A stretch of DNA of 63,244 nt, counting the filler, from Vannella sp. (lineage: Eukaryota), in assembly GCA_023345925.1 (NCBI GenBank). It is 7 parts of 7 records of this genome, joined end to end, with 100 filler letters (N's around TTAATTAATTAA, not from the genome) between each part and the next. Parts side by side here need not be neighbours in the genome. Positions count along the whole stretch, not along the records: positions 23,358 to 32,147 come from JAJQQN010000990.1; positions 32,248 to 38,189 come from JAJQQN010001369.1; 5 more parts are not named here. One strand, given 5' to 3'. Positions 1 to 63,244 of this stretch are shown here, in pieces (the stretch's first letter is position 1; every line of letters starts with the position of its first letter). The translations under genes were made by a program, and so were the position numbers. The notes beneath the pieces were generated by a model that was given only the letters and a program-made list of their open reading frames with translations, was not told the origin of the DNA and did no database searches.

Positions 1-18
1 TGCCATTCCTAGGATCAA

Positions 19-210
19 ATGATAGCAGAGGCTTTCGAGAAGCAAATGATTGCAACGAGCCAGAGACTGAGGGATCTGAAAAAGCAATCCCTTCCTTTGG
101 CTGCGGCTCCAAAGCCCAAGACGGAAACTCCCACCAACCAGAAGAAGCGGTCCCGTTCTGATTCTCCGGTCGAGACTCCTGAGGTCAAGAAATCCAAGAA
201 GGCAGCATAG
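19..210 (+). CDS. 3' end of an unknown gene (basic, low-complexity tail); probably partial
   Basis: Open frame at the window start ending KKSKKAA-stop; no recognisable domain. Confidence 0.3.
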   Translation: MIAEAFEKQMIATSQRLRDLKKQSLPLAAAPKPKTETPTNQKKRSRSDSPVETPEVKKSKKAA

Positions 211-1025
211 CAACTCCGAGTGTGGCCCCTTTCTGTTTCTACTCCTTTCCGGGAAATCTCTGCGAACTCCCTTGAGCTTCCCTCACATCGTCATAAACAC
301 TCTTAAGAGGATCCTACTAAAGTGGCGAGGTCATCCTATGTCTGAGACAATCGGAGGACCTTTTGGTCTATCCTTTAGTGTTGACGGCCGTGAGTATGAG
401 TGCAACTGGAAACAGATCCTGTAGATAGATAATGGAGAAGCGGGGGCTGTAATGGAAGAACATCTTGACCCAGTAGAGCTCTCCGAAACCTAGGGTGATA
501 GACATTGCAGGGCTCATAGTTGTTGTAGCACTTAGGGAGGGAAACCTGTGATACTTGCTGTCAATGAAGGCGATTGAGAAACGGAGGGAGAAGAGCTGAA
601 TCACCTTCGAGAGCACGCACTCAGACCCCTCGGCATCACTCTCTGGTTCAGTCACTGTAGGAGTGTCAACCCAGCTCTTCCGAAAAAAGTGCGAACCTTT
701 GGGGGTCGACCCCCACCGAGGAACTGGGGTTGATCTCTCCTTTCTTTGTGCATCACTTCGGGCTCTCCAAGCGTTGTGCTAGAGTTATTCATTCAGTGGT
801 GAGATTTCTCTTCGAAGTCATGGATTTTCTTCAAGGTGTGGAGGGAGAAGAGCTGAATCACTAATAATATTACCTAAGTGAAAAAATAATGAAAATGAAT
901 AAATGGGGAGAAATTTGGTGGTTGATACACAAGTAGGCCCTCTCCACCAATCAAAACGAAGCAAAGAGTGGCTTCTTTGTGATCGCCTTGCGCGAGTGGA
1001 AGTTCATCCTCCTGATCCCTCGTTC

Positions 1026-4000
1026 ATGTCCAACCTGCAAGACCCCCAGTTCTGGGAGAACCTTCTCGGCAATCTCCTCCAACCTGACACTGCTCTGATC
1101 AATCAAACGACAGCGGAGCTGAACACTTTGCTCGAGAACCCCGGCAGTGTTGTTTGCATCTTCGAGCGAGTATGATCTGCCTTCGTTATGCTTGGAGGAT
1201 TCTCTAACAATTCCTGCACAGCTCTCTAACTCACAGAACATCGGAGTTCGTCATCAAGCCGCCCTCCTTGTTCGCAACAAGCTGAGGCGCTTCTGGGACT
1301 CGTATGACCAATCCATTCAACAAGGAATGAAGGATAGCTTGGCCAACATCATCATGAACCCGTAAGTGGCTATCAATGCCCCGCCTGTCCCCTCCGCTCC
1401 CATTTAGTAACTTTGGCTTTGCTTCGCTTGTTTGTAGAGAGACCGTCCGCGCAATCCGTAACTCCAGTACGGACATCATCTCTCTTATTGCAAACCTCTC
1501 TATTCCCAGTGGCAGCTGGCCTACGTACTTCCCCTGGGCCGTGTCTTTGGCTCAAGACGCTTCCCGTCCCGATCTCCGCGAGGTAGGCTCTTCAGCCCCG
1601 TGTAGTAGTACTCGAAGCAAACATTGGATATAGGTTGGTATCTACATGCTTCAAAACATCATGGAGAGCGGTGTGGGCCCGATGGTGGAAGAGTACATCA
1701 CAAAGAATTACAAAGCGGTACGCTCTCTGCTGATTACATCCCTCCAAGACAGCATAGCGGAAGTCCGTATTCGCTCTATGTCCTGCGTGGTCTCCTTTGT
1801 TGAGTCTTTGGAACTGCAAGACGAGACCAACACACTGATGAGCCTCCTCCCTCCTCTCATTGGAGCCATTAAGGCCTGTGTGGATGACGATGATGAGCGG
1901 GTGGCTTCTGGATTCGAAGTACTCGACTTTATCGCAGAGAATCACCTGAACCAGATCAGCAAGCTCCTCCCTGACCTGTTGATCTTCATCTTCAGCGTTG
2001 GTGCGAACGTGGATCTCGCCATCTCCATCCGACAGAAGGCTCTGATGTTCCTTGAGTTTGTGATCAACCTCAAGCCCAAGACCTTCGCCTCTGCCAACTT
2101 GTTAGAGCACACCATTCAGTTGGCGTTCCAGCTCATGACAGAAGAGGAGGACGACATCAGCGGAGAAGACACAGGAAGCAAGTACGGCTCTCAGTTACTG
2201 GACAGCATGGCTTTGGTGATGCCCAGCCACATGATTTGGCCTTTGATCTCCACCAAGCTCAACGCCTTCATCAGAGACGCCAATCCTGAGTTCCGCAAGG
2301 CTGCCATCAACGCATTGGCTATCCTTGCTGAAGGCTGCAACGAAGAAGTCGAATCCATCTTCGACGAAGTGATGCCTTTCGTCCTCAACGGCTTCTCCCA
2401 GGAGGACGCCGTCCGCCAAGCCTCTTGCATCGCTCTAGCAGAGTTCTCCAAGTACTTACCGGACTCGATTGCTCCCTATGGTGAGCAATTGGTGCCCATC
2501 TTGGTCCGCGGCATCCACGATCAGGTTGATTTGGTCCGTATCAAGTCGTGCTACGCCCTGTCTGAGTGCAGCACCACAGAGAACCTCAAAGAGTTCTTTA
2601 TGCCACACATTGAACCGCTTCTGACGCGCTTAGTCGAGATGCTGACCGATCCTAACGTGGAAGTTCAAGAGCTGGCAGTCAACGCGCTTTCCGCTCTTGT
2701 GGACATGGCTGACGCTCACATTGAGCCTTACTTTGGTCCCATTATCGACGTGATGAAGCGCTGGATGATGATCACCAACGAAGAGCAGATTTCGGTTCGT
2801 GCCCGCGCCACTGAATGCGTTGGCACGCTGGCCGCTGCCCGGAAGGACCTCTTCTTGCCTCACTTTACTGAATGCATTCAGATTGTTCTCAGCGGCCTGC
2901 AGCTGGACTATCCCGAGCTTCGGGAGTACATCTATGGCTATTGTGAGCACATGGCTCGGTTGTTCACAGAGGAGTTGACGCCTTATGTGGATGGGTTGGT
3001 GCCTTACGTCTTCGCCACTTTGGAGAGCTTTGAAGAGTTTGCGTCTCTTGGTGCTCAAGAAGACTTCTCTGTGATGGATGACGCTTCGAGCAGCCTAGAC
3101 ATGACTAAGCTGGGTGCTATGGTGGATGAGAAGGACGCTGCCATCTCCTTGGTTGGTTGGTTAGCCTTCAATTACTGTGCCATCTTCGAACGCTTCGTGG
3201 AGAAGACCCTGGAGTATCTTGTTTCCCTCTCAGGATTAGTGTTTTCTCCTTCCACTTGCTCAGCAGCTACTCTTGCCATGGTCCAGTTGTGCAGCTGTGT
3301 CCAGACTATTGTAAACCCTGAGTTTGGTTGGGTGTCTGGGGAGCCTGCTGCTCTCCACCCCAAGGTGGAGGAGATTATCAACGAAAGTTTGGGAGCAATC
3401 CTTCAGAACTTGGACGACGAGGAGGAGATTATCGTCCAAAACACTTACGAGGCCATTGCCAACTTGATCCTCGCTTTCGGCCCTTCGGCCCTCCCTGAAG
3501 AGGTCATGGAAGAAGTGCTGGGCCAGATGAATGCCGTTATGCAGCGTCAATCGACTTGCCAGTTGGCCAGAGAATCCTTCGATGAGGGCGACAATGACAT
3601 CTCTCTCTACCTTGCTGTGATGGAATTGGTGTCCAAGTTCACCCAAGTGTACGGAGCAGCGTTTATTCCTTCCATGGAAACGTTCTTGATGGGAACCAAA
3701 TCCTTCTTGGGCCCTGAGGTCAGCTCAGACTTTAAGAATGTCACAATTGCTACCATTGCTGAGTTAGCGCAACACCTGAAGGGTGCCTTCAAGCCCTATT
3801 GCGCTTCATTCCTTCCCATTGCCATGGAACTGTTGAGTAAGCCTGACAAGACCATCAAACACAACTCTTGCTACTGCGCTGGCCTTCTGGTCCAGTTTGG
3901 AGAAGAGACAGTCACGCATCTGTACCCAGAGCTTTGCAGGATCTTGGGAGAAACCATCAAGTTGGATCCCATCAAGTTTGCCAGTGTTCTGGACAACGCA

Positions 4001-4381
4001 GCAGGATCGTTATCTCGCATGATCAACACAAACCCCAGTTTGATGCCGCTTGACGAAGTAGTTCCCGCTATTCGCCAGCTTCTCCCTCTCCGTGCTGACA
4101 CAGAACCTGCCCTCGCCATCCACGAGGCTTTCTTCAACCTTCTCGGAGCCGGCCACCCTTCCGTCGTTTCAGAACAGAAACTTTGGCTGCATGTCTTTGT
4201 GGTGGAGCTTCTGACCACAGAACTCCCCAAAGAGTCCCTCCGAAGTGACCTCCTGGCCTATGTCAAATCACAATATGCCGCCAACAAGCCGGAAATTGAC
4301 GCCATTCTCCAGAGCTGCGTTCTTCAAGGAAAGGCTCCGGCCGAGACCGCTGAACTCTTCCACTCCGCATTGAATGCCTAA
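1026..4381 (+). CDS. IPO4: Importin-4/Kap123-like karyopherin beta (HEAT repeats), 3 introns
   Basis: IBN_N-like VRHQAALLVRNKL...W, WPTYFPW, long acidic HEAT array, LDNAAGSLSRMI and LPLRAD; GT-AG introns 1170-1221, 1362-1437, 1583-1633. Confidence 0.85.
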
Positions 4382-4474
4382 AAGGACTTGCGTTGATGCG
4401 TCAATACACTTTCCTTTCCGATAAGGATGTCGCGCTCCCTCTTTATGGTGAAGGAAGAGAAGAGAGAGGGCGGG

Positions 4475-6182
4475 CTATTGAGGAAGATCATAAAGATAAA
4501 GTGAATCGAGGGCGGCTCTTCCTGCGGCAACTCCGCCGTCCTCCACATCAGACGGTTTGCTACGGACAAGATAACCGCAAGTGTCATCATGAAGGACTTC
4601 TCCCGATGGGGTGGCCATGAAGGAATGGAAAATGCCAATTTCAGGGACGACGTTGACGACAGGACTCAACTTTTCCCCGAATGCGAGGAAATTTGGAGCT
4701 GCCACGGGATTGATGCGTTCCATTAGAATATGCGAATTCAATTTGTCATCATCCCACTTCTGAAGAGCCTCCACAATGGCGTTACCAACCACCAGAGTGC
4801 CGCCTCCTTCTCTTTGGGGCTTCATCACGTACTTGGCAGGGTCCTCCATAGCGGCCTGGTGCTGAGCTTGATATTTCCCTTTTCGATCCAAGTCGTACAT
4901 CCCCGCGAAGCTTTGTCTCAGCTTGCCCACAATCTCGCTTTCTTGGGGGAAGAATTGTTCCAGCACCCCTTCCTCTGCTAACACCTGCTGGACCCGTTTG
5001 GTACCACACAAGTGGTATGCAATAGAAGGTGCCTTAATAGCAGAAGATCTCTCTATCAAGAGACGGGCTTCCCACTCCTTTTCAGTGGGATAGTCGTCGG
5101 GAGTGTATCCCGCTCGATAATACACTGCAGATACTACCAGTTCCTCGCCATACTGCTGACTGTCCTTACGTGTGAGTAATCCCAGAGAAAGAGGGGAGAT
5201 CTTTACATGATGAGGTTCTTGTGAGAGTCCAAACGAGCAGTTTGGGCCACTTCCGCGAGGCTGCTGCGGAGGAATCCAAGTCCAAAGCGCTGGAATGCTT
5301 CGAACTCGATCAAGCGCTGATCGATACGGTTCCTCTCTCCTGGTTGAGCCACCATCATGACCACCACACGCTGTCCTGCCGCCAGGCGACTGCTTCGGTC
5401 CACTAGGAAGTGTTGGTGAGCGCTATGGAGGGCTTCTGGCACCAGTCTGTGGCTGTCATTCTCAGGCATGTTCTCCAGAGATAGGTCAGGGAACAGCTGA
5501 GGCCTGGAAGAGACCAAATAGCGGTGAAGTTGAGCTGCTTTGCTCCCCAACGAGGAAAAGGCCGCTGATATCGCGTTCACCTCCACTTGGAGGAGCCTGG
5601 CCTCCAGCAAACCATCTTGAATGGCCATGTCTACCATGTAATCGGACCTATACAAGCCAAGGGCCACCTCCTGCTCGAACTTTCCCCCATTTTCCTTCCG
5701 GCATGTCTGAAAGATCTCAAGAAGACGGCGAGTGAAGTCATCTCCGCTGAGTACACTATCTCAGGTATCCTAGTTAAGAGAAAGATGTGACAGAAGAGGG
5801 AATACGCCTACGGTTGAAGAGCTTCTTCCAGAAAGGAGGAATGTTGCGCCACTCGATGAAAGAGCAGCGAGAAGAGCGGAGCCACCTCCCGTGCGAACTT
5901 GTAGCACTTACGAGGGACTAATGAAGGTCCCAAGGTTACCGAAGCGCCCTGCCATGTGGTCTCAGTGCCTCCCTGCAACCCCACCCGGTCAGAACTCCCT
6001 GCTAACAGCTCCCTACCCCTCCCCTCTCCACCCACCTGAGGCGTAGCAACAACCAACCCGTTCGCAGCGCGCCAATCCTGCACCAGCACCATCAACTCCC
6101 CCAAATGCGAAGCCTCCAACCTCTCAGGCCAACGAAGAGCGGCCAAACCCGCCCGCAGTCGTTCCCCCGCTGCCGCACTCAT
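4475..6182 (-). CDS. GSS: Eukaryotic glutathione synthetase, multi-exon
   Basis: LGLYRSDYM, QVEVNAIS, YYRAGYTPDDYP, VMKPQREGGG, GYLVRSK...EDGGVAAG motifs. Confidence 0.93.
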
Positions 6183-6310
6183 CCACCAACCAAGAAATGA
6201 TCCGTTTCGAAGCTATTGGAAGTCAAGCGAGCCCGTAAACGGCCATTTTCCCTTCGCCCTTGCTGGGAGGAGGTCCGGACGTGGGTGCTGAGCGGGCGTG
6301 TGGTTGAACG

Positions 6311-7747
6311 ATGGCGTCTCCTGTTTCTGGATCCCCTGCGGTGACGAAGAAGAAGAGTACGGCGGGAGAGGGGCAGGGAAGGACCATCTAACGAGGGGGG
6401 AAGGCGATGGCTCAGGTTCTGGCAAGAAGAAGTGGAAGCAGCTCTTCCGTCGGAAAGGTACGTGAAGGGGGAGTGTAGGTGTGTGGCTGTGGGCCGAACT
6501 GAGCAAAGGAGTAGACCCATCGGGCAAGAGTGACCCAAATCAAGACAACGATGATGGCGAGCAGGAGGAGGACGAGGACGAGCCCGTCAGTGACAAACTA
6601 CGAGAACACAACAAAACCAAACCGCATCCGCTACTCCGCCCTCGCTCTCTCGCTGGCATCTCCGCAGATTTGATTACGCGCACCGAACCGGCAGCTGGAG
6701 AGGTCCCCAAAGCGCGTACAAAGCCTCAGTTTGGGATGCTTCCGATAGAGCTAGCCGAGCACTTCCCTGAGGAGCCCGTCCCTGCGATTCTGATTGCTTG
6801 TTTGGACCTTTTAGAAGCTGACATCCGGAAGGAGGGTCTCTTTAGGATCCCTGGGCGTATGACGAGTATACTGGATATGAAGAACTCCTTCGAGCAAGGT
6901 AATGGACTGGGTGTGGAGGTCCCAGAGACGTTAGAAGTCGCTGGACTCGTCGCGCAGTTCTTCCGTGAGCTACCAGAGCCTCTGCTGACGTACGAGATGT
7001 ATTATAACTGGCTTGATGCCGTCAGTAAGTAACTGTGGACCTGCCTGATCCATTCAACCTGACAGGAAGGGTACAGAGAAGGAGAATGAAGACTCCATCA
7101 ATGAAGAGATCAAACAGCTGCTAGACCAACTGGCACGGCCCAACTACTGCATTCTTCAGTACTTTACACGGTTCCTCTCTCTCGTCTCCAAGAACGCAGG
7201 CACCAACCGAATGGGAGCGAAGAATCTCGGCCTCGTCTTCGGAGCGTCCCTGCTGAATCCGCCTTCCATAGACCAGTACGACCTTGCCAACATCAAACTA
7301 CAGTGCTCTGTCGTAGAGAGACTTATCACAAGCTACTCCTTCCTCTTTGAGGACGGAGAAGCGGACCAAAACGCTCAAAAAGTCCGCGAAAAGGCCGTCG
7401 CCACCATCCCAGCAGGCCAACCGAGCACTCACACGCCCGCCTCTCCTTCTCTGGCACCAGAAGACCGCCGTAAGGGCTTCATGAAGCGTAAGAGCACCTT
7501 CTTTGCCACCAATCACTACTCTGGAAACTCCAATCGCATCCAAGGCGTCATCGCTTTGGTCAACAAGTCGCCAGCGCCTCCCTCGGACCGCGACGTGATC
7601 AAACAGCCCTTTGTTCACCGAGATGTCATCCAGCATAGCATCACTTCTGACACAGCTGCGGGTCCACGAAGTCCCCGCAAGAAGAAGACGAAGAAGAGAG
7701 CGGAGACGGAACTCACCTGCCTTTCTCCGAGGTCTCTTGACGTCTGA
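6311..7747 (+). CDS. RhoGAP domain protein
   Basis: EGLFRIPG arginine finger, FFRELPEPLL, NRMGAKNLGLVFG; 5' exons reconstructed via introns 6357-6403 and from 6458. Confidence 0.85.
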
Positions 7748-7833
7748 ACGCCTCCTTCTTGCTTGATCTGTACACATACTCTCCGTTTGCTTGCATAAAC
7801 GCCTCCTTTGCCTTCATTCCTTGCTTTCCCGCC

Positions 7834-8174
7834 ATGTTTGGCTTCCTCTCAGACATTGTTCTCTTCTGGTGCGTACAGCCGGTTAGGGCGAATGTTTGAG
7901 TGTATGGCTCATTGTAGCTGTTGTGGGGTTTATATAGCACGCTTCTGATCAATGCAGGAGCCGTTCTGCAGGTCAAAATGTGAGTCGCCCCTTCCACTCA
8001 ACTTATCCGCCATCTGACCGCCTCTGCAGATCAGAAGCGGAACCTTCGTTCGAGGAACAAGCTCCCAGGATGAAGGATAGGTTAAGGGAGCTCCTCAGTA
8101 ACCTGCGCGTGCTGCGGTTGGCCATCGTTCTGTGGAACATCTTCGTCCTCTTCCTCATGTTCGTTCTCTTCTAG
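7834..8174 (+). CDS. SMIM7: Small integral membrane protein 7 homologue, 2 introns
   Basis: Spliced product MFGFLSDIVLFCTLLINAGAVLQVKI...DRLRELLSNLRVLRLAIVLWNIFVLFLMFVLF matches the SMIM7 pattern (TLLMNAGAVL...LRYFRIFIALWNIF). Confidence 0.85.
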
Positions 8175-8278
8175 CCGCTTCGCTCTGTACCACTACCCTT
8201 TGTACGCTGACCTGTTGGCAATACATGCCAAGGTTCATCAGTTGTCAAAGAGAGAAGGCCAGGAAAGTGTTATTGAAG

Positions 8279-10665
8279 TTAGCTTGAGCTGGCGGAAGTG
8301 TTGCGCTGGGACGCCCAGTACAGCATGCTTAGCACTCCTAGACCTACCAGGGATGTTCCTCCTGCTACCAAAGCAACGTGTCTCCAGTTGTGTAACACAG
8401 GCTGGCGGAATCTGCTCAGGAATGAGTGCCAGAACGAGGGCAAGTTGGAGAGGCTTACTCTCCTACTGTCAGCGCGGGGAGGGCAGTGTTAAACAGGGAA
8501 GGAGAATAACTCTGGTAGTCTCTTGCAAAGGAGATACGAGTGGGAGCTGGGAGACTGTGGGCGGCAGAGAAGGAAGAAGTTTTCCTCTCAAACTGAAAGT
8601 GACATTCCTGTGAGACTCTCCCTTCTCCGGTAGAAGGCCACTCACGTTCGTGTTGGCCATAGGGAGTCCTTCTAAGGTACTAGATATCAAAGCTAGTTGC
8701 GGATGGACGCTGCAGGAAGCCGGAAAACTGTTTTGAAGTTCCCTTTGAACGCCAACAAGAGCGTCAAAGGACTTGAAATCGTTCTGGCTGTACATGAGAG
8801 CCATCACATCACACGTCATATACATGCGGCGAAGCTTCTTCATCATGGACTCCCGGGCAGCCGGCGAAGTCTCATAAATGAACACTTCTTGAATCTTCCA
8901 TTCCCGAGTCAGCCTGACTGGCTTGGAGGTGCTAGAAAGGAGGAAACCTACGCAAATATCCCGAGTATCATCGTATGGGATAAGGGAACTTCCAACGCCG
9001 AGGAAGTTCATGCGTTCTAACGCATTCAGAAGGGATTCTTGGCGCGGCGTTGTGCTCAGAACTAGCATGTAGAAGAACCTCCGTGGAGCCCCACTCGCAG
9101 CAATAGCTTTAGTTGCACTACGTTTCTGTTAGGAGGGCAAATAGAAAGCGAGTACGAACGGAAAGGAATGGAAAAGGCCTTCCAAGTTGCCGAGATGACC
9201 GAGCATTCGAAAGTACTTGAATGAGGTCTGGCAGTGAAGCAAAGTGCAAAGTCTCCACATTAAAATGAATTGGCTCTCATTGACAGGATAGAGATCAGTA
9301 GCAGGAAGCAAATCGGAGAGCAAAGAAGAGTTGTCTGAAATGGAGTCCCCATCAGGAAGGAAAGGATCTCCCGTGGTCGTCCGGTACAACTCTTCCGCGT
9401 GTTTCTCTTCAAGGAGACCTCCCTCCCCAGCAAAGCAATGGAAAATCTCCTTGACAAAGGCAATCCCTTCCAATGACAGCTCGTGACGAGTCCCTAATTG
9501 AGCCAATCCTTGGTCTGGAAGGCCCAACCCCGTCTCTGAGCCGGGTTTTTGGGAATCAGGGAGGAGAAAATCATCAGATAGCTTCAGTTGGTTGTCATAG
9601 CCGTAGTAACGGAGGAGAATCCAAAGTGGCTTGAACTTGACTTGGTGAATGAAGATGTGGTGCATCATCATGAAGCCCATTAGGTTGATACCGCCCTCTT
9701 CTATCCCTTCTGGCGATGCAGAAGCAATCATTTCCTTCATACGGCGAATCACGCTGGGGTCAGCTTTGGGTTGGCAGATTTTCTGATAGCGAAGGATTCC
9801 TTCCTCTTCAAGGATTCCGTCCCTATTCTTATCTAGTAATAAGAATATACGATGAAGTGCTCGAGAATACCGAGCGGTCAGGACCAACTCCTCATCAGAA
9901 TGCTCAAAAAGAGGAAGCGGAGGATACAATCCCGTGTTTGCCGCTGTGTGGAACAACTTGTCCACATTGGACCCAGTAAGAGCGCTACACTGTATACAGT
10001 AGAGGCACTCGTAGCTCTACATGTGCAAGGAAGAGATTCAGGACGACCGTAACCGAGAAAAAGGAGCAAAATTCTCACATTCCGAAGGATACTTTCGATC
10101 TTCTCCTCAATGGAGTGGTTCAGACGAGAAGGCGAAGCTAATTGATCCAATTTGTTGCCTACAATGAGCAACGGGGTCGTGTTCTCGGCTTGAAGGGACT
10201 GAACATAAGGAATCCAGTAGTCAATAATACTGTCTAAAGTACTTTCGCGGGTCAAATCAAAGACTATGCACACCACCTCCGCCTTCTTAATGTAATCCTC
10301 TCTAGTCTCCCTCTCCTTGGGGCCTTGCATGGCTGAGAACGGTGAGAGACCAACGATGCGCATCGCCAAGTTACTTACAGGATGTGTCGATCACGTGAAT
10401 CGCTGTGGACTGATCAGGGAGAAAGTGGAGTGGAAGTAGAATGGGAGGGATCACAGCCATCACCTGCAAAAGGGTTGAGCTTATCAGCGAAGGCCATAGA
10501 AACAACAAGAACTTACCCGAGAGGACTTGCCCCCATCCGTCACCAAAGACGAAACAATCGAGCTCTTCCCCGTCCCCTCTTCGCCCAGTAAGCATCATCC
10601 AAAGAGCAGAACAGACCAAACCAACCATCTCCCACCAGCACAAGAGAAACCCGCCCTCCCACCAT
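8279..10665 (-). CDS. RHOT: Mitochondrial Rho GTPase Miro (GTPase, EF-hands, degenerate GTPase, C-terminal TM anchor)
   Basis: LVGDxGTGKSSI P-loop, IVGNKLD, ALHRIFLLLDKNRDGIL EF-hand, LWILLRYYGYDNQLKL, C-terminal hydrophobic ALVAGGTSLVGLGVLSMLYW. Confidence 0.85.
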
Positions 10666-10686
10666 CGCCTGCCCGAAGGAAATGAA

Positions 10687-10729
10687 CATTTCCCCCCATT
10701 TCCCCATTTCCCCATTTCCCCATTTCCCG
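10687..10729. repeat. Five tandem CATTTCCC(C) units between two genes
   Basis: Directly visible imperfect 9-10 nt tandem repeat. Confidence 0.8.
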
Positions 10730-10745
10730 CGCTTTTTGAATGTTG

Positions 10746-12209
10746 TCATTGTTGGTGGGCTTCTTCTCGTTTGAAAGTGTTGCGAAGGAAACGGAGACAG
10801 ACCAGGTTCACGGCGGGGTTGGGAGGGCGAGAGAGGAGGGAATGGAAGTAAAGGCGAAAGGTTTCCATCCTCTCTTGGATCACAGAAGCGGCCATCACGT
10901 CCACCAACACGTGGTTGGCCGGGAAGTCTGGCAAAGGGCTGACATTCATCGATTTGAGCTACCCACAATGAGCTGGGATCCCCTTGAGATACTCCGTGGC
11001 GCCACTCACCTTGGCGTGGAACATCTTGAACTGATAGAACCGCCGAATGACATCCCACTGAGGAGTGTCGATGACCACGCCATCCTCAAGGACCTTTGAC
11101 GAAACGCTCATCATATACACCTCACAGGCCAATGAGACGGAGACCGCGGGAAGGGAGAGAGGGGGATAAAGTCACTCACAGTATAGAAGAGGGTCGGGTC
11201 CAACGGGTCCTTCATGGTCCGTGTCCCTTCGATGGTCACTTTCACCAACCACTCGCCGTTCTCTTCAGGCTTCTTCTTGGCCGCTTGGATGGCGCCCTCT
11301 TGAGCCAGAGCTGGAATATCCCGGGGAATGGGGGTGTTGGCTCGTCCAGGTCCTTCGAGGTACTCCGCGCGGCTGTTGCAAAGGTGAATGCGTTTGATGA
11401 TGACTTTCTTTGCGAGCTCATCAGTTTCACTATCAAGCGCCCTCTTAAAGAGCTGAGCCGCCACAATGAAGGCCTTCCGTGCCTCCTCGCTTTGTTGCAC
11501 TTCATCGTACTCGATTGCCTTATCAGTTGCTATCTCAGCCTTTTGGTAGAACTGTTGGGTGACTGGCTGAAGCGCATTCGTTGCCAGCAAGTGAGCACGG
11601 AGGTGGTCAGCACAGTTCTTCACGAAGAGCAAGCGCTTGCGCACTGCCTCGACTAGAGGAGCTTCTTTACTATTTCTGACTACTTCATCCATCATCCTGA
11701 GTGCCTGTTCGTAGGACAGAAGTGCTTGCTTGACGCTCTCCCCGCCCTACACCTCAATGAGCGCTTTTTTTCTCCAAGTAGAGAGCAGAACAACCTTTTG
11801 TTGCAGTTCCTTGGCCCTTCTAACGTGTATCAATGAGTCCTTAGCTCTAAAGACACCTCTGTTAGTGGTGAACTGCGAGAAGGAGAGAGAAGAACCCACT
11901 TTGCTCGATAATCATCTTGGGAAGGCATCGCTTCTGCCTCCCTCCTTGTTGGCGCAGCCTGGATCAAACGGAGCTGTTCTATTCGAGTATGGTACTCTTG
12001 TATCTTCTTCTCGATGATCGCCCGCTTCTGCTCGTTGGTCTCCACTTCCTTCCCTTTCAGTTTTGCTCCACAACCGAGAGAGGAGCACTCTCACCCCGCG
12101 CCATATCCTCAAGGAGCTCTGTAGCAAGTCTATACATGAATTGTGCCTCTTCTACACGCCCAAAGGCATCATGCTGAGCCGCTAGACGAAGAACTTCGAA
12201 CGCCGCCAT
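10746..12209 (-). CDS. Tandem MIT-domain plus C-terminal PX-domain protein
   Basis: MIT-like helices (AIEYDEVQQSEEARKAFIVAAQLFKRAL...RAEYLE) about three times; PX signature WDVIRRFYQFKMFH...LPDFP...IQERM. Confidence 0.7.
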
Positions 12210-12249
12210 CTTCCCCCTTCCCCACTAAAATGCTTCAAATCACTTGTGA

Positions 12250-13992
12250 ATGATTCTGAGCAGTTTCTGGAATCATTTCAGAGTTGATTGGATGAGTGGG
12301 ACACGGCGGGAGGGTCGTCATGATAAGGACAGCTCCTTCTTGGATGTCCAGCGCGGTGTTCGCATTCACTATAAGGTGTATCGCTCCATTGCTACCTTTC
12401 GGAAGCCAGCTCCACGGAAGGGGAAAGGGGAAGGGGAAGGAGCGGGCCTTCCAGTCAAATCCTCTTCTACTCAGGGCACTGATGAGGTGAATATGGCCAG
12501 CACTAGGCGAACTGCTCGTCGCAGAGAGGACTCTGATGACCCTGAACTGGAGCTGGATGTTCCTGACGAGATGGAAGAGTTGGGAGATCGCCCGACCGTC
12601 CACAAGCCTTCTCTGGTGGTTCCCTCTGCGTCCTCGACAGCCATCATCTTTGTACTACTACACGGGCTCCTTGGTTGTACTTCCTCGTGGGACAAAGTAG
12701 TCAATCCCCTCCGCCAATACGGAACCGTCATCAGCTTCGATCGGTAGGTGACTCTCAACGTGTTCCCGCTGCTCTTCCACTAACTGACGTTTCTGTGTTA
12801 GTCCTGGCTTTGGTTTGAGCTCCAAGCCAGTACCAGATGATGCTGCCACTTGGTCAGGATGCTCTTTGGAGGGTCTGGCGTGTACTCTTGAAGGCTGTGT
12901 GCAACGAGGAGGGTCAGGGGATAGTGACTCAGGAGGCACAGACACTCAAATGCGGATAAAGGTCAAGAGACCGCCCCCAGAAGTCCAAAAGACCAAATGG
13001 GTGAACCCATTCTCCGATGCGTATTCCTCTCACATTATCATGCGCTTGCTTCATCACGTCCTGGACCATGATGTGCAGATAGACTCTCCTTCAAAGGTGA
13101 AGAGGCGCTACCCGAACATGACTTCGCGAGGGAAACGGCGAAGCGTTATTCTTGTGGGTCACTCTCAAGGGGCTCATGTGGCCTTGAATGCCATGTCTCT
13201 GTTTCCCCAAAGCTTCTCGGGTCTGATATTAGTCAATCCAGGACTGTTTTCAGAGGCGTCCTGCATCCCTGGCTTTGCTCCGAACCTCTTCCGACAAGTG
13301 GGACATTCATTCTTCAAGCTATTGCCTTCGCTCATTCCCTCACGCTTAGCCTACTACGACTACAACAACTCGGTGGAAGAAGAGCTTCGATTAGCGTATC
13401 AAAGAGTCTTCCACGACAAGAATTGGAGCAAGGCACTTCGACTCTGGGGAGAATATCACTTCACTGAGGGCCACACAAAGGCCATATGCGAGCGTATTCT
13501 CCTTCAAATAGACATACCAGGTAGGCAGACTGTCTCATCCTCTTCTAGAGACGTCCCTGACTCCTGGAAGTGATGGTTATGGCCGGGGACCACGACCACA
13601 TTGCCCTTCCTCACGAATGCCGCCAAGTTCTTCGTCTCCTGAAGGCAGGGCAACAGCCACCTGCACTATATGCAGAGTTCCAGCAGACAGGGCACTGTCC
13701 CATGGAGGAGAAGCCGAAACTGTTCATCACAGTTGTGGAGAACTTCTTGGAGAGGTTCATCCAGAACATCTCGTACGAGCGTGGCATCTTCACAGGCTCT
13801 GCATCGACCCTCATCGCTGCATACCGCAACCAGCACCAAGATCCCTTTCGTGAGGGCTGCATCGTCATGGACAACAACACCGCCGACTTTGCCCTTCTCT
13901 GTGCTCCGGACAGCATCTTGCCAAAAAGCCTCTCTGTTCCACGGGATCTGGATGAGGTCATCCCCTCTGACCTGCGCTTGTCCCACACCTGA
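12250..13992 (+). CDS. Alpha/beta hydrolase (Abhydrolase_1/6), 2 introns
   Basis: LLHGLLG, FDRPGFG across an intron, GHSQG nucleophile, GDHDHI, GHCPMEEKP. Confidence 0.85.
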
Positions 13993-14118
13993 CCTCAAGA
14001 CAACGGGGCGTTGTTGATACGGAGACTCTTTATTCCTGAGTCTGGCAGGGTCAGCATAAATACATGTGGCTACTGGCGCGTTCGCTCCCTGGGACGAGAC
14101 GCAAGCCAAAGCTTCTAC

Positions 14119-14819
14119 TTAGCTCAGGACACACTTGCCCTTTTTCGCGCCGGGTTTCCCGTCCCCAGTCTCTGCCACTTCTCCTTTGACGCTGATGACA
14201 GAACGAACCAACGTATGGAAGGTGTCCTCCACGTTGGTATTGGTCTTAGCGCTGGTCTCTAGATAAGGACAGTCATACTTGGCAGCCAGCTCTTGTCCGC
14301 GCAGAGGATCAACCTCTCGCTGTTCTTCCAGGTCCAATTTGTTACCGACAAGCATGAAAGGTATTTTCTCCTTCTCTGACACGCGAAGGATCTGTTCGAA
14401 GAAGGTCTCGAGCTTGTCGAAGCTGTCCTGCATCACGATGGAGAATACGCACATAAAACCCTCTCCTGTTCGGTAGTAGTTGTCTCTCATCGCAGCCTGA
14501 TGAAGAAGGCACCTTTGGTGAGTCTCGTGGAAGGCACGGGGGAGGTGGGATGGCGCTTACGTAATCCTCTTGTCCAGCTGTGTCGAGGATATCCAGGTTA
14601 ATCTCTTGACCGTCAAGGGTTAAAGTCTAACGAGTGTTAGGGCTCAAGACTTCCCAATGATAAGCTACAAACCTTGCGGTAACTATCAGCCGAGGTGGGG
14701 TCATAGTCTTCTGAAAAGTCCCCGTACATGAACTGGAGAGTGAGTGCAGACTTTCCCACACCTCCAGAGCCCACGACAATGATCTTATGAAGTGATGGAT
14801 TCTCTGCTTTCTTAGGCAT
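14119..14819 (-). CDS. RAL: Ral-like Ras-family GTPase
   Basis: [49 protein letters not shown] (Ral-type rather than Ras YSAMRDQY), CaaX CVLS. Confidence 0.8.
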
Positions 14820-14973
14820 GCCGCTGGTCAAGCAGAACAAGAAATAGGCTTTCCCCGAACACAAGACCTCCACCAATCCGGTGAGGGTTGAATCTAAAGT
14901 CAGTACCCAATTAGACGTAAAGCAGGGGCTTTGAATTAATTGAGGGTATTTATGTGCCCAGGGTTGGGATGAT

Positions 14974-15989
14974 TTAATACCAGTCGAATTCGGCTTGGTC
15001 TTTGGGTTCGGTTGGTTCCTCGTCCTCTCCGTACTGCATGGCGTGTTCGACGTGTTGTAGGACGACAGAGATTGTGTCTTCGTCTTTGATGTTGAGGGGG
15101 ACGAAGCTGACGAGGTTGTACTGCTCCAGCTGTGGGGAATGAGTGATTTTGTGGAGGGAATGTCGTCTCCCTTCGTCCTGGACTTACCAGGGTCCCAATA
15201 GCTTGATTCAGTCTTCCATACTTTGAAGTTGTCGTTGCATTTACCTCAGAAATCACGTGCCACAGCTCCATGTCCAGGAATCTGGCAAACGAAGGTTAGA
15301 GGAAGGTATTGTGAGGAAAGTAGCTACCTTTCGAGCTCTTCCGCTTCTCCTTTGAGCTGCACCATGTCCATCTTTGATAGGACGTTGATGTGAGGCAGTT
15401 CCAGTTGAATCATAGCCGAGAGGCACATCAGAGAGCCTGAAAGGAACTTGGCAGAGTCTGTGATGAAGTGAGAGTCAAGTAGGTACACTGCGCAGCAGCG
15501 ATAGTCCATTCGTTTGAGCTCTGCGATGAAGTCCTTCATGACAGGGAGATGAGTGTAAAGTTCCACCTGTCCAGGGCAGTCGATGATGAGATAGTCCTCC
15601 TCAAACCCTCCGATCTCGTCTCGGATCCATTCAAAGTTGTTCCCAAGGAACCTGGCCCTTTGGATCAGGACTGGAGGAGGGAAAGGGATCGGTCTGCTCA
15701 CTCCATACAGTAGATGAGCCCCCCATTCGGTCCAAGCTGAAGCTCTTCCATGACATCTTCCAAGGAAATGAGCTCACGTAGATCCACAGAAGGTGTATAG
15801 ACGATATCCTCCGCAGCAGGGTCAAGGTTCACCACATGCGCTGTCCGCCCCAGCGTTGCACAATGTTGTTGTATCGTTGCACAATAGGTGGACTACCCTC
15901 CACATCAGCCTCACTACCGCCAGAAACCACACCAAACGAACCTTCCCACTACCAGCGGGTCCCATGACCAGTTGAGCGTACTTTCCCAT
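14974..15989 (-). CDS. GPN3: GPN-loop GTPase 3
   Basis: [56 protein letters not shown]. Confidence 0.92.
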
Positions 15990-16140
15990 TCTGCTGCTAA
16001 TTAATAATGTTCTCGAAAGGAAACATTTCGTTTGTAGATTCATTTTTATTGCCATTATTATTATTGGTTCGCACCAAGTTTTTCCGGGACCGGCCCCAAA
16101 AAAAAAAAAAAGATTCTTTCTTCCGATTTCTCAGCGTAGA

Positions 16141-16240
16141 NNNNNNNNNNNNNNNNNNNNNNNNNNNNNNNNNNNNNNNNNNNNTTAATTAATTAANNNN
16201 NNNNNNNNNNNNNNNNNNNNNNNNNNNNNNNNNNNNNNNN
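16141..16240. other. Artificial contig linker (N44-TTAATTAATTAA-N44)
   Basis: Six-frame stop linker flanked by Ns; identical at six places. Confidence 0.98.
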
Positions 16241-16412
16241 CTCCCAGCCGACCCCTTTTGAGGGGTCCTCCGCTTCTTCTCTGACATCAAACAATGATTC
16301 ATGGATTAACGAAATTATAAAGACAAGAAGTGAAAGGGAAACTCTTGATAAAAGCAGGGGTTTGCAAATTTTCCGAAAAATTCCTGGAAAGAATCATTAT
16401 TTAGTAGCTTCG

Positions 16413-17204
16413 ATGCTGCGAAGAGGCTTTGCCGCCATCTTTCCACTCCGGATGCTTTGTGCCACGCAGGTGGGAATGAGCTCAGGCGGTGCGCGTGTTG
16501 CGGAGGAAGGAGTGGTGAAGAAAGTGACTCTGAGTGTGGAGGGCAACATTGGATCGGGCAAGTCCACTCTCTTGCGACTTATCTCGGAGCACTTTGGTGA
16601 TCGGGTAGAGGTCTATCAGGAGCCTGTGGACAAATGGAAGGACGTGCAAGGTGAGAATGTTCTCGGCGCCTTCTATCAAGACCCAAAGCGATACGCCTAT
16701 ACTTTCCAATCCTTCGCGTTCATCAGCCGAATGATGCAGCTGCAAGCGCCTCAGGAGAAGATGATTCGCATCCTAGAGCGGTCCCCTCTATCTGACTACT
16801 GTTTTGCGAAGAACTGTTGGGAGATGGGCCTGATGAACGAAATGGAGTGGAAGATCTACCAAGAATGGTGGACACACTTTGTCACCTCCTTTGGCCAAAC
16901 CCCAGACGCGATTATCTACCTCCGAACGACGCCTGAGGTTTGCTTCCAGCGAGTAAATCAGAGGAAACGAGCGGAAGAAAAAGGACTCGAATTGGATTAT
17001 CTTCACCTTCTCCACAAACAACACGAGCAATGGTTCTCCCCAGAGAAAGAAGGCCTCAGCATAACTCATACTGAGCTTCAGCTTCCTTTCACGGTTTTAG
17101 AGGGCAACAGCAACTTTGTAGAACCAGGCACTTCCCAAAGTGTGATGATGGAACAGATTGAATCTCTCTTACAACTCGTTTCCAGCACCGCGCCAAGCCA
17201 ATGA
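16413..17204 (+). CDS. Deoxynucleoside kinase (dCK/dGK/TK2 family), possible mitochondrial presequence
   Basis: VEGNIGSGKST, EPVDKW, YTFQ, ERSPLSD, IIYLRTTPE; Arg-rich N-terminus lacking acidic residues. Confidence 0.92.
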   Translation: MLRRGFAAIFPLRMLCATQVGMSSGGARVAEEGVVKKVTLSVEGNIGSGKSTLLRLISEHFGDRVEVYQEPVDKWKDVQGENVLGAFYQDPKRYAYTFQSFAFISRMMQLQAPQEKMIRILERSPLSDYCFAKNCWEMGLMNEMEWKIYQEWWTHFVTSFGQTPDAIIYLRTTPEVCFQRVNQRKRAEEKGLELDYLHLLHKQHEQWFSPEKEGLSITHTELQLPFTVLEGNSNFVEPGTSQSVMMEQIESLLQLVSSTAPSQ

Positions 17205-17588
17205 AGAATACTACTTTTTGGTCTGGAATTGGCGTTGTTGCCGGTGAAAGTGAGAGCATAAATTTGGTTTTCGGATTGGCTTCGGAAGAGTGAATAATCA
17301 AACTCACTTTCCGCTGTGACATCCTCTGCAATCAATTGATGAAGAGCACTGCGGTGAACCCCATCTGATTCAATAGGATGGAGGGTACACAGCCTATTAA
17401 ATCCCATTCTTCTGCGTTACACGGCGAAACGCAGCGCACCACTGACGAACTACAACCTGAAAACACCAATTAGATAAGTGAGTTTTGAGAGTTGAGGAGT
17501 CCAGAAGGGAGTTCTTTAAGAAGTCATTAATGTTATTGATGATATGGATGACTGAATTCTGAGCTTGGAGAGTGATGCACAGAACCCT

Positions 17589-18980
17589 TCAGAGACGAGC
17601 GGGAATGGAGGAAGATAATAGAGAGTCCACTCGAGCAGCTTCCCGGAGGCCGGACTCCAACGCAATGTGGGCGTATCCGTTGTTCTCAGAGGTGTGCTCA
17701 CCAGCAAAGAAGATTTTGTTGTCTACTGGAAGGGAGAGAGTTGGTAAATCCTCTGGCATCATAGTGTGATGCGCGTAGCTGTATGAACCGCAGGTCCATT
17801 CCCCTTCCCAATGAGTGACATGGCTGTCAATGAGTTGGGGAAGATGCAGTAAGTGGAAGCTGTCTCGAAGCGACAGCAGAGCTCTATCGACAACAGCTAC
17901 ATCGCTCCACTTCTCCTGGGCTATTTGAAGAGGGAATGCACCCGCAATCAGAGCCACAAGCACGGGCCGCCCACAAACTGGCATCAGATTGAGCCAATAG
18001 GGGAAGAGGAATGGTTCACTAGCCACACCAAAGGAGTGGCAGAGTGGATCCCAGAAGCAGGACTCGAAGTGGAGCAGGACTTTGTTCATCAAGCCAAAGC
18101 CAACTCGATTGATCGCTGTCAGATGGGGCTGAGGCAAAGGAGGACTGAACTTGATTGATTGGGACTTCAATACACCCAGAGAGACTGTGACAACAACCTT
18201 ACGAGGCAGGAAGACCGCACCTGATCGACATTCCACTTGGATTTGGTCCGTTTGGTAGTCAATCCATACCACAGGGTCACCAGTTCGTACACAGGACCTT
18301 GGTAACTCACGAGAGATCTGTGATACCAAGTTTCCAAGGGTACGCACGATCAGGTCAGGCCCCTCTGTGAGTTCTGCCTCGTTCTCTCGATCGCACGCGA
18401 TAGAGAAGTCCCGTGAGGACATTCTGTCGAGTGTGGTAGCTTCGTACTGTGCAGACTCTGCTAACAACCAACGGAGGACCTGCCCTACCCGCGATGGACC
18501 ATGAAACGACTCTGAAAGGTGCGGTTCCCCTGAGAGGATGAGATCAAACGTCTCTTGCGCTGTACAGTTGCTGCCACTGTCCCAAAGACGCTCCTTCTCT
18601 TCTTCGTAGCGTATTTGAAGGGTCTTCGCTATCTTCACGACCTCCTCTCGCTCCACAGAGGAGAGTTCAGGGCCGTCTGGGAAGTAGATGTGTTCGAGAA
18701 GGCCGGCTTGTCCGCTGTTCAGGAAGGTGGGAATGTTGTACTTCCGAGCCAACTCAACAAGTGGGTTTCCATGTGAGCCGTGTATCCACGCTGCACCAGA
18801 GTTAAAGCGGAGAGGAGGTTGACCAGGGATGTTCCTCAGCGTTATCTCGCTTGTTCTCCCTCCCAACGCCTCTTTTGCCTCGACTAGATACACAGAGTGC
18901 CCCTTCTTCAGCAGTTCCACAGCGCAGGAGATCCCGCTGATGCCTCCGCCCACCACAAGGACATCACACGCAGTCGCCAT
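17589..18980 (-). CDS. Flavin-containing amine oxidase (polyamine oxidase-like)
   Basis: GGGISG FAD motif, LGGR, GAAWIHG, VTVSLGVLK, GSYSY, FFAGEHT. Confidence 0.9.
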   Translation of the reverse strand: MATACDVLVVGGGISGISCAVELLKKGHSVYLVEAKEALGGRTSEITLRNIPGQPPLRFNSGAAWIHGSHGNPLVELARKYNIPTFLNSGQAGLLEHIYFPDGPELSSVEREEVVKIAKTLQIRYEEEKERLWDSGSNCTAQETFDLILSGEPHLSESFHGPSRVGQVLRWLLAESAQYEATTLDRMSSRDFSIACDRENEAELTEGPDLIVRTLGNLVSQISRELPRSCVRTGDPVVWIDYQTDQIQVECRSGAVFLPRKVVVTVSLGVLKSQSIKFSPPLPQPHLTAINRVGFGLMNKVLLHFESCFWDPLCHSFGVASEPFLFPYWLNLMPVCGRPVLVALIAGAFPLQIAQEKWSDVAVVDRALLSLRDSFHLLHLPQLIDSHVTHWEGEWTCGSYSYAHHTMMPEDLPTLSLPVDNKIFFAGEHTSENNGYAHIALESGLREAARVDSLLSSSIPARL

Positions 18981-19379
18981 GACGAGGAGGATCAAGGAAT
19001 GGCGTTTATAGGTCGTTTCCGGGCTTTCACGCTTCCTGGTAGTGTGCTAGTTGTAGAAGGAAGCCATTCTTGGGTCGCGTGCGAGGATGGAGGGTGAGAT
19101 GCAGCATCCCGGTGGATGCACCTTTCCTTTTCGACTAATGCTCCCGCTATGACATTCTTGGATGACATAGAACGCTCACGACTCTCGCCTCGATTGCCTG
19201 TCGACCAGAACCGACGATCCGCCTATTAAAGAAAAGGCAAACTGTGCCCTTCGTTTTTTCAAAGAATAAAAAAAATAAAAATAGAGTGGAACGAGGCACA
19301 GCTTTGAAGACACCTTTAGAGATGATAGATCTATCACTCTTGTGTCTTGAAGTTGGTGTTGAACACTTTTGTCGTGACC

Positions 19380-21827
19380 ATGTGTGACGCTGGTTGGCCT
19401 TTGAGGTCGGGTATTGAGGACTACTCAGAGATCTTTGGACGTGAGGGGGTGTTGGACTTGAAGGAGCGACCTCAGAACAAGAGGAGGACACTGGAGGAGG
19501 ATGAGAATGGGGAGTGGATAGAAGAAACACTGCCTCCGGTGCCTACCCCGAGTAAGAGCCGGTTCACTATAGTGGAGGAGATTGAGCGAGATCTTGGCGA
19601 GGGTTCGTCACTACTTGGTGCTCCAGGACAGTCTGTGTTCACTAGTCTCGGGTACATCCCGTTTGCCACCCATTCTATCAACCGCCAGCAGCTCTCTGCC
19701 ACCTTCATGTACATGCAAGGACGTAAGCAAGTACGATCTTCTTCTGGCACATACAAAGACAACCCGCGTGGGCCTCTGTGGGCCACAGCATTCGGCCTGG
19801 TCTTCCTTGGGTACATCTACTTCCGCTTCATCAACATGCAGAGGGACCATGAGTGGGAATCAACGAGTCTATGGAAAGAGATACTTCTAGAGTTCCTCTT
19901 AGCTCTCGTACTGAGCCATGCCAGTACCCGGATGAGGAATGCTGCCAACTCGTTGACCTTGTTCTGGATCTACTTGCTCGTGACAGGGTCCTTCCTACTT
20001 CCTCCACACTCTTTTAGGTATCTGTTCCTTCTGACAGCCTCGTTGGCGGCTGTCACGTGGATGGGCTACCTGATGTACTACCATGTCGGCCCTCTTCTTC
20101 TCCGAAAGAGTCGATACTGCTTCGGTTGGAGACGTGTTAAGTCCCGAGTGGCCATATACAGTGCAGAAAATAGGCCAGGATTGAGTGAAGGCGAAGGGGA
20201 CCTTCGAGAGGTGGTCTTCGAGTACCGGCCGCTGTTACAGTGGTTCACTTGCTCTAGTCCTCATACTTTTGTGTATCGTGGACAGTGGAAAGACGGGAGA
20301 CCCTCTGGTTGGGGTGAATGGCGCGATGACTCGTTCTATGGAGAGTCTCTTATTGGCTTTTGGGAGTAAGTGACATTCATGAACTCATTGAGAGGCTAAA
20401 CCATGTTTGCAAGGGATGGAATGCCTCGTGGACCACACATAAGTGCTGAGAGAGGTACCGGAAACATGTTTGGATGCGTGGCAGTTGGATACTGTTCCAT
20501 TCGAAAGAGTGAATTCACTTGCAACCCTTTCGCGTTCGTCCTCCCAGCCACAGAGTTTCTCATCTAACACCAGACCAGAGAGCTTGGAAAGGTGCTCACG
20601 TACGGGGTTGCATACGAAGAGTGTTCAGTTTCAGGAGGATTTTACCAAGTGAGATAGATTCTTCAGACCCGACTGGAAGAGGGCTGATCTGTCGATAGAA
20701 CTTCCCTCGTCACACAGAGCTTACCAAATTCAGGTTCCATCAAGATGGGTCATCCACAGAGGGTATCAACCGAATCCTTCCTCATATGACTCGTGGGAAT
20801 GAAAACAAGCACCCAGTGAGTGAGAATTCCTTCACTATCTGTCACTCATCCAAGATAGGACTCTATTGTCATCACTGTGCAAGGAAATGGACTCGAAATT
20901 CGAGGTTATGAGCCTTTAACGCCACAGGCCAGGCAGAGAGCACTTATAGAAATAGGAGATCACTCTTCTCCAGCAGGGTGTCAAGAAAACGCGAGCCTTG
21001 ATGGTCCAGATATCTTTGTTCGTGGATGGGAGGTCAGTTCTAAGCCGGAAGTGCTGATCTTCGTCCATGGATATAATATTGCGTTGCCAAGTGCAATGAA
21101 GAAACTTGGCCAGTTAGTCGCTGCAGGCCGCTTTCCCTCAAATATCAAACCATTTGTGTTCAGCTGGCCAACAGGAAAGATTCCATACTACTTTCAATCT
21201 GTCGAGGTCCTCGAAGGAAAGCCAGTCGTTGATGCATTTAGCCAGTTCCTTGGTTCTATTCAGGCAGCTGGAGTCCGAGACATTCATATTTTCACTCACA
21301 GTATGGGCCTTAAGTTGGTGATTAAAGCTCTGGAGTCGCCTAAAGTACAGGAGCTGATGGCACCTCAAAGAGGAGAAGTGACAATTGACCAACTCCATCT
21401 CAGAACGGTGACCCTCAGCAACGCAGACTATTCTGTTCGAGAGTTTCGGGATAAGGCGTATCCTTTACTGTATCGGTATTGCAGACACATCTCGCTCTAT
21501 GTCGATAAGAATGATAATGCGTTAAGCTGGTCGTCACTGTTTAGTCGAACAATGGTACTTGGCCGTTTGGGAGTGCCATTATTCACCTCATCGAATGCTC
21601 GATACCTGCTTGATGTGGATATTATTGACACAAGTGGGCTTCAAGATAACATGCATTCAGTACGCCACAGCGCGTTTGCAGTCAATCGAATGATGGTGGA
21701 GGACTTACGAGAGATCATCGTTTCCCGTAAGAGAGCTGCAGAAAGACTTTCTCGACTCGTCAACAAAAAAGGCAATCTGTACTGCTTCATGACCACCCCC
21801 GCTGCAGTCACAGTCGAATGTGTATAG
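19380..21827 (+). CDS. Multi-TM protein with MORN-like repeats and a C-terminal DUF900-type alpha/beta hydrolase
   Basis: Several hydrophobic helices, YRGQWKDGRPSGWGEW, ECSVSGGFY, FVHGYN, FSWP, HSMG; internal exon boundaries uncertain. Confidence 0.65.
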
Positions 21828-22148
21828 ATGGGATTCGATGGGGCCATTGTGCTCATAACTTCGCTTTCTCCCAGCTTATGACACTGCAACAGACCTTCCC
21901 AGGATCAGCATATTCTCCTCTATTAGAAACGATCTCCCCAAAAATCTATAAATTACTCCACTTCTGAGTGCCCAGCCGATTTAGTCCTTTGCAGCCTCCA
22001 CTCCGATGACACCTTTGGATGAAAACAGGTTCTTTTTGAAATGTTGCATGTAGTCCCAGTTATCCCTTGACATACTCCAGTCGGACGCGCAATCGGATTT
22101 GCCTCTAACTGCGTTGGAGCTTCTCTTGCCTCAAAATGCGTTGGAGCT

Positions 22149-23257
22149 TTATTTTGGGAAAAAGGAGTCTCTCAAACTCTTGAATCTGGCAAAATGCTCA
22201 AGGGCATAAGAAGCAGCCTGGGCAGTCTCATAGAGAACACCAGTGTGGACATTCTCAATGGTATCACATGACTTATGATAGCAAGGATCGAAGGGGATAT
22301 CAAGAATCCCACCAAAGCGGGAACGCTCTTCTGCAGTTTTAGTCCTCCCTGCTCCAGTATCGATTGCACCAGCAGGAATGCCAGCATCTAGATAAGAACC
22401 ATAGTCAGAGCTAAATTCCAATGGAGTGATTTGATAAGCCAGAGAGTTTGCATCAAAGAATTCGGCAAAGGTGTCCATAATGAGTCTCCCGCCGGTTGTT
22501 TCCGAGTAGTTAAGAATACCTCGGATGTAGTTTGGTGAGCCGAGCATGTCAAAATTGAGATTCATCACAATTTTCTCTCTCTGAGGTGGAGTTAAAGAGT
22601 TCACATAGAAGCTGCTTCCGACCAGCCCTTCCTCTTCAGCACCATACCAGATGAATCTCACTTTGTTGACTGGATTCTTCACAGCATCCTCAAATTGGAG
22701 TGCCATCTGAAGGATTGCCGAGCTACCACTGCCATTGTCGTTCAAACCGGGACCTCCATCAACAGAGTCCAAGTGAGATCCGACAGTTATAATCGAATCT
22801 GGATCTCCAGAGCGCGATCAGATTGGCGGTGTATGCAGTTCTCACTTCTGATTGGTAAGCCATGTAGATGACAGCGTTGGGTGTGTACAATAGCTCCCGT
22901 CCAAGACTATACGAGATTGAGTACACTGCAACACTCTCAGGATTGTACAGAGTGCCATCCACGGGTCCAATTTGATCTGGAAGATTGAATATAAGAACTC
23001 CACGCGCTCCTGCCCGGATGGCGTTATCAACTTTTTCGAAGAACAGACAACCTCCTCTTGCAATCAGGGAGATCTTGCCGACTGTTGAAGAGGGATAGTC
23101 AGTTTGGTCGCACCCATTGTTATTTGCAGCCACCAGAGTGCTCGTCACTTCACTGGAGCCAGAGAACTGCAGGACCGAGTAGTCCTTGGCCGTGTACTGA
23201 ACATCTCTTGGTTCTAACATGGAGAAGTACGGCGGTGAGGCGGCCATAGAAACATTG
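22149..23257 (-). pseudogene. M28 aminopeptidase (PA domain + peptidase), 5' truncated by the contig end, with a frameshift near 22812 (or an assembly error)
   Basis: IARGGCLFFEK PA domain; SHLDSV..GPGLNDNGSGS, GAEEEGLVGS, LNFDM, DPCYH; the two halves are in different frames with no intron between them. Confidence 0.7.
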
Positions 23258-23357
23258 NNNNNNNNNNNNNNNNNNNNNNNNNNNNNNNNNNNNNNNNNNN
23301 NTTAATTAATTAANNNNNNNNNNNNNNNNNNNNNNNNNNNNNNNNNNNNNNNNNNNN
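23258..23357. other. Artificial contig linker
   Basis: N44-TTAATTAATTAA-N44. Confidence 0.98.
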
Positions 23358-23402
23358 CTTTCAAAGTATCTACTCCGTTGGCCTGTCATCCAGATCTGAA
23401 TA

Positions 23403-23987
23403 TCAGTTCTTTGAGGGTTGGACGGAGTTCCACTCACACTTGGCTTCAGCTAGATTAGCTTCAGGGGTTAAACTAGAGAGAGCTAACTCTTCGCAACGAT
23501 CCAGATGCTCTAATGCCTTTGGCAAAAGGAGAGTAGTGCAAACATTGGCGCACATCATTTCGTACAGAAACAAGACAAAGCTGTCTTGAGTGAGCGAGAG
23601 GCAACCCAAGACAACATCGTATGCCTTTTGGTATTCTTCTACCTGAGAATAATAGTCATAGGCGAGAAGGCGTTGCTCCATAGCCTCCACAAAGTCTCCG
23701 CTCTTCTCGTAGCAGTTCGCGACCCTTTCCTTCAGGACTGCCATCTCATAGTACATTAAGTTCATCCTACAGAATTCCATCTGCTCAAGAGCCTCGGACA
23801 GCTGATCCATTGTGAGAGGAGGCTCCTCTTTCTCGTTCAAAGCGCCCTCCTCGATCGCCCTTGAGGAGTCGCCTTTCCTCTTAGCGCTCCACAACAAATA
23901 CATCGCCCCTGCAACTGTTGCCAATGCCGAAGAGACGGCAACACAAAGAAGTGCTTCCTTCGCCCCAAAAGACGCTTTCTCCTCCAT
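23403..23987 (-). CDS. N-terminally anchored helical (TPR-like) protein, probably 3' partial
   Basis: Single N-terminal TM helix followed by basic residues; TPR-like VANCYEKSGDFVEAME. Confidence 0.5.
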   Translation of the reverse strand: MEEKASFGAKEALLCVAVSSALATVAGAMYLLWSAKRKGDSSRAIEEGALNEKEEPPLTMDQLSEALEQMEFCRMNLMYYEMAVLKERVANCYEKSGDFVEAMEQRLLAYDYYSQVEEYQKAYDVVLGCLSLTQDSFVLFLYEMMCANVCTTLLLPKALEHLDRCEELALSSLTPEANLAEAKCEWNSVQPSKN

Positions 23988-24411
23988 CCCTCCTCGAAAT
24001 GAAGGAAATGAGAAAGTTGACCAAATGTTGGATACCTCACCATGATCAACCTATACAAAGATTATTTAGAGGGGCTTCAAAGTGGAGAGAAGTCACGCGG
24101 TGGGCATTTCCCCTTGTTTGGGTCCTCTGACACCCAAAAAGAGAAAAAATGAAATCAGTCCAAAAGCTTATCCTGAAGAGATGGAGGTCATCAGGGCAAG
24201 CTACGCAAACACGAGTTCTGCCCCTTCACTCAAGGATTTCTCTTTGTCCGGCCGCCATTCTTGGACAAAATGGGTTGCCTATTAGTCCAGAGGAATGAGG
24301 CAAGACGAATCAGATTCAGGTTGAGCTCAACCTCAATGATCGATTGGTTTGCCATAATGGCAAGTTGGCTCCGGCTGGGGATTGGATGGCCGGACGGGCA
24401 GCTCATTGTTT

Positions 24412-25290
24412 ATGCGGCCTCTCTGGACCTACACACCCGACCGAACCCTCTCTGTGGACCACAGGAAGGCTCTTGAGGAGCTCTTTCAATACGACTTGCA
24501 CTTCTCAGGCAAGGAGAAGGAGGTAACGGTTCGTTCCTGGGAACACGGTGCAACCACCTCTTTCTGTCGCATGGTCTCCTTGACCGAGATCCCAGGAGGA
24601 TCCTCTTGGCGTTGGAGCCAAACCAAATCTCGCGTGCACCTCACCAACGAAGATCGCAGTTCGATCTTGGTGGCGAAGTTGGGCCCTCGGAAGAAGGGGT
24701 CTGGACCCAAATCCCCTCTTCCATCCTACAAGCTGTGGGTCTTTACGATCAAGGGAATCTGTCCAACACCCTTCAGCGTCCTCTGGTGCGAAAGGGGGTC
24801 GGAACCTCTCGAAAGACCCCCTCCCCAGCCAAGCCCACCCAACAGTCACTCAAATCCTCCTTCCAATCACTCAGAGCCACTTCCCAATCATCCACGCTCG
24901 TCCCTTAACTCCTTCCCACCCAATTCAGGCTCACCCACCAATAATCATTTCCCAATTGTGTTTATCTCAGAGTCATTTCCGCCCTCAAGCTTCCTATCAA
25001 GCCCAAGTCTCTCCAGCTCTTTGTGCCCGTCTCCCAGCTTCCCGAGCCCAAGTCTCTCCAGCTTTCTGAGTCCTGCTCTCGGCTTCCCAAGTCCAAGCCT
25101 CTCCAGCTCCCCAAGCCCAAGTCTTTCCAGCTCTCTAAGTCCTTCTTCTAGCTTGGCAAGTCTGAGTATCTTCAGCTTTCTGGACCCTCTTCCTGACTGG
25201 TCTGATGACAACTCGGTCATCATGGACCTGTTTCAAGACTTGGGGGTATTACATCATGTTCCCAAGGCTCCTCAAGATCACAGTGAATGA
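24412..25290 (+). CDS. Unknown family, paralog 1: ~130-aa conserved domain plus Pro/Ser-rich tail
   Basis: Intronless ORF; the N-terminal domain is clearly homologous to 27512-28003. Confidence 0.75.
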   Translation: MRPLWTYTPDRTLSVDHRKALEELFQYDLHFSGKEKEVTVRSWEHGATTSFCRMVSLTEIPGGSSWRWSQTKSRVHLTNEDRSSILVAKLGPRKKGSGPKSPLPSYKLWVFTIKGICPTPFSVLWCERGSEPLERPPPQPSPPNSHSNPPSNHSEPLPNHPRSSLNSFPPNSGSPTNNHFPIVFISESFPPSSFLSSPSLSSSLCPSPSFPSPSLSSFLSPALGFPSPSLSSSPSPSLSSSLSPSSSLASLSIFSFLDPLPDWSDDNSVIMDLFQDLGVLHHVPKAPQDHSE

Positions 25291-25625
25291 ATAGAATCGG
25301 AAGAGGTGAATTTCCTCCACCCACAAGTGGTTGAACCTTTTTGGGGCTGAGTGTCCCCTTCTTCCTGAACTGTCATATACAAGTCCTCCAACGGCCTCTC
25401 AGCAATGAAAAAGGCGAAATACAAGAGTTGAAGTTTAGCTGGCCATCGTCTAAGGTACTGAGGAAGTGGACCACGCTACCTCACTACTTTCACTTGTCCC
25501 ACGAAGATTTGGACTCACAGGAGGGGTGTCTGGAGAAGAGGGAAGAGCGACAGTTTCTGCGTCCTAGCACTCACGCCAAGGTATCGGGAGGAAGCCAAGA
25601 AATAATCTTCCAAGGAGTATTCCTG

Positions 25626-27344
25626 CTATTCAACGTCCACGGATATGGAAAAAGGGATGATAGGCAACCCATGGCTGCTGTAGACAATCGCTTTTGGCCA
25701 GCTGCACCAACCAAACTGGACAATTGTTATGCGGACTTCGCTTTCCAGGGCTCCCCTGGAGACAGTGAGTCGGATAACGTGGGGATGGGTGCGTTTCAAG
25801 TCATCCAGCTGGATGAAAGATCCAGTATCAAGCCGAGCCTCGAAGCCAGAGCAATACTCCTCGATGGGTCGATCAAACCGTGGATCTTTAATTGTTGGAC
25901 ATTGGGCGCTCCTCATCTCCAATCCACCCTTCCCAACCAAGTCTTTGTCAAAAATCACATCGATTAAGATGGAGTCTGTCAGATACTTCACAAGGACTCG
26001 GTCCACTGCTGGTCCATGAGATTGAATAGGAGAATGGAAAGTCTCTTCAAGCAATCGCCAGCTCATTCGCTGGCTGATGGGCTTCTTCTCTCGAGAATGT
26101 AAGTCACCGAAAGGCGAATCAGCATCGCCCTTATCATAGGCAGGAATCACTTGAACATTGGGCATTCGAGCGAGATCCATTTGAACCGCCCGAAAGTTCT
26201 CCAGGTGCGGACGTGGTACAAAAGTTGGGGCCAGTCCCACAGTAATGAAAAGAAGATCCGGTTGTCCACCAACCGATCTCCAAAACTCCAAAAGGCGGGG
26301 AAACGCACAAGCATAAAAGTTCGGTTCAAAGACATTGGACTCTCCCTGGTACCAAAGCACAGCCCTTTTCTTTAGCCTTACTACAGGATGTACCGTTCCA
26401 AACCAGGTGATACTGTCCTCCGTGGGACAACATTCGTCCTGGGGGAAATTTGAGGCGGGGCTGCCACATTCAGTCAATACCGAAGGAGGGCACCAGGTTT
26501 GAAGAGGAGAGCCGTTATTAGAGAACGATACTAACCCAATGGGAACATGCAGCTCTTCGTACATGGCCTTCCCGAAGAACCAGCAAATGGCGCTGAAATG
26601 AGTGAATGGTTCGGAGACATCTCGAATCGTCTCGTGGCTTGAAACCGTCCATGGAAGTGAAGGAGCAGTTTCCATATCAGCCAGCTCTTCCTTTGAGTCC
26701 TTTCGTCCCAAATCCATCACGCGGATGAGGGGAAAGTCGAATGTTTCACCTTCTTCGGCGTGTTTTCGCTCAGTGAAGGTCTGTGCTACTGTCAACAGCA
26801 TATTTGATTGTCCAGCACAATGATAGACATCTCCAAAGTAGACATCATTCACCTCTAGACCTTCTCCTTGGGAGTTGGTGATCAGAAGGGTGAGAGGGCC
26901 TCCTGCTGTGTGAAGTGGAAGCTCAACAGACCATCGGACTTGAGGTCTATCATAAGGTTTGACTATTTGGGAACCTCCTTGAGTGGCCAAGAAGGACATC
27001 CCCTCGTAATGAAGGACAACCTCGCAATCCAGGTCATCCGCTGCGCACCAGCCCCATACCACCGCCTGTTCGGGTGCTCGCTGTAAGACCATATGGTCGT
27101 CAAAGGCATAAGCTAACCTGAACTCCCCCTTTCGATGTAGCTCGTGGCCAAGTGGACTCAGTCCTGTGTTCGAAGAGGCGCTTTCTGATTGTGTACCGAC
27201 TTGTCGGATCTTGGGGAACCCAGCGCCCAGTGCTAGGTTTGAAGTTATCCCCATGAAGAGGAAAACCGCTACCAACGATACACCAAGCCAGGTACCCAGC
27301 AGCCCCTTTCTGCTCCCCAAAGACCGCCAGTGGAGCACTCTCAT
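25626..27344 (-). CDS. SIAE: Sialate O-acetylesterase (SASA/SGNH family)
   Basis: DHMVLQR, GDVYHCAGQSNM, FSAICWFFG, LWYQGESN, DLHSREK; N-terminal signal/anchor. Confidence 0.88.
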   Translation of the reverse strand: MRVLHWRSLGSRKGLLGTWLGVSLVAVFLFMGITSNLALGAGFPKIRQVGTQSESASSNTGLSPLGHELHRKGEFRLAYAFDDHMVLQRAPEQAVVWGWCAADDLDCEVVLHYEGMSFLATQGGSQIVKPYDRPQVRWSVELPLHTAGGPLTLLITNSQGEGLEVNDVYFGDVYHCAGQSNMLLTVAQTFTERKHAEEGETFDFPLIRVMDLGRKDSKEELADMETAPSLPWTVSSHETIRDVSEPFTHFSAICWFFGKAMYEELHVPIGLVSFSNNGSPLQTWCPPSVLTECGSPASNFPQDECCPTEDSITWFGTVHPVVRLKKRAVLWYQGESNVFEPNFYACAFPRLLEFWRSVGGQPDLLFITVGLAPTFVPRPHLENFRAVQMDLARMPNVQVIPAYDKGDADSPFGDLHSREKKPISQRMSWRLLEETFHSPIQSHGPAVDRVLVKYLTDSILIDVIFDKDLVGKGGLEMRSAQCPTIKDPRFDRPIEEYCSGFEARLDTGSFIQLDDLKRTHPHVIRLTVSRGALESEVRITIVQFGWCSWPKAIVYSSHGLPIIPFSISVDVE

Positions 27345-27511
27345 GCAAAATGAGAAAGTTTTCTAATTGCAAAAGGAATAATGGGCTGGAACTTGGCAAA
27401 AGGCCAACAGATAAAGCAGCCCGGAAGAGTCTCCCGAGAGCTCGTCTATTCCTTGAACATTTCTTGAATTTTCCTTTTTTCAGACGGAGAAAACGGTCAT
27501 TAAATTGCTTG

Positions 27512-28003
27512 ATGCGGCCTCTCTGGACCTACACCCCCGACAGGAGTCTGTCTGTTGATGTTAAGAGAGCACTGGAAGAGCTCTATCGACACAACGTGCA
27601 CTTTTCAGGAAGAAGGATAGAGGTAACGAGCCGTTGCTGGGAACAAGGTGCCTTCACCTCTTTCAGCGGTGTCATCTCTCCCATTGAGATTCCAGGAGGG
27701 CTCACTTGGCGTTGGAGCCAAGCCAAGTCCCGAGTGTATCTTACAAACGAAGATCGCAGTTCAATCTTGGTGGCAAAGTTGAGTCCTCGAAGGCGCGTTG
27801 GTGAGAGATCAGATAGTGAAGACCCTCCGCCCTCCTACAAACTATGGATCTATAAGCTACAAGGAACCAGTCCTTCGCCTTTCAGCGTACTCTGGTGCGA
27901 AAGGGGATCCGTACCTCTTGATGATTTACCAATAGGCCCCACTCCGACCCAACTCCCTTCCTCCGCCAAACCACTCATCCCAGGCTTGCCAACTTGGCTC
28001 TAA
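27512..28003 (+). CDS. Unknown family, paralog 2
   Basis: MRPLWTYTPDR...WRWSQ.KSRV.LTNEDRSSILVAKL...PSYKLW...FSVLWCERG shared with 24412-25290. Confidence 0.75.
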   Translation: MRPLWTYTPDRSLSVDVKRALEELYRHNVHFSGRRIEVTSRCWEQGAFTSFSGVISPIEIPGGLTWRWSQAKSRVYLTNEDRSSILVAKLSPRRRVGERSDSEDPPPSYKLWIYKLQGTSPSPFSVLWCERGSVPLDDLPIGPTPTQLPSSAKPLIPGLPTWL

Positions 28004-28153
28004 AGTTCATCACAAGCTCCCACACTCGTGGAATTGAGATGCGTGCCCAAACATGAGCCTTTTGAAAGTCCCTCTTTGTTCCATCCCGTCAAAGGACATT
28101 CAAAAGAGGGTTTTGAGGACCAAATGAATGATTAAATCATTCATTCTCCTTCG

Positions 28154-29904
28154 ATGCCGAAAGACGTGGTGAGTGGGAAGGTCCTGGTGGTTGCTGGAGC
28201 CTTTGTTGAGGTGTGTTGACATCGCAAAAGGCGAGGGCTGAACTCTGCTTCGATGTGGGGCGGTGTTATCGTCTGCTTACGAGGAAGGTACCTGAAGGAG
28301 GCCGGGTGAACCGCTCCGCGGCGGTCTTTTTGACTGCTGTTCTGGAGTACATCGTCAACGAGACTCTGACTGTCGCTCTCAACGAGGTTCCGACTGTCGC
28401 TCTAAACGAGGTTCCGACTGTCGCTCTAAACTTCATGAGGCGCGTTGGAAGTCAGTGGCTCATATCCGTATGATCGAAAAGAAAGAGTGATTGGGAGGGA
28501 ATACTAGGTTGTAGGTGTTTCATCTTGATTCATATTCGTTTTAGTCTTTTTCACTCATGAAGGAGCTTTTAGAAAGTGAGTGGCTCCTCCCCAACCCTCA
28601 GATGCTTAACTCGCTTTCAAGAACGTGAGTAGCTATTCACCTATCTCGCACACAATACGCTCCAACGAAAAGCTGGCCACGAGTGCTCTATTTAGTGGGT
28701 ATGCGCAGGGAATTAAACGGGAGAGGAGGAAGAGTAAAGCTGGGTCTCTCATTCACGAAAACAGGAAGTACGTAGATAAGTGGAAAGCATAGAGAGGACT
28801 AACCAACGAACCCCTTTAGAGGGTAAGATGATAGATTAAGGAGGGATGTGCGAAAACTCATGGAGTGCTTCGTCCTCTATTCTATCAAACAAGGACTAAC
28901 AGTCATTTTGGACAGACTTTTCTTGGCAATGCTTGCCATTCAGGGGAAGGCGAGTTGGTGAAGTATTTGCTTTCTTTACGGTGCATTGATGTCCAACAAC
29001 CAGTAAGTTGAAGTTGGGCACTTGCGAGTTGACTATACTGACCAATGCTTAAGTTGTTCCGGTAGTCTTTTTAGCATCGAAAAGGAGATGCTTGTTTACG
29101 CCACTCACTGCAGGGGATGTATTCAGGTGTACTCGAATGCAACTTATTTACGACAGTTTTAGCGTGTAAGTGCCTCTATCATACCATTGGAGAGTTTGAT
29201 GGTTGCGTTTGTAGTTTCCTCTTACCAAATAGCATAGTTTGTGAGTTCTTCTTCAATCTATCTGGCACGTTTTCTCACTGAATCGCATTCAGCACGTAAG
29301 TTGATGTATTTCAGAGGAAGCCTTTCTGAATAACAGAGCAAACGCATTTAGAGAGTATGGACAATCACCTTGGAGAATCTATCTAATCAGAGGGAATTCA
29401 GCAAGTGACACTCCAAGCCCGAAAATGGGCTGCAAGATGAAGAATACTGACAGAGCTTTCTCTGGGGAGTAAGAAAGCTATCAGCGGTTCAGAGAGTCGA
29501 TGGAAGGCAACTCCTCACCAAAGGCCCGTAGGGAGTAAGTGGGCAAATTTTATCTGATGAAAGGGATCCCTTACATTTTTGCTTCAGTGTGTGAGATTGG
29601 CCTTCTCTCATTGTTCAAAATGATGGGATGTGCTCCTAACTGATGGAGTCGTTTATTGCTCGAACTACATTTGTTTGAGTATAGCTTAAACGTTGGGGTT
29701 ATTAGTATGCTGGTAAAAGAGTAAGGCGAGATGGATGGGCCTCATCAAATCAATTGCCTGCAGATGGTATGTAACCTTTCCTTCCATCTCTGAGAGAAGA
29801 GAGAATTCATCACAAAGGATAAGACAGCAATTGAAATAGCTCTCAACAAAGGGCATGGCGAAGTCGTCAATTTGTTTCTGCAGGAGGAATACGCGACCCA
29901 GTGA
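28154..29904 (+). CDS. Histone H2A-like fold fused to ankyrin repeats, interrupted by two arrays of 3-nt microexons
   Basis: H2A-like ARAELCFDVGRCYRLL...RVNRSAAVFLTAVLEYI to donor 28468; ankyrin exon 28916-29002 (TFLGNACHSGEGELVKYLLSLRCIDVQQP); ankyrin exon from 29818 (DKTAIEIALNKGHGEVVNLFL); start and end uncertain. Confidence 0.75.
28357..28431 (+). repeat. In-frame 24-bp tandem repeat x3 (NE[TL/VP]TVAL)
   Basis: aacgagactctgactgtcgctctc followed by aacgaggttccgactgtcgctcta twice. Confidence 0.95.
28468..28915 (+). other. Microexon array 1A: six single-codon exons
   Basis: AG|NNN|GT at GTT 28508, AAA 28573, AAC 28622, TGG 28696, GAA 28765, AGG 28820; donors GTAGGT/GTGAGT/GTGAGT/GTATGC/GTACGT/GTAAGA. 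Confidence 0.85.
29003..29817 (+). other. Microexon array 1B: eight clear single-codon exons plus about five ambiguous or degenerate slots
   Basis: CGT 29163, TTT 29238, CAC 29293, AGA 29352, CAA 29402, GGA 29532, TGT 29588, ATG 29764, each YAG|NNN|GT. Confidence 0.82.
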
Positions 29905-30219
29905 GTTAGAAAAACGTCTGAAAGGCAAATTCCTCAGAACTGGGCCGAACTTTAAGGTTAGCTTGAGCAACAGCACTCCCCAAGTGATCGACGAGCAAGC
30001 AAACGCCTCCGGAGAAGACACCAACTGGCCACTCCGTAGATACGTCTAAATGCCATTTCCCCTTTTTGAAATGGCAAAATGAATTAATCACAAGAATTGA
30101 TTCTAACTCACTCACACATTTTTAGCTATTCATAGACCGCGGCAACGGCAAAACAGAAAACGAAAATCAATTTATCATTTGAGACTTCCTTGCCTTCCTT
30201 GCCTTCCTTGGCTGGGTCG

Positions 30220-31573
<1,354 letters not shown>

Positions 31574-31635
31574 AAAAGATGCGCTGCTAAGACCCACACG
31601 GCCGATGAGGTAATACCAAATACATTCTCTATAGC

Positions 31636-32147
31636 TTAGGGGTTTGCTTTACCTGCGATGGAACCGTATTCTTGGTTCCATTCCATCAACTGGACGAGAC
31701 TTTCTCGGGAAGTGGACGGGCGGATTTCAGAAAGGCTTCGCTGGAAATCTGAGAGGGATAATGGACGAATCTTGTGAAGTGGAGTGTGGCGAGCACTCAA
31801 TCCCAGTTCCCTAATCGGCCCCATGGAAGCATCTTGGCACAGCTGGGTGATATCACTGCCAGAGAAGCCTTCAGTACTCTCGGAGATTTTTTGAATATCT
31901 CTTCCGCAGATAGAGTGACCTTCCTGCTTGCTCACTAAAGTTCGAATGATGGCGGATCGCCCTTTTTGGTCAGGAAGATCAACAAATATTCGCTTCCCCT
32001 GCTTGGGAGATTAGTTTCATTCATATCTTACTCTAATCAAACTTACTAGTCGCCGGAGAACAGCATTGTCCAGATCCCATGGTCGGTTAGTGGCCGCTAA
32101 TACAATTAAACTGTCTGATTGGGAGCTGGTGACCCCGTCCATTTGGA
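31636..32147 (-). CDS. Spastin/fidgetin-like AAA ATPase, C-terminal fragment
   Basis: [23 protein letters not shown], Vps4_C-like WNQEYGS. Confidence 0.85.
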
Positions 32148-32247
32148 NNNNNNNNNNNNNNNNNNNNNNNNNNNNNNNNNNNNNNNNNNNNTTAATTAAT
32201 TAANNNNNNNNNNNNNNNNNNNNNNNNNNNNNNNNNNNNNNNNNNNN
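32148..32247. other. Artificial contig linker
   Basis: N44-TTAATTAATTAA-N44. Confidence 0.98.
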
Positions 32248-35200
32248 GAATCCCCCGGCCAACCATTCCCAAGCTGTAAAGGAGTTCCGGGACATTGATA
32301 CCATCAAAATCGCTGTCTAGGGTCTGATAGATACTTTCCCAGTGCTCTTGAGCTGTTCTCTGCGACTGGGAACTGCGGGATGGAGCTGCCATTGGAGTTG
32401 GATCATAAATAGCGAGAGCGGGGTGCGATTTCTTGAGCTTATCGAACTCAATTAAGATGTTTGACGAGGAAACGCTACTTTCTGCACGCTCTACTCGTCG
32501 TAGGGCATCAGCACCGTGCTTCATATCCTCAGTTAAAGTCAACCAAATGGCTTTCTTGTCCACTCTCCGGCTGCTTTGTGCAAGGAGGATCTTATCTTCC
32601 AAGCTGTTCAATTGAGTTTCCAATTGGCTGACGGAACCACGTATTTGAGTGATTAAGGCTGCTTTCTCTTTGGGCGCGAGGGCATTCAGATTCACTATTG
32701 GCCCTATTAAGGTCTCTTTTGTGGCACTGAGGATTCCCCTGGCCAGAGTGAGAGAAGGAGACACGTCTCTTTGAGCGATAGCCGAAGCTTTAAGCTCTGG
32801 AATCAATCTCTGAAGGGTGTGGAGTAAGAAAGGGGCGTCTTGAGGAGTGAAGGGCCGGGGAAGGAGTTTCGCACTTCCAAACCAAGTCAAGTGAATCTCT
32901 TGTGGAGGAATCCCTCGATAGAAGATGCCAACAGCTTCCTTCTCCATTGGGATTGTGCATTGGCATCGGGGCGGGTATCCAAGAGCAGGCATGAACCCAT
33001 TGAAAGGCGTGTCGACTCCCACAGAAAGTGGAATTCCGGATTGCGTTTGCCTCAAGAGTCGCTTCAGATCCTTCCCAAGATCAACGAATGTGGCTGGTAA
33101 TTGAGCCGGCGAAGTGATTTGGTAGTTACTTGGGAAGTAGGCAGACTGGAGAGTGTCCGTAGCAAACTTGAGCTGCATTGCGCCTTCCAAATCCCCGAGG
33201 CCAAGCTGGATGATGCTCATATAACAGTTCAGGTGGGATGCCCCGATGACCAACATACTCTCTCTTGCTGACTTGATGTATGCTTCTGAGTCATTCTCAG
33301 TGTCTTCAGAGACTGTCACCAGAACGAAGAGGGACATCAGTGGCCCTTCATCTCTGACTGAGTCTGCCTTCGAGGCCATCTTCTGACTGCAATTCAACGC
33401 AATATCAACGGCTGCAGCATGTCCTCCTAAAATGTCTATCCTATCGCTGGGAGGAGCTTTTGCAAGCTCTGGAGAGAGGAAAAAGCTCGAATTGGTTATC
33501 GCTTGCTTCTCGATTGACTTTCCGATGAAGATAACATTGGCCTTATCAGGGCTAATCATGTCATATACATCCTTACATGCAGGGAACAAGTAACGCTCCA
33601 GATGCTTGCTGGTAAGTGACTTATGGCGAGGAAGAAGAAAGATCAATTGAGTTTGAACTGGCGGGGAGGGATGGAATCCAATGGTCCTTTCAACATCTTG
33701 CTGGTCCATCTTAATGAGAAAATCATCCTTGCTACCAGGGACATGAGTAAAGTAGAAAATTGGCGGTTCCTTCGCCATTGCAATGACGGGATCTGGTTTC
33801 TTCCCACTTTTGGGGTGCTTGGGCGCCTTGGTGGGTTTGATGGGGGTGATCTCCTTCTGCCTCTCTGAAGCTCGATGTTGTGTCTCGTTGCGATCGCCTT
33901 GGTTACCGATTGTCACGAGTAGGACGGGAAGAAGTTGCTCTTTGTCGAAGAGAACATACTCGAGGCGGTCAGGAGATATATGAGAGTCATACCCCTCTGT
34001 CTTATTCCCATACTTGTAGTGAACGTGGTCCTCCTTGTCAATGTAGAAGGGAGATTCACACTGGAACACTCTTCCCATTCCCACCAGTGACACTATTACT
34101 TGCTGGATTCCTCCCAAACACATGCGGTAGGAGTAGTCCGTCGCCTTTTTGATGTTTGGAGAGACATAGATGCCCTTGCCATACAGAGAGCCGTTCGTGA
34201 CATCAATAAAAGTGCCTTCTTTGGTGAATTCACCTGCTGAGAGAAGGCCGTGGTCCACTGGAACCACGTCAGATGCTGAACATAAGAGCATAAAGAGCAT
34301 TCCACTCACCTATGCTCTCGATAGTCTGACGACTGGCTCCATGATAGCCGTAGGTGATGGCCTGGATGGGAGTTTTGAGTTGATTGAGCTGTTCCATGTG
34401 CTTAGAGAAGGCCAAAAGATGCTCCGGACTCATGATATTCTCTACAGACAGTACTTTGCCTCGTACAGAGGCCAGGTCACGATCTACCTCTCGACAGAGG
34501 CCCTGTTGAACTGCTTTGAGGGACAAAGAAGAGAGTGGAAGCCCACTCCGCTGGAGCTGGAGATCACCAAGGCCTCTTAAAGGAGGCATGAAGGGGATTT
34601 GAAGCTCTTCCGCTGATTTGGAGACCGCTTCATCGACCTTTTGTTCGAGGAATGCGTCAAGGTACCGTTGAGTGTAAAGGAAAGCGTCCAGAAGGCTTGA
34701 ATCGATGCATCTCTCATGTTTCAGGAGAAGGAGAGCTTCGATCGTGTCCTTCTGTGCGAGAGAGAGGCCTTCTGACTGCAAAACCTGAACCTGAATCTTC
34801 CCGCTTGAAGGATAAGCAGCTGGTACTGTCAATGCTAACGTCACTTGACAAGAGAAGGCTGCTTGGTGATGTTTCTGTTCTGATGTCACAGTTCCCTCCA
34901 CGCAGAAGGGAGCACCTGTGGTCGTGGTCACCACTAAAGGGTCCACTTCGAAGCCAAAGCTCCGAACGACGTCTAACTCTTCCTCAAGAGTCTCGCAGTC
35001 GCTCATTCCATCCTCTCGGGGGGCTTCCCAAGCCTGAGCTACGCGCAGGAGCAACTCCCCATGAGGAGGGAGCACCAGTTTTGTGCGTTCAAGGTAAGAA
35101 GTGACTTTGGCGAGGCTCTGATAGTCCACAAACTGAACTGTGGACGGAGTAGCGAGTAGTGCAGCCTTTGCATCAGAGGAGAGCACCTGCTGGTGATAAA

Positions 35201-35357
35201 GAGCAACGGAAGGCAACATTGCTTCCAACACGTCCACTGGAACGCATTTGGCCAGCTGTCCCACCGCCCTCCGCACTAAGCGTGCCTGATGTGCAGGCTC
35301 AAGATCTTCCACACCGCTGGTCCCCTCGAAAACGTTCTCTGCAACGAAACGGGACAT
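32248..35357 (-). CDS. Large multidomain protein: RWD-like + PARP/ART catalytic domain + vWA-like/helical region; 3' truncated
   Basis: TVPAAYPSS RWD-like motif; YGYHG, YGKGIYVSP, YS, EYVLF (H-Y-E triad); one intron near 34275-34308; start uncertain. Confidence 0.7.
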
Positions 35358-35513
35358 AAAAAAGAAGCCAGGAAAAAACTGGGAATGGACTTGGCGTCCA
35401 CTCCTCTTTTCCTTATTATGGGAGCAGGAACATATTCTATTCCCGTGAACATTCTGTTCGATCGTGATACGGAGAGGTTTAGTAGGGCGCTGCATCCGTT
35501 ATATACACTCCTC

Positions 35514-37993
35514 TTATTGGAGATTGCACTTCTCTTTGTGCTTCTTCTTGCTAGTGGAGATTTCCTTGATTTGGGGGTCAGCAATTGGAGTTGAGATGCT
35601 CTCGAGAATCTCGGTGGCCATCACGCTAAAGAGCTCCTTGACATTGAACTCGGTCTTGGCGGAGGTTTCCAAGAGGGAAATGTTAAGCCCATCAGCGAAT
35701 TGCTTTGCAGTGTCGAAGTCGATAACCTTTAAAGTGGCCGAATCACACTTGTTGCCAACCAGGAACCTCTTGGTTCTATCAAGAGCGCATTGATCAGCGA
35801 GAGCCAGCCATCGATCCAGATTTGCAAAGGAATTGGGATTTGTAACATCGTACATGATGATGACTCCAAGAATTCCTACGAATCCATGACGACCATTGGC
35901 AAGGCGCAACGTCTCATCAATTTCGAGCTTAACAGACTTACCTCCAACCACGATCGTCTTGTTGGCCCCGCCCGAACCGAACAAATCATCAGGGAGAGGC
36001 TGACCCTCTGTGAAGGTTTCGTCCACAAACCGGCGAATCAAGGAGGTCTTGCCCGATCCACTGTCTCCAATAACCTTCAGCTTGAAGAGGTGATCGTACT
36101 TGGGCGGAGGGATGAAGCGAGGTCTTCCACCCGCCTTCTTCAGACCCTCCTTGATTTCGGGAATTGTGCTCTTCATCTCCCATGGCGACTTTGTACCGAT
36201 CTCATTAGACCATCCCTTTGGAGCAATGTAAAAACTTACTACCTGAACGAATCCTATTGGTAACTTGCTCTCGGAAGTCTCCAATTGCCACTTACCTCCT
36301 GCTAAAGTGATAAGGCAAGCGCTTGGGGATGGCCGATGGTGCTCACATTCTATTAGGCGGTGCATCAGATTCTAGTCTCCAAATGAAGGGACTGAATTGA
36401 ATCAAATCAATTACTTACGGTCTGAAAGTCCGCCTTAGGTAAGGTTGCATCCATTCCCTGACTAACTAGCTTACGGTCTAAAGGAGAATGGTACTGAGCA
36501 AGTCACCTCGATGAGATCTTTACTTACATACTAATTCCCGGTCATCAATGGGTCTTAATGCTTACGAAATAGATCTTTACCCACCCTCTGTGTATGGTCA
36601 ATTAGAGATCCCCTCCAGCTATTTACTCACAGCCTAGAAGAGAAAATAATAAGATAATGGTCATCCCTTTCGAGATCAGCCCTTCTTACAGTCTAAAAAT
36701 CGAAATTTGGTGAAAACTACTCTTCCTCCTCTTCAGATTACTTACAGCCTAGATAGAACAACCTATGAGTCTACTTTACGTCTCCATTTAAGGTATCGCT
36801 AACATGCTGAATGAGAGCCTTTGATGAGTATCAAATCCACTCAAACTTGCTCATCAACTCACACACTAATGAAGAGAATCATCGTTAGTAAAGGGGGAGA
36901 GCATTCTTAGAGCTCACTCCTTCATGAACGTTGATAGCACGACGAGAAAGCAAGTATTCAACGAATTCAGTTTTTCCATAAGCAGTTGCCAACCCAAGGT
37001 AGGTCTGGGAAGGTTATTCCAGCAGTTGATTGGGAAAACGACTTACCCACTGTTGACATTTTGTTGGCATGTTGCATCCTCTTTCTTTGAATCGAAAAAG
37101 CTTACATGCTGAAGAGGACGATGAGTAAATGTTGCCTCCATCTGTTAAAGGCGCTTGAAACTCTTACTTTCTTCTCAAAACCGGCAATTATTGTTTACTT
37201 TTCAAATGAAGTGGCCACTTACGGACTAAACCCTCAACCATAAGCAATCGCCGTGACTCTTCCATGGTTAATCACTCACACTCTTGGGAAACCGGGTGAG
37301 GATCTATTTTAAGATAATAAAAGGATCCAGGAAACTTTCTCTTCCTTTCCTATTCAAGAGAAAGTGCCTTCGGACTCACATTCTAGAATGGTTTCTGTGA
37401 AAATCCAATTCTGAGTCTCTTCCTCAAAGTCACTCACGCCATACTAACGTTTGTCCCTTTGAAGTGAGATTATGATTCAGTCACAGGCTGAGAGAGACTT
37501 TCTACTAACAGTCTAAAGGGTGTGAGTGAGGATCACATCTTCTCCTCATCAGAGATGGTCCAAAGTCCCTTACAAACTGAAGTTGAGACCTTTTGGTGAG
37601 ATTTACAGCGTTCTAATGAAAGATACAATATCACTTCCACATACCTCCTGTAGCTGCCTAGTGAGCTCAAAGAAGGTCTAAATAGACGTTCACCTACTTC
37701 CTAAGGCCATGGTCAGACATGTCCGCCCTAAGCCGTGAGCCTCGACCCTTGATCATAACTAGGTACAGACACTTACATGCTAAGCGAGCAGCTATGGTGT
37801 GAGTCCCTTCGAACGAGAGTTTCCTTCGCCCCACCCACGTACTAGAAGAGATCCCCGCCATCAGCACTGCTCCATTCTCTTCGACTGAAGAGAGGATACC
37901 CACTTCGTTGAGCTTCCTCGGATCCTCGTCCAAGATAGCCACCAGCACAGGCAGCTCCCAACCAGTCCCAGCGTCCCAAACTACTTCGGTCAT
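35514..37993 (-). CDS. Ankyrin-repeat protein with two arrays of 3-nt microexons, fused to a degenerate Rab1-like GTPase with a CaaX box
   Basis: Exon 37904-37993 MTEVVWDAGTGWELPVLVAILDEDPRKLNE; exon 36918-37004 TYLGLATAYGKTEFVEYLLSRRAINVHEG; final exon 35514-36188 SPWEMK..LKKAGG then YDHLFKL..GDSGSGKT, NKCD, ETSAK, CNLQ; all junctions phase 0. Confidence 0.85.
36189..36917 (-). other. Microexon array 2B: twelve single-codon exons
   Basis: In transcript order (lowest coordinate given): TGT 36863, CAT 36804, GCT 36746, ACT 36690, GCT 36631, AGG 36585, TAT 36528, ACC 36475, ACC 36419, AAT 36347, (CAG)GAG 36296, GTA 36240; introns 43-69 nt. Confidence 0.9.
37005..37903 (-). other. Microexon array 2A: thirteen microexons (twelve 3-nt, one 6-nt)
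   Basis: In transcript order: TAC 37839, CAT 37777, GAA 37698, GAG 37645, TTT 37574, ACT 37510, TATGGC 37438, AAT 37380, AGT 37280, TCC 37223, AAA 37168, CAT 37106, TGG 37047; introns 42-97 nt. Confidence 0.9.
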
Positions 37994-38104
37994 GCGGGGA
38001 ATGGGCCATTGAGGAAATTTTGGTTTGGGGAAAGGCTAGAAATTCTTGCAAAAGGCCAGAAATCTATCGTTAATCACAGATTTACGACATTTCACCTCAA
38101 CCGA

Positions 38105-38168
38105 CCAATCAGAGCGCGAGAATAAGCGGGAATTTAATGCGTAAATTCCCGCAAGTGCGGGAAATTTA
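38105..38168. promoter_or_regulatory. CCAAT box plus an inverted repeat carrying three GCGGGAA (E2F-like) sites
   Basis: CCAATCAG at 38105; GCGGGAATTTA 38126-38136 and TAAATTCCCGC 38142-38152; third copy at 38157. Confidence 0.4.
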
Positions 38169-38189
38169 CAATTCCTTGAATAAATGGTG

Positions 38190-38289
38190 NNNNNNNNNNN
38201 NNNNNNNNNNNNNNNNNNNNNNNNNNNNNNNNNTTAATTAATTAANNNNNNNNNNNNNNNNNNNNNNNNNNNNNNNNNNNNNNNNNNNN
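38190..38289. other. Artificial contig linker
   Basis: N44-TTAATTAATTAA-N44. Confidence 0.98.
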
Positions 38290-40314
38290 TTGCCAACGCT
38301 ACCAACGCAGATGTTACTTACATCGGTTGGGGTCCTAACAATCAGATTGTGAGCTTTCTCTCCATCCACAACACCCTTTCTGACTCTCACTAGAGCTTTG
38401 TACGCTTCAACGATCTCTGGGTAGTGTCAGATGCCACACCCGGGAAGATTGCAAAGCACACGAAGAGAGTCACTAACGATGGTGAAGACTTGGTGATTCT
38501 CAATGGCGCCTCTGACTGGGCCTATGAGGAAGAAATCTATGAGAGTGCCCAAGCCAACTTCTGGTCGCCTGATGGGCGCTCTCTGGCCTACGTCAAGTTC
38601 CAGTTCGACCAGGTGCCAGAATATCAATTCCCGATTTACTCTCAAAATAGGACTTATCCGGGCACCTACTCGTACAAGTATCCATGCGTATGTCAGATAC
38701 CTTTACGTGCCTCCCTAATATCGAAAATAGGCAGGAGAAGCCAATTCCATTGTATCTTTGTGGGTTTTCGATGCTGAAAAGAACACTACCAGCCAAGTAC
38801 AACTGCCCGATCATTCAAATCAATATCTTTCAGCAATCAAGTGGCTGAATAACGGCTCTCTGGCCTATTTTGTGCTTGACCGGATCCAACAAAAACAAGA
38901 GTTGTGGGCTTTTAGTGTGGAAGAGAAGGCTACCGTCCTCCTTAACACTCAAACAGACGCCCATTGGATTGATCCATACTATCAAATCCATTCGATTCGC
39001 AATGGAGAGCAAGTAATCCTCATGCAGGCAAGAGAGGACCGAAAGCATTTTGTGCTTTTCGACCGGGCTGGTTTAGAACTCAAGGACCTGAACAAGGGAG
39101 GAGAATACGATGTTGAAGACTTTTTGGGATTTGATGAAGAGTCTGGTATCTTCTACTTCACCGCTCACTCTCCCACTCCCCTTAATCTTAATGTGTTTGC
39201 CCTTGATATTGAGACAAGCATAACTCAGTTACTATCCGGTGGGGACCTCGTCCATGCCACTGCCGTTATGAGTCCTTCTCGACGCCTATCCACTTTATAC
39301 ACTTATGGAGAAGACATTCCGAACACCAAAATCATCTCCAATCGCTTCGGAGTGGCGAGTCCACTCATTGTTCTTGAAGATAACGCGGCTTTTAACGACT
39401 CTCTGAGTGGTTTGGCTATGCCAACAAGAGAATACTGGACCATTCCATCTGCTTCAGAAGAGTACCAGCTCAATGCGGTGGCTTATCTTCCTCCTGGATG
39501 GGATCCAAAAGGAGATCTCAAGTACCCAGTATTATTGTACGTCTACGGCGGTCCCGATTCCCAAACGGTCAACTTCCAGTTTGAATTGGGGTCGTGGAAC
39601 TTTCACTCTTTCCTGGCCTCCTCTATGGGCATCATTGTCTTGAGTGTTGACAATCGGGGCACTTGCTGTCGTGGCCAGACCTTCCTGAAACAGTCCTACA
39701 AAGATCTGGGCCACGTTGAAACAGAAGACCAAATAGCTGCGATGCACTATGCCAGTGAGCTCCCTTTTGTAGACTCAAGTAAAGTCGCTATCTGGGGATG
39801 GAGCTATGGCGGTTACATGGCTGCTAGAGTGATATCTTCTGGAGAGAAAGTTGTGCGTGGCGCGATCTCTGTTGCCCCTGTCACTGACTGGAGATTCTAC
39901 GACAGCGTTTACACTGAAAGATACATGCAAACTCCCCAACTGAACCCTGATGGATACCAGGCTTCAGCTGTCCTGCCCCGAGCATCTCAAGTCCAAACAG
40001 AATACCTTCTTGTCCATGGCACAGGCGATGACAATGTTCACTTCCAAAACTCTGCTGATTGGGTCACCAGCTTAGTGAATGCAGGAGTTGATCTCCAAAC
40101 AATGTACTACCCGGACAAGGCACACTCCCTCTCTGGGATAGCCACCCGCACCCATCTCTGGAAGCTTCTTTCCCGCTTCTGTGCCAAGATCTTCAGCCTT
40201 CCCACTCCTCTTTTCGACCCCTCTTTGACCCCCAAGAGAAGTTCCCGCCGATCTCACACCAGCAATACCTTCAAAGGGGACACCCGCCCTGGCATCCCCC
40301 TTCGCCCTCTTTAA
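38290..40314 (+). CDS. DPP4: Dipeptidyl peptidase IV (S9B), 5' partial
   Basis: DWAYEEE, VYGGP, GWSYGG, YDSVYTERYM, HGTGDDNVH. Confidence 0.93.
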
Positions 40315-40448
40315 TACACGTAACATTTATTCTCCACCCACAGGATTCCCCGACCTCGTATGAACGTGGAGTAATTATATCATTATGATGGAATGGTTTG
40401 CCTTTTTAGGATGTACGACGATAGCATTGTTTGTATCCCCTTGTGGAG

Positions 40449-41612
40449 ATGCCTGAAGATAAACCGGTGGACCCCAACCTCAGTGATGAAGACTCTCAGG
40501 AAGGCGACCCCATCCGCGTGACGGAAGAGATCGTGCAAGAAGAGGCGGAGGAGCGCGTGGTTATTCGAGAGGAACGCTACATCAACGAGGATGGCAAGAC
40601 AGTCATCCGACGCGTGTATAAGAAGCAAGGGACGAAGAAGAAAGGCAAGAAGACTGCGAAGAAGACCAAGAAGCCTTCCCGTGACAGCGATAAGTACCTT
40701 GGAGTTGACGTGAAAACCTCAGCGATTGGCGGCTTTGGTGGCATCGTGGAAGAGTATGATGGGACCCCAGAGCTTCTCCGGTTCAAGCTGCGCAAGAGAG
40801 AGGACACGCTAGACGAGTCTACAGGGAATGAAGGTGAGGGTGGTGCTGAGTGGCAGGCAAAGAAGCTTCGGTCGACTGCCAAGGAGTCCCAAGAGGACCT
40901 AAGTACCATCGAAGACGAAGTTTTCAACTTCAGGAAGCTCCTTCGAAAGCGTGAGGACTCTCCTGTGGTCGAAAGACGGTCTGTGGAGAGCCGGCCGAAC
41001 GAGAACTTCCGCAGCGCCCTCAGAACCCGCGTAGGAGACGATTCCAATGCTTCCAAACTCGTTCCTCAAGAAGAACAGAAGCCTGACTTCCTGGGCGTGC
41101 TCAAGAAGAAGAGCGTTCAACCAAACACTGAAAGGGTCGTTGAGGAGGAGGAGAAACCCAACTTCCTTGGAGTCCTCAAGAAGGGAACTACAAGCATAGA
41201 GCCTAAGACCTCTCATGACACTGAGGAAGTAGCAGAATGGCAAAAGGTGAAGCTCCGAACCGGAGCTCGAACGGAACCCGACAAGGAAGGAAAGGCTTCC
41301 GCGCCAGTGGAAGAGACTAAGACCTTTGTCAGTCTCCGTAAGACCGAACAGAAGACTTTGATCGAAGAAGAGGACAAGGTGGCCAAGGCTAGAGAGAGCG
41401 AACTGAAAGCAATCGAACGCCGTGACCAGCGACTCCGCAAGGAAGAGGAAGGGAAAGCCTCCAAAGACGCAGACAGCAAGCTCCTTCAGCAAAAGAAGAG
41501 CACCCTCCAAGAAGAGGTTGAAGCTCTTCAAGCCAAGAAGGATCGTCTCACAGCCGAGCTGGAGGAACTAGAACAACAAATTGCTGCTCGACGAAGAGAA
41601 CTGAGCCAGTAG
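40449..41612 (+). CDS. Charged coiled-coil protein with repeated F-x-x-x-L-[RK]-[RK] motifs
   Basis: Long ORF; NFRKLLRK, NFRSALRT, DFLGVLKK, NFLGVLKK; C-terminal coiled coil. Confidence 0.7.
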   Translation: MPEDKPVDPNLSDEDSQEGDPIRVTEEIVQEEAEERVVIREERYINEDGKTVIRRVYKKQGTKKKGKKTAKKTKKPSRDSDKYLGVDVKTSAIGGFGGIVEEYDGTPELLRFKLRKREDTLDESTGNEGEGGAEWQAKKLRSTAKESQEDLSTIEDEVFNFRKLLRKREDSPVVERRSVESRPNENFRSALRTRVGDDSNASKLVPQEEQKPDFLGVLKKKSVQPNTERVVEEEEKPNFLGVLKKGTTSIEPKTSHDTEEVAEWQKVKLRTGARTEPDKEGKASAPVEETKTFVSLRKTEQKTLIEEEDKVAKARESELKAIERRDQRLRKEEEGKASKDADSKLLQQKKSTLQEEVEALQAKKDRLTAELEELEQQIAARRRELSQ

Positions 41613-41809
41613 AACCCCGTTCTGCATGTGTGCCCGTCTTCCCCCATCGTCACGGCCTTCGTCGTAACTGATAAACATCGCTATGAGCTGTTCACCCGTC
41701 GGGAACCTCCGGAAAAGAGAACAAGGAGAGTTTAGTTCAACCCAGAGGATGACAGAAACGAGGGAATCTGGATCTGCTGTACAAAGGAGGGAAAGAGGGG
41801 CCGCAAGTC

Positions 41810-42606
41810 TCACATGACCAGGCACTTCTTCCTCTTCTTAGGGGCGAAGAGAACAGCCTTAACTGCCTCATCGAAGACTGTTTTCAAGTTCTCTCCAGTC
41901 TTGGCGGAGCACTCCAAGTACTTGATCGCCTTAATTTTCTTAGCGAGTTCGTTACCCTACAGAAGAGCAGAAAGGGTCAGCTAACTTGCTTGTACTTCCA
42001 CACACCATGCAAAAATGCATCAGAAGGAGTGAGGAGGCGACTCACCTGGTCAGCAGGGATGGGTTGTTGCCCCAAGCTCTTGAGCTTGTCAAGAGTTCCT
42101 GAATCACCTCTCAAATCCAGTTTGGTGCCGACAAGGATCTGTGGAACCTCAGGACAGAAGTGGATGACTTCAGGGTACCACTTGCTGGTGACGTTTTCGA
42201 ACGACACGGGGTTCGTCACCGAGAAACAGACGAGGAAGACGTTGGCGTTCGCGTAACTGAGAGGACGAAGGCGATCATACTCTTCTTGCCCTATTAATGC
42301 AGTTAGATTGTGTTCCCTTACCCTCCCGAGGACAGAAAAAAAGAAGGCTCACCAGCTGTGTCCCAAAGACCCAACTCGATGGTCTGTTCTCCTGCTGTGA
42401 GATTGACAACATAGTTATCAAACACTGTGGGAATGTAGTCCTCAGGGAACCGGTTGTTGGCGTAGCTGATAAGCAGGCCTGAACAATACCGCGTTAGTGG
42501 AGGGACATCGAGGACCTCATCGCATCTACGCGAGACAAGACCACCTACAGGTTTTTCCGACAGCACCATCACCAATAACCACAAGTTTGATTCCCTTTGA
42601 GGTCAT
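41810..42606 (-). CDS. racC: Rac/Rho GTPase, closest in pattern to Dictyostelium RacC
   Basis: [51 protein letters not shown], CaaX CLVM. Confidence 0.88.
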
Positions 42607-42813
42607 GGCGGGCAGACACCAGCAACCAGCAGAAAATGGGCCACAAGCTTGACCCCCATTTTCCCAAAGCCCGCTTCGCTGAATCGGCTCCTTTATCCCC
42701 ACATTAATTCAGTGTGATTTAATATAAAATTAAGGAACTATCGATAAGGACTAGGTGGGAAGGATCACCGATTGGGTACTTTGTATTGGCTGCCTCTGGT
42801 CAACCGTTGGGCG

Positions 42814-44727
42814 ATGGGCAACAACGTCGGTGTGGAGCTTAATCCCCTGCGGATGGAGGATCTACTCAAGAAGGATCAACCTCAGGTGGAAGAGCGGACC
42901 ACCTTTGGTCGGTTTAACAGTATCCTTCGCCTTTGGGCTTTCCAACCGCACGAGGACGACGTTCTCTTCATCCTGAACCATCCCGTCAACCTCTTGGATT
43001 TTACAGGGTTCAAGGCTGAGTACTGTTACATCCTTCTTCATATCTACCGTGGATCTATCATCCCCATACCTGAGGAGAGCTATTCGTCTGCCCGGAAGGA
43101 CCAGCCCCCTGCTCTGGACCTGGATGTTATTCGAAAGAGTGTAGAAAACATCAGTCCTCGTGGGCAGATGGAGTACGGAGGCAACAACTCCTTCTCAAGC
43201 TGTTGCAGCGGGGTTTCATCAAGCGCCAGCCAATACGAGGTCTTCGTGTGGAACGGAAAGGGTTCCTCAGCACACAATCGCGCAAACTCGCTTGCAAAAT
43301 GCTACGAGCTTCATGGATCCCTACGTGATGGCCGTGGTCTTTACTATGACGACGGTTCCACAACAGGAGGAGAGAAGAACCTCGTCCCCCTCTCTCATAG
43401 TGATCCCTCCTCCATCTCAGAAGAAGAGTGGGGTGTTCTGATGAAGCAGAACTTATTTTTCAGGACTCTCGATACTCTCTACCACACAGAAGGCACGCCA
43501 CGGAAACCTCCAATTAAGGGCCCAGAGGAGCGGTCAAAGCGAGATCCCTCTTCCAAGCGCCGCTCATCTAGCAGTAAGAGACAATGCACACGCAAAGGCT
43601 CGTTTCTAACTTGCAAATCTCTAGCAAAGACCCGAGCCTCTCGAAACCTCAAGGATCTCCCACGGATTGAACTTCCTGGGTCTCAACAGCTTGTCAGCCG
43701 CAGTCGAAGCAACCAAAGTCAAAGCCCTTCGCGGTCACTCTCCTTGCCGCAGAACAAGATACCACTTAGCCTCAAGTCCAAGTCCAAGCTGGGGAACTTA
43801 AGGCTGGACTTTCACAGCATGTCAGAGTCAATCTCCGAAGAGGAGGTTGGCGAGCCTCCTGCAAGCAACAACGCCATCATTGCACGTTACACCAAAGTGT
43901 GCTCCCAAATCACTGATCAATTGTACATTGGCGGAGACGGTGTGGCCAGCGACAAGCGTATACTCACAGAAAAGGGAATCACTCACATCCTCAACTGTGC
44001 TGGTACTGCATGCAAGGACTACTTCCCCAGCGACTTCTCGTATCTGACGTTCTTCCTTTACGATGGCTCCTCCGAGAAGATCGCTTGTCTCTTCTACGAT
44101 GCCCTGGAGTTCATAGACGACGCGATATCTCAAGGGGGTGTCGTGTTCGTGCATTGCCACCAGGGTATATCAAGGTCGAGCGCCATGTTGATCCTCTATC
44201 TGATGTGGAAAGAGAACAAACGCTTCACCGAGCTCCACGAGTTCGTCAAGTCCAAGAGGGAGATCTGCAACCCCAATGCCAACTTTACTTGCCAGTTGCT
44301 GAACTGGTGGAAGTCACGAACAGAGGACAAAGGAAAGCCCCGCGTCTTTGTGGTGACTCCTCACTCAACAGAGGATCCGGACACTCTCGCTCTTCGTGAG
44401 CTCCCCGTTCCCCTGACATCAGTCGACCCTCAAGGATGCTATATCTTCTGCCAAGCAGAGCAGGTTACCACATGGACAGGAAGCGAAGCTCCTCGTGTCC
44501 TCCGAAAAGGCGTGCGGAGGTACGTCAAGTTATTGCAGCGGTTCGAGGAGATGCCCGCCAACGTCGTCCGCCTGAAGGATGGAAAAAACTCTCCTACACT
44601 TGAGGATGCCTTCGTCCCAGCCTTACAGAACGTCACGGCGGACCCAAGTCTGTCGAGCTTGTTCTCTTTGGCGCGCTCGCGACCTCGAAAATCAAAGAGT
44701 CGGAACGTCTCTGAGAGCTCTGTATGA
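42814..44727 (+). CDS. Dual-specificity (MAP kinase) phosphatase with gelsolin-like segments
   Basis: VHCHQGISRS, CNPN; gelsolin-like YEVFVWNGKGS and CYIF...TWTG; MGN N-terminus. Confidence 0.85.
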   Translation: MGNNVGVELNPLRMEDLLKKDQPQVEERTTFGRFNSILRLWAFQPHEDDVLFILNHPVNLLDFTGFKAEYCYILLHIYRGSIIPIPEESYSSARKDQPPALDLDVIRKSVENISPRGQMEYGGNNSFSSCCSGVSSSASQYEVFVWNGKGSSAHNRANSLAKCYELHGSLRDGRGLYYDDGSTTGGEKNLVPLSHSDPSSISEEEWGVLMKQNLFFRTLDTLYHTEGTPRKPPIKGPEERSKRDPSSKRRSSSSKRQCTRKGSFLTCKSLAKTRASRNLKDLPRIELPGSQQLVSRSRSNQSQSPSRSLSLPQNKIPLSLKSKSKLGNLRLDFHSMSESISEEEVGEPPASNNAIIARYTKVCSQITDQLYIGGDGVASDKRILTEKGITHILNCAGTACKDYFPSDFSYLTFFLYDGSSEKIACLFYDALEFIDDAISQGGVVFVHCHQGISRSSAMLILYLMWKENKRFTELHEFVKSKREICNPNANFTCQLLNWWKSRTEDKGKPRVFVVTPHSTEDPDTLALRELPVPLTSVDPQGCYIFCQAEQVTTWTGSEAPRVLRKGVRRYVKLLQRFEEMPANVVRLKDGKNSPTLEDAFVPALQNVTADPSLSSLFSLARSRPRKSKSRNVSESSV

Positions 44728-44831
44728 TAGAAACTAGTCCTTGTGCACTAGGGTGTAGCTGTTGGAGTCCTGTATTGTATCATAAACTCCTCTTCTCGTC
44801 CCCAAACTCATTTTTTGTTCGCTCGTAGGGA

Positions 44832-46352
44832 ATGGGGACCGACGATGAGCTTGAGCAGCTGTTAGAGGACCAGAGTTCTACTTCAGGTGTTCAGGAACCT
44901 GATGTTGAACGAGTGGTCCCTTCTGTGGTCCCTTCTGTGACCCCCACACAGACAGTTCTGTCGAGTGCTTCTCAGCAGGCGGGGCCAGGGGGGCTCACAG
45001 ACGCTCAAAAGGCTCAATATGGTACCACTAGTTAATCCTTACCATGTGAGATCTCATTGGTGGCTAGCACGAGCACAGCAGATCCAGTTTGTTCGATTTA
45101 TCGATGTGGTGAAGAACCGCCTTCCAGAACAGCAGTGCACGACTGTTTCAGACATCAATCTCAAGTTCTTCGTTCGTTCGTTCGTCTCTCAGCGTTAGGA
45201 AACTGACGCAGAGCCAGGCTCAAGAGATCACCTTCGACGAATATCGCCAAAGGCTCCTTCAGGGTATCCAGAGCGTCAAGTATGAGCTCTTAGTGAAACA
45301 GTTTAAGCTGATGCAAGGGAGTCAGACAAAGGTTCGTTGCTCTCCTCTTCAGCAAGCGCAAGGACTAACTTCCTTCGTCCGCAACTTCAGAATAACTCCC
45401 AGAGGGGCTCTCCACAGGGGATTGGTAGGCTGACGACTCACTCAGAAGAATGATGGAGGCTAATGATGTGGGCTGATGATCAGATCCTCGAGTTGTGGCC
45501 CACCGAGGGTCGGCACCAACACTAATTGATGCCTCTTCCAGTGTTAACCTCACCATTAGACCTGGTGTGAAGACAGATATCTCCCAGATTGCTAGGATAC
45601 CCATTCCTCTACCTGGGAAGCCTCGTTCAATGTCCACTGGCCCAGCTGTGGTCTCCTTTGAAGGGATGGCGCTTGTAAATCAAGCAGCAATGCGCCACAG
45701 GATCGAGAACATCGGCAGACGCTTCCCTATCAATAGGGTGGACGATAAGGTGTACGAGTACATGACATTGGCCCTTCAGGAGCGCCTACGAAGTGTAGTG
45801 GAGGAGTTGGTGGTGATCTCACGCAAGCGGACGGACGATCCAGGCCCTTCTTACTTCACCTTTACTGAGACATCAGATACCAAGAGCTCTCTGAGAGAAA
45901 TAGAGCGAAGAGAGCGCGAAGAAACAGAAAGGAGAGAGAGAGATCAAAGACAACGCCTTTTGGAAGAGGCACGAGCAAACAGGAAGAACAAAGCGATGCA
46001 AGAGAGAGTTAGTCGCGTTGTACAAGATGAAGAGAATAAGAGTACAGATAACACGGCCTTCCTGGCTCTGGGAACCAAACGCGGGCGACCCAAAGTTAAC
46101 CAACCCTCTCCCTCTGCTGCTCCTCCGAGGGGTTTGGGTACCCCCTTGGTAAGTAGTAAGTACAAGGATCATCATTACTAACTACTTCCCATCGATCAGG
46201 CGCCTGCCCATGTTCCGCCCTCCTCAAAGATCAGTTTCAAAGATGTCATGGTTTTGGTGGAACGCGATGTAGACCTTCAAGTGAACGCCCCAGCACTGAC
46301 ACAAAAGTGCTTCTTAGGAAAGGGTGGACTCAGATACGCTCATACCAAGTAG
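44832..46352 (+). CDS. TAF4: TAF4-like TFIID subunit
   Basis: Histone-fold ALQERLRSVVEEL..ISRKR, DNTAFLALG, ISFKDV..LVERD. Confidence 0.7.
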
Positions 46353-46446
46353 CACACCCAAGGATTGTATATTTCCCTTCTTCTTTGATCATGCCTTCCT
46401 TTCGTCCTATCTTTACCAACGCCAAGCTCAAGGCATGAATGAAGCT

Positions 46447-47634
46447 TTATGACATCATGTCGAGGAAAGACTTCATCTGGGTCACTTCCTCAGGGGTGGG
46501 GACAGAGCCACTAGCTTCCAGATCCTTTCGGAACCGAGCCATCTCTTCTTCGTGTCGTTGAGCTTCCTCCGCCTTCTTCTGCTCCAAATGCTCCCGCATT
46601 TGGACTTTGTACTCGTTGTCGTACTCTTCTGCTGCTCCCTTGACCGCCTCAAAGAACTCTTCGACACCCTCGCCTGTTATCGCCGAGAATCCAACCGTCT
46701 GGAGAGGGTTAGTGACTATCAGGGGCCCAGGGGAACCAAACGAACCCTAATGTTGGTATAGAACTCCTCTAGAACCATGCCCATCGACCGGGTAAGACAA
46801 GCCATGAAGGTTTCGTCCGTTTCAGTGGCCTCTTCAAAGGAGGAGGAGTCGCGCATCCACTCCAAGGCAAAGTCATGACGAACAACGTCAACCTTGTTGA
46901 AGACGATGATCATTGGTAGCTTGCTCTTGTAGAGGATGCTGCAGGCGTACAACATGTTCGACATAAACGTGGAAGGACTGGTACTCCGAGCAGTGTCCAT
47001 CACGTACACCATTGCTGTGGGTCCCAGTGATGCAATAGACTCTGTGATGATCGTCCCTGAAGCAGACCAGTTGAAGACCTCGATCTGACCTGGCGTGTCC
47101 ACAAGGACGTAGCTTCGAAGCATTAGATCTGATCCAGGGAAGGCACGGTTGGATCATACTCTACTGTTTGTTGCCGCTTCTCTACAAACGAGAGAACCTG
47201 ATCGAAACGGGTGGCAAAGAGGTTCAGGGAGGTGATGATCGCCCCGTTTGGTCCCAGACCGTATTGCTTCATCACGTTCTTGTAGTTCACTGTGTCGCGG
47301 ATATCAATGTTGGCTCCGAAAGGCATGTGCGTCACTGCAGGGTCCAAGTTGATGACATAACCAGGGTTCCCTTCCCCGTGAAGATAAGAAGTAATCCGCT
47401 TCCCTCCCGCGTTAGCTCGCCATTCCCTGCTCATCAAGTGGAAGCCCTCTGTACCTGCATGAACGTAGTCTTCCCACTCCCTGCCATCCCCACAATGAGA
47501 AGGTTCGTCGCTCTCTTCTTCCCTTCCAACTCAGGAGAAGGAACAGGAGCGGGAACGGAGGCGGGAACGGAGGCGGGGACAGAGGCGGGAACGGAGGCGG
47601 GGGCAGAGGCTTCCACGGTGTCGATGTCCGCCAT
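46447..47634 (-). CDS. GPN1: GPN-loop GTPase 1
   Basis: [64 protein letters not shown]. Confidence 0.93.
47549..47608 (-). repeat. 12-bp coding tandem repeat x5 (PASV) in the GPN1 N-terminus
   Basis: gcgggaacggag-like units. Confidence 0.85.
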
Positions 47635-47724
47635 GCGAATTAATAATGTTGCATAAAGAGTCTCTTCATCGAGCTTGAATTCAGTAAGGAACCCAAGTTT
47701 GGATCATTTCCTTGCTGCTCCTCC

Positions 47725-49511
<1,787 letters not shown>

Positions 49512-49587
49512 ACTATCGAGTGTGTGAATGAATGGAAATGTGTATTCTGATGCTGTTGACGCCTCAGGGCCTCATGGTCTTGCCATT

Positions 49588-51350
49588 TCAATGCATTAAG
49601 ATGGATGGGCGCCTTTCCTTGGACTCAATGCTCTGAAGTCGCTGCTTCAACTCATCGCGCTCCTTCTTGAGTGCGTCTAACTCCACACGGAGAGTGATGT
49701 CACCAGTGTTGATGGCAGTGGGAGGGTCGGTGACAGTCTGGGGGAAGATGTGAGTGAGCGGGTGAGAACCAAAGAATGTGAAGTCAACATACAGCACTGA
49801 AGAGGTCAGCGTTATTGATCATCGTTGCAAATGCACGTGGGGAGGTCATCACACCAAAGGCAGGGTCGTTGGGATCGTACATGGTGCAGGGGGCGAACAC
49901 CACTCCCAAGTTGCTCGAAGTCATTCCCTGGGTTCCCCCACGGAGCGTCTGTGCTTCTGAGACATCTCGAAGGAACTGGAAAAGCGCACTCAGGAAGTAC
50001 CGGTTCGGCTAACCTTTGGTGAGTCACAAACTCGAAGAGGCGGTTGAGGCATTCTTACCTTGGGGAGCTGCTCAAATAGTTTGCGGAGGTTGGCGAGCGT
50101 AGTTTCGGGAGCAGCAGGACTCTCTTGGACAATGATGAACTTGCGGGAAAGCTTGACAGTGAAGGCAGGTTCGACCATTTCACGACAATACGTTTTGATG
50201 AGGACGGCAATCAGCATGAACTCGTCTGTGTCGACATCTGGTAGTGCTTGAAGGATGCTCTTTAGCGTGGTGCCTTTGTTGAGTTGCTTCATGATGTTGG
50301 CCAAACGCTCCTGGGGAGGGCTGATGCGGAATAACTCGGGAGTTCCCAACGCGTTGTGTTGGCGGAGGAAGGCGATGGCCGAAGCGATGACTTCTGGGAC
50401 AAAAGGCATGTCGCCAGTGATGTCTTTGACCTCGCCAAGGGCAGTCTCTTGAAGATGACGACCGAAAACGCGGTTCCGTTTCAAGTCTTTCTCCATCTTC
50501 CGGACAACTCGTCCGAAGACCATATCGAAGATCTCACTGCATCCTAAGAGAGCTTGATGGTGCTCTGCCATGCGAGTGAACTCCTCCAGGGTCAGCTCGC
50601 CGTTGGTTCCCTCGAAGAGCCGCTCGACATGTTGAAGTTTGAGGCGGTTGAACTCGTTCATGGTCAGAAGACCACGCGCAACGTTGCATACAAACTCGCT
50701 GGTTTGAGTAACAGCGTCAATGACGTTGTTCAAAGACATAGTGCCCTTGCGTTCGATGTCGAAGAAGGTGAAAGCCACCCAACAGCGATCCTCCCATGAT
50801 CCTCGGACGATCTTGAAGAGCCACGTCATGTACTGAAGGAAGTTGACTGTACTCGTGTCATGCTCTGTGTCAATGAGGCGCCAGAACCGAGCAAAGAGGA
50901 GAGGGTAGTTGACAAAGGACTGGTTGAAGACAACAATGTACTTCATGATGTCCTCTCTCTGCAGTACCATCTCCGTAAGCTTGGGTGCAAGTGCTTTGGA
51001 TTCACGTCGTTTGAGTGGGACCATCTTTGAGTCGCGCCTCTTCTTATCAACAGCTTTGACGCGCTTTGGGTCTGCTTTGAGCTCAGCTTCGGCCTGTCTC
51101 TCCGCTTCCTCGTACTCTCGGATCATGTTCACTTCATTCCAGCGTCCAACAAAGGTGGTAAGGAACCATTGAAGCTCGTCGTCTCTCCCTACGACAAGTA
51201 AGAACGAAGAAAAGGAGGACATTCTGGGTTCAGGAACTCACATCCAGCTGTGGTGTTGGCCTCGGTGATACCTCCAGCACTCTTGTATTCCTCCACCAAC
51301 GCCTCAACAAGGGCGGGGGTCACGTCTACCTTGCTTCCAGTTGCTCCCAT
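49588..51350 (-). CDS. Myristoylated EF-hand (calcineurin-B/NCS-like) plus RhoGAP protein
   Basis: MGATGSK, IDTEHDTSTVNF, FFDIERKGTMS, NGELTLEEF, PELFRISP, LIKTYCREM. Confidence 0.75.
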
Positions 51351-52226
51351 TCGCACAGGAAAAGAATGAAGGAAACGAACGGATGAATGAATAACCTTCA
51401 CCCATTGGTTGGTTTCCACCAATCGGAGTGACTTTCAGACTTCGTTTCCCTATCAATAAAAAGTGGCCCTAAAGTAGTCTTGGAGGGTTCTAGTTAGGAT
51501 CAATGTATTGAATTAAGCAGAAGATTTAATCGCCATATCACTGGCTGAACAATGAGGTCAGAGGTCCAACGACAATTAGCCTCCTGTGAGTGGGGAAGAC
51601 CTTCCTCTTCCAGTTCCTGGTAGTGTAGGACGCAGGTGCAGTGATCCCTTGATTCTAGCGTGGAGAAGGAAGGCCGCTTTACCTTCCTTCGAGGTAGCTT
51701 GCTCCCAACCGTGGCTTCTGAGTTGATTGGCACTTCGTTTCACAGGAGAAGAAGAGGAGAAGGGAGGTTTAGTGATGTTGGTGGTCCCGTCTGCTCGGAG
51801 GTTCCCTACAACAAAGAAACGTGGAAACGGGGCAACCACCAGTGAGTGTTGCTTCCAACCCAGAAGCCAGTCTTTTGGCGGAGCTTCTGGTGGAACTTGC
51901 GTCGAAGTTTCTTGGAGGGCGTGTCCACGTAAATGTGGGGCATGGCAAATGAGGTCCACCAACTGGGTCCGGGGTGGGCATTTCACCTGAATCGTTGTCC
52001 AATCAGAGCCCACCGGGTTTGTGCCCTGTCTGGGCCATCATAAATCTTGCTTCTTTGCAGTAAGAATTGGGTTTATCAGACCCAAATTATGTTGGAATAC
52101 CAACTTGAATGGCAAGAGGTGGTACAAAGAGCAAGCATACGGCTTTGCGATCAGCATCCCCTCATAAGTTTGCTTGGGAGTTTGAGTATCACAGCTTGAC
52201 CGGTCATTGAGACATTCCATGTTGAA

Positions 52227-52326
52227 NNNNNNNNNNNNNNNNNNNNNNNNNNNNNNNNNNNNNNNNNNNNTTAATTAATTAANNNNNNNNNNNNNNNNNN
52301 NNNNNNNNNNNNNNNNNNNNNNNNNN
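52227..52326. other. Artificial contig linker
   Basis: N44-TTAATTAATTAA-N44. Confidence 0.98.
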
Positions 52327-53548
52327 CGATCTTGTTGTTACCAAGATCAAGCTTCTGCAACCCGCGATTGGAACGCAACGCATCAGCAAAGTGCACGGCA
52401 GCGTTGGTGGCGACGTTGCAGCCATTCAAGGACAACACTTGGAGGTTCTTGTTGGTCCCAAGCACGCTCGCCAACTCCTTTTGGTTGTCATACGAGAGCC
52501 AAGTGCCGGAAAGGTCCAACTCCGTGGTGGAAGGCGAATCCTCTTCAATGGAGTCGATTGCCTGGGCAACAGCGGTAGTTCCACGCTTCCCAGTGGAGGG
52601 ATTCGTTGCTACTACAGCAGCTACAACAGGAGAAGGGGTCTCAGCAGCCACCTCAGTGGACTCCTCTTGTGCCCAAGCAGGCATCTGGATCTTCTGAGGT
52701 CCCTTTGCCTTGCGAGCTGCTCTTTCTGCCTCCTTTGCGGCCTCAATACGAGCATCTTCCTCCTCCTTCTCTTGCTGACGTTGAGCAGCGGCACTCTGGC
52801 GTTCTCTTTCGAGGCGCTCTGTAGCTGATTGTTGGTCCCTGGCGCGCTGCTGTTTCGCCTCGAGCTCGGCAGCTGCATTGGAGGCATCAAGTGCTTCCTT
52901 CTTCTCTCTGTCAAGACGCTCAGCAGCCTGCTTCTCTCGTTCGCGTTGCTCCTTGGCGCGGTCTGCAGCTTGTTGCTTCTCCTGCAGTCCTCTATCCACT
53001 GTCACAACCTCGTTGCGTGTGTTCTTAGTTGAAGGAGTGTCGTTTGTGTTGGAACCGGGAGCCACACGCGGTTCTGCAGCGAGTTGAAGGACTTGACGAG
53101 AAAGCGCGTCGAGTTGCTGTTGCTGCGCGGCAAGGCGACGGTTACTGTCCTCTTGGGATTGATTCAAAGAAGAGACAAGTCGTTTTTCAAGCTCCTGAAG
53201 ATCAGCAGCGTGCTGCAAACGAACTGCAGAAACCAACTCTTCGACGGATGGTCCTGACGCTCCCGCAGGGGCTGGGCGAGCTTGCAAAGCCTCCTCCAGA
53301 CGAGAGATGTGTTCATCCACGTATTCCTTGACCCGTCGAAGGCCCTGTTGGATCATGGTAGTGACCTCGTCCGAGATACCACTCGCGGGCGCTTGAGCGA
53401 GCTGGCGGACCTCTTCCAGCTCCTCACGAAGGGCGCTGTTCATCGTCTTCAAGTTAGGCTGTAGCTTCTCTGCAATCCAGCGCTGAATAGCCTCGCGTGC
53501 CTCCACTTCCGCCTCCATCTGCTCTTGCAAGTCCCTCAAAGCCTCCAT
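52327..53548 (-). CDS. Coiled-coil protein with a C-terminal RI-like/tropomodulin-like LRR; 3' truncated
   Basis: Long coiled coil; TELDLS, LQVLSLNGCNV, ALRSNRGLQKLDLGNNKI. Confidence 0.7.
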
Positions 53549-53613
53549 CCTCTCCAAGCGTCCACGAAAATGGTGTTCCGAGGGAGGGAAGTGTCATTGC
53601 GTGGCTGGCGGCG

Positions 53614-54640
53614 ATGGGGAGCCTTGAAGCCTTTCGGACGCTCTATCCGGGCGAGTTTTACTCTCGTTTCTTGAAGGAGGGCCTTCGTCCTGATGGGAGG
53701 AAGCCTCAGGAGACTCGTTCTGTGCATATAAGTGCAGGTGGGTGGCTTCCGGTGGGTGGCGTTGGTGTGGGAGCTCATGAGGGGCGAAGGGTCTATCTCA
53801 ACGGCTTATGGTAGCGCCATGGTGAAGGTGGGCAGCACAGCAGTGACTGCAGGTGTTCAAGCAGAACTCGCCTTTGAGGATCTTACGATCCCCTCCCAGC
53901 TGAGTACGCCAAGGAGGTCCAATGAAGGGTGGAGCTCACCGATTGGCTTAGTCATCAACGTAGAAGTGGGTGGCATCGCTGGGACTAACTTCAATGACAA
54001 GCCAGAAGAGAGTACGCAGGCTCTGGCCTCTCGACTACGCGATCTGGCGGTCAGGTGAGACAGAGAATCTGATCAAGTCTACTTCTTGTGCTGATTGGGG
54101 CCAGCTGTGATCTGGTACGCAATCTGAACGAACTAATGGTGGAAAACGATGATAAGAAGGTACTCTGGTACCTCATCGTCGACTTGTATTGCCTCGATCA
54201 TGACGGAAACCTCTTCGATGCCTGCCTGATCGCTCTGATCGCTGCACTGAAGAATGGTGAGCCCTCTACCCACTATGAATCGTGAGTGACTGATCGTGGG
54301 GATGTCAGTGAGGCTACCAGTCGGAAAGATTGAAGGGGGACGCGTGATTGGGTCTGTGGAGCGTCCACTTCGCTTGGACGTGGCTTCAGACTATCCCCTG
54401 GCCCTTTCGTTCAGCACTCTCCAAGGATATCTTTTAGCAGACCCCTCATATGAAGAAGGGAGCCTGGCGGACAGCCACGCGACCGTGGTGGGCTCTGCCG
54501 ATGGATTGGGGAAGCTCTGGTCCGTCTACAAGCCAGGCGGGCCCTCCTTGCCTGACAAAGACTTACGAAAAGCGATAGAACAAGCTCAAGAACACTTCCA
54601 ACACCTGGCCCGCCTGATAAACGATGCGACGGTCGAATAA
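53614..54640 (+). CDS. EXOSC8: Exosome component RRP43
   Basis: [15 protein letters not shown]...[40 protein letters not shown]. Confidence 0.88.
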
Positions 54641-54703
54641 AACAGATCGCTGGTCATCCCTCTTTGTTTGGTCTTGCCAGGAGGTACAGAAGAGTGGAAG
54701 TGT

Positions 54704-54922
54704 TCACTTAGTTGAGAGAAAGTGGTCTAACTGAGCCAGCCGCTTGTCGTAGTCGCCAGAAACCTCCTGTTCCTCCCTCTCTTGTTGTTCAGAGAGAACA
54801 GCGTTGATACGGCGGTTGTAGTCATTTGTTACTTCTTGTACCTCCCTTTGCATGAGCTCTCGAGAGATGGCGTTGATGCGTGTGTTGTACTCGATCTCGA
54901 CTTGTTTGATGTCCAACTCCAT
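54704..54922 (-). CDS. 72-aa protein made of three helical repeats
   Basis: VEIEYNTRINAI / VTNDYNRRINAV / VSGDYDKRLAQL periodicity. Confidence 0.55.
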   Translation of the reverse strand: MELDIKQVEIEYNTRINAISRELMQREVQEVTNDYNRRINAVLSEQQEREEQEVSGDYDKRLAQLDHFLSTK

Positions 54923-54953
54923 GGTTGGGAGGCGGGGGAAGGAATAAAGGAAT

Positions 54954-55890
54954 TTAGTTGCCCTTAGCCTTCTGGCTGGCCTTCTCAACAGCCTTCTGGA
55001 CGGCAGAGCCACGCTTGAGGCCGCTCTGGTATTGAGATTGGAAGGATCCCCACGAGAGGAGAGCCAGGAGGGATGGCAAGACGCAAAGGAGGCCGAAAAT
55101 CACCCACTCTTTCTATACTGCATTTGAGACTTGGTTTCCAAAGCCACTGCGAGGATGACGTACCACGTGAGGGGAAGTAGCTCGTTGGTACTCGCTGAAC
55201 AAGTCAATAGGGTACTCCATCTTGTCTACAATGCCAACAGTCTGCTTCTCTTTAGCTTGGACCTCTGGGTGTACCTTTGAAAGTACATACCTTCACTTCA
55301 GCGGAGCCTTGGCGATTGTATTCCACCTTGGCGTTGCCGACAACGATTGAACCGACCTCATCATGGCGAACGACAAAGTTGTGTGAGATCTTGGCACCAC
55401 TAAGTAACAGGAGTTAAGGGGTTAAACTGTAAAAGCGATCGAAGAATGGGGAGGGGAGAGGAGGAAGAGTTCAGAAACAAAAAGACTTTGTCCGCACAAA
55501 GGTTCGGAATTAGCATGGGAATCTTTGGGTCATCAAGACTGGGAGAAGAGAGAGATAGAGAAAGAAGGAGAGGAGCGCAGAGAAAGGATACGGAGCGAGT
55601 TTGGGCCATGTGGCGCTGTGAACACCAACGACAGTTTTAAGCTCGTTGAAGGAGCCTAATTCGATGTATCGAATCTCAACTGCAGCTCTAAAGATAATCA
55701 GCACAGAACCAAGGAGAAAGAGAGTCGCTCACTCGTCTCCCACGTTGTAGATTTCCACGTTGATGATGGTGTCCTCACCAACAATCAGCTCGTTATTAAG
55801 GATAGCTCTGCTGATCATAAGTCGAGGACCAGACTCTGCAAAGACAACAGCGGCCAGGCAGAGTGCAACCAGCAGGGAGAAGGCGCGCAT
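54954..55890 (-). CDS. SSR2: Translocon-associated protein beta
   Basis: Signal peptide, ILNNELIVGED..IYNVGD, WPKLAPGAKISH, C-terminal TM EWVIFGLLCVLP. Confidence 0.8.
55468..55540 (-). ncRNA. Intronic box C/D snoRNA (snR53-like SSU rRNA guide)
   Basis: Box C TTGATGA, D' CCGA preceded by guide CCCATGCTAAT (complement of SSU AUUAGCAUGG), box D CTGA; inside the ~190-nt SSR2 intron. Confidence 0.7.
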
Positions 55891-56218
55891 GGGAAAGGAG
55901 ATGCCGAGAAGAAAGACTCATCCCATTGGTCCGCCCATGTGGACGTGGCAAGTCCCCACTTTTCCCTGGTTTCAATTCTGTCAGTGCCGAAAGAAACATT
56001 AAATAAATGATAAATTGATTTCGTAGCATTTGAGCATTGGTGGACTTGCTTGGGATTGACCAATCAGGATCGACTGAGCATTTGGTCAAGGACATGTTCG
56101 TAGGGCACCCTAAGTTCGTTGTGGCGCGGGCAACCGGTTGCGGGCCCTTCCAAAAGGTCGACCTCGAATTCTCCCTTGCAAGCTTCCTGAGTGATGTTTG
56201 AAGATGCAAACTGATATT

Positions 56219-56318
56219 NNNNNNNNNNNNNNNNNNNNNNNNNNNNNNNNNNNNNNNNNNNNTTAATTAATTAANNNNNNNNNNNNNNNNNNNNNNNNNN
56301 NNNNNNNNNNNNNNNNNN
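56219..56318. other. Artificial contig linker
   Basis: N44-TTAATTAATTAA-N44. Confidence 0.98.
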
Positions 56319-56404
56319 AAAAGCGGACGTGGTTGAGTGGGGGTGGTGAATTCTCTCAATAAAGAAACGATTCGTTTTGATTACGAATCATTTTCTCCTT
56401 GCCA

Positions 56405-57520
56405 ATGTTGGCTCGCGCCCTCTCAGGATCTTTAGGCGGGTATGTGCGATCAATGGAAGGACTTGAAGCTGAAAAGACTGAACATACACCAGAATCGTTC
56501 GTTTCTCTTCGTTGGGGGTCCGCTTTGCATCGAACGAAGCGCCCCGCATTCTGGTGACGGGCAGTTCTGGTCAGATTGGAGTGGAACTCGTTACCCAGTT
56601 ACGTTTAGAGTATGGAAACGAGGTAGAGTGACTCTACCAAGTCCCTGGAAGCTTCTAACTCGTGAAAGAATGTGATTGCAAGCGACATTGTCAAGCCCCG
56701 CAGCGACCTCACTCCCTTCTCTTACGGCAACGTGCTCGATGAGAAACAGCTCGACCAATTGGTAGTGGAGAACGACATCTCCTGGGTGGTCCACAACTCC
56801 TCTATGCTCTCTGCCGTGGCAGAGAAGAACCATTTGGCCGCTTTCGATCTCAACTTTGTCGGATTCCGCAACATTATGGAGGTCGCACGTCGCCACCAGC
56901 TTCGTGTCTTTGCTCCTTCTTCTATCGCTGCATTTGGAGTGTCTACTCCTCTCGATCTGGTCCCTGATCTGACTATCCAACGTCCTTCGACGTTGTACGG
57001 CGTCTCTAAGGTGTTTGTGGAGCTCCTGGGCGAGTGGTACTTCACCAGATTCGGTGTAGACTTCCGCTCGCTTCGTTATCCAGGCATCATCTCCGCTTCT
57101 CCTCCCGGAGGGGGGACAACTGACTATGCCGTCGATATCTTCTTCTCTGGGCTTCGCTCGGGCAAGTACGAGTGCTTTCTGAGAGAAGATACGATGCTTC
57201 CAATGATGTACATGCCTGATTGCATCAAAGGGACCATCGACATGCTCAAGGCACCAAGCGACAGCCTCAAGCAGCGCACTTACAACATCGGGGCCTTCTC
57301 TATCACCCCCAAAGACCTCGAAGTCGAGCTCCGCAAGCACATTCCCCACTTGGAAGTCACTTACAAGCCAGACTTCCGCCAGGCCATTGCTGATAGTTGG
57401 CCCAAACGCTTGGATGACACTCATGCTCGTCAGGACTGGCAATGGAAGGAAGCCTACTCCCTCTCTGATATGACTGAGGACATGATTGAAAAGCTCCGCC
57501 CTCTAATCCAGTCCAAGTGA
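56405..57520 (+). CDS. TDH: Mitochondrial L-threonine 3-dehydrogenase (SDR)
   Basis: ILVTGSSGQIG, YGVSK, DFRSLRYPGIIS, GGGTTDYAV, RQAIADSWP. Confidence 0.92.
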
Positions 57521-57593
57521 TCGCCCACCGCCTACAACCTCCCCCAAGCACCTTCTGACACACGCTCTCCCGTTCCTTGGTGATAAAGATACT

Positions 57594-59087
57594 TCATTCC
57601 TTGCTTGCCAGAAGCTCTGGCGCCTCCCTAACCGCTGGAACAGTCGTTTGAGCGTGGACAATCTCGTAAAGGAGCACTTTGGAGCGCGACTTCTCCTCTG
57701 CGAACCAGTCCTTCTCTGAGAACTTGACACGAGCATCAGTCTCGTAGATGGAAAGGACGCGGAGCTGGTTCTCAGAGCAGAGTCGAGGGATCAGGTCCTC
57801 CTCGTAGAGGCCCAGCAAGTGGCCCAGGTTGGAGTGAATCATGAAGATCCGCCCTTCTGGGCGTAGTCGAGGTGCTGCTTGGGTGATGAAGCGCTCCAGG
57901 AAGCTGTCTTGAGCTTGATCGAAAGCGAATGAGTCGGAGAACGAGCCGATCTCCTCCTTGCCACCTTCACGGGCTCCTTCACCTCCATCCAGGTCTGTAG
58001 GAAGCCAAGGAGGGTTGCATATGATGAAGTCGTACTGGTTCTCGCGCAGAGCCTTCACATGGCGAGACAAAGGTCGCTTTCTAACGGTGTTAGGCTCGTC
58101 CGCAAGCACTGGGAAGAGCTCAGTAGATGACTGTACAAAGTATGCGTTCTGCTCTACGTTCAGATTGGTCGCGTTCAGTGTGCTGCAACGCACAGCCTCA
58201 TGAGAGTGGTCCACACCCAACAAGAAGGCTCGTAACGACTCGTTAGAGAAGCAATCCTTCAAGTGCTTGAGTGTCATGAAGCCTAGAACCCCACTACCGC
58301 AACCCACGTCGAGGAGAGTGAGTGGGAAGTGCTTCTGGTGGATCGACCGTCGGTGATCGAGGCACCATTGCTTGAAGAACGAGTCATACAGTCTCAGATA
58401 GTCCTTACGAGTTGGAGGAAAGACTCCGTATCCTACTTCTAGCTCGGCGTCCTTGCCAAGCTCTTTAACGTACACTTTTCGTTGATAACAGCTCCTCGAT
58501 GTCATCAGAAAGTGGAAGCTCGTGTACCCAGAGCCTTGTTCGTCCAGTCCTACCAAAGAAGGACTCAACTGGATGTCCAAAGGTAACTTGGGGAAGGTCG
58601 TAGCCTTGGTAGATCCGCTGACCTTGACCAAAGAAGCTTCCGATCGGGGATTGCTACGTTCAATCCTTACTTGGAGGCGGTTAAGAGCGTCCCTTTGAGC
58701 TATCTTCCGTTTGACAGAGAAGTGGAAGAGCTCTGCACGGGTCTTGTGGTGAGGAGGGGAGGAAGAGAGTCCTGTTTGCTTCCGCAGAGCGCGATAGAGG
58801 CAAAGGAGGTTGTGATAGGACGCTCCTTCAAACTTTGCATGACCTCCAGCTTGCACCAGCTGCCGCACCTCCTTCGCCGACGAGTTATTCCCCACCACAG
58901 TCCATTCCGCCGCCCTCTCTCCTTCCTGATCCACCTCCGGCTCCATCTCAGGCTCATACTCCCCTACACCCTCGCCATCAGCTACAAGAGGCTCTTGGAG
59001 AGTGCATTCAGACGCAGATCGCCCCCAAACGCGCAACTTGAGAGCGCCAGAAGGGCGCAAAGTCAGCCCAGCTCGCCCAGCAAGCAT
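57594..59087 (-). CDS. SAM-dependent methyltransferase (MTS/HemK-like)
   Basis: YGVFPPTR, LDVGCGSGVL, CNPPW. Confidence 0.8.
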   Translation of the reverse strand: MLAGRAGLTLRPSGALKLRVWGRSASECTLQEPLVADGEGVGEYEPEMEPEVDQEGERAAEWTVVGNNSSAKEVRQLVQAGGHAKFEGASYHNLLCLYRALRKQTGLSSSPPHHKTRAELFHFSVKRKIAQRDALNRLQVRIERSNPRSEASLVKVSGSTKATTFPKLPLDIQLSPSLVGLDEQGSGYTSFHFLMTSRSCYQRKVYVKELGKDAELEVGYGVFPPTRKDYLRLYDSFFKQWCLDHRRSIHQKHFPLTLLDVGCGSGVLGFMTLKHLKDCFSNESLRAFLLGVDHSHEAVRCSTLNATNLNVEQNAYFVQSSTELFPVLADEPNTVRKRPLSRHVKALRENQYDFIICNPPWLPTDLDGGEGAREGGKEEIGSFSDSFAFDQAQDSFLERFITQAAPRLRPEGRIFMIHSNLGHLLGLYEEDLIPRLCSENQLRVLSIYETDARVKFSEKDWFAEEKSRSKVLLYEIVHAQTTVPAVREAPELLASKE

Positions 59088-59174
59088 CAGAATGAGCTCA
59101 AACTCGTTTCTTTGAGGCTTGGTAGGACGAGGAGGGTGCCCTGAGCATTGTCTGGGGGCAGAGCGAGCGAGTGG

Positions 59175-60353
59175 ATGGAGTTCCTGGAGATGCCGGAGGA
59201 ACTTCTTTGGGTTGTGCTTAGCTACTTGGGCGGAGAGGATCTGAAGAGGGTTAGGAGTGTTTGTCGGTTACTGAAGGCTCTGGTGGCGGATGATTGCCTG
59301 TGGCAGGGGCTGATTCAACGAGCATTGCCTGAGGTTGTGAATGAGTCGCTTGTGTTCCATGCTAAGCAGCGGCAGTGGGAGCGTGTCTTTTGGAGATATC
59401 GTAGAATAAGACAACCCTTTGTATGTGCAAAGCCTTCAAGCACCTCAAAAGCGTCGTCTCGCCACCCATATACGACAATATCGTTCCTTCTTCGCTTTTT
59501 GAGGGATTCCTTCCCTCAACTAGTAGCTACCTATGAAGAAGAGGATTCTAAAGAAGAAGAGGACTACTGTGAACGCTCACAGAGTCTCTCTTGGATGCAA
59601 TTGCTCCTCAAAAACCAACTCCCCTCTCCCAAACAGATCGAAGAAGCCTCGTTTCGCCCAGGGAGCTTCTCATATCGCTTCTCTAATCGTAATGCAGTCT
59701 ATTACGAAGTCTCAGCTTTCGAAAGGGACCCTCAGCCTCCAGATCAAGGCGACAATGCGAGAAATCTTGATCCAGCCATCGGTATCGGCCTAATGATGCC
59801 TGCTGCTCGTCAAACGGCCAAAGGAATCTTTCCAGGATGGAGATATGGAACAGTTGGGTACCACAGTGATGACGGACTCTTCTTCTATCAGGTACTTTGC
59901 TCCTCACGTCCCTCCATTCTGGGTCATCTGACCCTCTAGCAGTCTGGAACGAGCAGGAAAGCAGGCCCTGTTTGGGGTGTTGGTGATGTAGTTGGGTGTG
60001 GATACAGCCACCAGCACCGGAGAACATTCTTTACCCTCAACGGCACTCTCCTTGGTATGTCACTTTCACTGGCACTCTCCAATCCCTATGCCTAGCTACA
60101 AGTAGATATGAGAATACTAACAGTACTGGTTGAAGATACGTCAGAGAAGATCTGCATCGCTCAGACCCTCGAAGGGAGCCTCCAAATCTGCGGGCTCATC
60201 GCACTTGATACAGACGACACGCTCGCCATCAATACCGGCCAACTTCCCTTCCTTTATGACCTCACGTTCCTGTCAGATGAGTTAGAAGACCTCCTCACGG
60301 ATACGGAGGAGGCCCCCACGGAAAGTGTTGATTTGACCTTCTGGAGTGCTTGA
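59175..60353 (+). CDS. F-box + SPRY domain protein
   Basis: MPEELLWVVLSYL...VCR F-box; YYEV, IGIGL, PGW..GYHSDDG, GDVVGCG, FFTLNG. Confidence 0.85.
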
Positions 60354-60416
60354 CGAGCAAGTGGGAAGAGTTTGAAGCAAAGAAATGAAGTTTGGAGGTC
60401 ATTTGAAGGTTACCTG

Positions 60417-61249
60417 ATGGGGAACGCCGCTTCTGGACCGGAGGCGCCGGTTTGGTCCCCTCCTGAGTATCGTGACGAGTTTCTGTGGAAGATTGCGGTT
60501 GTAGGGGACATGGGTGCGGGTAAGGTGAGTGTACACTCGATGAGGAGAGTGTTGGAGCTGATAGGGCCGCTCAGACATCGGTGTTGAAGCGTATGGAGCC
60601 TCTTCTTCGCTTGGCACGAGTGTTCTGATGAATTGCGCAGAGCTGGTGCATCGTACCTTCAGCATCAAGTACCTACCTACTGACAAAGTCGAGTTCTTCC
60701 TCAAGCAAACGGTGTGGGATCCTCACACCTTCCTCCGCGTCCAATTCTGGGTAAGTCCGCTCCTCTTTCCCTTCCAACACGGTTTCAGCTCACCGTGTCC
60801 TCTTCAGGACGTGTCAGGACACGAGCGATATGGGCAAAGCACTCGAATGTACTACCAAGACGTCCTCGGAGTGATTGTGGTGTTGGATGTGTCCAAGTCC
60901 TCCTCACTAAAGGAGGCAGTCATGTGGGCTTCGGACGTGCAGAGTAAAGTTACACTCGGAGACACAGTCAAAGTGCCCATGATCCTCCTGGCCAACAAGG
61001 GTGAGAGTGGACCGTCTATCTGACTTGCAAGTATTGACTTTGAAGATACTTTGACTTTGCTCAGCCGACCTTCTCAGTCCTGAGCAGAGAGAATCGATTC
61101 GGACTAAGATAGATGTTTTAGCCCGGCGGAATGGATTCTTTGGGTGGTGGCTGTCCTCTGCCAAAGACGACCACAATGTTGAAAGGCCCGTTTCGGCTTT
61201 GCTACAAAAGGTCTTCGAACTGAGTAGTCGTACTCCCCTGGTTCTGTAG
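60417..61249 (+). CDS. Rab32/38-like GTPase with an N-terminal myristoylation motif and no C-terminal cysteine
   Basis: GDMGAGKTS, WDVSGHERYGQSTRMYY, DVQSKVTL, LLANK, SSAKD; MGNAAS start. Confidence 0.78.
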
Positions 61250-61454
61250 GTTATACAGGGACTCTCGCCACTGTATCTGACACCTCTTGAAGAAAGAAAA
61301 AGATCGTTCCACCCGAACTGAATGACTTGGAGGGAATCCAGCCCAACTAGCCACTTCGGTGTCTTCCCAATTTCCAAGTCACCAACGCCATGTACATAAA
61401 CAGTCTTTTGGGCATCTCCCAAGTACCATCGTTGCAGGAAAGGAAGCAGAAAGT

Positions 61455-62208
61455 CTACATTCGGCGCTTCTCTCGCTTTTGAGTGGCTTTTTTGGTTTTG
61501 TCTTTTCTCTGTTTGTCCTTTTCCAGAGCGTCTTTGTCGCGCTTGGTTTTCTCCATGTGCTTTTGCTTCTCATTGGACCGTTGTTGAGCGTGTAGTTGAG
61601 TGACACGAGCGACATTCTCGTTGTTGGATTGGAAGTCGTCTTCTTCCTCCACTCCCACGTACACAAAGTCGCCGTTCTGGTCGAGCTGCATCTCTCCATC
61701 GTATCGAGCTGCGATTTCACGGAGCTTCTTCTTCTCCAAGCGCTCTTCCTTGGAGATGGGCTTCTCTGTTTGTTCCAGTCTACGGCTTTCTATCTCGGCG
61801 AGCGCTCTCTCTGCCTCTGCCGCTCTCTCCTTCTCCTCCTTCCTCTCTGAGATGTGCTTAGTTGCTTGCTCCTGCCTTGGAAAGCGATCGACCTACTCTG
61901 TTCAAGCTTTAGTCTCAGCTCCTCCCGTGGATCCACGGTATCTGATCTTCTGGAGAGAAGGAAAGAGCGAATCGATTGAATTGAGTCGGTTAGATCAACA
62001 TCCTCGCCCTGGGCACTCCATCAGCGAGGAAAGGACTGAGGCGGATTGACGCACGCACCAAAGAGGCCTCCAGAAACTCCTTGCAAGCCTCAACCACAGA
62101 GTCAGTAGACTCTCCTTCATCCTCGAGAAAGGAGCAAAGATACTCCAAAGTATCCTCATCTGTGACCCCCAAACCACTCAACAGCGACTCAGCAAAGGCA
62201 GCGCTCAT
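61455..62208 (-). CDS. CCDC43: CCDC43-like coiled-coil protein
   Basis: LSGLGV..EDTLEYLCSFLE N-terminus; NNENVARV...KATQKREKRRM C-terminus. Confidence 0.7.
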
Positions 62209-62383
62209 GAGCACTGAATAATGCATCGTCTTTGAATTTTTCTTGTTGTTTGACAGAAATGAGTAAAGAAGAAGAAGGAGAGTCACTTGTGAGTGACAGC
62301 AAGGGAAGGGAGGTTGACAAAAAGGAGGCGTTTATAGGCCCGGGGATAAGATAAGTATACATATAACGGTACAAGGAAGGTGT

Positions 62384-63184
62384 TCATGAGGAGAATCTCC
62401 TCAGCCAACTGTTTTGGAGGATCTGGGGGACGGTTGGCCGTGCTGAGGGGTCTGCCTCGAGCATCCAGCGGAGGAGAGCGACACCTTTCTTATCAAGAAG
62501 GATCTCTGCGTGAGTTAAGCTGACTGGACGAGGGAAGGAACAATCGTCTTTGCGAAGGGGAGAGAAGGGAAAGTAGCCTGTGAGCATCACATGAAGAAGA
62601 ACTCCCAAACTGAAAACATCTGCGGCTGTGACATCGAAGAAGTCGTCAACGAACCGTTCAGGGCTGCTGTACTCCTTTGTGCTGATGCTGTTGAGGAGTC
62701 CGTCGTATCGCTTGTCCGTACTCCACTGGTGGGCACGACTGAAGTCGCAGAGACGCAGTACTCCTTCGTCGTCGATCAGAATGTTCTCAGGCTTGATATC
62801 GAGGTGGGCAATGCGACGTTGGTGGAGACGAGCGACGAGTTGACAAACTTCGGCAAAGATCTTCAAGGACTGGCGTACTGGAAGACATCCGTCCTCTGAT
62901 CCTTCTACAACGTCCAAGAGGTCCTTTGCGCCCAGCTGCATCACCAAGTAACCGTCTGTTGGAGTTGCGAAGATGTCGTGGGTGGGGACTGTGATTCCTC
63001 CTTTCGACAGGATACGGCTGAAGAAAGCTTCATTCTGGAAGATGTTCTTCCTGACTTTTGTGTCGAGGGGAAACCTTTTGATTGCCACCGCATCGCCGTT
63101 GGGAGAGAGTGCTGTTACAACCTGACCATCTGCACCAGCGCCGAGAATAGTAGAGTTGGAGAAGGAGTAGCCTTGGAGCTGCAT
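62384..63184 (-). CDS. Intronless Ser/Thr protein kinase (CAMK-group-like)
   Basis: LGAGADG, VAIK, HLDIKPEN, DFS in place of DFG, YSSPE, DVFSLG. Confidence 0.88.
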   Translation of the reverse strand: MQLQGYSFSNSTILGAGADGQVVTALSPNGDAVAIKRFPLDTKVRKNIFQNEAFFSRILSKGGITVPTHDIFATPTDGYLVMQLGAKDLLDVVEGSEDGCLPVRQSLKIFAEVCQLVARLHQRRIAHLDIKPENILIDDEGVLRLCDFSRAHQWSTDKRYDGLLNSISTKEYSSPERFVDDFFDVTAADVFSLGVLLHVMLTGYFPFSPLRKDDCSFPRPVSLTHAEILLDKKGVALLRWMLEADPSARPTVPQILQNSWLRRFSS

Positions 63185-63244
63185 ATGATATAATGAACCT
63201 ACTGTCGGCTGTTGCCGTTGTTACTCCCGAACTTCTTTCTCTTT

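Follow-up and report, generated by a model that had tools for sequence, protein, structure and literature searches.

Arrays of candidate one-codon exons at the hairpin position of ankyrin repeats in two related genes of a non-fungal eukaryote

Two ankyrin genes contain arrays of predicted one-codon exons

Two genes were found to contain arrays of predicted exons of a single codon next to constant ankyrin exons. We consider it about evenly balanced whether these exons are spliced in varying subsets, which would give a constant ankyrin scaffold with many binding loops per gene. The two genes were located on different contigs of the analysed window, a stretch of 63,244 nt, filler included, that joins seven eukaryotic contigs with N spacers between them. 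Gene A (28211-29904, plus strand) consists of a histone H2A-like exon, array 1, an ankyrin exon, array 2, and a last ankyrin exon, and gene B (37993-35514, minus strand) consists of exon 1, array 1, an ankyrin exon, array 2, and a Rab1-like last exon. The initial annotation had described the architecture as a recurring one, with gene A on another contig and strand than 35514-37993, and both points held: the N spacer 32148-32247 lies between the two, and gene B has the same layout as gene A.

Runs of AG-codon-GT sites were observed within the window only in gene A and gene B. The comparison with shuffled sequence that had been proposed for such runs was performed on the window, and gave observed runs of 7 and 11 versus a longest run of 4 in 200 block shuffles. 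The region 28468-29904 contained 12 sites of the strict pattern YAG-NNN-GTR[AGT], compared with 1.14 ± 1.07 expected and a maximum of 6 in 2000 dinucleotide shuffles. Once AAG and GTAC variants were counted, gene A had 14 sites, 12 of which fit the strict pattern. The enrichment in gene A was limited to an exon length of 3 (12 matches), while the other lengths from 0 to 12 gave 0-2 matches, except for length 7 with 7 matches, an excess that we read as a probable echo of the GTRAGT donor. Phase 0 was kept throughout the arrays of both genes. Adjacent array introns did not resemble each other (identity 0.18-0.32), with pair scores near those of shuffles (best 8.0 versus 7.5). This lack of resemblance suggests that the arrays are likely old. 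A tandem-repeat artefact was rejected for the window.

Anatomy of gene A

The upstream exon of gene A (28211-28467, plus strand) was partially histone H2A-like, matching PDB H2A.Z over residues 3-62 (E=3e-9). In a search of 1.84 billion proteins, its top matches were H2A, in 8 of the 8 that were checked with Pfam, and the exon itself had no Pfam Histone match. A complete histone fold with the C-terminal docking region was not found, as the H2A match covers residues 3-62 only and is then followed by a tandem repeat, three copies of a 24-nt unit at 28357-28431 (plus strand) at the end of the match. No ankyrin fusion was found among relatives of the H2A-like exon in the 10 of 52 matches examined, all of which were ordinary or duplicated H2A. 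Two start codons are candidates. Use of ATG 28154 would depend on an intron of 38 nt that has a GAG acceptor and is shorter than all 73 other introns measured (minima of 40 nt in the arrays and 43 nt in ordinary introns), and the in-frame ATG 28435 would give only 11 codons before array 1 and omit the H2A part.

The six one-codon exons annotated upstream of the ankyrin exon were all present between AG and GT (array 1, 28508-28822, plus strand: V 28508, K 28573, N 28622, W 28696, E 28765, and R 28820), each of 3 nt in phase 0, with introns of 40-93 nt. So were the eight 3-nt exons downstream of it (array 2, 29163-29766, plus strand: R 29163, F 29238, H 29293, R 29352, Q 29402, G 29532, C 29588, and M 29764). 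The constant ankyrin exon between the arrays (28916-29002, plus strand, 87 nt, phase 0/0) had ankyrin matches, with Pfam Ank_3 at E=0.015, which is below the cut-off, and PDB ankyrins at a best E=0.039. The second annotated ankyrin exon, the last exon of the gene (29818-29904, plus strand), encodes a terminal ankyrin repeat and a stop, and matched PDB ankyrin repeats with a best E=3.3e-8. With an alternative acceptor this exon would start at 29824, and the GTGAGT at 29901 may lead to a further exon. The annotated spacing of 45-75 nt applied to adjacent slots, where introns were 40-72 nt, and did not apply to four introns of 93-173 nt.

Up to five slots in the array 2 region were doubtful. Two of these have a strong donor, GTAAGA at 29469 following the slot 29454-29468 with no AG three bases upstream, and GTAAGG at 29721 following the slot 29706-29720 with no AG at the 3-nt position (both plus strand), and each could be read in frame as an exon of 15 nt, or else as a 3-nt exon whose former acceptor has been lost. 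More ambiguous slots were located near 29054, 29114, and 29649. The ambiguous start, the tandem repeat inside H2A, and the degenerate slots were counted against splicing in varying subsets. They could mean that gene A is a paralog in decay while the rest of its family works, so that the system would be real in gene B while gene A would yield little or no protein, and this we regard as unlikely. An H2A-like exon without a clean start codon, a 24-nt triplication where the H2A match stops, and three long introns (127-173 nt) with broken-looking slots, two with a strong donor but no AG, would all fit decay. However, AG and GT are kept at 14 slots, no stop interrupts the ankyrin exons and their borders are intact, both half-sites are readable as 15-nt in-frame exons, and the in-frame ATG 28435 exists.

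Two paralogous ORFs on the same strand (24358-25290 and 27257-28003, plus) share a domain of about 130 residues, for which no Pfam match was found. The second is located directly upstream of gene A, and an Atlas search of the ORF upstream of gene A gave no match.

Anatomy of gene B and its kinship with gene A

All features of gene B are on the minus strand. Exon 1 (37904-37993) begins with ATG, contains 30 codons, and has no Pfam match. Array 1 (37047-37841) contains twelve 3-nt exons and one 6-nt exon, with an alternative P slot at 37487. This slot and the candidate slot at 37512 are 25 nt apart, too close for joint use, and may therefore form a mutually exclusive pair. The constant ankyrin exon (36918-37004, 87 nt) matched the DARPin 4hrm at E=2.8e-6, and array 2 (36240-36865) contains twelve 3-nt exons. 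An acceptor only 24 nt past the last codon of gene B was discarded because the intron would be too short; the alternative of 51 nt has a CTAAT branch site. The last exon (35514-36188) encodes a short segment that looks cap-like by eye and then a Rab1-like GTPase domain, for which Rab1A was the best match (E=1.2e-39; PF00071 E=4e-28). Its P-loop, NKCD, and ETSAK align with Rab1A, and the switch I Thr and the DTAG (G3) are replaced; a set of intact G1-G5 motifs of a Rab1 GTPase was not found in gene B. The C-terminal end is one that we take to be CaaX-like.

Residues 1-62 of the frame 36218-35517, the first ten of which are likely intronic, had no relatives at E<=1 among proteins of 128-410 residues. 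A 19-nt inverted repeat (89%, 37109-37127 and 36718-36736) flanks the ankyrin exon of gene B, and the number of such repeats was not above that in shuffles.

Gene A had been introduced as a second, independent gene. It is indeed a separate locus, and an independent origin was not borne out: the ankyrin exons of genes A and B are identical at 14 of 28 positions (50%), with equal length and equal phase. These results suggest that the two genes are likely paralogs from one inherited family, not separate inventions. Two of the seven contigs, which span 63 kb in all, each carry one of these paralogs, and each paralog was fused to a derived host domain, a partial H2A in gene A and a Rab1-like domain with altered switch motifs in gene B.

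The arrays occupy the hairpin position of the ankyrin repeat

The borders of the predicted exons place the arrays where ankyrin repeats have their beta-hairpin. The T of TPLH is the first residue encoded by each 87-nt exon, which encodes 29 residues in all, and the repeats of the DARPin 4hrm start at 50, 83, and 116, with a period of 33. Therefore, about 4 residues, corresponding to the beta-turn, are left to the array. For array 2 of gene A, two residues are needed if the last exon starts at 29818 and four if it starts at 29824. The length needed at the first array of each gene is undefined, because the exon upstream of it is not a full repeat. The numbers of exons per array, 6 and 8 in gene A and 13 and 12 in gene B, exceed the canonical hairpin need of about 4 residues. 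This excess supports variable inclusion, since all four loops would be longer than canonical if every codon were always spliced in. The codons of the arrays include no Asp and one Gly. Asp and Gly are the residues of the canonical ankyrin hairpin consensus, and their near absence was counted against variable inclusion. According to passages of PMC6977956, the binding surface of ankyrin proteins includes the beta-turn, into which loops can be inserted, and in LoopDARPins a longer loop takes the place of the turn.

Splice signals and codon composition of the arrays

The array introns were compared with 30 ordinary introns annotated by hand in eight conserved genes of the window, 3 of 33 candidates having been dropped as ambiguous. 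Ordinary introns were 43-205 nt long (median 51.5) and array introns 40-173 nt (median 55). The introns between adjacent slots in both genes (40-97 nt) were of about ordinary length, so nothing forces the exclusion of exons. Donors after codon exons were stronger than those of the 30 ordinary introns (3.38 versus 2.87 consensus matches, P=0.011). Of the 39 array introns, 28 had CTNAY 6-30 nt upstream of the acceptor, compared with 7.6 in shuffles. CTAAC/CTGAC-like branch points, which had been noted in several introns, were present, but with both genes pooled CTRAY was rarer than in ordinary introns (8/39 versus 19/30, P=4e-4). CTCAY was found in 14/39 array introns, versus 1.8 in shuffled sequence and versus 4/30 in ordinary introns, the last difference being borderline (P=0.052).

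Two observations were made on other genes. A GC-AG intron (31153-31204, plus strand) was located in a dTDP-glucose dehydratase-like gene, named by eye, and the 205-nt intron (48037-48241, plus strand) in a STE20-like kinase gene, while the other 29 ordinary introns were 43-89 nt.

The amino-acid make-up of the 38 three-base codons differed from that of intron trinucleotides (P=0.009) and from that of seven long ORFs/proteome (P=0.010). There were no Leu or Ile codons (about 6 expected) and 10 F/W/Y/H codons (4-5 expected), in classes that were chosen after seeing the data, and there were no stops, a result that alone is not significant (P about 0.06-0.09). The splice signals persist while the remaining intron sequence has diverged and the codons are non-random, which argues for their use as surface-loop exons over decay or wholesale skipping. 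It is therefore very improbable that each array is removed as a single long intron and that the codons never enter the mRNA; the frame would be kept on such skipping, but repeats of 29-31 residues without a hairpin would be left. From the maintained splice signals and the codon bias we infer that the codons are included, and likewise that the combinations may vary. On sequence, however, signal and codon evidence does not separate variable from constant inclusion.

Constant inclusion, to which we give a clearly lower chance than to varying subsets, would mean that all codons are always spliced in to form fixed hairpin loops of 6-14 residues, and that variation arises over evolutionary time, by gain and loss of units and by codon change, not within the cell. 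With all codons spliced in, GT-AG was found at 43 of 43 junctions and neither gene had an internal stop; these open products would fit constant inclusion, as would the ordinary intron lengths and the strong donors. It is also in line with LoopDARPins, which fold and bind with long beta-turn insertions (passages of PMC6977956), and with Drosophila sowah, for which annotated exons of 3, 3, 6, and 12 nt are given in Table S4 of PMC8042270. Duplication of the unit alone also gives uniform 3-nt phase-0 exons, which counts against variable inclusion. On the other hand, the branch points ahead of codon exons were weaker than ordinary ones, and it would be unexplained why a fixed loop should bear the cost of 16-27 introns.

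Comparison with known systems

The nank (NACHT-ankyrin) NLR genes of Tuber melanosporum are described, in passages of PMC4986451, PMC13449251, PMC9815663, and PMC3689799 citing Iotti et al. 2012 (PMID 22289772), as containing tens of alternatively spliced 3-bp mini-exons that diversify the C-terminal recognition domain. As far as these passages go, a layout with one-codon exon arrays is already precedented by the nank genes, and the alternative splicing of their 3-bp ankyrin-receptor exons was counted for variable inclusion and against constant inclusion. In both systems, codon-sized exons follow one another in runs within ankyrin genes and the frame is kept whichever subset is used, and in both a diversified recognition domain is proposed. 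The many 3-bp exons were also found here, 14 in gene A and 24 plus one of 6 nt in gene B, and so were ankyrin repeats. Unlike nank genes, genes A and B have no NACHT upstream of the repeats: the only match, at E=0.11, covered the P-loop alone, and the upstream exons were H2A-like in gene A and of 30 codons in gene B. Further features are particular to genes A and B, namely arrays that alternate with single-repeat ankyrin exons at each hairpin, old and diverged introns unlike each other with a shifted branch motif, fusion to partial H2A-like or Rab1-like domains, and a non-fungal instead of a fungal host.

The host was examined with the TDH of another contig, which fell outside the clade that unites fungi, animals, and Capsaspora with an SH-aLRT of 100, in a single-gene tree made by a quick method. 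The tree was made from 119 of the 120 listed TDH hits, with the long fish protein P0069 left out, and the placement assumes a single host for all contigs. The TDH had relatives at 70-84% identity, while those from named organisms reached 58% at best, and the importin-4 was 57-69% identical to JGI proteins and 37% or less to all further relatives. At 41800-42600, a Rac gene looks similar to amoebozoan RacC, and we read the host as a non-fungal protist that may be amoebozoan.

The microexons of Drosophila sowah (rows of 3, 3, 6, 12, and 27 nt in Table S4 of PMC8042270) are similar in that one-codon exons occur in an ankyrin gene. However, sowah has two 3-nt exons at kilobase spacing, whereas 6-13 per loop at a spacing of about 55 nt were found here. 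Arrays of the Dscam type consist of mutually exclusive exons, tandem alternative units in a recognition protein. The arrays here would likewise be tandem alternative units in a predicted recognition protein, but the codon exons are not duplicated domains and their co-inclusion is not sterically barred. Docking/selector pairing of the Dscam type was rejected, with duplex z-scores of -2.2 to +1.2 in 8 tests; inverted repeats numbered 1 versus 1.3 in shuffles for gene A and 4 versus 2.0 for gene B, with 6 of 60 shuffles as high. In DARPins and LoopDARPins (passages of PMC6977956), as proposed for genes A and B, the ankyrin scaffold is constant and the beta-turn either varies in its residues or carries a longer inserted loop. 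DARPin libraries, however, are engineered, and helix positions, which are constant in genes A and B, are randomised in them too. No report of one-codon exon arrays in amoebae or other protists was found in a literature search that covered titles and abstract openings, with most subscription papers and bioRxiv supplements outside its scope.

A model for variable inclusion

If subsets of the codons are spliced, as in our preferred reading, each 40-100-nt intron would be recognised singly. A strong donor would commit a codon exon once its acceptor has been chosen, and the weaker branch points (CTCAY, not CTRAY) would let a donor skip past some acceptors. Every subset would be in frame, with 2^6 x 2^8 possible combinations for gene A and 2^13 x 2^12 for gene B. 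The arrays would likely have been born by an old duplication of an intron-plus-codon unit. The step of the model with the least support is the recognition of non-self proteins, which is proposed by analogy with the nank receptors of Tuber.

Variable inclusion would provide hundreds to millions of binding surfaces from one short gene, with diversification at the loop that is also varied in engineered DARPins. Splice-based receptor diversification, in print for one truffle family, would then reach a non-fungal unicellular eukaryote. Even with constant inclusion, the 6-13 consecutive 3-nt exons would be a compact test of the spliceosome on back-to-back minimal exons, and the contrast between CTCAY and CTRAY leads to a direct hypothesis for what sets inclusion.

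A broader proposal, which we think improbable, is that the genes form a natural DARPin library of a protist. Small ankyrin sensors would have hairpin loops built residue by residue through combinatorial splicing, with thousands of variants per loop, and the altered host proteins fused to them (H2A and Rab1) would serve as integrated decoys, or as anchors, for the effectors of parasites. Recognition would then be somatically diversified in a unicellular eukaryote outside the fungi, with an origin separate from that of truffle nank. A decoy role for the H2A-like and Rab1-like domains is speculation. According to abstract openings, Legionella effectors target Rab GTPases in amoebae, and the term 'integrated decoy' was not found in the titles and abstract openings of the literature matches on Legionella effectors and Rab GTPases.

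One-codon exon arrays in metagenome contigs

The three-codon pattern was found in at least 126 stretches of metagenome contigs, at no fewer than 124 loci. Diverse arrays (at least 7 codons, at least 5 kinds) were observed at 81 of 124 loci among the matches listed, 75 of them without a stop. The same diversity filter passed 1 of 28 prokaryotic and 0 of 20 viral loci, which were obtained with a slightly looser pattern and were mostly repeats. After 7 loci had been dropped as duplicates, stops made up 6 of 747 distinct codons at 75 loci among the matches listed, compared with 35 expected, which also argues against the removal of whole arrays as single introns. The scan indicates that one-codon arrays are common, and gene callers likely miss them.

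In 68 metagenome arrays among the matches listed, CTRAY was the majority branch motif in 44 and CTCAY in 5. Arrays of this kind therefore do not generally have weak branch points, which counts against the proposed mechanism. Unlike those of genes A and B, the array introns were alike within a locus (median 0.60; 2 of 72 at or below 0.35, among the matches listed). No relative of genes A and B was found among the metagenome loci listed, where the best ankyrin matches were at E=0.06-0.12, and a candidate 87-nt exon between arrays was present in 0 of 11 gaps at metagenome loci among the matches listed. Flank domains were searched in 94 segments of loci long enough to test; 89 of these had no Pfam match at E<=0.001, two loci had NACHT upstream, and one had ankyrin exons.

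In the locus L068 (221-298 and 739-6567), each ankyrin repeat has an exon to itself and about 80 codon exons come after them, a nank-like layout, and NACHT/NPHP3_N domains are located upstream of arrays of about 31-32 codon exons in L030 (1334-2944) and L054 (1882-2961). At six loci (L055, L060, L061, L080, L082, and L095), arrays of 21-62 codons were preceded by a P-loop GTPase exon whose MMR_HSR1/Arf matches were weak. By sequence, these six appear to be a further family with the codon-array layout that is not NACHT-ankyrin. The codon-exon arrays of L071 and L084 were located on contigs of 25% GC, while most others were on contigs of 35-55% GC.

Follow-up and report, generated by a model that had tools for sequence, protein, structure and literature searches.

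The window, that is the whole analysed stretch of 63,244 nt of DNA, holds two predicted genes on opposite strands, here called gene A and gene B, in which an 87-nt ankyrin exon is flanked on both sides by arrays of mostly one-codon exons. The predicted structure of gene A is as follows:

28154..28168, plus strand: predicted first exon, 5 codons (ATG, GTGAGT donor, 62-nt intron, open frame)
28231..28467, plus strand: truncated H2A-like exon, 79 aa (residues 1-58 alone align; phmmer against the PDB)
28508..28822, plus strand: array A1, six 3-nt exons with AG/GT flanks, starting at 28508, 28573, 28622, 28696, 28765 and 28820; encoded residues in order V K N W E R
28916..29002, plus strand: 87-nt ankyrin exon, phase 0-0 (weak Pfam Ank_3 match and profile against the PDB)
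29066..29116, plus strand: two putative decayed slots at 29066 and 29114, acceptor and triplet without GT (by eye)
29163..29766, plus strand: array A2, 3-nt exons at 29163, 29238, 29293, 29352, 29402, 29532, 29588 and 29764; residues in order R F H R Q G C M
29466, plus strand: slot of array A2 with a good donor, but GG where AG is expected
29706-29720, plus strand: probable 15-nt exon of array A2
29824..29904, plus strand: last exon, 26 aa forming an ankyrin-like repeat, then the stop (helix pattern by eye; frame open in the model)

Once spliced, the gene A model is an open frame of 158 aa. The best PDB match of its H2A-like exon is H2A.Z (phmmer, E 2.3e-8), while Pfam gave no match for this exon or for the last exon searched alone. 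With regard to histone H2A membership, the third helix and docking region of the complete fold are absent and the match stops at exon residue 51-59. The tandem-repeat check located a 24-nt triple repeat inside this exon (28357-28431), and its splice to array A1 depends on a single weak donor, GTATGA at 28468. Introns of array A1 are 40-93 nt long, the decayed slots at 29066 and 29114 sit in a 160-nt intron, and in total 3-4 slots of gene A have lost AG or GT with the reading frame intact. Gene B is organised similarly on the other strand:

37904..37993, minus strand: first exon, 30 aa, putative N-terminal cap (ATG, GTGGGT donor)
37047..37841, minus strand: array B1, 13 exons starting at 37841, 37779, 37700, 37647, 37576, 37512, 37443 (6 nt), 37382, 37282, 37225, 37170, 37108 and 37049; residues in order Y H E E F T YG N S S K H W (YG from the 6-nt exon)
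36918..37004, minus strand: 87-nt ankyrin exon, phase 0-0 (weak Pfam Ank_3 match and profile against the PDB)
36240..36865, minus strand: array B2, twelve 3-nt exons starting at 36865, 36806, 36748, 36692, 36633, 36587, 36530, 36477, 36421, 36349, 36298 and 36242; residues in order C H A T A R Y T T N E V
35514..36188, minus strand: last exon, 224 aa; a predicted C-terminal cap is followed by the Rab-like domain and a basic tail with a CaaX-type end

The order in gene B is cap, 13 exons, repeat, 12 exons, and finally cap, Rab-like domain and CaaX; the spliced model is an open frame of 309 aa with 27 introns in 309 codons, compared to intron-free stretches of up to 915 codons in its neighbours. 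Pfam returned no match for the first exon. Two further sites in the region of array B1 were discarded as exons: CCT at 37487, which encodes Pro and would leave introns too short on either side, and a 6-nt site at 37612. The contiguous last exon folded with a mean pLDDT of 62.5 (cap region <55), and this low-confidence predicted model has a helix at residues 10-18. At the gap between the two genes (32148-32247), one side starts with an AAA fragment lacking the first 90 profile positions and an open frame enters from the other; this frame, entering from the far side, had no match to an AAA protein. The sequence is consistent with linkage of genes A and B across the gap. The window also includes a Rac gene at 41800-42600, which we take to resemble Dictyostelium RacC and which suggests an amoebozoan host. 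In searches aimed at placing the host, 10/10 proteins of the window were absent from the collection, and comparisons with the Atlas and the PDB pointed to no lineage.

By sequence comparison, both 87-nt exons are real ankyrin repeats, i.e. helix-turn-helix units of about 33 residues. They are bounded by CAG and GT and, as the initial annotation stated, are in phase 0-0, translate as given there and share 14/29 aa; at the nucleotide level 46/87 positions are identical. Pfam Ank_3 matches are weak and below the cut-off (E 0.015 and 0.12), and a two-exon profile run against the PDB retrieved ankyrins as well as DARPins (best E 2.6e-6). A tblastn search with the 29-aa ankyrin exons within the window found just these two. 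The proposed shortfall of about four residues relative to a standard repeat exists, but its size is 4 or 5, given the 33-residue period and one extra residue in the Pfam alignment. The proposed placement of the tiny exons in the ankyrin hairpin loop is supported by the DNA, except that array A1 is not framed by two repeats, having the histone-like exon on one side and the first repeat on the other. The suggested 6-13 codon-exons per loop translate into arrays of 6, 9, 13 and 12, in which one exon is 6 nt and another probably 15 nt long; the array of 9 has 3-4 decayed slots in addition.

Splice signals and chance expectations

In total, the four arrays comprise 38 three-base exons, one 6-nt exon and one probable 15-nt exon, all predicted from DNA. 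The array spans carry 7-22 stops in every frame, so neither gene can be read unless they are removed by splicing. Strict AG-NNN-GT motifs numbered 7 in gene A and 18 in gene B, against 0.20 and 0.21 expected from 500 simulations with maxima of 3 and 2, respectively. A splice matrix trained on 22 hand-picked ordinary introns and no array introns called 4 + 16 three-base exons in genes A + B (0.25 expected per 3 kb); no exon of length 0-2 or 4-7 was called, and the antisense strand gave 0-1. Branch-point motifs were present in 25/44 array introns (10.7 when shuffled), with 18/22 in ordinary control introns, and the median length of array introns was 55.5 nt versus 50.5 nt for ordinary ones. G was the last exon base in 7/39 tiny exons compared to 14/22 ordinary donors (P 0.0006). 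The intron side of donors averaged 5.05/6 matches in arrays and 4.73/6 in ordinary introns, although the array pattern search favoured strong donors; an intron side at least as strong as the ordinary one speaks against variable skipping. All 40 tiny exons are multiples of three (lengths 1, 2, 4 and 5 are absent), which speaks for such skipping, although growth by duplicating one intron together with one codon would produce the same pattern with no skipping at all.

The composition of the 38 codons is skewed. Stops are absent (2.35 expected, P 0.09), as are Pro, Leu and Ile (7.3 expected) and also Asp. The enrichment in H/Y/W/F/R noted earlier is present (14/38 against 7.6 expected, P 0.013), but the group was picked post hoc, and the reported lack of Pro and Leu (0/38 against 5.0 expected, P 0.005) loses weight with position-specific base use, where the expectation drops to 2.4. 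Standard ankyrin hairpins use Asp and Gly; the absence of Asp and the rarity of Gly in the arrays run against a variable-loop reading.

It seems very improbable that the triplets are not exons but instead arose as chance motifs, belong to a DNA repeat or serve as landing pads when one long intron is removed stepwise. The same pattern does yield false matches in repeats, as in three pattern scans of viral contigs with 44 loci, where all chains were tandem repeats or short chance chains, mostly inside open frames. In the arrays, however, the tandem-repeat check found none, adjacent introns resemble each other no more than distant ones do (z 0.40 vs 0.41), 16 different residues are encoded, and the splice matrix identified no zero-length AG/GT sites. 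The tiny-exon arrays and their ankyrin setting are confirmed as sequence features, with arrays known from one genome.

Partner domains and relatives of the Rab-like exon

The two genes carry distinct partner domains, as originally proposed: an H2A-like piece (E 2e-8 against the PDB) and a Ras family domain (Pfam E 4e-28). The further idea of a shuffled module draws on no more than these two genes, and the arrays have neither a common codon order nor intron homology. The last exon of gene B (Pfam Ras, E 3.8e-28) has seven relatives at 43-52% identity, making a family of eight whose clade was placed among Rab1-like sequences by a quick tree. The P-loop is found in 7/8 members and G4, G5 and the CxxQ end in 8/8 each, while DxxG (G3) occurs in 0/8 versus 3/3 ordinary Rab1 rows (alignment, motif counts). 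Identity in switches I and II is about 0.23 within the family against 0.55-0.60 elsewhere. The Rab-like domain likely no longer switches normally.

These features bear on the possibility that the design once worked and its copies, gene A above all, are now decaying, skipping being noise and the products doing little. In gene A, 3-4 slots indeed miss AG or GT, the histone fold is truncated and a 24-nt unit was recently triplicated; DxxG is missing from the Rab-like domain of gene B. On the other hand, both models are open, 38/38 codons are sense, and the retention of G4, G5 and the CxxQ end in all eight members at such moderate identity points to selection. We consider decay rather improbable.

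Among longer proteins, 0/74 candidates qualified in the ankyrin-exon search, and viral contigs yielded one gene, an ordinary intron-free ankyrin. The last exon of gene B led to 2 loci from 357 candidates in metagenome contigs, both ordinary Rab1, and to no loci in viral and prokaryote contigs. Ankyrin repeats fused ahead of the Rab-like domain were found in 0/53 matches among its longer relatives, one of which (P0053) has the order Rab-ubiquitin-ankyrin. Gene finders will miss such genes, as every relative found is a last-exon fragment.

Proposed codon-by-codon assembly of ankyrin loops

Both genes probably encode small ankyrin binders, where each transcript would keep a different subset of tiny exons and thereby create many binding surfaces per gene. 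Each hairpin loop would be assembled from 6-13 frame-preserving tiny exons, provided that the predicted exons reach the mRNA. Skipping of subsets is likely because 12-14 residues are offered where a standard loop takes 4-5 to complete the repeat. A 3-nt exon is too small to accommodate the splicing complexes of the introns on either side simultaneously, so array introns would be removed in turn, and weak exon-side donors would let tiny exons drop out. Loops of ~4-6 residues would fit the standard ankyrin fold, and longer ones would act like engineered long loops. For subsets of 4-6 residues, we computed 1669 different peptides for B1 and 1293 for B2, i.e. ~two million pairs. The gene B product would reside on the membrane inner face via its basic tail and CaaX end, and the loops would likely serve to recognise foreign proteins within the cell, the role proposed for truffle nank.

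Alternatively, the tiny exons are real and nearly always all included, leading to fixed loops of 12-14 residues with diversity only between gene copies or strains via gain, loss and mutation of slots. One-codon exons are constitutive in the ankyrin gene sowah according to supplementary tables of PMC8042270, LoopDARPins are described in passages of PMC6977956 as tolerating a long loop in place of the beta-turn, and gene B has strong intronic donors and a single long intron among its 27. However, the tiny exons of sowah are few (5), whereas gene B would need 25 consecutive faithful inclusions despite weak exon-side donors, and fixed loops would give no reason for keeping 27 introns in a compact genome. 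We therefore regard constant inclusion as unlikely, though worth serious consideration.

If the exons are mixed, as in the subset-skipping model that we prefer, a microbe far from truffles would have reached the same solution of one-codon splicing at the ankyrin binding face. It would then offer a compact case (2.5 kb, two loops) for asking whether a protist builds a diversified recognition repertoire, a question of comparative immunology, and for learning how the spliceosome copes with 25 three-base exons separated by 50-nt introns. Both switches of the Rab-like partner vary across eight family members, which suggests a link to the small GTPases modified by intracellular bacteria (passages in PMC10418220). 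More speculatively, and in our view doubtful as a whole, this might be a natural DARPin library of a protist: a cap-repeat-cap gene family with millions of loops made by one-codon splicing, which also carries copies of host proteins attacked by intracellular microbes. These copies, a piece of histone H2A and a Rab1 mimic that is anchored in the membrane and has hypervariable switches, would act as baits or for targeting. The whole would amount to an anticipatory immune repertoire in an amoeba, independent of truffle nank.

Comparison with known systems

One-codon exon design in ankyrin genes is already known from the passages and tables cited below, being alternative in truffle nank and constitutive in fly sowah. 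The study behind the nank genes of Tuber melanosporum is reportedly that of Iotti et al. 2012 (PubMed 22289772). Passages on these NACHT-ankyrin genes describe dozens of alternatively spliced 3-bp exons and state that alternative splicing diversifies the C-terminal recognition domain (PMC4986451, PMC3689799, PMC13449251, PMC9815663). Genes A and B share with nank the ankyrin repeats and tens of 3-bp exons (38 here, predicted from DNA), but they lack NACHT, have one internal repeat between caps, are joined to an H2A-like piece or to a CaaX-bearing Rab-like domain, and likely belong to a host that is not a fungus. The sole NACHT match in either model fell on the Rab-like domain's P-loop and stayed below the cut-off (E 0.11). 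Placement of one-codon exons in the hairpin loop may already have been described for truffle nank, and only passages on truffle nank turned up in the literature on one-codon exon arrays in protists.

Drosophila sowah is likewise an ankyrin-repeat gene. For this gene (FBgn0036302), Tables S4 and S5 of PMC8042270 give five tiny exons, with the 3-, 3-, 6- and 12-nt ones constitutive. The 3-nt exons in an ankyrin-repeat gene are shared, but array size and partners set our genes apart, with 38 one-codon exons in arrays far longer than the loop needs. DARPins and LoopDARPins, as presented in passages of PMC6977956, resemble the two genes in that the repeat sits between two caps, variable residues occupy the beta-turn face and a long loop is tolerated; these engineered libraries, however, fix length and vary helix positions too, whereas splicing here would vary both length and content. 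Compared to Rab1-type small GTPases, the Ras-family fold, P-loop (7/8), G4 and G5 (8/8) are alike, while the absence of DxxG (8/8), the diverged switches, CxxQ instead of CC and the fusion behind an ankyrin cap are not. Exon-level diversification of a recognition surface is also found in Dscam1, schistosome micro-exon genes and brown-algal LRR/TPR shuffling, and plant NLRs with integrated decoys fuse a copy of the pathogen target to a sensor. The units in all of these are domains, repeats or longer exons, not single codons, and, unlike in NLRs with an integrated decoy, Pfam detected no NLR core in genes A and B. What appears to be new here is that NACHT is lacking, that the host is likely not a fungus, that the introns have diverged, and that the Rab-like partner lacks DxxG and varies in both switches across 8/8 members.

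Arrays of predicted one-codon exons in two ankyrin genes

The window is eukaryotic DNA dense in genes, with a G+C content of about 50% and short introns, and two of its predicted ankyrin genes carry arrays of tiny exons before and after a single 87-nt ankyrin exon (arrays A1 and A2 in gene A, B1 and B2 in gene B).

28154-29904 (+): gene A; 5-codon exon, 79-codon H2A-like exon, 6 tiny exons, ankyrin exon, 9 tiny exons, 26-codon ankyrin-like exon
37993-35514 (-): gene B; 30-codon first exon, 13 tiny exons, ankyrin exon, 12 tiny exons, 224-codon last exon

The initial annotation had proposed 6-13 one-codon exons per array, which agrees with the arrays of 6, 9, 13 and 12, but not all of these exons are one codon long: 38 have 3 nt, one has 6 nt and one probably 15 nt. 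Spliced models are free of stops (309 aa for gene B, 158 aa for gene A), and the array spans hold 7-22 stops per frame. Strict pattern counts were 7 in gene A and 18 in gene B vs ~0.2 expected (500 simulations). Because circularity was to be avoided, a splice matrix was trained solely on 22 predicted ordinary introns, chosen by eye from five conserved genes; it recovered 20 three-base exons vs 0.25 expected in 3 kb of arrays, none at lengths of 0-2 and 4-7, at most two at 8-18, and 0-1 on the opposite strand. That the triplets are not exons at all appears highly improbable, and this length signal is a stronger argument for translation than codon composition.

Array introns are ordinary in length (median 55.5 vs 50.5 nt), and branch-point motifs occur in 25/44 of them (10.7 after shuffling; 18/22 in ordinary controls). 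AG near the acceptor is rarer in array introns (29 vs 44.5) and their 5' part is higher in purines. The final exon base is G in 7/39 tiny exons vs 14/22 ordinary donors, and the intron side of tiny-exon donors is slightly stronger, in an exon search that itself favoured strong donors. The arrays do not consist of repeats: within them, Tandem Repeats Finder detected none, and intron likeness is no higher for neighbours (mean z 0.40 adjacent, 0.41 same-gene, 0.44 cross-gene; 946 pairs). As a control, the same pattern matched 44 loci in viral contigs, the chains there being either tandem repeats or short runs due to chance. One false match, in a phage-like contig (L010:3000-3340), is a leucine-rich repeat gene with a 23-residue repeat (69-nt units) whose copies differ at variable positions; matches of the same kind lie in L001, L002, L008 and L011.

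The 38 triplets encode 16 different residues and no stops (2.35 expected, P 0.09). Enrichment in H/Y/W/F/R and absence of Pro and Leu, both part of the initial annotation, were recovered (14 vs 7.6 expected, and 0 of 38 vs 5.0 expected, P 0.005, or 2.4 expected with position-specific base use), with residue groups picked post hoc on data already seen. Ile and Asp are likewise missing. Subsets of 4-6 residues would give 1669 possible peptides for B1, 1293 for B2, 22 for A1 and 157 for A2.

The long introns of gene A (160, 127 and 115 nt) contain half-sites:

29066 and 29114 (+): half-sites, acceptor without GT
29466 (+): half-site, good donor preceded by GG

Slot loss therefore leaves the frame unharmed. 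Decay of the genes is a reading that we consider quite improbable. Some slots show tandem acceptors (TAG CAG GAG) or GT-initial triplets (36242-36304 (-), 37645-37653 (-), 28508 (+)), and these could yield extra 6-nt, 9-nt or zero-length variants. A GC-AG intron lies at 31153 (+) within a sugar-nucleotide dehydratase gene, and array A2 may have a GC donor too, at 29709.

A predicted turn between ankyrin repeats

The two 87-nt exons (28916-29002 (+) and 37004-36918 (-)) are indeed shared, phase 0-0, with 14/29 residues and 46/87 bases identical, and both are preceded by CAG and followed by GT. Their Pfam Ank_3 matches are weak (E 0.015 and 0.12); a profile built from both retrieved ankyrins and DARPins in a PDB search. 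Aligned with a designed PDB protein whose repeats follow a 33-residue period, the exon begins two positions ahead of the first leucine of the helix and leaves the four missing residues that had been predicted; the Pfam alignment, with 27 exon residues on 26 positions, would leave five. By alignment, the absent segment corresponds to the predicted inter-repeat turn, which lies on the binding face. The claim that this hairpin is randomised in DARPins holds in so far as the turn belongs to the face varied in libraries; the six varied positions per repeat include helical ones (PMC6977956).

The arrays, their splice signals, their position and the partner domains can be read from the DNA itself. 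The tiny exons would be spliced, a variable subset of them would be skipped, the assembled loops might bind, and their role may be defensive. We regard variable skipping of the predicted tiny exons as rather probable. Fixed long loops seem doubtful to us, and this rival receives greater weight in view of fly sowah: of its five tiny exons, the four looked up, two being 3 nt, are listed as constitutive (PMC8042270 Tables S4, S5).

Partner domains and neighbouring genes

As proposed, the cassette is joined in the gene models to different partner domains, H2A-like in gene A and Rab-like in gene B, where the last exon belongs to the Ras family in Pfam. The H2A-like exon matches H2A.Z (E 2e-8), confined to its first 58 residues, and would be joined to the array via a weak donor, with a stop one codon on if unspliced. 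It ends in three copies of a 24-nt unit (28357-28431 (+)) where the histone fold end would be.

35514-36188 (-): last exon of gene B, Rab-like family member of the window
P0001, P0002, P0077, P0004, P0093, P0136, P0185: metagenome protein clusters of the same family

These seven clusters, selected for matching the N-terminal cap, match the last exon full length (43-52% identity) and group with it as a single clade in a quick tree of 40 rows (SH-aLRT 99), with P0193 and P0219 as sister rows. The Rab-like domains of this clade follow an ankyrin-like cap. All seven start at most about 12 residues from the window's acceptor. Two relatives extend beyond it; immediately ahead of x-P-W, P0002 carries Gln and P0229 Lys, in line with the window read-through. 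Since such codons can end in AG, this would fit an intron common to relatives and window at that site. G4, G5 and a basic tail with CxxQ, a prenylation signal, are kept in 8/8 members and the P-loop in 7/8. DxxG is missing in 8/8, by a motif search that missed it in 1/3 Rab1 controls (visible there in the alignment), and within-family identity is 0.24 in switch I and 0.22 in switch II vs 0.60, 0.50 and 0.55 in other blocks. Relaxed selection on a domain no longer switching explains this pattern equally well as a bait. Bacterial effectors are described as modifying S79 and Y80 of Rab1A, blocking its partners (PMC10418220), and a bait role for the Rab-like domain is therefore possible. That an amoeba makes a library of binders by splicing, with baits built in, strikes us as rather unlikely.

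The region between the ankyrin genes (31636-35498 (-)) contains a long gene or a gene pair, which the gap at 32148-32247 interrupts. It shows a weak PARP-like match (E 7e-4) and ends in an AAA part of Vps4/spastin type; a fusion of an ADP-ribosyltransferase-like domain with AAA would, to our knowledge, be unusual. Two paralogous frames (24358-25290 (+) and 27257-28003 (+); 64% identity over 138 aa) have low-complexity Ser/Pro tails, lack a Pfam match and possibly encode an unnamed DNA-binding domain. A Rac gene at ~41800-42600 presumably resembles Dictyostelium RacC, and from this likeness the host is probably an amoebozoan. All six 100-letter gaps (starting at 16141, 23258, 32148, 38190, 52227 and 56219) carry a 12-base linker with stops in all frames, flanked on each side by 44 N, and several genes are interrupted by them.

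Comparison with known systems

In a literature search mostly without subscription papers, we found no report of one-codon exon arrays in a protist. The original source on the tiny exons of truffle NACHT-ankyrin (nank) genes is reportedly Iotti 2012. As related in citing papers, nank genes carry tens of 3-bp exons that are alternatively spliced into a diverse C-terminal recognition domain (PMC4986451, PMC13449251, PMC3689799, PMC9815663). The window genes would be alike in working, but they are not nank members because they have no NACHT. What is new is the host, which is likely not a fungus, together with a cap-repeat-cap layout of minimal size, arrays that are old and diverged, and a Rab-like partner with variable switches.
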